NCBI GenBank assembly: GCA_002256025.1
Contig: NKIB01014181.1
Location: 1-46,508, forward strand
DNA: 46,508 nucleotides
Direction: 5' to 3'
From: Asterionella formosa
Taxonomy: Eukaryota
Shown: piece after piece, positions 1 through 46,508 of the stretch
Layout of the letters: every line of letters begins with the position of its first letter
Position numbering within the stretch: the first letter of the stretch is position 1
The notes under the pieces: model-generated
Told to the model about the DNA's origin: nothing
The model's database searches: none
What the model saw: only the letters and a program-made list of their open reading frames with translations
Made by a program: the position numbers and the translations under genes

Positions 1-1
1 T

Positions 2-3000
2 CGCAACGAAATCCACTTTGCAAATAACAGTTTTGGGGAAAAGGTCAATTCTCTGCATCAAATTGACAAGGAACGCATGATCGTGGACGAGAGCAAAGCT
101 GTTGTCCCTTCGTCGTCATCTGACCTTGTTTTGCAGGGTAAGTCCAAGATTTCACAATTGGAGCGACAACTAAAAGAAATGAACGAGATGAAGGATGACT
201 TGATTTTGAAGAATGAGCGCATTTCTGCTCAGTGGAACGAGGATATAGCAGCCAAGAAAATATTGATGCGGCAGCTCAAGGAACACAAGCAAAAGGCAGA
301 TTTCATGACCTCGAGTCAAGATTGGATGAAGCGCAGAATTAAAGAGCTTCATGATGCACTTATTAACTCGCAGAATGATCTTGAACAACTAAAGTCCTCA
401 TATGTATCTTGCAATGGCAAACTCGTAGCTGCAATGGAGTGGGCGTCCAAGCAGAATGCCATGTCCGAGAAATACAAGATGCATTTCGAGACAGCAATGT
501 TGGCTTCGAATGATGGTGAGATTGAAGCAGTCACACTTCAAGGCGTGGTTGATGCTTTACAGAGAACAAATGAGGAGCATCAAGCTTCTATTGAGAAGTT
601 GAAAGTCGACCTTCAGCTAAAGCGTGAGACACAAAAGGCAACTGCGGTTGTCATTGCTGAGTTGAAGACAGAACGTGATCAGTTTCATGACCAATGTAAG
701 GTAATACAAGTCTCACTGGCTCAGGAGACCAAAGCATGTGAGGCGCTCAATTCCGAGCTTTGCAACCAGAACCTCAAGATAGCAGGTTTACATTCAGCAT
801 TATCGGAACAGCAAGCCATTTCCGAGAGCTACAAGCTGCAATATGAAACGGCCTTGAAGACGAATATCGAAGGTAGAATTGAAGACACGACCCGCAAGAG
901 TGTTTCCGAAGATCTGAAAAGAACAAATGAAGACTTGATCTCTTCGATCGAGTCATTGAAAGAAAATCTTAATGTTGAGCGTGAGAGGCAGAAGGCGAAT
1001 CGGGAGGTCATCACTGCGTTGGAGACAGAACACGTCCAATTGCTGGATGAGTGTAGGCAAGTGCAAGTCGCGTTGGCTCAGGAAACCAAAATTAATGAGG
1101 CGCTCAAGGCTGAGCTTCAAAGTCAGAATGGCAAGTTGACAAAGCTGCATTCTGCGCTATCTACCATGGAACAAGATGTTAAAGTGCAAGTATCTACTCG
1201 AGATAGCATCATCAATGAATTGAAAGTGATCATAGTTGACCATGCTTCCAGGGAAGAAAAGCAAATATCGAAAGAGAATGATGTGCGTGTTCACATCAAC
1301 TCTCTAAACGATGACATTGAAAGGTTGAAGTTTTCATATGTCAGTTGCAATGATAAGCTTGCAGCTACTTCGGAGCGAAATGACGAGCGTCAAGCTCAGA
1401 TAGATCAACTCAACGCTACAATGAAGGTTGAGCGTGAGAGGCAGAAGGCGAATCGGGAGGTCATCACTGCGTTGGAGACAGAACACGCCCAATTGCTGGA
1501 TGAGTGTAGGCAAGTGCAAGTCGCGTTGGCTCAGGAAACCAAAATTAGTGAGGCGCTCAAGGCTGAGCTTCAAAGTCAGAATGGCAAGTTGACAGAGCTT
1601 CATGCTACGCTATCTACTATGGAACAAGATGTTAAAGTGCAAGTATCTACTCGAGATAGCACCATCAATGAATTGAAAATGATCATAGTTGATTATGCTT
1701 CCAGAGAAGAGAAGCAAATATTGAAAGAGAATGAAATGTGTGTTCAAATCAACTCTCTAAACGATGACATTGAAAGGTTGAAGTTTTCATATGTCAGCTG
1801 CAATGACAAGCTCGCAGCTACTTCGGAGCGAAATGATGAGCGTCAAGCTCAGATAGATCAACTCATTGCTGCAATCAAATTCACAGAAGAGCGTTGCATC
1901 AAGTACAGTGATGAGCTTGGGGAAACCCTGCAAAAGCTTGAAAAGGTTGAAATGGAAAAGACTGACTTCGAAAACAGGCTTTCTCGGGCTGAAAATGAAT
2001 TGAAATTCCAAACTGATAGGTTTTCGGGATATCAAGAAACAGTTGACAATCTAAAGTCATCATGGTCTACTAGCGCAAGACTGGTAGAAGACGAATTGGC
2101 GACTTTGAAACTAGAACATGGCAACGATGTCTGTCAAACGACAGAAACGTTGATTCGCTTCACCAACGAACTGACTGATGCTAGTTTCCTTACATTCAAG
2201 TCGCTTCGCCAAGCTGGTGTTGTGTCATCACGAAAGATCCCCCAAATTTTGCAGGCTGGCGGGGACTCGAATGCATCCCGCTGGAAGCGAATTCTCGCCG
2301 ATGCCTCAGAAGAACTGGTTATCCTTAAGGACCTTGTCGTCACAAGTTGTGATACACTCAACAGTCAAACCGAAAAGATCCAGGAGCTGGAAGCGTTGGT
2401 CCAGACCACAGACCGCGATTTGAAGCGACAGCACGATAGTAAAGAGCAGTTGGAATTTGACTTGTTGCGAGAAAAGTCTCGAGTCGTTGAGCTCACTGAT
2501 CAACTCCGCGAAGCTGGGGAAGAGTTGATCCGGGCAGTGAGCGAACGTGACGGGATCGGCAGGAAGCTGTCCGAAACAAATGATGGTTCTAACAAGCAGG
2601 GACATGTTCACATTGAGTCGACAATTAAAACTCTGGAAGGTGAACGAGATTTGGCCCTGCAGAATGAAATCAAAGCTAGCTCACTTGTCGCTTTCTTGAC
2701 CGAAAAGTTAGAGAAATCTGCACGGATTCTGTAAGTTCTGCCTGGAGTTGCAATTCATACAATTGTTCTTGTTTTTGTCATATATATGAATGTTTTCTAA
2801 TATTTATGCTTCTTCTCCATCACGTAAAAATAATTAGGTCAACTCTAGAAACAAAGCTTGACGAAACGGAAGCAATGTTAGAAGAGCAGGGAGCTACAAG
2901 TCTAGACCTCCATACTCAAAACAATGTTTTGGAACACAAATGCAGTCGGTATAGAGAGTACATTCAAAAGCTTACTGCCAAATGCGATGAGTGGGCATCA

Positions 3001-3090
3001 AGTTATGCCAAACAAGCGCGTGCGATCCATCAACGCATGCAATCGCCAATGTCATCTGCTGGGAATGGGACCCCGTATGATAGATTCTAA
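2..3090 (+). CDS. Long coiled-coil protein with internal tandem repeats, probably 5'-partial; exons <2..2730 and 2838..3090
   Basis: The frame is open from base 2 to the ATG at 77. The sequence is E/K/Q/L heptad-rich. A GTAAGT donor at 2731 and a TAG acceptor ending at 2837 join CT|G in frame to ORF 2806..3090. Confidence 0.8.
974..1865 (+). repeat. Intragenic tandem duplication, 453-bp (151-aa) period, two near-identical copies
   Basis: GTTGAGCGTGAGAGGCAGAAGGCGAATCGGGAGG starts at both 974 and 1427. The peptide VERERQKANREV...ERQAQIDQL occurs twice. Confidence 0.95.
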
Positions 3091-3127
3091 TTGTAAAATT
3101 GCTTTTTGAGGTTAACCGTATTCATTA

Positions 3128-3647
3128 TTAGTCGTCTTGTTTCTTCAAAGCTTGTTGTACCTTGGTCACACCTTTATTCCATCCATCAATGATGGGATTC
3201 GAAGGATTAGCGACCATGGACTTGGGTAGGAAATGACCAAAAGAAGTGGTGAGCTTCCAAGAACGCACAGACGCCACAGCACAACGTCAAGAACAAGAAC
3301 TAACAATGAGCCAACCTACCGCGTCGTTCTTGCCTTGTGAAGGTCTCATCTGGGCCCACATGGTTTGGAATTCGTGTTCTGCATATTCTGTTTGCGCATG
3401 TTGTTACATTGTGCGTACGCATGAATGATATTGTGAGTGTGCCAGGTAGTTTACTGTGGTTGATGCCACACTGTAGCTGACGCCACTGGATGTTGATGCA
3501 TGCCATACCAATACATACTTATTACATACCTCGCAGGGGCCACTTTTTGGAAAGCCGACTTCGATGCGAAAGCTGTTGATGCACGAAGAGGAAGCCGCTA
3601 CCAGAAACTAGAGATCCAACGAGGAAGGATGGTACGTGAATCCACAT
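3128..3647 (-). CDS. Small single-TM protein, MICOS MIC13/QIL1/Mic12-like; exons 3647..3530, 3387..3320 and 3220 (or 3253)..3128
   Basis: Spliced product: MWIHVPSFLVGSLVSGSGFLFVHQQLSHRSRLSKKWPLREYAEHEFQTMWAQMRPSQGKNDASMVANPSNPIIDGWNKGVTKVQQALKKQDD*. Donors are GTATGT and GTAGGT, acceptors CAG and AAG, and the frame is kept. It has a Gly-rich N-terminal TM and a C-terminal DxWNxGV motif. Confidence 0.7.
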
Positions 3648-4971
3648 TATTCTTGAACTTGCGCAACAATGATGGAGATCTTTAAAGAGCAATGGTATGG
3701 ACGATGGGAGGAGTGATGTCAGATTCAATAATACTTCCTCACAGATAACTATATGCTTAGTGTGGTGAGTAAAACTGNNNNNNNNNNNNNNNNNNNNNNN
3801 NNNNNNNNNNNNNNNNNNNNNNNNNNNNNNNNNNNNNNNNNNNNNNNNNNNNNNNNNNNNNNNNNNNNNNNNNNNNNNNNNNNNNNNNNNNNNNNNNNNN
3901 NNNNNNNNNNNNNNNNNNNNNNNNNNNNNNNNNNNNNNNNNNNNNNNNNNNNNNNNNNNNNNNNNNNNNNNNNNNNNNNNNNNNNNNNNNNNNNNNNNNN
4001 NNNNNNNNNNNNNNNNNNNNNNNNNNNNNNNNNNNNNNNNNNNNNNNNNNNNNNNNNNNNNNNNNNNNNNNNNNNNNNNNNNNNNNNNNNNNNNNNNNNN
4101 NNNNNNNNNNNNNNNNNNNNNNNNNNNNNNNNNNNNNNNNNNNNNNNNNNNNNNNNNNNNNNNCATACCGATAGTAAGATCATTGTTATTTTTTGTAACC
4201 TCATCTATTGAGCACTTTAAAACTGCTACATTAGTAACATCAGTAATGTTTGCCAATAAAGGTCCATTTCATTCCAATACACAAGGAACAACTGGACAAA
4301 AAGGGCAAATACAAGGAGTGTGATATTCTTTCAACATAGAAGGGTTTACAACTTCCAATTCAAGGTCAGTCTTATATGGCTGATCGCAATACAGAATTGC
4401 TTCTGTTTTGGAAAACAAGTTCATCCAACTCATTGGCTAGCTACTAGTTTGCACTATACCTTGTATTGTTGTTTCTGGCACAGGGTCAGCCTTCGATTGC
4501 ACATTCTGACCTGCCCCTAGCATGGGATTGCAAATAGGAGGGCATCTTGAATTGTTGCTTGCCCCTCAATACATCATCAGCTCCAGATTGGATCTAAATA
4601 TTAAACTTCCAAACTTTTCGAATTTTAATGCAGATCAAAAATCCTTTTTCTAAAATTCTTTTTTCTGTATTCTTCACTTGCTTTGTTTGTTTACTGGTAG
4701 GTTTCAGGAGGCTCTGTTGATAGTCAAGAACATTAAGTATGGATGAAAAATACAATGTAGCTGTCTTCTTGTGGGTTATTGGGGCCCCAAATGACAATTA
4801 CCAGCTAAATATTGATTGCAAAAGCATACAGAAGTAAGCTAAAATGAGATGCACATATGAGACTCTGATTATTTTAATCGGCTTTTGACATCTATAAAGT
4901 ATGGTGCACTGTTGGAATGTATTTTCAAACACTCTTTATTTGCATCAACAAATGAATTCTGTTTCTCGCTA

Positions 4972-5787
4972 TCATTTCACACTTGAAATGGTTCCAGCTG
5001 GGGTAATTAACTGCAACAGTGCCTTGGCTGCTGGTAATTCCCAACATTCATCATAAAAGAAAACTTGGTAGCCGTCAGTTTCGTTTTCCGCCTGTCGAAA
5101 CCAAAATTTGGTTCTTCCAATAACATCAATCCTTGGCTTCCAAGGCAAGCCAGTCAAATTTCCCACCATATTCCATCTACTTTGCACATATTCAGTGGTT
5201 ATCTCAATAGAAAGTAGGTCCGATCGGCAGTTCCCTGGTGGAATCAACGCTTGCACAATGGGTCCTAGATTCTGAACATTGGAAACAAACTTGTCCCTCC
5301 CAATAAAGGAGAGTGTGGGATCAGTAAATCGGCAGTCTGGTGCAAATGACGGCAAATCAATATTGCCTGTCCACAAATAATTCTTTTCGGTATAATCCTC
5401 TCGAATGCGCTCCATGAGTTCCATTGGTGTTTGTGGTGGCAATGGGTCTGTTGTTGTTTTTGTTGTTGTTGTTCGACGAATGGAGTCGTTTTGTCCAAAG
5501 ACAGTGTTGACCATGTTGGTCAGAACAGAAACAATGCCTTTGAAGGATCCATCTGTCTCGTTGTAGGAGGATATCTGAAGAGGAGGATCAGTATATGCTG
5601 TATTCTTGTCGCCATCACTGCTGTGAAGATGTACCATGAGGGAAGGCAATCGTGGACGGTTCCGAGATGATTGGATCCGCCTCTTTTGTCGTATCATGAA
5701 ACCAAAGCATTCACATGTCAAGGTATGATATGCCAAGCCAAGAAGTAGAGTTGCCAAAATCGTGAGAGAAGAGCCGTGGAGGATCAT
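4972..5787 (-). CDS. DUF2358 / NTF2(SnoaL)-like protein with probable bipartite plastid presequence
   Basis: Core EDYTEKNYLWTGNID..FAPDCRFTDPTLSFIG...WKPRIDVIGRT. A hydrophobic signal peptide ending CEC-F is followed by an Arg/Ser-rich transit-like stretch. Confidence 0.75.
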   Translation of the reverse strand: MILHGSSLTILATLLLGLAYHTLTCECFGFMIRQKRRIQSSRNRPRLPSLMVHLHSSDGDKNTAYTDPPLQISSYNETDGSFKGIVSVLTNMVNTVFGQNDSIRRTTTTKTTTDPLPPQTPMELMERIREDYTEKNYLWTGNIDLPSFAPDCRFTDPTLSFIGRDKFVSNVQNLGPIVQALIPPGNCRSDLLSIEITTEYVQSRWNMVGNLTGLPWKPRIDVIGRTKFWFRQAENETDGYQVFFYDECWELPAAKALLQLITPAGTISSVK

Positions 5788-6057
5788 CTACAGAAGCCGC
5801 TTCACAGCAATATCATTTTCATATTGAAAGTGCTGCTTATTGGGACACTTCTGCTTCCTATTATACCATTTCCGTATAAAAGTTAAAAATAAGAATAAAG
5901 AAATAATAGTAGGAGTACATACATATGCTCATGATTAACAGAGGTCCTTCGCTCCTTCCAGTTCCATCCAAGCTGTAAGCCCACTGTAAGCAACAAAACA
6001 ATAATCATCACAATCACAAGATCGCACAACCACATCTCTATATAACTACTATAGTTC

Positions 6058-8112
6058 ATGCTCCGCTCAAGAGACATTGTCGCAGTCCTAGTTGCCGCCT
6101 GGCTGGTTCGAATGGCATGGAAGGATGACCAGGACTTTCTTTCCGCTTCCATTCATTTGGCCTTTTACACCTACGGCAACGGCAATGCTGTGGCACCCAT
6201 GGACGTCGATGGTGATGGCACCAACGAGGGATTGGCTCTGGCGGTTGCAACACACAATAAAACCCAATGGCAGATGGAAATTTTGGACTTGAAAAAGCTG
6301 CACCATCACGGAAATGGAGTGGGCAGCCCCTTCCGACCTCCCGCCATGGTTTCTAGTTCGTCCATTGTCACTGAGGCAAATCCTATCAAGGTGGTGACGG
6401 GACAACTCATACCGGCGTTGAAAGAGAAAGAGAAACCCGTGGTCAAGCTGACTCCAATCGACGAATCAGTCTTTAATGAACGAACGAGGCACTACTTTTG
6501 CGGAGTAGACTGGAAGGATGCATCGGACAACTGTCGTCAACCATGTCCGAAAGGAACTGCGACGGAATGCCCGGATGGAGAAAAGTGCTATGCAGACACG
6601 GCATGTAACGCCTTGGATAAAATTCAACAGCCAGCAAAGGCTGAGTCTGACCTGATCTTGACACCTGCGGGCGGATTGCCTAGCATAGTCTCCCTATGGT
6701 CGGATGGAAAGGTCCGGATGCATTCATTGACTGCTGATAAAGGAGCCACCAGCTTGGAGTTAAGATTAATGTGGACTCAAGATGTAGCTCTCGAGGTATT
6801 TTCAGAACACGACCTGCTCTTGGCCAATGATATCGTCATTGTTGGAGGAACAAGTTCGCCGAATGCCATTGTGGTTGCCTTTAACGCACTCACAGGGGAC
6901 GTCCTTTGGAACACCAAGGACAACGCCGTCATCAAAGCACAAGACGAACGCAAACGACGTGGATCTACATCCTTTGCTAGACGTCGATCAAGGATTATTA
7001 GTCAGACTGAATCAGCCGCCGATTCCTCATTGCCAAGTTGCTGGGCTGCCTTTCGTCATTCCCTCTTGGAAAGTGGATTGCCTCATTCCTACTGGGGACC
7101 CAGGGATGCCACGTGGACAGCAGTGCATCTAAACAAGACACCAAAACCCAAAAAGATGAATCAAAAGCACAAAAAATGGCACCAACGCCATCATCGTCGA
7201 GGGCCCATTCATGGAAAACCCAATGCCCTCTTGAGTCACTCACAGCAAGGCATCCTTGTACGATCGTTAAAGAATGGAAGGCCCCTATGTCATTTATCCT
7301 TGCTGGACCATGTATTGTATGGTGATTTGAATCATGACGGGACGTTGGATCAACTCCAGGTAGTGACAGATGATAGTGATAGAGGAGATGGAGGCGATGA
7401 ATGGGTTGCGCGGTTAGCACAGCAGGTGGCCAACCAAGACATTGACAGGAATGCGACAAAGCGACTGGTTAGTTCCAATAGACTTTGTCATGTACTTGCC
7501 CTCTCGGGGCTGCCAGCCAGAGAAGAGTTGTTCAGTGCAAACCTATGTGGACCAGGGTTCTCAAGGGACTTTGGAGATCATGAATCGATCCCGCTAATCC
7601 CAGCTCCGCCAATTGTGGTTGGAGAGAAGGAAGTCATGATCGCCTTGTCCAATGGCATGGTGAGCAAATATAATACCGTCACGGGAAAGCCATTGTGGAA
7701 TATGCACGGACAAAATATTTTAGAAGATTTTCCAACCTGGGGTCGTCGGAGTACTGTTGCACATACAGCTCAGATTGGAGTCATGAAGGCACCAAATGCA
7801 CCGCCCCCTATTTTGCTGGCTGGCGAGTCCTCCATGGTTTTGCTCAGTGCAGTAACTGGTCGAATTATGGCATCTGGTCACTTTCCGCAAATATCGCAAA
7901 CAAGGCCTATTTTGGCAGATTTAACGGGGGATGGAACTACTGATATAATTATTGCTACCAATGACGCCCTGTGGGGATACCAAGTGATTGTACAATCAGG
8001 AGCATCTGTTTTGTTTCGCATTCTAACGGGTCTGCTGCTAATGGGCATGGCCCTTGCGCTATTGAGAAATCGTTTTGGACAGCGTTCTGACAAACGAAGT
8101 ACTGACGAATAG
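6058..8112 (+). CDS. FG-GAP/beta-propeller membrane protein (plant NERD1-like) with inserted Cys-rich module
   Basis: Ca-binding FG-GAP-type loops DVDGDG, DLNHDG and DLTGDGTTDII. The N-terminal MLRSRDIVAVL anchor and a C-terminal TM helix match the plant FG-GAP family architecture. Confidence 0.75.
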   Translation: MLRSRDIVAVLVAAWLVRMAWKDDQDFLSASIHLAFYTYGNGNAVAPMDVDGDGTNEGLALAVATHNKTQWQMEILDLKKLHHHGNGVGSPFRPPAMVSSSSIVTEANPIKVVTGQLIPALKEKEKPVVKLTPIDESVFNERTRHYFCGVDWKDASDNCRQPCPKGTATECPDGEKCYADTACNALDKIQQPAKAESDLILTPAGGLPSIVSLWSDGKVRMHSLTADKGATSLELRLMWTQDVALEVFSEHDLLLANDIVIVGGTSSPNAIVVAFNALTGDVLWNTKDNAVIKAQDERKRRGSTSFARRRSRIISQTESAADSSLPSCWAAFRHSLLESGLPHSYWGPRDATWTAVHLNKTPKPKKMNQKHKKWHQRHHRRGPIHGKPNALLSHSQQGILVRSLKNGRPLCHLSLLDHVLYGDLNHDGTLDQLQVVTDDSDRGDGGDEWVARLAQQVANQDIDRNATKRLVSSNRLCHVLALSGLPAREELFSANLCGPGFSRDFGDHESIPLIPAPPIVVGEKEVMIALSNGMVSKYNTVTGKPLWNMHGQNILEDFPTWGRRSTVAHTAQIGVMKAPNAPPPILLAGESSMVLLSAVTGRIMASGHFPQISQTRPILADLTGDGTTDIIIATNDALWGYQVIVQSGASVLFRILTGLLLMGMALALLRNRFGQRSDKRSTDE

Positions 8113-9354
8113 CGAGGCATGCCAAAACTTTTGACAAACCTTGAGTTTACAGTCTCAACTTGTAAATGTATGAGGAGTCTCATTCCTGGATGAATGTGTC
8201 GAAAAGGAATCAGCCTTTTGGATTTTCTTAGACCGATGGTAACTCTATGCGAGCAATACGTGTGGTATTGCACAAAAAACAGTGGATGAGGAATCCCATA
8301 TCATCAATCGAAAAGTTCCAACTATACCAATAGTCTAATCACATGGTGTAGTATAGTCAAATAAGCCATCATTCCAATTTATCACATTTATAATGGTAGT
8401 TACTGTTGCTATATCATAAATTTCTTCCTTTTCACATGAGCAGTGTGTCACGTCAAGTTTCTGTAATGGGAAGTGCACTGCTGGAGTCTTCATCTGATGC
8501 ANNNNNNNNNNNNNNNNNNNNNNNNNNNNNNNNNNNNNNNNNNNNNNNNNNNNNNNNNNNNNNNNNNNNNNNNNNNNNNNNNNNNNNNNNNNNNNNNNNN
8601 NNNNNNNNNNNNNNNNNNNNNNNNNNNNNNNNNNNNNNNNNNNNNNNNNNNNNNNNNNNNNNNNNNNNNNNNNNNNNNNNNNNNNNNNNNNNNNNNNNNN
8701 NNNNNNNNNNNNNNNNNNNNNNNNNNNNNNNNNNNNNNNNNNNNNNNNNNNNNNNNNNNNNNNNNNNNNNNNNNNNNNNNNNNNNNNNNNNNNNNNNNNN
8801 NNNNNNNNNNNNNNNNNNNNNNNNNNNNNNNNNNNNNNNNNNNNNNNNNNNNNNNNNNNNNNNNNNNNNNNNNNNNNNNNNNNNNNNNNNNNNNNNNNNN
8901 NNNNNNNNNNNNNNNNNNNNNNNNNNNNNNNNNNNNNNNNNNNNNNNNNNNNNNNNNNNNNNNNNNNNNNNNNNTATAGTCTAAGACTGGTAAATGCACA
9001 CCGGTATTGAAGTGGGCTACCGGTACGCACCACGGTATCTTGTTTACATGATGTCACCATGTGACTACCGGTAGCCCAGCAACGAGGAAATCTATCAGCC
9101 AGTCAGCGCGCATTCGCAAGTATGACGAGAAAGAGCTATCAAAGTACCTGTACATTGATACTATTCGATACTGTTTACCGGTATGCATGGTCCAGTCCTT
9201 GCGTCTCCTTGTCAGCAACAATATCATGAACAATCCAGCGATTGCTTCACAGAAAATCTCGACGACGGATCCTCGGCTCGCGATCACGACAGCATACCTC
9301 TCTCCTGGACAACTACATACTATTGAGCTTCGCTGTGCCTATGACATCTACACC

Positions 9355-10347
9355 ATGATGACACTTCCTAGTGCGATAATCATCTTCGCGTTGATTGCGT
9401 CAGTGCCTGTCGCAACAGCATTCCTTCAGCTGCACCGACCCTTCAAATCATCATGTTGTTCTTCGCAACTTTCAGTTCTGACAGAACGCCAGATGCAGTT
9501 TTGGGAAGACGTTGAAGATGGTCTAGATGATATAGAGAAATTTTACAAACCCAAAGGAGGTAATATTGATCGAATCCGAACATTTGGAAAGTCGGCTCGA
9601 GGGGAAATTCCTCGTCCAACAAGCGCAGCTCCGGGGCAGCAGCCATCAGAAGAGCACGTAGACGGCCTAACAGCCAATGCCTTTTGGGACGTTCGAAACT
9701 TCCCCGACCTCTTTCCCTGGGCTGCAGAGCTTGAGGAAAAGTCGCACTTGATCATTCAAGAATTCAATGACAGGTTAAACAATCAACAAATGTTTGCTGG
9801 TGATTCGGCGTGGCAGAATCAAATCATGGGGACTGGCTGGTCAGCCGTTCGCTTACAGCGACTGGGAGTTTGGAATGCAGAAAACTGCAAACTATTCCCT
9901 GAAACGTATGAGTTGTTGCGCTCGCTGAATATACCATTCGCAGTTCGAGGTGTTTGCTTTGCTAAACAAGCACCGAACAGTGGAGTGCAACCACATTCTG
10001 ATGGACGAAATTTTATTTTGACGGCACACTTGGGATTGAAGGTACCTGAAGGCTGCTGGATGCAAGTTGGAGATGAACGACGATCGTGGCAAGAAGGAAA
10101 GTTAACAACACTTGATACTTCGTTTGAACATTCAACTGGAAACCCTAGTGATTCAGAACGGCATGTGCTTATCATTGATTTTTGGCATCCAGAGCTCACA
10201 GAAGCAGAGAGAAAATCACTGGAGCTTGTGTATGATTTACGCAACAAATTTGAAAGCGGCATTATTCCTATCCGCAAACCAAGAGCACTCCAAGAAAAAG
10301 GGGGACTAGGTGAACTTTGGAACAAGGTTACTGGACAGGAACGATGA
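9355..10347 (+). CDS. Aspartyl/asparaginyl beta-hydroxylase-family 2OG-Fe(II) dioxygenase, probably plastid-targeted
   Basis: Motifs PHSDGRNFILTAHLGL, WQEGKLTTLDTSFEHS and RHVLIIDFWHP. The start is moved to ATG 9355, which begins a signal peptide ending VATA-F. Confidence 0.85.
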   Translation: MMTLPSAIIIFALIASVPVATAFLQLHRPFKSSCCSSQLSVLTERQMQFWEDVEDGLDDIEKFYKPKGGNIDRIRTFGKSARGEIPRPTSAAPGQQPSEEHVDGLTANAFWDVRNFPDLFPWAAELEEKSHLIIQEFNDRLNNQQMFAGDSAWQNQIMGTGWSAVRLQRLGVWNAENCKLFPETYELLRSLNIPFAVRGVCFAKQAPNSGVQPHSDGRNFILTAHLGLKVPEGCWMQVGDERRSWQEGKLTTLDTSFEHSTGNPSDSERHVLIIDFWHPELTEAERKSLELVYDLRNKFESGIIPIRKPRALQEKGGLGELWNKVTGQER

Positions 10348-10545
10348 ACCTGATCAAAACAAACAATAGATCATAACATCATAACTGTAAATTGCTTATA
10401 GGTTTACTGACTCTTTGTAAAGATGTGGAATTTCTACTACTGGTAGTCTACCTTGTACCGCTACGTACCCCAGGTAATACATTGTTGTTGCTGACAAAAC
10501 GCTCGATATTTGAGGGACAGAATCATACTAACACGATGATGGCCG

Positions 10546-11508
10546 ATGCAACAAATAATTATGAACGCTGAGGAATGTAACCAGAAAACCGAGGATTGGG
10601 TCAAAGCCATTGCAGCTGGAACAGTCACATGCAATGTTCCAGTTGACTACGGACTGGCCAAAATTGCCCAGCATGTAGGAAAGAGCGATGCGTTGGGCAT
10701 GTACTGGGAAGGTGCAGCAAAAGAGGAATTGGGAGATATCCGTGGTGCCATGTCTCTCTACCAGAAGGCGTATCGGATCTGGCCAGCTCTAGACTCGGTG
10801 TATCAAGCAGGTTTGCCGTGTGGCGTGAGGCAAGAGGCGCAGGCTTCCAGATTCTCGGCATGTGGACTCTTAGGTGTCATTCATATCTCGGACGCTCGTG
10901 CCTCCAACGTTGTCCATGCGCCTGCGCTGCTGAATGCTTCCGATCTAAAAGACATTGAAACTGTTCGAAAATGTATGGCTGACAATGAAACGTCTCTGGT
11001 CAATAACCCACAAAATGCTACTCATGAGTTCAAGGTCTGCACCTTTTTAAACAACCCTCCCACTCACCTTATGCACACCTATGCTCCCAATGTTTTACAT
11101 AAGATGCTAAATTTTGGGAGACAAGCATGGGCAGAGGAAAACTGGAGCGGTGACGCGGAGACACCGGGACCTCTTTATGGGATTACTAATGGCCTGCCGT
11201 CACTGTCAATACGAGTGGCAGAGCATTGGGAATATGCTGTTGGTGGTGGACTCGTCGACCCGCTGCATAATGATGTGGATAGCGTCCTCACACTTGTTGC
11301 TCTACTATCGGAGGTGGATGATTTTGAAGGAGGCACGTTTCGCACCTATGAAACAGATAACTCTCACCTTGAACACCCAATGGAGCAAGGTGATGTTATA
11401 TGCTTCATATCACACAAATATCACAATATCGTACCAGTCACTAGAGGGATACGGCGTAGCTTTGTCATGGAGCTCTGGCAAGGAGGACTTGGTCACATGG
11501 GACGATAA
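10546..11508 (+). CDS. 2OG-Fe(II) oxygenase (prolyl-4-hydroxylase/PKHD-type) with N-terminal TPR-like helical hairpin
   Basis: HxD (LHNDVDS), FEGG, distal His and Arg (HNIVPVTRGIRRSFVMELW). The segment EELGDIRGAMSLYQKAYRIWP is TPR-like. Confidence 0.8.
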   Translation: MQQIIMNAEECNQKTEDWVKAIAAGTVTCNVPVDYGLAKIAQHVGKSDALGMYWEGAAKEELGDIRGAMSLYQKAYRIWPALDSVYQAGLPCGVRQEAQASRFSACGLLGVIHISDARASNVVHAPALLNASDLKDIETVRKCMADNETSLVNNPQNATHEFKVCTFLNNPPTHLMHTYAPNVLHKMLNFGRQAWAEENWSGDAETPGPLYGITNGLPSLSIRVAEHWEYAVGGGLVDPLHNDVDSVLTLVALLSEVDDFEGGTFRTYETDNSHLEHPMEQGDVICFISHKYHNIVPVTRGIRRSFVMELWQGGLGHMGR

Positions 11509-12283
11509 AGTTGAGAACGCAGTATTGGCAGGAATGCGTTACTTAGATTTGATGATTCTGCTGCTATTTTGGTATCTTGTTTTTGTGCGTGCTATGCACA
11601 TGAAGGGTGAATGTCGTTATTGAAATACCCCGTTCACATTGTGATGAATGAAACANNNNNNNNNNNNNNNNNNNNNNNNNNNNNNNNNNNNNNNNNNNNN
11701 NNNNNNNNNNNNNNNNNNNNNNNNNNNNNNNNNNNNNNNNNNNNNNNNNNNNNNNNNNNNNNNNNNNNNNNNNNNNNNNNNNNNNNNNNNNNNNNNNNNN
11801 NNNNNNNNNNNNNNNNNNNNNNNNNNNNNNNNNNNNNNNNNNNNNNNNNNNNNNNNNNNNNNNNNNNNNNNNNNNNNNNNNNNNNNNNNNNNNNNNNNNN
11901 NNNNNNNNNNNNNNNNNNNNNNNNNNNNNNNNNNNNNNNNNNNNNNNNNNNNNNNNNNNNNNNNNNNNNNNNNNNNNNNNNNNNNNNNNNNNNNNNNNNN
12001 NNNNNNNNNNNNNNNNNNNNNNNNNNNNNNNNNNNNNNNNNNNNNNNNNNNNNNNNNNNNNNNNNNNNNNNNNNNNNNNNNNNNNNNNNNNNNNNNNNNN
12101 NNNNNNNNNNNNNNNNNNNNNNNNNNNNNNNNNNNNNNNNNNNNNNNNNNNNNNNNNNNNNNNNNNNNNNNNNNNNNNNNNNNNNNNNNNNNNNNNNNNN
12201 NNNNNNNNNNNNNNNNNNNNNNNNNNNNNNNNNNNNNNNNNNNNNNNNNNNNNNNTTTAACGCAGTCCCCAAATTCCTTGTAA

Positions 12284-13801
12284 TCAAAAAGGCAACGATC
12301 TCCCGCCAGCCTCAGACAGGTCGTTTATCAAAATCACTTTTCGTTGTTCACCATACTGTTCGTTCAAGTAGATAGCTTTCAAGGCACTCTCGGCTTTTTT
12401 AAGTCTACTAGAATATTCCTGGCAGCCGTGGTTGGCAGCGTAACTAGTCTGGCAAGTACAAACAAAGGGTGCATAGACGACCGCAGTAAAGATATTTTTG
12501 AAAAGTACACCACAGTCTGAAAAAAATAGCCGAACGGGGTGGTTATAATGTCGCGGGTACGTAATCAATGCAGTCCTTTCACGATGCAAGTGACTTGTAA
12601 GGCCCACGTGTCGATAGATCTTATTCGGGAGGCAACTGATGTACATGCAACTCATATTGGCAGTGGCAGGAATTTCTGGAATCAAATCGTCATCATTGAC
12701 GACACGAAAGCATCGAACTCGGCGACTTTTCTCGAGGTTCTGATGTGTAGGTGATGGCGTGTAAGTAATAAGGACGAGTGAGTTGATATGGGAGAGGTAA
12801 TAAACAAACCTACCTTAAATACCCGACCAAAGCTCAGATTTCCCACCCTTGGACTAGCAAAAGTGATGCACGTGACAGGCTTTTTAATTCTAGGATCTTT
12901 CGATGCTCCTGCTTCCATCGCGAACAAAGTTGCAAGTGCACCCCCCAGCGAATGACCAGTCGTATAAAGATGATAATCAGGGTATTCTTCAAAAAGTTTT
13001 GCTACCCTTGAAAGCATGTGAGCAATAAGCGGTTGTTTTTCAAGCACCCCCTCTTCGTTTTCAGTTTCAACAACTGGATCGTATAGATACTCCTTGAACC
13101 CGTGATGAACATGAATGAAGTCGCCGCCGCTTCGTTGTTCACCTGCGAGCGGATTTGCAATTTTAGCTAGAGCGGTTTTCCAATCACACAGGAAGTCTTT
13201 GGTCGTTACGCTTCCTCGAAATCCAATAGTGATCCTTTTTGTAGCATGGTTGATTGAATTGACATACACAGGGCCACCAAACTTCCCCGCAACTTGGTCC
13301 TCAACATGTAATAACTCAAAAACACGATTGTTTCCAGTGGCTTCAACGAGGCGTCTGAACTGCTCCGAGACTTCTGTCAACATAGAAGCGTATAGGTCAT
13401 ATCCTGGATTCGTTTTGCGATTTGCCAACAACTCAAGAGTCTTTGAAAGAGCTTCTGACAAATCTTGGAGTTCCGTCGGAAATTGGCAAAGTGCCTTCAC
13501 GATCTGTTCATCAGTTAGCTGGCCATCTTTGATCAGTTTCCTTACGTCGCCAGCCCAGTAGCAAAAAATTGACACTGCAAGCGAATCGAGAACGACTTTG
13601 TTAGAATGAAACACAACTCTAAGTGTCAGAGCAACAGATCGCCAAGAACGTACTTTGAAGCATGTCGCTGGTCTCTTGGTAGAGAGTAGGCCAGTGATCA
13701 TTTTCCAACGGGTGATGCGGTCTATGAATCTCTGCAGTGTGTTCGCGGATGATTGTCGAGGCGCGGACGTTGGTCGTTGAGGAGCGGCGGGACTTGACCA
13801 T
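12284..13801 (-). CDS. Class-3 (fungal-type) lipase, paralogue A; exons 13801..13654, 13574..12814, 12739..12284
   Basis: Motifs FRGS, VHHGF, TGHSLGGALA, TFASPRVGN, DDLIPEIP and NHGC. Both GT-AG introns keep the frame. Confidence 0.9.
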
Positions 13802-13909
13802 GGTTAAGGATGCATCGAGTAGGTGATATGAAAAATAGTGTTCACCCTCCTTCCGGTATCTTTTCAGGCGGACTTTGTGCTCGGGTCTGAGGGTTGATGG
13901 AAACACCTT

Positions 13910-13949
13910 GCAAGTTGGGGTAATTTTGCTGAAACTAAAGATTTAGCTA
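13910..13949. repeat. Partial copy (one arm) of the GCAAGTTGCGGT inverted-repeat element
   Basis: GCAAGTTGGGGTAATTTTGCTGAAACTAAAGATTTAGCTA is nearly identical to the reverse complement of 25691..25729. Confidence 0.75.
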
Positions 13950-14000
13950 CCGGTAGCGAATCCCGCTCATAAACAAACACCCCTATATAGAGTTAGGGTT

Positions 14001-14040
14001 ACATAGATTCAGAACTCTATACATAGATTCAGAACTCTAT
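14001..14040. repeat. Perfect 20-bp tandem duplication
   Basis: ACATAGATTCAGAACTCTAT occurs twice in tandem. Confidence 0.95.
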
Positions 14041-15837
14041 CAGGAGAGAACTCGACTAAAACCTATTGAATATTTTGTTACTGGTAGCTACGTAGTTTCA
14101 AGCTAACGTTATCGAGAACGAGACAACAAGGATTAACTATGTACCGGTCAGCAATAAGCTCATATATTCAACAAATACCACTACCAGGTGGTAGATACTT
14201 CCAGTCTACCGGTAGTTGGATACTTCATAGCATTTGAACCCCTAGCTCGAGGTAGGGTTTAAAAAAATATTGAGTCAGACTAATCAAAGTCGTACGTTTA
14301 CGTCTAAAATAAATATTAGTACTGGTAGGAAAATCAAATTGTAAAGTATGTTAAAACTAAACTAATAAACGCACTTGTGCCTGGATAGACATGGCAGGGG
14401 GGAATATGCACCCAAGGATGACATTCCTCCAACCATTCCCTTTGGATTGTGTTTGTGACTTTGATTGTCTTGCTTCATTGTTGATGCAATTGCCCACTGC
14501 CTTGGGTTGTCTTGAGTTTTTCATTGTGTGGTTAGTTGGGTCATATGGTGCTGATGACTGCTGTGCTATCTGTGCTACAATATCATTTGCAGAGTTTTTT
14601 GTATTCCATTCATTGTCACTTTTGTCGAGTACCAGGTTCTCCATACCAGGGAACCGAGAAAGGTTGAACAATGCTGCAAGCCAATTATTTCGGTTTCATG
14701 CCAAAACACAATGAACTTCATCACTCCAAGGACATGACAAACAGTGATGCATAAGGACCATTTTTCTTTGAACCATCTCTTCTCAACATACATATGACAT
14801 AGGATCATAGTANNNNNNNNNNNNNNNNNNNNNNNNNNNNNNNNNNNNNNNNNNNNNNNNNNNNNNNNNNNNNNNNNNNNNNNNNNNNNNNNNNNNNNNN
14901 NNNNNNNNNNNNNNNNNNNNNNNNNNNNNNNNNNNNNNNNNNNNNNNNNNNNNNNNNNNNNNNNNNNNNNNNNNNNNNNNNNNNNNNNNNNNNNNNNNNN
15001 NNNNNNNNNNNNNNNNNNNNNNNNNNNNNNNNNNNNNNNNNNNNNNNNNNNNNNNNNNNNNNNNNNNNNNNNNNNNNNNNNNNNNNNNNNNNNNNNNNNN
15101 NNNNNNNNNNNNNNNNNNNNNNNNNNNNNNNNNNNNNNNNNNNNNNNNNNNNNNNNNNNNNNNNNNNNNNNNNNNNNNNNNNNNNNNNNNNNNNNNNNNN
15201 NNNNNNNNNNNNNNNNNNNNNNNNNNNNNNNNNNNNNNGTGTGTATGTGAAATTGGTTTCGAATAATCTATTTTGATGCTTATAATTTAATCAGCAAATT
15301 GAGAGTTTGTGCTAACATGTGAGTAACAATTTCAACGGAAATTTTTTGAGCAAGCCGATCCTAACATAAAAACATGGAGGAATGTTATCTACGTAATCCG
15401 TCATAGAAATAAAAAGCTACTCGGCACTTGAGTTGATGCAAATCGCCGGAACTGCCCTATTCTCCCTCAGAGGGAGGACCATCTTTCGTACTGCAAGCTA
15501 TACGAACGTCAGCCACGACGGTTTCTACATCTAGGGCGTCAGTATGTCGACCGTAATGGGCAATCCTGTATACGGGTAAATATTCATGATCCGCAAAAGT
15601 AATTAACAATAGTATCGGAATACCGATATATCGGTATTCGGGCACGGAGTACTCAGAACTAATTTTCTTTATCATACTCCGATTTGTAAAATTTTCATGA
15701 TTTTGCATTCATGGTATTTCTTTGTGTTCAATTTTTGTTTTGGCAGTTCTGTTTGATGGCTGAGTTCTCAATGGTCATTTTGCATTCGCCTTCTCGTCAT
15801 CGACCTGATAATAAATTGAAGCCCATGAGTGTGCACA

Positions 15838-17348
15838 ATGAGCGCCTCCTGCTCATCCTCCACAATCAAACGAGAGCACACAGGAGAGATTCCCTTTTTC
15901 CATCTTCATCTGCACCCATTGGGAAACGAGTACTGGCCATGTCTGTTTGATGAAATCATAGATATGCTCGATAGTAAGTTTAACACCGCGCACAAGGTCC
16001 TCTCGTGTTTTTAAATACTGACAGCTGTTTTATTCAAAGTGTCGATGCTCTGCTATTGGGTGGGTGACTTACGGAAATTGGTAAAGGAAAAGAAGCTGAC
16101 TGACGAAGCCACTGTAAATGCTCTTTTCCAAATGCCATCAACTTTCAATGATTTGTCAGGCGCTCTTGAAAAGAATCATGACTTCCTGTCGATTCATCAG
16201 AAAAGAAAACAAGTGTTCAATTTCTACGCAAACACCCTGAAAGAGCTATCGAAGCGATACAGCGAAATAAGTGCAAACGCGTCGAACCACAAACTTGTTG
16301 AGCTGCTGCATTTCGAGGACGAGATCGAGGGGAAATTTGGTGGTCCTGTATATGCCTTTTCAATTAACCATGTTCGCAAAAGGATATGTATTGGATTTCG
16401 AGGCAGCAAAACTGCAAAAGACTTTATGTGCGATTGGAAGACCGCTCTCTCGAATATTCCAAACCCGCTCGAGGATGAGGCAAGAAGTGGCGGGGACTTT
16501 ATTCAGGTGCATCATGGATTTAAGGAATACCTCTACGATCTATCCTTGGAGTCAGAAAATAGCGAGGGCGTATTAGAAAGGCAGTCACTTATCTCGCACT
16601 TGTTGACAGAAGTTGCCAAGGTTTTTGAAGAATATCCAGATTATCGTTTGTATACAACAGGGCACTCGCTAGGTGCCGCTCTTGCTACACTCTTCGCGAT
16701 GGAAGCTGGAGCTTCGAAAGACCCTAGGATCAGAAAACCAGTCACGTGCATCACATTTGCAAGTCCAAGGGTGGGAAACTTAAGCTTTGCACGGACTTTC
16801 AAGGTACGTTTGTTGAGTACTGATTAACAACATGGCAATTGAACACCAAGCGTAACGCATTGTCATTATGCTAGAAACTAGAGAAAAGTCGACGGGTACG
16901 ATGCGTGCGAATATTGAATGATGGCGATCTAATTCCAGAAATTCCTGCTACGGCGCATGTAAATTGCTTGCTTGTCACTTGCTGCCAGGGAAAGGTCTAC
17001 CGACACGTTGGAATATCGTGTCAGCTGCATAGCGACAACGAGCCTTTGATCACTTACCCGCTATATTATAATCACCCTGTTCGGCTGTTCCTTTCGGACT
17101 CTCGTGTTCAGATGCGAAGAATATCTAGAACGATATACGAGGCACCCCTTATTTTCGCTCGACGTACGAACCTTGCTTCCAATCACAGCTGCAAGCAATA
17201 CTATAAACGGTTACGACAAGCTGAAGATTGCTTGAAAAAGTTGCACTTGAACGAAGTCTACGGCGACCTGTACAGGGCAATGGCGATGGATATGCTGTCT
17301 GAGGCAAGTTCAAAAACTTGTATTGATGATTCTCGCGTGGGGACATGA
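15838..17348 (+). CDS. Class-3 lipase, paralogue B; exons 15838..15973, 16040..16803, 16875..17348
   Basis: Motifs TGHSLGAALA, TFASPRVGN, DGDLIPEIP and NHSC. Its introns have the same positions and phases as paralogue A. Confidence 0.9.
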
Positions 17349-17804
17349 GTAAGTTAGACCGTAGATTTGTTCAAAACTATGGAGGTTGTTATTTTAAGTT
17401 TAGCTTGGGATACAACCCCGACGACTCTAAAAAGTACAGCTTCCCATTTCTTTATACTTCTCTCTTATAATTCTTTCATGGGCAGGTGCGTCATCTGGTA
17501 TGCCTGTTGTGTATTCATCCCTCGCCTATGACATGCATGTTTTATGCATAGATTTTAGAATCCAATTCCTGGTGTAGACTAGTATAAATCTAGCTTCACA
17601 GAGAAAGAGGAGCAGTCCTTTAGACTTTGGGTAGTTGCAGGGACGATTCCCAACATCCATGACAACAAAGAAGCATGCATGGGGGTATTGTCATCTCTTT
17701 CCTCAATGATTCCTGACATGAGCCACTTGTTCGAGGCATCATCATGGCAACCGACGACACAAAAAGGCACCGATGATGAATTCTGCACTGCCCAGTTATT
17801 CCTG

Positions 17805-18638
17805 CTACTTACGGAAAGCGCGAATAGTGAAATTAATTCGCTTGGAAGTGGGGGGATCCATCGTTTTTCTTCGTGGTGGAATTTCATGGCGGTGGGTGGC
17901 TTGGCAAGTTCCTCCCATGACCAAGAGATCTCCATCCTTCAGCCACAATTCTATGACCTTCGATTTATCACTCCTTTCCCTGAGGAGAAATCTCCTAGTT
18001 CCTCCCCAAGAGAGACTAAATATAGGAAAATCTGACCTCATCGATTTCTCGTCATCAGCATGAAGCCCAATGCTATCATCAATATCATACCAATTCTGTA
18101 AGCAGCCATTGAATGGTATCTTGTCGTTGTTGTCAATCAATCCAGCAATGAGGTTGTTGCACTTTTCAACGAGAGCAGTAATTGTGTCGCTGTCGGCAAG
18201 AGGCTTGGCAATATTTGTTGCACCACTGTAGCGATAACTAACGCCCCATGATTGACTCCATCGTTTTTCTTGTACATCGCGCCCGTAAATCTTCAAATGA
18301 TGTCGTTGGCTGGGATGAAGATCCCATTCATCTGCAAACTCTTCTTTTGTCGAAGGTTGCCAAAGCTCTTTCAGTATATACCACGACTTGCCATCATTAG
18401 TCAAATAGGTGGGTTTGGTCTCAAGTCGATCTGCGAGAGACTCAGCAACGTCATTCACAATTACTTTTCGCCGGCTCGTTGCCACGAAGAAGTCTGTTAG
18501 GGCAGTCCGAGGTCTCTTAATTCCTATTGTCATTGTAAAGGAAAATGCTACCGGGAAGCAAGTAAGGCGAAGGAGAGAGAGAGCCAGAAAGGTTTTGACA
18601 ATGACGACGGTGTTTAGCTTACTGTACAATCCAATCAT
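17805..18638 (-). CDS. AlkB-family (ALKBH2/3-like) 2OG-Fe(II) dioxygenase
   Basis: Motifs YRYSG, FNGCLQNWY, IGLHADDE, SLSWGGTRRF, HRHEIP and RINFTIR. The first in-frame ATG is at 18638 and a second is at 18533. Confidence 0.9.
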   Translation of the reverse strand: MIGLYSKLNTVVIVKTFLALSLLRLTCFPVAFSFTMTIGIKRPRTALTDFFVATSRRKVIVNDVAESLADRLETKPTYLTNDGKSWYILKELWQPSTKEEFADEWDLHPSQRHHLKIYGRDVQEKRWSQSWGVSYRYSGATNIAKPLADSDTITALVEKCNNLIAGLIDNNDKIPFNGCLQNWYDIDDSIGLHADDEKSMRSDFPIFSLSWGGTRRFLLRERSDKSKVIELWLKDGDLLVMGGTCQATHRHEIPPRRKTMDPPTSKRINFTIRAFRK

Positions 18639-20147
18639 CGACTGGGATAATTGTGCAACTTTCTTCTTGACAATGATAGGGTAGGTACTGTTGAAGCCGA
18701 ATTTTGCCAAAGTGCGTGCATGAAAGTAGCAAGGGATATTTGAATGTACATGTGCACCAGGAAGTCATGTTGGTCATTTTATATTGAGGATATCAAGTAC
18801 AAATGTCCACAGGTTGCCCAAAGCTGCAAGGCAAAATAGTGGAGATTGTTGCTCATCTTGGCCTGTATGAGTGATTCCAACATGTCAACCAGAAGAACAA
18901 TATGAAGATAGCAGATATCAATTTTTGACAAGTTGCCTACTATTCAAAAATGTACAAAGTGGGAGTTGCTCAATCTCCAGTGCCCAAGTGTGGACACAAG
19001 GATAAGTGATCATGTGAGGAACTAGTGAATATTTCATATTTCCCCCACTGGTATTTGACTCAAGCTGCAACTGCAAACAACGAAATGATGAGTCATAGCA
19101 TTTATCATGTTGATGAGGCAACAGATATCTCATTGAAGCTCTCACTATATGACTAGTGATCACATTGGCATTGACTGTGGAGATCAGCTTGTTCTATTTT
19201 CAGTATCACTTAGTGATTTCAGAACACATGTGGTGCTGAGCTGCATGTTTCATTCCTTGTGCCAGAATGCAGGTAGCTGATTGATAGCATTATGTAGTCT
19301 TTATTAAGTGTTTCTGTATTTGCTGGATACCACTTTTGAGTTTTGATGATGTGTCATTGTATGCAAGCTACATTGGGATTCCCCAACAGGCAATCAAATT
19401 ATCATGCACAGACCTGATGTATTCAGTTGCATTGATGTCATGATTTCGAAAGTACGCCACAGGAGGGTCATATCCAAGAAGTGCTTTGTATCATAAATAT
19501 CTTTTAAGGGGCATTGCAGTCACAGTTAGTGCTTGATCATGCATAACCTGATTGTACATTGGCTGTTTGGTAAGGTAGTGCCAATTGGAAGGAGCCCTAT
19601 CGAAATGCAGCTGAGTTGATCTCACCCTGGACACAATAGCAACTAGGGATGTGCAAATCATTGTATTCTATGATGCTGCACATCAGGCAACTTGTTTGGC
19701 AACTGATGATGAGCGAATGCAGCATTCAAATCGTTACTCGACCAGACTGAATGGCACTGGGTACTCTAGAGTATAGTCTTTTATATATACAAAGTGAATT
19801 CTGGGCCAATCTATGAAATGTTCCCTGAGCCTGTTTTCACTTCTTCACTACTCCTGTAATTCCTCTAGTTTTTACAAAGTACTTGGCGTGCAACTCTAGG
19901 AATAACCCAAAGTATTGGGACTTGCATGTCGCATTCAAAATAATAGAAATTAAAACCATTTGATAGCAAAGATTGTAGAGTCTCACATATTAACAGTTTA
20001 AGATTGATTCAATAATAGACCCAGGAGCTTGCATGCGAAATACTGTGAGTTTTTGTTGTTGCAAACATACAGATAAGAATCAACCCTTCAACTTATCATC
20101 AAAGGGTTGAGAGTCCAAAATAGTAAGCTCCTTTGCCCATGTGCCAG

Positions 20148-21640
20148 TCATCCCAGAATCACATCCCTTATGACAGCTTCCGCCAATTTTATCAAACGCA
20201 GATCTTCGTTATGCTTCCCGTAGATTCGATTCAAGTGCATCCTCTTCAAATGGGTTTCAGCATGTTGAAGACGTTCAAAGTATTCCTTACAACCATGGTT
20301 GGAAGCAAAGTTTGTCTGACATGTACAAGCTAAGGGGGCCCACCGACTTAGTGAGAAGAAGTACATCATCTGGTCCCCTACGTCCGAAAAGAAGAGTCGA
20401 AACGGGTGGGAGATGTGTCGTGGGTATGTAATCAATGGATGCTTTCCCCCTCTGCGTAATGTGCACATTGCTCCAACATGTCGATATAGTTGGCTTTGGC
20501 AGCAGCTGAGGTAAATGCAATTCACACCTGCGGTAGCCGGGATTCCAGGAATCATATCATCATCATTGACTAACTGAATGCAGCGAACTCGTCTGCTTTC
20601 CTCGAGTTTCTGTGTTGAATAATACAGTTACAAGTGAACGTGATAGTTTTGATGACTTGTTGTGAATCGAACGATCATAGAGCACTTACATTAAATACCT
20701 TGGCAAAGCTCACATTTCCGACCCTAGGACTGGCGATTGATATGCATGTAACAGGCTTTGGAATTCTAGGATCATTGGAAGCTCCAGCTTCCATCGCGAA
20801 TAATGTGGCAAGGGCACCTCCAAGCGAATGTCCAGTGGTATAAAGTTGATACCCTGGATAGTTTTCAAGAAGATTGGCCACCTCTGTTACCATGTCGACG
20901 ATTAGTGGTTTCTTTTCACGGACTCCGTCACCAATATTTGTTTCAACAAGAGGATCGTATAAGTAAGCTTTGAACCCATGATGCACCTGAATGAATTCAC
21001 CGCCGCTCATTGGTTCTCCCGCGATTGGATTCGGAATCTTTGCAAGTGAAGTTTTCCAATCACAAATGAAGTCTTTGGTCGTTACACTTCCCCGAAATGC
21101 AACAGTGACTCGTTTCGTCTGATGGCTAATTGTGAAAACAAAGACAGGGCCACCAAATTTCCCCTCGTGTTCGTCATCAACACGAAGAAGGTGGAACCCC
21201 TCGCGGCTTAATTTTTTTTCATCTTTCCCGAACGTGTTAAAATATAAATCAAAGGAAGAGTCGTTCTTCTGGGAAGACAAGAAATCTCGATTCTGTTTCA
21301 GAGCGCCTAATAACTCTAAATGACTCGATGGCAATTGGAAAAGTGCATTCTCCGTTTCTTCACATGCAAGCTTCTCGTCTTTTAGCTTCTTCCTTACGTC
21401 TCCTACCCAGTAAGTGAAAATTGACACTGCCAACATGTACAGAGTGTACCAGGTCTTCGTTAGAAAATGTCAAAATTTTACCTTGCAAACCTCAGCCTTT
21501 GGAAAAGTCTAACAGGACTTACTGTCAAGCATGTCGCTGACCTCGTCGAATACACATGGCCGATCAACCTTTTCCTCTTTATTTAACCCAAAGGAAGCCT
21601 TTGCTGACGCCTCACACTTGACTTCTGGGGAATTGGCCAT
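20148..21640 (-). CDS. Class-3 lipase, paralogue C; exons 21640..21523, 21426..20690, 20609..20148
   Basis: Motifs TGHSLGGALA, SIASPRVGN, DDMIPGIP and NHGC. It has the same two intron positions as A and B. Confidence 0.9.
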
Positions 21641-22140
21641 TGTTTGAAACAAAGTATNNNNNNNNNNNNNNNNNNNNNNNNNNNNNNNNNNNNNNNNNNN
21701 NNNNNNNNNNNNNNNNNNNNNNNNNNNNNNNNNNNNNNNNNNNNNNNNNNNNNNNNNNNNNNNNNNNNNNNNNNNNNNNNNNNNNNNNNNNNNNNNNNNN
21801 NNNNNNNNNNNNNNNNNNNNNNNNNNNNNNNNNNNNNNNNNNNNNNNNNNNNNNNNNNNNNNNNNNNNNNNNNNNNNNNNNNNNNNNNNNNNNNNNNNNN
21901 NNNNNNNNNNNNNNNNNNNNNNNNNNNNNNNNNNNNNNNNNNNNNNNNNNNNNNNNNNNNNNNNNNNNNNNNNNNNNNNNNNNNNNNNNNNNNNNNNNNN
22001 NNNNNNNNNNNNNNNNNNNNNNNNNNNNNNNNNNNNNNNNNNNNNNNNNNNNNNNNNNNNNNNNNNTCTATGAGTTCCCATGATTCGAATGTCCACTTGA
22101 ATATTTGAATTAAATCAGTATCAGAGCACCAGTTCTAAAT

Positions 22141-22341
22141 GGCTTTGAGCCATGTTATTTTATCATTTTCCAACTAATTCTAGAATTATCCTAATTGTCT
22201 ATCACCTCTTTCACCCTTTGCCATGATATTAGTTAGTTCATTAAGCTACATGAGAATTCGATCATTTTTTTATTTGAACACTTATAAACCTAGATCTATC
22301 CATTTTAAAAGTGACAAAAATGGTTGAAGTGGCTCAAAGCC
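22141..22341. mobile_element. MITE, PIF/Harbinger (Tourist)-like, 201 bp
   Basis: Perfect 12-bp TIRs GGCTTTGAGCCA / TGGCTCAAAGCC, an AT-rich non-coding interior, and a flanking 3-bp direct repeat AAT at 22138..22140 and 22342..22344. Confidence 0.7.
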
Positions 22342-22920
22342 AATGATTAAAATTTTACCATACAAGCTACAGTGAATGCCATGGCTAAAGTTCTTGAGTG
22401 ATATGTCCAGATTTGTATTTACACTCATCAAGCAATTTAAATTTTGTGCCCCTCTCTTGCTTGTTCTTCCAAAAAATCATATGAACAAAGGGCAGAGCAG
22501 CCAAAAGAAGGCCAGAACACTCCTCGGCGCTCATACATTTCTCGTTAGTGTTGAACGAGCTGTTCGGCTTGTTGTGGAAATCCAAAACGTGCGCATGAAT
22601 CAAAAATTCTGAGGCAGCGCAGCATCATTTATAAACTACCGGTAACGGTATGGGAGACTAAAATTATGTACATACTGGTGTAGTAAAAATATGTAATATA
22701 CAGTCATCAACCACATGATCTGACTTTTATTCTTCGTCCCACTATTATAAGTTGTCAGTTATTTATCAAAAGAACTACCGGTAGATTGTTATCTTCGTAG
22801 CTTTGGCCTCTCTGATTTACCTGTCCACTGTGTTCATGGCTACAGTCTCGGCTGGTTCATCTGCAAGTATAGCTATTGTCTGTATATCTTAGATCGGACT
22901 GCGAAAGGACTCCGAAGAAA

Positions 22921-24090
22921 ATGCAGGCTTCTCGAGTGCTGCGTTCAGCTATTAGCACGAAAGGGTTTCTGATTCCCCCACGAACGTCTTGGGACCTCTT
23001 TGCTTCTGCCGGAAGCGCAGTTCTATCCCTAATCTCTTCTCAAGAAAGCAGAAAAGAGTATGATAATTTCTTACAAAAGGGAATGATCCAGCAGGATGTG
23101 CTTGGACGAGCTGGGCAGCCGATGGGCACGGCCATGATTCTCGCTTTGTACAACGATCTGCACTCTCCTGTACTGCAAAAGTATGGTTTCGATACAGGGG
23201 AATTTTTGGAGGGTGTGAAGCCGGCCTTAGAACAGTTTCACAACATCCATTGTAATTTGATGAATTCGATGCACGAAGAATCGGCGAAAATCGACGAAGA
23301 CGACACGGAGCCAACGGAAGAAGAGGAACTCTCGTTCGAAAATTTAAAAAAGGATCGTCAAAATGCCGTCATGGCCGCCATGGTTGGCTTGACTCACGAC
23401 AATAAGTTGCTCCGGAGATTTCTCAAGGTACAGAAAAATAACTGGAACAAGGTAGCGGAGGATGATCCTGATTCCATTGCGGGCCAACTGAAACGTATGG
23501 TGACCTCTGAATTCTTCAGCGAGTTGCAACGAACTGCTCAAATGAAACAAATTATCGAGGAGTCTCTGAACAATGTAGTTACATATGACAATGAAAGTGC
23601 TGAAGTGAGCAATGTAAGTTATGGTTGTGCCCCCTTTGCCTTCAATAACCCAAAACGTGTCCTAACGTGTAGGTGATAGCTCGCTTTGTTAAGTGCGCGC
23701 ACCATGGTGATTGACTTTAATGATTCACACAAGCAAGAAATTGATGTAGAAAGACTCAAAGACGAAGAGTTGTCGGTTGCTGACCAAGACGTAGACGATC
23801 GTCAACGAGAGCTTGGACAAAAAATCGGGGGTATTTGGGATAATCTTCCAGTTGCCGCCCAAGTCGAGGTTTTGTACGAAATCAAGAAAACACTGACGAT
23901 CAACAACAGTACGAAGGAGGAAGACAGTGAAAGTAGTGAAGACACTATGACAACAAGAACAGATGTGAGCGTGTTGGTTGCTGTGCTGGAGGGCTGGCTC
24001 AATGGTGACCCAGCAGGCAATGGGGAGCTTCAATGGAGATTAGTATCCAGCCGATATCCGTGGGAATTCGCTTCAATGAGCAACTACTAG
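22921..24090 (+). CDS. Hypothetical protein, probably mitochondrial; exons 22921..23613 and 23680..24090
   Basis: A GTAAGT donor at 23614 and a TAG acceptor ending at 23679 join the two ORFs in phase 0. The N-terminus MQASRVLRSAISTK is presequence-like. Confidence 0.7.
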
Positions 24091-24666
24091 GAATTTCTTA
24101 ATATCACTAACTTTCATTCAGCCATTATTTAGGATCTTATGACATATGCGTGACCAAAAAGACGACAAAGACTGAGCGATTTCGAAAGTCCCACGGGAGC
24201 AGTCATTCAGAGCTTGGTCTGAATATTGACAAGCACCTTTTTCGTATAAGCTGTTTGATCTTACTAGGGCCGCGGCAATTCATTCCCTTGGTGAAGGAAG
24301 TCACACGCCAGTGTTCCTTCGATTTGATCTTTTCATGCGTTGCTTCTATTGCACGACAATGATGGAAAACCAACTAGAGATAGGGCGTACGCATCAAAAC
24401 GAGACTACTCGTAATGAATTCCGAAGGCGTTCCTGTCGTGCTTGTGTCTTTAAGGAGGCGTTAACTTCAAAAAGTTCAAATTCATTCGCTTTATGGTAAC
24501 GATGACTTGTTGACATTTTCAATGGAATCAACGCCATTTCGCTCTTAGGTGGATTCTACTCCAAAGGAATGATCTATGGCTACAACTGCTACGCACTATG
24601 ATGGTAACGTACAATAGATCGAAAACAGTCTGCTTCCATGGATTTACTAGCGAGCACACCATCACT

Positions 24667-25481
24667 TTAGAGCTGCCCAGAAGCCTCAATCTTTACAGGT
24701 GCTTTGGTGGCACCTGAACCAGATCCAACTCCTTCGATTGCCTTGACCACATCCATACCTTCAATGACCTGTCCAAAGACACAGTGCTTTCCATCCAACC
24801 AAGACGTGACCGCGGTACAGAGGAAGAATTGAGATCCGTTGGTGTTAGGTCCAGCGTTGGCCATGGAAAGAATACCAGGTCCAGTATGCTTCAATACAAA
24901 GTTTTCATCAGCAAACTTTTCTCCGTAAATGGACTTCCCTCCGGTGCCGTTGTGATTCGTGAAATCCCCTCCCTGGCACATGAATCCAGGAATGACACGG
25001 TGGAAAGAAGATCCGGCGAATCCGAATCCTTTCTCGCCGGTTGCCAAGGCACGAAAGTTTTCAGCGGTCTTTGGGACAACGTCGGCGCGAAGTTCCATGA
25101 CGATGCGGCCAGCGGCCCTTCCGCCAATGGAAATATCGAAAAAGACCTTAGGGTTAGCCCTGCAGGTACATACGTAGGATGGAAGAGATGAGCGTTAGAC
25201 ACCATGATAGATGCACCATTTTCAAATTACTTGATGGGTGTACGAATCTGGTCAAATCACCCAGATCTTTCGCCATGGCGTTCACTGTAATCCATACAAA
25301 GGACCAAAGCCCTGCACGTCACAACGGCATAATGGAGCAAAACTAACACGTCGCTCAATCTCGCCCCGTTTCATCACAGCTCCAAGTCGACATGGCCTTT
25401 CGTGAACCGAAAGAGCTAGATGGAAGGTCTCAATCAGCTAGGTACTAAGAAGCAGTGGAACGATGAGATATAAACTTACAT
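24667..25481 (-). CDS. Cyclophilin A-type peptidyl-prolyl cis-trans isomerase; coding exons 25481..25480 (AT) and 25159..24667
   Basis: Hallmark motifs [41 protein letters not shown] and WLDGKH. Splicing AT|G gives the start [10 protein letters not shown]. Confidence 0.95.
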
Positions 25482-25640
25482 GGTGACGAGATGTAAAGTT
25501 AGATTTGTGGGGTCACGATTGGGGGATGCGAACAGAAAGATCCTATTTTTCCTCGTCCCTGGAGAATTTACGTGATTTTATGGTCAGGAGTACAAGTACA
25601 AATATGCCCGTACATTTGTTTGGTACCTGATGATACCAGA

Positions 25641-25729
25641 GCAAGTTGCGGTCATTTTGCTTAAACTAACATTTTAGTCTGGGATAAAGATAGCTAAATC
25701 TTTAGTTTCAGCAACTTACCGCAACTTGC
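25641..25729. mobile_element. Short (89-bp) inverted-repeat element, MITE-like
   Basis: The ends GCAAGTTGCGGT and ACCGCAACTTGC form a perfect 12-bp inverted repeat that extends imperfectly to about 28 bp. Related arms are at 13910 and 32655. Confidence 0.65.
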
Positions 25730-26532
25730 ACAGAGGTTCTTACGTACACCCTTCTGGTATACTGGTACGGTACCCCTGGTACCGTAGTACCACCGGTACC
25801 AGGTACTGGTATACCGGTACATGTAACGGTGAGGAGCGAGTCATGGTGTTCGTCCGCCCACCCAAGGCGAAATAGCACTGGATGCTAAGCATACTTACTA
25901 CTTGTACACACTGGTCAAGTATCCACTGCTGTACCTGGTACCAGGATGTATTTAGGGTTAGCAGCATAGGTGTTTTGTTGCACAATGGGTTGGTGATAAG
26001 GAACTGATGTTGATGCATGTTTGAGGGTTACTGGTTGCCTTGCTAGCAGGCAGCAGGCAGAGTTGCAGTACCAGGTCCTTGGTTGACATGACAAAGGCAC
26101 TTGTAATGCCTCTGACAAGATTGATATCAGAATAATAAGGGCATACATTTTTACTAGCATGAGGAGCTGACTAGTCTACTACTATCCAACACCTTATCTA
26201 AGCCATAGAGCAAAATACCATGACTCTAGAAATAGATTCTAGGCTTGGAATATGCTACAAAATGATTGACGTACATAAATGACTTCTGAAGGCAGGCAAA
26301 CAGTCGTAACCAAGAAAGGCTTGTGACAATATTGGTTTGTTCTCATTCATAGACTTCTTAATAATTTGCGTTTGTCAATTGCATTGTAGTACTGTGCAAA
26401 ATTAAGGAACCACCATGTGTAAACGAAAGTAAGAAAACAGGAACATGTCCAAACTAAGGTGACAGAACAGAGCAAATTGAAAAACATGTCGTTGTCCAAC
26501 TCTTGAGAGGCAGTCCACTCATCAGTTCTATA

Positions 26533-27051
26533 CTACAGCTCAGGCAATCCATTCACTTGGCAAACCAAATCTCTCACGAACATTCCTACCAGCCTGTGTC
26601 CATCTTGTTGACATTCCCATTCTCCGGTCATGGCATTGCAAAGATATGAATATCCTCCCGACATGGGGCTCACGAATCGAATTGCAGTTTGTTCTTCATT
26701 AATTTCAAAAACGTATTGTCCGTGATGTGGTGCCAATGTGAGTGTTAACTTCAAAGGCGTTCGATTGATGATAAATACATCGTTGACACGTTCCATGGGA
26801 ATCAAGGACAATTCGATTTTATCCAAAAAATTCTGAGCTGCGTCCGCAAAAGCAAGGGGATCTGTCACTCCAATGGGAGAGCCTGATCTTCGATAACCGT
26901 CACTGTTTCCTGAATCCTCAGATCCTGGACGTCGTCGCCGTCGTCGTGGCTGCATATCTAATTGATCATAAGGTTCATCACTAAAGTGTCTTCTTGCGAT
27001 GACGCGGCGGCAACGAGCGGATACTGCACAAGGAATAAGTGTATTCTTCAT
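26533..27051 (-). CDS. Divergent frataxin/CyaY-like protein with mitochondrial presequence
   Basis: Helix FADAAQNFLDKIE, strands LTLTL..GQYVF, then SPMSGGYSY, W...DG and a C-terminal helix. The N-terminus is Arg-rich (RRHFS). The ATG abuts a gap. Confidence 0.7.
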   Translation of the reverse strand: MKNTLIPCAVSARCRRVIARRHFSDEPYDQLDMQPRRRRRRPGSEDSGNSDGYRRSGSPIGVTDPLAFADAAQNFLDKIELSLIPMERVNDVFIINRTPLKLTLTLAPHHGQYVFEINEEQTAIRFVSPMSGGYSYLCNAMTGEWECQQDGHRLVGMFVRDLVCQVNGLPEL

Positions 27052-28224
27052 TGGNNNNNNNNNNNNNNNNNNNNNNNNNNNNNNNNNNNNNNNNNNNNNN
27101 NNNNNNNNNNNNNNNNNNNNNNNNNNNNNNNNNNNNNNNNNNNNNNNNNNNNNNNNNNNNNNNNNNNNNNNNNNNNNNNNNNNNNNNNNNNNNNNNNNNN
27201 NNNNNNNNNNNNNNNNNNNNNNNNNNNNNNNNNNNNNNNNNNNNNNNNNNNNNNNNNNNNNNNNNNNNNNNNNNNNNNNNNNNNNNNNNNNNNNNNNNNN
27301 NNNNNNNNNNNNNNNNNNNNNNNNNNNNNNNNNNNNNNNNNNNNNNNNNNNNNNNNNNNNNNNNNNNNNNNNNNNNNNNNNNNNNNNNNNNNNNNNNNNN
27401 NNNNNNNNNNNNNNNNNNNNNNNNNNNNNNNNNNNNNNNNNNNCGTGAAATGAAGGAGGAAGCAGCGATGGCTTGTAAAATGGGAACTCCGGGTAAATCC
27501 AATTCTGTGCGTAGTACCTGGTACTACAGTATGATGTGGTTGGTACTGGAATAGGTCTACCAGGGTATCGTATCTGGTTCTAGACTGCTATACCCTGGTA
27601 CCAGGTACCACCCTGAGAACTGAGCACTGACCACTGTCAACAAAGGTTGCGGAGCTCGCGAATTATCGCCATTGACGACGAGCGACGCGATTGACTCAGC
27701 AAGAGAGGTCGAAGTTGTCGAAGACGACTCACATTTTGAATTTATTGATAGACATACAGGCTTGAATATAATTTTGTGTCAGTATGATTTGTAATGAACA
27801 CGAGTGACAAGAGTGGATACGACCTACCTATTTGATTTGAATTAATGATGGCATACATGAAGGCCGGCCAGCAGGAGTGACCTTACCGCACGATGTGCAT
27901 TCAACAAATAGAAAAATAAGCAACAGCCAAGCATGACACATACAGAAAACAAGGAGAGTTCCGCCCGGCGAAGCCAACAAGATGACCTGTGGTCTCCTTC
28001 GTTTATTGGACAATAACAAAGAACAAGAAATAAATGAGTCTAGCTTAGAGCAGTACTGTACCCCGATTGACAATGTGCATACATAATATATTAAGATATG
28101 TATATATTCAATATCAGTTTCTGTTTGAAAATGCCGCATGTCTTATTTAAGCCGCCATTTATATCACAAAACAAGATTGATTCTTTCTCCAGCCGGATCT
28201 GACCCTTGATCATTGGTCCATGAC

Positions 28225-29811
28225 ATGTCGGACCATGAAGCCCCTTCAGAGGATGCACCTCGACGCCCTCCATCGATTCGACGCCCTAGGATGCCATCAC
28301 GTCTTCCATTTCAAGATATGGGACGCGACAACTTTCCCGGCCTAGACGAAGTCCTCGGAACTGGCGGACTCAAACCGCAACCACCCCCACAGCAGCAGGC
28401 TGCCACTGATCCGGCCAATCGATCCGTCTGCTCCTCCGTCGACGCTTCCTTGATGGACATGTCAATTGGTGCACGAGCATCCATGACAGAGCACTTGCGC
28501 CATATTGCCAAGTTCGGCTTTGACGATTCGCCGCACCATGTTTCGGATCTTCAGTCGCCGCAGCAGCTGCACCCGAGTGACGATGAATGGAATCTACTAC
28601 TAGATGGCAATTCTTCGCATGCATCGTGGGGGACACGAGTTGATGATTCCTTTGCCAACACGGAGGTTGCGTCGCAACTAGTCGAAGCAGAATCCATTGA
28701 GGTCTTTGCCGATGTTAGCAGTGATTTCTTCAACAGCTCGAGGGTGTACCAACTGGCGACGCCGGAAAAGAACAAGAATTCAAACCCAAAGAAGGTCACG
28801 ACGAGATCGAGGAATGCATCGCAATGTGAAGATTCGGAAACAGGATCGGCACAGGAATCAGATGGGTCCACGATGATACACATGTTCAAGACAGCAATGA
28901 GTCTGAACGACAGCGCAGTAGTGACAGAAGACCCTGAATCCAGCTTCTTATCCTTTTGTGGAGTGGATGTGTCGCGAATCAGTGCTACCAATGACTCGTT
29001 CACTGATGCTCGCAGATCTCCGGATATTTCGATGGAGTTCTTTTCCCCGTTTGATATTGAAACTCCCTCAAGAGCTGCTCGAAGGGACATTTCATTTTCA
29101 ACTCCTGGACGAACTGAACATGTGCAGCTTACGCCACCACGGATGAGCCCCACATGTTCCTCCTTGAAATCACCTCCAATTTCGACCAGGCACCACAACC
29201 GTGCCGTTGACAGGGAAAAGTTTGCTAATCTGGGCCTATCGCCGATCGCTGCCCGGGCTGGTCACATTGCTGCGAACGTCTTGCGTAGAACAAACGATGC
29301 CAAAAATTTAAAATCACCGGATCGCTTTCCAGATCTATCCTCCGACGGGAGCGCCCCCATGCTCGGGGATGTTGAACTTTGTGGCGAGATTCAAAAGAAC
29401 GTTGCCAACCTATCTGCGATTCTTATTCAACCTCACTCTGACATCCACTTGTTAGATGTTTCAACATTATCAGAGGAACATGAATTCAGTGCCAGTATCA
29501 ACAAGTACAGCAGCAGCGGTAGTAGTATCAGCAAGAATCAAACGGAAAGTAGCAGCTCAAGCATCCGCAGACGTCACCTGACGCCGAAAGATCGAAGGCG
29601 CTTTCGAACAGTCGTCCCTCACAGAGTGTTCATTGACGAGCCATCCGACTTTCCCGACCAAGCAGACGATAGCTTTTCAGTACCTTCGACCAATGTTGCA
29701 ACAGCGAGCTCAACTGACGACTCAAGCGATGATCTTCCATCAACGTCCTTGTTGCGGTCCTTTGATGATGTTGCGGAGGACCGGGAAGTGAAGAAACGGC
29801 ACGCGTGTTAG
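28225..29811 (+). CDS. Ser/Asp/Pro-rich, probably disordered hypothetical protein
   Basis: Uninterrupted ORF of about 528 codons from ATG 28225, with many SP/TP sites and no recognisable domain. Confidence 0.7.
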   Translation: MSDHEAPSEDAPRRPPSIRRPRMPSRLPFQDMGRDNFPGLDEVLGTGGLKPQPPPQQQAATDPANRSVCSSVDASLMDMSIGARASMTEHLRHIAKFGFDDSPHHVSDLQSPQQLHPSDDEWNLLLDGNSSHASWGTRVDDSFANTEVASQLVEAESIEVFADVSSDFFNSSRVYQLATPEKNKNSNPKKVTTRSRNASQCEDSETGSAQESDGSTMIHMFKTAMSLNDSAVVTEDPESSFLSFCGVDVSRISATNDSFTDARRSPDISMEFFSPFDIETPSRAARRDISFSTPGRTEHVQLTPPRMSPTCSSLKSPPISTRHHNRAVDREKFANLGLSPIAARAGHIAANVLRRTNDAKNLKSPDRFPDLSSDGSAPMLGDVELCGEIQKNVANLSAILIQPHSDIHLLDVSTLSEEHEFSASINKYSSSGSSISKNQTESSSSSIRRRHLTPKDRRRFRTVVPHRVFIDEPSDFPDQADDSFSVPSTNVATASSTDDSSDDLPSTSLLRSFDDVAEDREVKKRHAC

Positions 29812-29964
29812 TGGGAAGCACTGTATGTAGTCTAGAACCAGAGTGTATTTAAAACGCTAACTATTTATCCTTTATACATACATATTCGATGTCGGGAGCG
29901 TTCATAGTTTTTCGCGTGCACTGGTACCATTCTTTGTCTCGACAATGACATCTCAAGACATGCT

Positions 29965-30641
29965 TCAACCCCAAATTGACGAAAAAAGTGAGCCAAGTTG
30001 TTTTAGGCCATACGAGACCACTGCTGCACTGGGTGATGTCGAAATGGTATCAGCATTGACCTTATCATAACCTTCCTTGTCATAGTGGCTTCCACCATCA
30101 GTTGTTCTTAACACCAGCACCTCGTTGTATCCTCGATTTGCTATACTGCGAATACTAATATATTATACAATATGATGTGTAATGGTGAGTATCAAACACA
30201 TGTAAACATTACATGGTCACAAAATGGGCAAATCCAGTTAAACGAGCATAGCCAGGTCAACTTACACCCAAGGATCCAAAACAATAAACTCTCCTTTATT
30301 GAGCTGAATGTCATCTTGCTCCTGCACGGATAGTGTGCAAGTTCCTTGCAAAATATAGTAAAATTCAACCCCGTGAGCTTTAGCGGTTGTCATTTCTGTT
30401 TTGGGCCCCAATGTCAACAAGGAAACATGCATGTCGGCTGTCCTTGAATTCTTGGGAGTCACCATAGTTCGAATGTATGCTCCATCTCCCAATGATTTTG
30501 TTTCCAGATTCATCAAATCTTTGCTCGGCAGTTGCACTTCATCCTGGTTCAACCAGAACCAACCCACCCGCAAGCGTTCAAAGAGTCGATTCCTTCGTAT
30601 TTCATGAGCTAAAAAATATCCAATACCTATTCCAGCAACTA
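29965..30641 (-). CDS. Cupin-fold protein with N-terminal TM, 5'-partial; exons ~30641..30266 and 30154..29965
   Basis: Cupin strands HGVEFYYILQGTCTL...LNKGEFIVLDPW. A GTAAGT donor at 30265 and a TAG acceptor at 30155 continue the frame as VIRSIANRGYNEVLVLR. The upstream in-frame stretch VAGIGIGYFLA has no ATG, so exon 1 is probably in or near the gap. Confidence 0.7.
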
Positions 30642-31758
30642 CTTATGGTGCATTCAGAAATAGATTGAGTGTGATGGTTTCTCCGCTGTCACATGACACT
30701 GTACGCAACACTTTAANNNNNNNNNNNNNNNNNNNNNNNNNNNNNNNNNNNNNNNNNNNNNNNNNNNNNNNNNNNNNNNNNNNNNNNNNNNNNNNNNNNN
30801 NNNNNNNNNNNNNNNNNNNNNNNNNNNNNNNNNNNNNNNNNNNNNNNNNNNNNNNNNNNNNNNNNNNNNNNNNNNNNNNNNNNNNNNNNNNNNNNNNNNN
30901 NNNNNNNNNNNNNNNNNNNNNNNNNNNNNNNNNNNNNNNNNNNNNNNNNNNNNNNNNNNNNNNNNNNNNNNNNNNNNNNNNNNNNNNNNNNNNNNNNNNN
31001 NNNNNNNNNNNNNNNNNNNNNNNNNNNNNNNNNNNNNNNNNNNNNNNNNNNNNNNNNNNNNNNNNNNNNNNNNNNNNNNNNNNNNNNNNNNNNNNNNNNN
31101 NNNNNNNNNNNNNNNNNNNNNNNNNNNNNNNNNNNNNNNNNNNNNNNNNNNNNNNNNNNNNNNNNNNNNNNNNNNNNNNNNNNNNNNNNNNNNNNNNNNN
31201 NNNNNNNNNNNNNNNNNNNNNNNNNNNNNNNNNNNNNNNNNNNNNNNNNNNNNNNNNNNNNNNNNNNNNNNNNNNNNNNNNNNNNNNNNNNNNNNNNNNN
31301 NNNNNNNNNNNNNNNNNNNNNNNNNNNNNNNNNNNNNNNNNNNNNNNNNNNNNNNNNNNNNNNNNNNNNNNNNNNNNNNNNNNNNNNNNNNNNNNNNNNN
31401 NNNNNNNNNNNNNNNNNNNNNNNNNNNNNNNNNNNNNNNNNNNNNNNNNNNNNNNNNNNNNNNNNNNNNNNNNNNNNNNNNNNNNNNNNNNNNNNNNNNN
31501 NNNNNNNNNNNNNNNNNNNNNNNNAGGTGCATAACCTTGTTATCACTTGGAATGCATCCCCAAATTGTGAAGCATGCTATCAGGAGTACCTGCAGCCCTA
31601 GGTGCATGGATGAGACCAGTGGATAAGACCTTCTTTTGATTGCTATTATCACTCGTTCTAGAACAGATATTGAAAACATTGTGTAGGCTGTGCAACTCTT
31701 TAATTATTGTCGAACAAGGGGGTAGGGCAAACAAAGGTAAAACTAAGGATAAAATAGA

Positions 31759-32421
31759 TTAGTCAAAGCAAGTCGACCTTATTACGTTTTGTGGAAATGT
31801 ACCATCCCCCTCATGATCGACAGGACTTTTTTCTTTTGATCGCATATAGTCCATAAGAATCGCTTTATGATCAGCAAAAAATTCATGTTGCTGAATATCA
31901 CTCAGTGACATTCTTACAACTTCCTTGGCATCATCGGCAGCACGAGGATCAGCATCGATTGGTATCTCCACCACAAAGACAGCAGATACAGTATGTCTTC
32001 TATTATCTCTTCGTGGATCTGAGTAAACTCCAATCAATTTCAGAGGTCCGGGCAAATCCACCCCCAATTCTTCTTTAATCTCCCGTCGTACCGTGTTTTC
32101 CACAGTTTCACCTACTTCTACAAAGCCTCCAACGGTAGCTAATTGGGAGGTATCTTGACGTCGGATCACCCACACATGGTCGTTGCCCGACAACAGTACC
32201 ACATCAATGGCCAAACTTGGGTTGCACATACAGTACTTGTCGGCAGAGCACCAACATGTGCCTGTTCGATCGTCCAGAGGATGGCCACCACGGAATTGCA
32301 ATGATTTGCCCACGAGGGAAGCGCGTTGTTGCTGCCGTTGCTGGAAGGCGACGAAAAGGAGAATGACATTCAGTGTCAGTGAAACAATGGTTACGACTCT
32401 TTTTATACGAGTTGAATACAT
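31759..32421 (-). CDS. Nudix hydrolase (ADP-ribose pyrophosphatase-like) with N-terminal signal anchor
   Basis: Nudix box GGFVEVGETVENTVRREIKEELG, plus YSDPRRD.R.HTVS, AADDA and FADH. The start is uncertain (ATGs at 32505, ~32469 and 32421). Confidence 0.88.
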   Translation of the reverse strand: MYSTRIKRVVTIVSLTLNVILLFVAFQQRQQQRASLVGKSLQFRGGHPLDDRTGTCWCSADKYCMCNPSLAIDVVLLSGNDHVWVIRRQDTSQLATVGGFVEVGETVENTVRREIKEELGVDLPGPLKLIGVYSDPRRDNRRHTVSAVFVVEIPIDADPRAADDAKEVVRMSLSDIQQHEFFADHKAILMDYMRSKEKSPVDHEGDGTFPQNVIRSTCFD

Positions 32422-32654
32422 AGAAGCATTTCGCTTGTTGTAGTAATGTGGATGAACAGCTTGGCTCATTTGGTATCTAGTTGTATCAATGTAACGAGGA
32501 TGCATGATACCGGTTATACTGGTGTACTGGTACGTTGTTTATATCTTTCGTTCTCGTCTTCTTCTCGTCCTCATGATAAGCCAGCAGTCGGAAGAGGATC
32601 CGACTTGTTCGGGACCCAGCTACATAGTACCCGTATCGTTTCTCATGAAACCCT

Positions 32655-32690
32655 GCAAGTTGCGGTCATTTTGCTTAAATAAACATTTTC
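32655..32690. repeat. Third copy of the GCAAGTTGCGGT element arm, running into an assembly gap
   Basis: GCAAGTTGCGGTCATTTTGCTTAAA is identical to 25641..25665. Confidence 0.8.
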
Positions 32691-34754
32691 NNNNNNNNNN
32701 NNNNNNNNNNNNNNNNNNNNNNNNNNNNNNNNNNNNNNNNNNNNNNNNNNNNNNNNNNNNNNNNNNNNNNNNNNNNNNNNNNNNNNNNNNNNNNNNNNNN
32801 NNNNNNNNNNNNNNNNNNNNNNNNNNNNNNNNNNNNNNNNNNNNNNNNNNNNNNNNNNNNNNNNNNNNNNNNNNNNNNNNNNNNNNNNNNNNNNNNNNNN
32901 NNNNNNNNNNNNNNNNNNNNNNNNNNNNNNNNNNNNNNNNNNNNNNNNNNNNNNNNNNNNNNNNNNNNNNNNNNNNNNNNNNNNNNNNNNNNNNNNNNNN
33001 NNNNNNNNNNNNNNNNNNNNNNNNNNNNNNNNNNNNNNNNNNNNNNNNNNNNNNNNNNNNNNNNNNNNNNNNNNNNNNNNNNNNNNNNNNNNNNNNNNNN
33101 NNNNNNNNNNNNNNNNNNNNNNNNNNNNNNNNNNNNNNNNNNNNNNNNNNNNNNNNNNNNNNNNNNNNNNNNNNNNNNNNNNNNNNNNNNNNNNNNNNNN
33201 NNNNNNNNNNNNNNNNNNNNNNNNNNNNNNNNNNNNNNNNNNNNNNNNNNNNNNNNNNNNNNNNNNNNNNNNNNNNNNNNNNNNNNNNNNNNNNNNNNNN
33301 NNNNNNNNNNNNNNNNNNNNNNNNNNNNNNNNNNNNNNNNNNNNNNNNNNNNNNNNNNNNNNNNNNNNNNNNNNNNNNNNNNNNNNNNNNNNNNNNNNNN
33401 NNNNNNNNNNNNNNNNNNNNNNNNNNNNNNNNNNNNNNNNNNNNNNNNNNNNNNNNNNNNNNNNNNNNNNNNNNNNNNNNNNNNNNNNNNNNNNNNNNNN
33501 NNNNNNNNNNNNNNNNNNNNNNNNNNNNNNNNNNNNNNNNNNNNTCATAATCCCCCACCTCTCATGAACATCTGGAGCACCTAAGATGATTGAAATGAAA
33601 AAATCAGTGTTTGGTCATACTAATAATCAATCGAACATAGTGAAATAGAGGTTCAACAAAGTTTTTAGGTGGTACCAGGTAATCGGAATCCAATGTGTTT
33701 GGCACCTAGCATTCTATAAATGTAGATTACATACATTGTTATTTGATTCACATCATCAACATTGCAGCTACCGGTATGCCATCACATACAAGTTTATGTA
33801 CCGGTAAAAAAAGAAGAATGAAGGACCACAAAGCAAAAACAGCAAGGCAATATTTTCTTAGATGCTTAGGTCTACATTGAATATAGTAGAACTTATCTTA
33901 TGCTTACCGGTAGTAGGTCTAGAGTATTGCATGTAGACCAAGGCATTGTTCTGAAAGCACAAGTATGGTCAGATCTTGTTGGAATATTCTTGACTATTTC
34001 GTTACTAGTTTCCTTCTCCCTGGATAGCTAGAAATACTTGAGCTCTGAGTTGTATGTAATTTGCTACATACCATTTCTAGCCATCAGAAGGTTTAGCAAA
34101 CCAATATACTCTAGTAATTTCTTATGATAGCAGCTACTAGCACTAGCAAGCAACTGGACTCATAAAAGGCAACAATTACTTCTACTTGTATATTGGTAGC
34201 ACTACTGAATAATTAAAGACTGACTTGAGTCTACTCGTACCAGAATAATTAGCTGGCCTCCAAAGTCTACACAGGACATCAGCAATTGCTAGAAAATGTA
34301 AAGGTCAGCATTCGCTTTGTTGGCTGACATATTACCATTGTTTTCTCATTATTCACCATCCGTCTGTCAGACAGTCGTTATTGTATGAACCATGATGACG
34401 TATGTAATGATACTACTTTACGGGTACATTTGTAAATCCTACCACTATACAAATACAAAGTAGGATGACCATACGTAACGGTTTATTCACGTACCCGTAT
34501 TTATATATTTATTTATTTATTTATGATCATGAGGTTGTGATGATTTGAGTTTTCTGCCTTCTCGATGAAAATAACTAATGGAGTATTAAGCAATTATTGC
34601 AATCATGCACAGGTCCACACCGGTAGTTTATTGCATAAGATCTGTTCCTTCCTTCCATGTTCCTGATTCGTTCATAACAAGCAGGTACAAGCGCGTTCCA
34701 TCCTAACGTTCCAGCCATTTAGTATCCCTGGATTAAATCATATCAATCCCTATC

Positions 34755-37700
34755 ATGGATCGAGTGGCGGCAATGCTAATCCTGTTGGGAGTGCTCGTGG
34801 TACGTTTTAGTGTGGTGTGAAACCCCGCCATGAACAGGCAACTGTAACATGAATGCATTTCCATGGCATGCCTGTGTGAAGCAATGCCTTCTCATACTTT
34901 CTTCCTTCCGTCCTTGCTCACGCACAGAGCACGGTTCTCATGATCTTGGCACTCTTCGCCGTCGCTCCGGTCTTTTGCTCGTGTCTCGTCTCCCTCCTGT
35001 ACACACTCTACCTGTTCCTCGCCAATGAAGAACACGGTGTGCACCACGCACAGGAGTTTGAGAACAGATTCTGGACCATTTTTGCTTTATTATTCTCCAC
35101 GGCACTCTTTTTTGCGAAGGACTCGCCCATTGCCTTTGGTCGTTGGTCGCCGTCCGCCGGATTCTTTGGGGTCATCGCCATGGGCTATGCCATGCACATG
35201 TGGGATCGACACTTGCATAGAGTGGCCATTTCGAGGCAAGTTTCCATTTCCTTACGGAGGAATTCAACCGCGACGGCATCGCTCAATCGACTGCAAGCAT
35301 TGGGCATTCCAGTGGAGGACCAGCTTGCTAAAATACACTCGTGTTTGGCGGACATTGATCAACTGTTGATTCCATCGACGATTAATAATTTTATCAACCA
35401 ACGATTCATTTTAACAAAGGAAAGAGAAATTATTAACATTTTTGAAGAATGTGACGCACGGGCGCTCAACTTTTTAATATCGCACGTTAAGCTGGGACTC
35501 TTGTTCTACAAAATTAAGGATCATAGGAACTTTTCGGGGCAGCATCGGACAGAACTCATTCAACTACTGGCCATGGACCGTCTTCCGACTCTGACTGTCA
35601 TGTCGAGAGTGATTGTTTTGCATGCGCTGCAATTGATGAAATTGAGAGCTACTCCCAGGGCAGAGTATTGGGTTAGAAATGTAATACTCAATACACATCA
35701 AGACGACCTTTCGGAACTTAAAACATTGACGGACGCGAAAGGGGATTACTTTTCCATGAATAAACTCATTTATAATGACATTGGGTCCGAGACGATACGC
35801 CAGGATATCCTGAGACACATTCGGAAAGAAGCTGGTGTGCAGCACGCGCACATGCAAATGAACACCAAAAAAGCCAAATTGCGACAACATCAGGCGTGGA
35901 GGAAGGTTTTGTCTGATGTAGACGATACCTTGTCAGGCAGTGGTGGTTCCTATCCAGCAGGGATTGCTAAGAGATATAGCAAGAAAGTTGTGTATCCTGG
36001 TGTTCTGGCTTTTTATCGGGAGCTGGATTTGGGAACCAAAGGACCTGACGAATGGCCAGAACATCGCGTTGGAAATCTGGTGTTCCTTTCTGCACGTCCT
36101 CATGTATACAAGGATGTCAGTGAGAAGATCAACTTTGCAAAGTTCGAACAGCTGAGAAATGCTTCGAATGGTAGAAAAGGAATGCACACTGTGCCGTCGC
36201 TCCTCGCTGGTGATATTGCATCTGGAACGGAGTACATGATGACCAATGACATGGAGCCCCTTGCATTGAAGAAGTTCAACAACTTTAAGCAGTATGTTTC
36301 GATATATCCAGAATATTACCATGTTTTTGTGTGTGACAATGGCCAAGGAGATGTGAGAGCTGGAGAATTAATGTATGATTCTTTTCCGAACGAATTTGAG
36401 GCCATGTATGTTCATGTTGTCAAAGACGTGTCCAAAACCCACGGCTACTCGCCACAACGATGGTTAAAAAAGGGTTTTAAGCCCTGTTTCTTTCGGACGT
36501 ATCCAGAAGCTGCGCTAGATGCTTTCTTGAGAGACCCGCCGCTCATCAGAATCGGAGGTCTGCATCGAGTCTGTCAGGATGCCGCGAACGATTTCCAACA
36601 GATTACGAAGTGGCCGACTACACAACACCAAAGGGAGCGTCGACGAGAGCTCAATCAGGCAATTTGGAGTGCCAACAAAGTTCTTGCCTTTCATCAAGTT
36701 GATACTGTTCCTCTCCTCGAATTTGAGCCGTTGTGGAAAGTTGGTGAGAAAGTTCGGACACCCTATGGGTCTGCACGAGTTGTGGGTTTTGATGCAGTGA
36801 CTGATTTATATGATGTATTGCTGGATTGGCGCCCATTGACGAAACAATTAGAAGAGCATATACGAGAGGAAAAGGATAACAAAGAGAAACAAGCATCGAC
36901 AAAGAAGATAAGCAGGAGACCATCGATGTCTTCGGATCAAGTTCCGAAGCTCCTTGCGACAGTCGTGGAGACAGAAGAATCCGAAGAAGATGGCAATGAT
37001 GAGAAGAAATTGACCAGCCGGACTGAAAACGCGAAAAATGTCGATACCAGTCTTCCTACAGTAAATGGCGGCAACCAATCAATGCACCTTGTTGTGGGCA
37101 AGGAGGACGATGCTGCTATTCCATGTGCTTTGAATTCTACTGCCGAAATACTACAAGAAGGGGACAGAGATTTTCCAGCATCAGGTGAAGACTACGCTTA
37201 CTTATTAACAAAGGCACGTATCCAAGGCCGTGACATTTCCAAGTACATTCCTCCAGTTTTACCAAAGGTTGTCGAGAAACGAGGCAAGGCATTATTTACG
37301 TTTTGGAACGCCGAAGTCCCTAAGAAAGTTGCTTTCAAACCCGGTGATCAATGCGAAACGCCATATGGTGTTGGTATTATTGAAAAGCACAGAGAAAAGC
37401 GCGGCATTGTCGTTGTTAAGATGGTGGGATGGGAAGCTCGAGCGTTTCTTCAAGAGAAAGATGTAAAAATTGTTGTATTACCGCGAGCATGGTCACTTTT
37501 ACGGCAATTCACTGCCCCTGAAGCCGAAAAGCCATTGGTGTTTCCGTATGCAGAAGGCACAAGTATTAAGACCCCATTTGGGAAGGCTATTGTTTCGAAG
37601 CCTCTACAAGTCCCTATTGCAGATGTTGAAACTCTAAAGACATCGAAAGGTTCGAGCAAGCAATCACCTGCTGCTACACAAAAAGCAAAACCAGACACAA

Positions 37701-38584
37701 TTGGACTTAGTCTCATAAGTTGGACTCTCGCTGACAAAAGTCACCCAATGATCTACTGCACTGTCGAGACTGCCAGAAAATGGAAGGAAAGTAAGGAGCA
37801 GCAGAAGCAAGGTGATGGTATTTTCAAATCTCTTGGATCGTTTGTGTCGAAACGATTTGGCTCTCTCGGCGGTACAAGTGACAAAACAACGGAAAAAGCA
37901 CCAGTATCTGTGAAGAAAAGCATTGTTGCCACACCAAGGTTCACCCAATACTACAAAGATGGTGCAGCGATTACCACATCCTACGGGCATGGAGTGGTCC
38001 GTATGTTCCGCGTCGAGGATGGGTTTTATGAGATTTCTCTCTCGACATGGACACTTGCCAATGGGTCACACCCATTTGCCATTCTCCGAAAGGATGAAAT
38101 AAGCCACCGGATTGCGAAAGGATGCCATGAGGGATACTCAGTATTGACGACGTTGGGTTTGTCTGGTACTTTGGCTTCGGTGGAGCCAACTACTGGAGTT
38201 CACATTGTCACAATTCCATCAGCAGGCATGGTATGCTACCTCCAACCCGATAGCGTTGTTCGTCCCTTGAAAGCCGCTGTTGGGGAGGATGTCTTGACAG
38301 CGTACGGCGAGGGAAAAGTGGTACGATACAACTTGGCCGAGAATATGTATTGCATCAAACTTTCTGGTTGGGGTGCCATGTTGTATGCCAAGGCCGAAAC
38401 TTTTGATAGAGTAGGTGACGGTATGCAAGATCGCAGTCAATTTGGCATGAATTGGTTGCTCCGTTTCTTCTTTTCAGGATCGGGAAGTACCAAGCCCGAA
38501 AGCACTAGAAGTCGAAGCAATAGCATTGTCAGTCTTGGGAGAAGCACAAGTGGACGAAGCCAGAGTGGGATGAGCCTCACATAA
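34755..38584 (+). CDS. Membrane protein with App1-like (HAD) phosphatidate-phosphatase domain and C-terminal GxxVxTPYG repeats; exons 34755..34799 and 34928..38584
   Basis: N-terminal TM helices, then SDVDDT, YPGVLAFYREL, FLSARP and K...YP....FVCDNGQGD, followed by six TxYG-type repeats. A phase-0 GTACGT..CAG intron adds MDRVAAMLILLGVLV. Confidence 0.75.
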
Positions 38585-38643
38585 ATTTTGTAGAATATAG
38601 ACATAGAGCACCGTTTTGTACAAATTTTTATTTCTTGCTTCGT

Positions 38644-40020
38644 TCAGTTATTCTTGTTTTTGTTGGAAGGAACAGCTGACGATGACACAGTTGCCGGAAG
38701 AAACGGATCAAGAGGGACGAATGGGATAGGAAGAAGAAGAGCCACAACGTTTGTACCGAGCACCTGCTGAGCGTTTTCCCATGGTCCTTGGTCAAATGGA
38801 TTTTTGGGGCGTTCGAACAATGCCGGCGTTGATGGTCGGTTGAAGAATCGGTCCATGGCAGTGCGATTCAAATCGAACAACATTAGTTTGTGTTCTAGTG
38901 TTGTCCGACCTGTCCAAATATACATGACATGAAATCCCCAGAATCCAGTCAAAATCATGCCAACACCAAAGAGGAGTGGATATACCATCTTGACCACGAC
39001 GGCAGGCTCGATTCCCGAGGTAAAGGCTTGCCGAACCAACGTCCAAGGAGGGGGTATATCTAGAAGACCGGTTTTTTGAGAAAAAAATATTTTAAATCCA
39101 TACCGTTTCAACTGATCCTTCAATTCTTCATAAAACGGCATGGCTAGCATGATAGCTCCATACCAACAGCCGATCATTAGGAATGTCAATGCCAAAAAGA
39201 ATGCCCGATAATTGTAGTATCCGATACAGTTGTTCACCCATGGACAATGATGATCCATATGAAGAATACATCTATTGCATTGACTGCAATGATGTGCTCT
39301 TGGTGGTCGCCTTATTTGGCACTTTGCACAAAACGTAGACAATGTGCTTGGGAACTCGTTTGAAATGGTGGTTGTGCCCACATTGTCATTTAGCACTCCG
39401 TAGGCAGCGACCCGTTTCTTTTCCAAATCCACGTCTATCGAAGCGTTGATTCCACAACACCCCCCTTGACCATTTATAGATTTCCATTGTGGTTTGTCCA
39501 CGAATCGGCGCAGACTGTTCGTCGTGTTGGATGTGGAGTGGATCTCACAACAACCAGCAGTTTCACAACCTAAAGGTACATGGCTGTCTGGTATACAAAC
39601 TCCAGGTGATTGAAAGATCGCATGTATGTAATGAAACAAGATCATGGTTCCTAAATAAATGACAGTGGCCGTATGCACAAGATCCCAATGACAGGTAGAA
39701 GCCGCCTCATGGTTACTAGTTCTGGTACACCATCGCGTCCGAAAAAAGGCACGAAGAGTGCCAAAGTATGCTGCCAAGACGAATATAATCAAAGCTAACG
39801 CCACTCCAGGAAAGACAGGCCGCCAAATCTTGGCGAGCTGATATTTTTGCACCACATGCACGAGTCCAGTTTGTACATAAAGGTAGCGGATTCGTGCTGA
39901 AGCCAGTTTGTGCACCCAGGAAAAGGCATCAAAGGGCTCTGGCGCTCGTAACGCTCGATTGAAGTCGTTCCAAGTTTGGCTCCACTCGATGACATGATAT
40001 GGCATCTTATCTGTAGTCAT
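38644..40020 (-). CDS. DHHC-family protein S-palmitoyltransferase
   Basis: [48 protein letters not shown] and NPFDQG motifs, with four TM helices. Confidence 0.95.
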
Positions 40021-40504
40021 TATGAAAGAGAATGGATGGACTAGCTACCGGTACTAGAATGGAGATCAAGCGAGACACAGTTTCGGATCAAAAATTTGAT
40101 TGTCACATTGTGCGAAAACAAATACAACCTTGAGGAGCTTCTGCCGCTTGGTCATCTTTCAGCGCCATGGTATTTCGTCATACTTGCAATATGTACGTAT
40201 ATGGATACGAACATTTCATTGCTCGCTTGTCTGTCACACAATGTGGCAATGAGAGGAACTCAAAAACCTGATGCTTCCGACACTCTGTCCTGCCACCATA
40301 ACCATACATCACAATATAGCTATCAGCCATGTACAGAAATGTGAAAAAAACCAAATCCAAGTATTTTACACAATACTGTAAATGCTTCTCATTTTGTTGT
40401 GCTCTAAAAACACTCTATGCATCACATACCGGTAGCAATCAAAAGTCCTCCTCTCATATTTAGTTACTTCATTCTTTTATATTGAAAGAATCCAATAAAA
40501 CAGA

Positions 40505-42256
40505 ATGGGAAAGAAAGACAAGAAGCGCAAGCAGAAGACGACGCAAGTCATCAACACCTCGTCGGTCACACCCCGAGTTTCACAACAACTTGCCCCTCCG
40601 TTCCACAAAGTGATGATCTCCACAGATACAAATTCACTAGCCTCATTACTCAAACGACATCGTGGAACAGCTCAATCGACGCCGTTGCCACCAGAATGGA
40701 CTGGACCTACCAACAAGCCTTTCTTAACTCCCTCGGATGGAGTAGACTTTACAAGTTGCCTTCAACAATGTTATCGAGGATTTTATTGGGAAGACCCAAA
40801 AGACTTGCCATTGTCATTACATTCAAAATTCGAAACTACCTTTGACGCATTGCAGAACTCGGGCTTGTTCCTATACGATGCGGTACAACCTGGGGGCAAG
40901 AAGGTGTCGAAAACCTTTGTCAAGAGAACGCTGATTGGAAAGCCAGGATCGACATACCGATACCTTGGTTTGAGATTGTTTTCGCATCCATGGTGTTCTG
41001 TATCGAGCGATGGGGATGATGCCAAAGAACAAGACGCTAGCTCGTTGCAACAACTCGGGTATACACAATCATGTGCGGAGGCCCTGTTTGAAATGGGGAT
41101 ATTGAATCAACTATTGGTGGATCGAACACAACGTATGTTGCATCAACACATTGTCCCACATGTGAAAGGAGGATTGGTTGGGCCTGCAGATTTTACATTG
41201 ACACTTGTGAATAGAATGGAGCCAACCACTGTCAAACGAGACCTCAAGAAGGAAACCACGTACGGGATGGGAAAGACAAGTGTCAGTTGGCATAAAGATT
41301 CTGGATTGACAGATTTTAGCTCCATTGCTGTGTATCATACACTGAAGAAATTGGACGAAGGTGATGATAATAACGAGCAATCATCAGATGAATGGCGAGC
41401 GGCCCTTCGAGTCGCATCATCCGCCAATTCTAACAATACACCACCGTTGGCAGTTCCACTTCCCAGTGGAGCACTGTACTACCTATTGGATGATTTTAAT
41501 CATAACCACGAGCATGCAGTGCTTGCTGGTGGGAATCAGTTGAGGTACAGTTCCACTCATAGAGTGGCAAGAGAAGGACGCGGCACTTGGCAGTACATTC
41601 GAGACAAGTGCAAAGCTGTTCTGGTGCAAGCCAAGACAGCAACAGTGGCTGCAAACAAACACGAGCTTATTAAGAATTCACGCGCACAACAACAACTCTT
41701 GACAGAAATTGAATTTGAATGGCTGCGACAGTGGTATATTCAAGGACCCCTTCATGCAGCCCTGCATGTGTACTGGCACAAGCCAATCGCACTGCTAGAA
41801 CAATACTACCAACAGTTAGAATCATTTGCTTCTGAGACTCTTGAGCTGTTGCAACGCTCATCGATTGTTGACACCGAGAGTTTTGCCAGTGAAGCACTCT
41901 TTGACATATTCATTGAAAGCTTCGAGGAGCGTTGGAAGGCCAGAGAGGCATGGAGCGAACGACTTGCTGATCCAATTTTTGATAGCTTGCCTCTAAACAC
42001 TAAACCCATTCAAGGTCAAGTGTTCCGGCAGTCAGAAAGCAGACATATGTTGTTAGATAATGTCAAACTTGGTGTCCATGAGCTCCGAATGTGGCGAAAA
42101 CACTTTGTCAGTAAGAACCAAACAAGAGACAAAATGGGAACTTCGAATGTAAGGGCAGATCTGACCAAAAAGGAGAAGCGAAAGGTTGCATCAAACTGGG
42201 AGCAAATGAAGAAAACAATCGGCAAAACAGTCAAGAAGAGCAAGCCATCAAAGTAA
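40505..42256 (+). CDS. FTO: Alpha-ketoglutarate-dependent dioxygenase FTO homologue (nucleic-acid demethylase family)
   Basis: Motifs KRTLIGKPGSTYRYLGLRLF, YGMGKTSVSWHKD, SSIAVY and HAVLAG...RYSSTHRVA, plus the C-terminal domain motif EIEFEWLRQWYIQG. Confidence 0.92.
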   Translation: MGKKDKKRKQKTTQVINTSSVTPRVSQQLAPPFHKVMISTDTNSLASLLKRHRGTAQSTPLPPEWTGPTNKPFLTPSDGVDFTSCLQQCYRGFYWEDPKDLPLSLHSKFETTFDALQNSGLFLYDAVQPGGKKVSKTFVKRTLIGKPGSTYRYLGLRLFSHPWCSVSSDGDDAKEQDASSLQQLGYTQSCAEALFEMGILNQLLVDRTQRMLHQHIVPHVKGGLVGPADFTLTLVNRMEPTTVKRDLKKETTYGMGKTSVSWHKDSGLTDFSSIAVYHTLKKLDEGDDNNEQSSDEWRAALRVASSANSNNTPPLAVPLPSGALYYLLDDFNHNHEHAVLAGGNQLRYSSTHRVAREGRGTWQYIRDKCKAVLVQAKTATVAANKHELIKNSRAQQQLLTEIEFEWLRQWYIQGPLHAALHVYWHKPIALLEQYYQQLESFASETLELLQRSSIVDTESFASEALFDIFIESFEERWKAREAWSERLADPIFDSLPLNTKPIQGQVFRQSESRHMLLDNVKLGVHELRMWRKHFVSKNQTRDKMGTSNVRADLTKKEKRKVASNWEQMKKTIGKTVKKSKPSK

Positions 42257-43261
42257 CTTGTCAAGTAGTTCAACTTTCTCTGGTTCAATAGATCACATCT
42301 TCTTTGTAGAAAGAATCCAAACATCCACCTAGTAGGAGTACATGAAAGGTTTTAGACTTAATGTTTATTCAGTAAGTTGTAATCTTTGATCAATGGAACC
42401 ATTAAAGACTTGGGATCATGTCAACATTCTTGATTCTAATTTGATTCTTTTTGAATTCAAAGTGAGTGAACTATCTAACTATTGCAGTAAGATTATTTGA
42501 TAAGTATGTGAGCTTAGTAGGTAGTGAGTAAACCTTGCCAAGAGAATACAAAGGTATTCAATAGGTCATGGACCAGTACATCGAGTTCTGATAAAGCTGA
42601 CGTAACCTTAACCATGACGGTCATTACGATGTCGTTGTTGCGAGGGATCATGAGCCGTCAAATCTGCCTTTTTGTACGGCTACCAGGGACGGTACGGGGT
42701 ACTAGGTGCCTGACCTCTACGTATTTTATACCTCCTACCAGGGTAGAGTACTGGTACCTGGTACCACCAGGTACCACATCATCCGATAATCCTCTTCTTG
42801 TCGTCGTTCTCACAGTATGTACTATGTACTACGGCCGGTACCAGGGTACCAGGTTACAGGTACTAATTTTACAAGTGCCGAAGCAAAGAACCTCCTTTCT
42901 TACTGCATATTATCGCTGGAAGCACTCCGCCTAGCTCGCGACTGCAGATATGACGATCCAAAAGGAGTACCTATTTACATAGAAAGACTGCGTGAAGTAT
43001 CTGCTGGTACTTCTGCGCGGTAATCCAATCATAAAATACAAATGCACATAAAGCACACATACGAGTGCTTTATGTATGTGTCTTTGGTTAGTACGGTATT
43101 TAGTATAAATACCGCTTTGTTATCTGTAAGAAAACATGGTGATCTCCTCCTTCCGTACGTTTACACAGATCATTCCAAAAAGTCTATCGAGACACTTTTT
43201 GTTACAACCTAACAAGCGCACAAACATCACAGCTTATTGTATCACAACAAAAGAAATCACA

Positions 43262-44788
43262 ATGAGCGCCAATCCTCACTCTGTCGTCCACGCAACGAAT
43301 TATGTCGATCCTGAGAATGAGAAGGCACACAAGAAGGAAGGTCCTGCCAAGAACGTGGTGAGAACGACTATGCGCCATGATCAAAGCTGCTTGTTTTCGA
43401 CAAATGGAGTCATTTTGTCAAATAGCAACCCGGATATCGGTATTTTGACTCTCTGCATTCGGCATGAAACGCCGCAAAGGAAATAGACTTACTTCCATCG
43501 CGACGGCGACACTGTTCAACAATATGAATGCTAACCCTCATGATGCTAACTCACCTGCTCTGCCAAAAAAACTCGACAGGCCTCCGGTTTGGGAGTACAG
43601 TTCCAGAAGATGCGCCGTCGTCTCACCGTAACAGGTGCTAGCGAAACGATTGATGGGGTATCCAAGATGACTGTTTCTGAACCCGAGCAAGAAGCTCCCG
43701 AAGGTGCCAAGGTAAGCGTGTCTGTCGAAATAATATAGGATGCAGCTCTGATTTGAAATCTTACTGTCATTCTCCGTTGTTTTAGTTCCAAGCTGATATT
43801 CGCTGCGCCGTCACCGAATATTCAGGCATTTCCAAGAAAGGACATGCACCTTACAACCCCAGAAAGAAGAACCAGGATGCCTTGGTCATGGCTGATGATC
43901 CTGCCACCAACACGTTAGTGCTGTGTGTCCTTGATGGACATGGTGAACATGGTGACGCTGTCTCGCAGGCTTTCAGGGAGCAGTTGACCGCTGAAATGTT
44001 CAACCACCCTACATGGACTACTGATTTAAAGAAGGCGTCTAGTGATTCCATTGCCAAGATCGAACACAGTGTTATTCGTAATTTCAGAATCGATACAGAG
44101 TTCAGTGGAACAACTCTGTCGATGGCCATCATCCGTGGCAACCACTTGACAGGTGTTAACATTGGTGACTCTCGTGTCATCTTGGCCCAGGAAGACGACA
44201 ATGGAACACTCGTTGCTGTGGACATTACCTTTGATCACAAGCCCGACTCTCCCAAGGAAAAGGAACGTATTCTTGCATGTGGTGGGCGCGTTTTTGCTGT
44301 TGAATATGATGATGGTATTGATGGTCCTCCCCGTGTCTGGCTTGGTCACATGGATGTTCCTGGTCTTGCCATGTCAAGGTATGAAATTGTATTTTCATTG
44401 GTTTTCTTCTTATGCTTTGATTGGTTGTCTTGAATATTCTGCAGTGAATTGCTGATTCGTGTCATGCTAACTATTTTTAAATGTCTTGCTTTTGTGTAGA
44501 TCTCTTGGAGATGCTGTTGCCCACACTGCTGGAGTTACTTCAGATCCTGAGTTCACAGAGCGTGAGCTTAACCCACTAACTGACAAGTTCCTTGTCGTTG
44601 CCACTGATGGGCTTTGGGAATTTGTTGACAATGCCGAGACTATTGCCATGGCTAAATCACAAACTGGACCCACTGAGGCTGTTGATGTCATGGTTAAAGA
44701 ATCCAGCATGAGGTGGATGAGAGAGGAGCAGGTTATTGATGACACAACAATTATTGTCGCCAATCTGTTCAACTACAAGGCCAAGTAA
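43262..44788 (+). CDS. PP2C (PPM-type) protein phosphatase; exons 43262..43357, 43580..43711, 43786..44378, 44500..44788
   Basis: Motifs NQD, DGHG, SGTT, NIGDSR, DHKP, GLAMSR|SLGD, ATDGLWE and DDTT. Three GT-AG introns keep the frame. Confidence 0.93.
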
Positions 44789-45041
44789 GGAACCATATTT
44801 GCTACTATTCTATTGTGTCTGGGACATGAAGACCTTTCCCAGAAAATCCATACTCCGTTGGTATGGCTTGGTCAAATTACAACAACGATAAACTTGTTTA
44901 GAACACATGTTTTGAACTAGTTACATGTCTGTTACAACATTTTACATCCATGATTAGGAATGAATTGAGACAGAAAGATGGATGAAACTAAAATCTTGCG
45001 GCCCGCCTTCATGCAAGTTGACATACGCGGATGGGAGAGGC

Positions 45042-45335
45042 TCACTGCTTCGGCTTTGGACGGGTTGTCATGGGGGCTTGCTGCTCTACATAGGATTTAT
45101 CGTCGGGATCATACCACTCTCGATAGTCCACCTTTTCTGCCAGTTTCGCTTGTTCCACATGTTTCGACTGAAGTGCCTCGACATACTCTTTCTGTGGATG
45201 TTGCCTCTTGTCCTTATCCCTGTATCCGACATAGGCCTTGGTACTGAGTTGATACGCCTGAAAGCCGAATACACTAAATAGTCCCAAAACTACTCCTTTG
45301 TGCGCCACGTCTGCAGCTTTTTGAAATATGGTCAT
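45042..45335 (-). CDS. Small single-TM protein, cytochrome c oxidase assembly factor COX14-like
   Basis: MTIFQKAADVAHKGVVLGLFSVFGFQAYQL matches the Cox14 pattern of D-x-x-H/Y-K/R followed by a TM helix. The protein is 97 aa from ATG 45335. Confidence 0.6.
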   Translation of the reverse strand: MTIFQKAADVAHKGVVLGLFSVFGFQAYQLSTKAYVGYRDKDKRQHPQKEYVEALQSKHVEQAKLAEKVDYREWYDPDDKSYVEQQAPMTTRPKPKQ

Positions 45336-46242
45336 GATTGTGTTTCGTGCAAAAGGATAGATGAATTCGTGCTCAATCAATAATGTGGCAGTGATGGCAG
45401 ATGAAGGTCTTTGCTCTGGCGTTTGAGAAATGTCGGGAAATGTTAAAAGACGACTAGCATGTGTGATACTAGAGTCTACTTCATGTACCGGTACAAGGTA
45501 GCTGGTACCGGTATTGTTGCTTTTTGTGTTTACTGCCGCCGTGTATTGGTATTGGTACTACCGGTAGCCTTTTTCCACTAGACTACCGGGACCCCTGGTA
45601 TCCAGTACAAGGGACCACTGATATTAGCTGATGCAATCATACTACAACATGCATTATTTGTAAATAAAATTACGCGTTTCACTACCAGGTACTAGAGGTA
45701 CTTTATGTCTCACCACATGCCATGGGTAGTACCAGGTACCTGGTACCTGGTACATACTGGCAAAGAAGAAGCAACGATGATGTTGATGATGATGTGGTTG
45801 CTGATGGCATCGAAACTGTCCACAACATGATAAGCTAAGAAGCTATTACAGTACCAGATACCCGGATATGTAGCTATACATACCCCGCATGACTGCTAAG
45901 TACGTTTGCTTCGCTCAATCATACATAACTACCTGTATGTCTGATCCTCGAACTGTTATCCGTACATGTGTATACCGGTACAGCACGTACCGGTAGTCTG
46001 GCTGAGCAATAAAAACCTACATACAGAGCGAGTATATGCCGGTATACTTTACTGTACCATTATTGTTGTAGCAAATGACCCGACATCATGTACATACCAT
46101 GCTTTTATTCTTTTCAAAATACCGGTACCGGGGTATTATAAAATTCGACTCGACATCCTGGTTTACGTAGAACGAAGACAATAATGAAATGAAGCTACAT
46201 ATGTACTGGCAGTAAGTACTGGTCAATGAAAATTTCACAAAT

Positions 46243-46477
46243 CAGGGTCGTTCTTATCATTCCGAATTTGCTGTATCATTTCCGGGTTGTGGGCAAAAAA
46301 TGACGGTTGGTATCAAAACACGGTATCAGCAACGGTAACTTGATGGTATCAATTTTGTATCATTGATACAAAATTGATACCTTTTTTTGCCCCCTCCAAA
46401 AACGGTATCAGTGATACTGACGTTTTCACGCGGGTATCATTTCCGTTGTCACTGACAAGATAACCGAAAAAAGCCTG
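46243..46477. mobile_element. Possible non-autonomous DNA-transposon remnant with GGTATCA sub-repeats and a central perfect hairpin
   Basis: CAGG...CCTG ends, many GTATCA/TGATAC motifs, and an 18-bp perfect inverted repeat at 46345..46381. No target-site duplication was seen. Confidence 0.4.
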
Positions 46478-46508
46478 CAGGGCAATACTTTTATGGACAT
46501 CTATATAA

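Follow-up and report, generated by a model that had tools for sequence, protein, structure and literature searches.

The minus strand of Asterionella formosa contig NKIB01014181.1 between positions 3128 and 3647 raises the question of whether three short exons there form a real gene and, if they do, whether its product is the small MICOS subunit called MIC13 (QIL1) in animals and Mic12 (Aim5) in fungi. The window analysed is the whole stretch of 46,508 nucleotides of this contig. A first-pass annotation, made from the letters of the DNA, had proposed a hidden three-exon gene for a protein of 92 or 103 amino acids. Sequence alone gave no unique model, 431 GT/AG two- or three-exon combinations reaching the same C-terminal frame; the exon–intron model given below is fixed because RNA contigs join the introns.

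3648..3777, minus strand: probable 5' UTR, without an upstream ATG, extending up to an assembly gap; a spliced contig of run X1 reaches 3777
3647, minus strand: ATG, start of the three-exon gene
3530..3647, minus strand: exon 1, 118 nt; codons 1-40, with the start codon, the predicted transmembrane (TM) segment and the SHR...W motif
3388..3529, minus strand: intron 1, 142 nt, GTATGT...CAG, GT-AG, phase 1
3320..3387, minus strand: exon 2, 68 nt; codons 40-62, with the central helix and the start of a variable linker
3221..3319, minus strand: intron 2, 99 nt, GTAGGT...AAG, GT-AG, phase 0
3128..3220, minus strand: exon 3, with the end of the linker, the WN motif, the amphipathic helix and the stop codon

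The joined frame of 279 nt encodes 92 amino acids plus the stop, and this protein is present in the protein collection as P0001. In the family alignment the equivalent methionine is also the start of the homologues. The gene is single-copy in the assembly, where its own three exons were the sole matches. The contigs cannot give the true 5' end of the transcript. A gap of Ns at positions 3778-4163 of the window lies directly upstream of the probable 5' UTR and hides the promoter.

Parts of the stretch are contained in 16 RNA runs, eight of which were compared with the gene model. In the first set (four runs from three studies) the 3220/3320 joint was found in all four runs and the 3387/3530 joint in three, the contig of the fourth stopping at 3389. 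In the second set (four runs from four studies) intron 1 was joined in three runs and intron 2 in two; run X10 joins intron 2 as 3221/3323 with two other letters, a strain difference at the joint, the contig of run X9 ends before intron 2, and run X7, from a related strain, is unspliced across both introns and represents DNA or pre-mRNA. The ends of the skipped segments read CT..AC on the plus strand, and therefore the strand of the gene is given as well. The junctions predicted beforehand from the letters, 3529/3388 and 3319/3221, are thus present in RNA, each intron being joined in six of the eight runs, and the three-exon gene is real and expressed. The two proposed lengths fared differently: the 92-aa form is the one found in the RNA contigs, whereas the 103-aa form is unsupported, because its acceptor at 3254 was absent from all eight runs (contigs drop rare variants). 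Neither the level of expression nor rare isoforms can be read from RNA contigs, and the source sample may be among the best-matching runs. When the differences common to X7 and X10 were taken as those of the related strain, four of six coding changes proved silent; the other two replace residues 66 and 71, both of which are variable columns of the alignment. As for the word hidden, it is true of the ORF track but not elsewhere, because some diatom genomes already list orthologues among their hypothetical proteins.

The main features of the 92-aa protein are the following.

3582..3635, minus strand: a single TM helix, predicted for residues 5-22 and containing G-S-x-x-[SA]-G; from hydropathy, family conservation and the model helix 5-32
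3540..3569, minus strand: residues 27-36, S-[HY]-R-x-R-L-[ST]-x-K-W, a basic motif directly following the TM segment; from conservation in the diatom family
3176..3181, minus strand: Trp76-Asn77, the WN motif; WN is present in 38 of 41 aligned members
3140..3196, minus strand: C-terminal amphipathic helix, residues 71-89; from the model and the hydrophobic moment

P0001 contains one hydrophobic segment, predicted to be a TM helix, and with its 92 residues it lies within the layout of the Mic12/MIC13 superfamily (animals, fungi, putative plants), about 85-120 aa with one N-terminal TM helix. The hydropathy of the segment is moderate (best 19-residue Kyte-Doolittle mean, 1.46; family median, 1.45; range, 1.20-1.79). 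Basic residues stand after it and not before it, with a net charge of +4 over residues 23-40, and there is no N-terminal basic presequence. A cleavable signal peptide was considered and is unlikely, as invariant residues sit inside the hydrophobic segment; this judgement comes from conservation. A structure model computed from 41 sequences (mean pLDDT 75.7, pTM 0.33) contains helices at residues 5-32, 37-53 and 71-89 joined with a low-confidence linker, the packing of the helices not being fixed by the model. For residues 72-86 the hydrophobic moment was 0.57, a value reached by 20 of 5000 shuffles; the two traits that had first drawn attention to the protein, a Gly-bearing hydrophobic N-terminus and an amphipathic helix following the WN, are thus both present. 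In P0001 the central helix has a moment of 0.20, which 2993 of 5000 shuffles reach, and so shows no amphipathicity above chance; the family median for this helix is 0.42, a value obtained without a shuffle control.

A search with a six-sequence profile yielded 114 relatives (cluster representatives) at E<=0.001. We aligned 41 near-full-length members, with a median pairwise identity of 33%, and left out 77 which were truncated, extended or carried intron read-through. All 38 rows covering these positions have H4, S7 and G11, and L20 is kept in 39 of 40; S27 occurs in 40, R29 in all and W36 in 40 of the 41 members. The D-x-W-N motif described in the first-pass annotation held in its second half, the C-terminal Trp-Asn being conserved as counted above, but the Asp two residues ahead of it was found in only 3 of 41 members. 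In the TM segment, G11 and G16 occur together in 32 of 38 rows and G11xxx[GAS] in 34 of 38, in the form of GxxxS or GxxxA (34/38); strict GxxxG was found in none of the 38 at the aligned G11xxxG15 position and in one of 38 anywhere within residues 5-24.

For 31 of all 118 family proteins the best match stops between profile positions 35 and 44, and for 30 of them between 55 and 64; a Gly occupies the intron 1 position in 31 proteins. From these sequence comparisons we infer that in other diatoms, too, the two introns were probably read through, and that many family records are mis-called in this way. One record, P0068, is 384 aa long and carries a family member (residues 291-380) behind an NFACT-R domain; it is probably a gene-calling fusion of neighbours.

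Nineteen family clusters were looked up and five of them carried an organism label: Chaetoceros, Cylindrotheca closterium, Fragilaria crotonensis, Trieres chinensis and 'Psemu1', which we take to be Pseudo-nitzschia. Odontella aurita is a further named member, and all the named genera are, on our understanding, diatoms. No non-diatom was named among the labelled clusters, most members being without a name. The protein had been called a stramenopile member of its family; this was too wide, as it holds for diatoms but no other stramenopile was identified. Among the named proteins returned by the profile searches none was from a fungus, an animal, a plant or a stramenopile other than a diatom, and because of this there is no chain of intermediates leading to a known Mic12 or MIC13. 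Of 1204 candidates in a second round of homologue search, based on the alignment of 41 members, 26 were kept, again with no named non-diatom; this round is a weak test of the range because shared five-residue words were needed.

The relationship to Mic12/MIC13 was then a matter of remote similarity. Pfam QIL1 matched 7 of the 118 family proteins at E<=1 and was the most recurrent family, no other matching more than two. All seven matches were among the 41 near-full-length members and none among the other 77; the members are related, and the seven are therefore not independent. The best of them reached 20.1 bits (E=0.00096). In 19 further family proteins, five matched QIL1 (best 21.5 bits, E=0.00036), four of the five being close kin of the earlier matches. 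The QIL1 cut-off of 26.6 bits (PF15884) was reached by none of the 137 family proteins, the best standing at 21.5 bits. Full-length P0001 gave no QIL1 match in Pfam, and for the reading frame of exon 3 the sole Pfam match was QIL1 (E=0.16), on exon-coded residues. AIM5 (PF17050; cut-off 26.8 bits) matched none of the 137 at E<=1. We do not file the family under PF15884 or PF17050, because neither cut-off was reached and the strict GxxxG was missing. A bacHORMA_2 match of P0001 (E=0.027) recurs in no other member and was rejected.

In the ESM Atlas, the neighbours of P0001 were an unnamed fungal cluster (0.82), MIC12/AIM5, ranking second (0.81), and QIL1 (0.81). The Cylindrotheca member P0112, 35% alike to P0001, had plant hypothetical proteins at 0.87 and 0.83, MIC12, again in second rank, at 0.86 and QIL1 at 0.80. 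Because all these scores are below 0.9, a level which shuffled proteins reach about one third of the time, we treat the neighbours as leads only. The structure search of the Atlas returned no MICOS row. A PDB sequence search with the family profile gave four matches at E<=10, the best with E=0.029 and each of them a helical look-alike, and Foldseek with the three-helix model (pTM 0.33) gave one, at E=5.1; these were rejected.

We also compared P0001 by eye, without statistical control, with the sequences printed in the available part of Table S5 of PMC10952624. Animal MIC13/QIL1 (human MICOS13; PF15884) has the same small size, one N-terminal Gly-bearing TM segment, a central helix and WN followed by an amphipathic helix. 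Ungapped identities between human MIC13 and P0001 number 6 of 16 over P0001 residues 11-26 and 7 of 14 over residues 74-87. In the TM block human MIC13 reads GSVAGG, P0001 GSLVSG and Arabidopsis At2g28430 GSALTG; in the WN block the human, yeast and Arabidopsis proteins read DSWNAGI, DIWNEQI and WNKAV, and P0001 DGWNKGV. The distance from the Gly to the Trp is 69 residues in human MIC13, 65 in P0001 and 69 as the family median (range 56-80). The three-helix model of P0001 also matches the layout described for MIC13 in the accessible text of PMC13419807 and PMC13510689. Unlike the animal proteins, the diatom family has G-S-x-x-[SA]-G instead of strict GxxxG, almost no segment before the TM helix and a shorter tail after the WN helix, adds the invariant SHR...W motif and scores under the Pfam cut-off. 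According to the accessible text of PMC11667180, both the strict GxxxG of human MIC13 and the WN, the latter for bridging, are essential.

Fungal Mic12/Aim5 (S. cerevisiae Mic12; PF17050) is, by eye, of the same size, with an N-terminal TM segment and WN near the C-terminus, and the TM segment of yeast Mic12 reads GxxxS rather than GxxxG, as in the diatom family; in contrast, there is no match of the AIM5 HMM in the 137 diatom proteins, and little identity is visible outside the WN. The putative plant Mic12, At2g28430, shows G-S-x-x-x-G in the TM segment, basic residues after it and WNKAV against WNK[GA]V, but it differs in a shorter Gly-to-Trp spacing (49 by eye), a GxxxG lying upstream and the lack of SHR...W. 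Land-plant clusters without a name, which may be the At2g28430 family, head the Atlas neighbours of P0112. The MICOS membership of At2g28430 is an in-silico assignment, as given in the part of PMC7050145 available, and the link of Mic12 to MIC13 is itself held by profile-profile comparison (PMC4968808, available text).

Taken on these comparisons of sequence, the evidence for kinship with Mic12/MIC13 is convergent but sub-threshold. The likeness noted at the outset is borne out by the recurrent sub-threshold QIL1 matches and the MIC12 and QIL1 neighbours in the Atlas, but not by any Pfam cut-off or a strict GxxxG; splicing in RNA and conservation of the WN, both named beforehand as tests, turned out in favour of the first-pass annotation. 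We consider it likely that P0001, a diatom microprotein, is a divergent homologue of Mic12/MIC13, the small bridging subunit of MICOS, and the original interpretation finds support in this part, though below the Pfam threshold.

The presumed partners are encoded in the genome on other contigs. Mic10 is an intronless gene for 82 aa (DUF543, E=3.2e-10) at L001:1465-1710 (minus strand; G000:C13171), and Mic60 was recognised by its mitofilin domain (E=1.5e-30) at G000:C2677:4630-5517 (plus strand; L002); their presence is necessary, not specific, for a Mic12/MIC13. A complex prediction with two Mic10 copies and P0001 scored 0.00 in both runs, in which alignments were not used and the fold of the partner was uncertain, so that the outcome speaks neither for binding nor against it; published attempts to model the human Mic10-Mic13 pair with AlphaFold3 ran into trouble as well, as described in the available text of PMC13510689 and PMC13419807. 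No solved relative of Mic10 was matched, and a metagenome scan for Mic10 relatives gave one locus in 11 of 64 parts scanned. Searching the genome with the QIL1 and AIM5 HMMs found nothing, a null that is uninformative because short exons break up the gene and the control for QIL1 was itself without a match anywhere; a genome search for ApoO (Mic26/27) gave no match and is likewise uninformative.

For the human protein, a preprint that combines modelling with in vitro binding tests of fungal proteins describes, in its available text, the TM glycine motif packing on TM1 of Mic10 and the WN region meeting Mic10 and Mic60 (PMC13419807). By analogy with human and fungal proteins, the TM helix of P0001 would lie in the inner membrane, and the part of the protein towards its C-terminus would be in the intermembrane space. 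The face of small residues G11/S15, together with S12/G16, would pack on the Gly-rich TM segment of Mic10 in place of the animal GxxxG, and the WN helix would contact Mic10 and the mitofilin region of Mic60. Again on the human and fungal model, the two MICOS subcomplexes would thereby be linked at crista junctions. SHR...W, an invariant motif, may be a diatom-specific contact for a partner or lipid.

Small size and a single Gly-bearing TM segment are typical of respiratory-complex subunits, and P0001 fits on both counts, so that it might belong to a diatom respiratory complex (the membrane arm of complex I, or ATP synthase) as an unrelated small subunit or assembly factor, with a WN helix acquired by convergence. 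It is consistent with this that every QIL1 match is under the cut-off and that a plant DUF1138 cluster, which we take to be an ATP synthase subunit, stands at Atlas rank 18 (0.75) for P0112. At2g28430 was also first seen co-migrating with complex I (PMC3671202; bioRxiv 2020.07.30.222745, both in the text available), although co-migrating proteins may belong to separate complexes, as PMC3671202 itself allows in the same part. We nevertheless regard this explanation as unlikely: none of the subunit families of complex I or ATP synthase recurs in the 137 proteins scanned, no solved subunit of these complexes matches the family profile at E<=10, and the paired match of TM and WN blocks at the spacing of MIC13 would be left unexplained.

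A slightly smaller chance belongs to a true Mic12/MIC13 homologue which no longer bridges MICOS in diatoms and whose SHR...W motif serves another partner. The strongest conservation does lie in the diatom-specific residues H4 and S7 (38/38), R29 (41/41) and W36 (40/41), which are not seen in the three reference sequences printed in the available part of Table S5 of PMC10952624, and the GxxxG is missing. However, the WN with its reported role in bridging (PMC11667180, available text) is kept in 38 of 41 members, the genome encodes both Mic10 and Mic60, and the TM segment of yeast Mic12 also reads, by eye, GxxxS. A moderately hydrophobic N-terminal TM segment followed by basic residues is the classic pattern of a signal anchor. 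This pattern (hydropathy 1.46, then +4) and the lack of a basic presequence would suit a protein that has nothing to do with MICOS and is held by a signal anchor in the mitochondrial outer membrane, a membrane of the plastid envelope or the ER, but such a protein is no more probable than the preceding one, since the conservation within the TM segment (H4, S7 and G11 invariant; L20 39/40) suggests a packing surface and not a mere address, the QIL1 and MIC12 leads would stay unexplained, and the printed plant reference At2g28430 is, by eye, also basic after its TM segment.

With P0001 read as a divergent Mic12/MIC13, its place in the literature can be considered. In the literature searched, much of it available in part, we found no report of a diatom or stramenopile Mic12/MIC13; Huynen et al. 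2016, Urbach et al. 2021 and preprint supplements could hold an entry. A search by terms in the accessible text of PMC12989075, PMC13644384, PMC7900873 and bioRxiv 2026.01.29.702055 gave nothing on stramenopile Mic12. As far as Table S5 of PMC10952624 was available, its Mic12 row is filled only for yeast, human and Arabidopsis, and its Mic10 row appears blank for stramenopiles; the negatives of this table are weak, because the A. formosa genome does have Mic10. In the available texts, QIL1 was called animal-only (PMC4802753), a putative plant Mic12 was reported and none in Andalucia (PMC7050145), and accessory MICOS subunits are treated as opisthokont features (PMC8633786, PMC13530016), the second of these, a 2026 review, stating that opisthokonts acquired them. 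On the age of these subunits the papers disagree: a proposal cited in the accessible parts of PMC7050145 and PMC10952624 dates Mic12 to the last eukaryotic common ancestor and rests on the putative plant homologues.

We lean slightly towards the view that the family is the first Mic12/MIC13 from the SAR supergroup, and that diatoms would have a Mic60–Mic10–Mic12 core in which a lineage-specific SHR...W clamp accompanied the loss of GxxxG. A SAR Mic12/MIC13, if true, would make a third supergroup and would tip the balance on the age of the accessory MICOS subunits. It would extend a known complex without a new mechanism, and would provide a name for a family carried in diatom genomes as hypothetical or mis-called genes. 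The diatom profile could also serve as a bridge to the Mic12 of other protists; a search for it in Andalucia had failed (PMC7050145, available text).

The genes neighbouring that of P0001 are unrelated. To the left, a convergent gene with coiled-coil-like matches occupies positions 1-3090 of the window (plus strand) and ends 37 bases from the stop of the P0001 gene; RNA contigs run across the ends of both. An intron of the left-hand gene at 2731-2837 (GT..AG) was joined in two of four RNA runs. The same region contains a direct repeat of 300 nt, 95% identical, at 971-1270 and 1424-1723, 453 bases apart, which is either an internal duplication or an assembly artefact. To the right lie a DUF2358 gene at 4972-5787 (minus strand, E=5.8e-08) and, head to head with it, a gene with FG-GAP/PQQ-type repeats at 6055-8112 (plus strand, E=2.9e-06).
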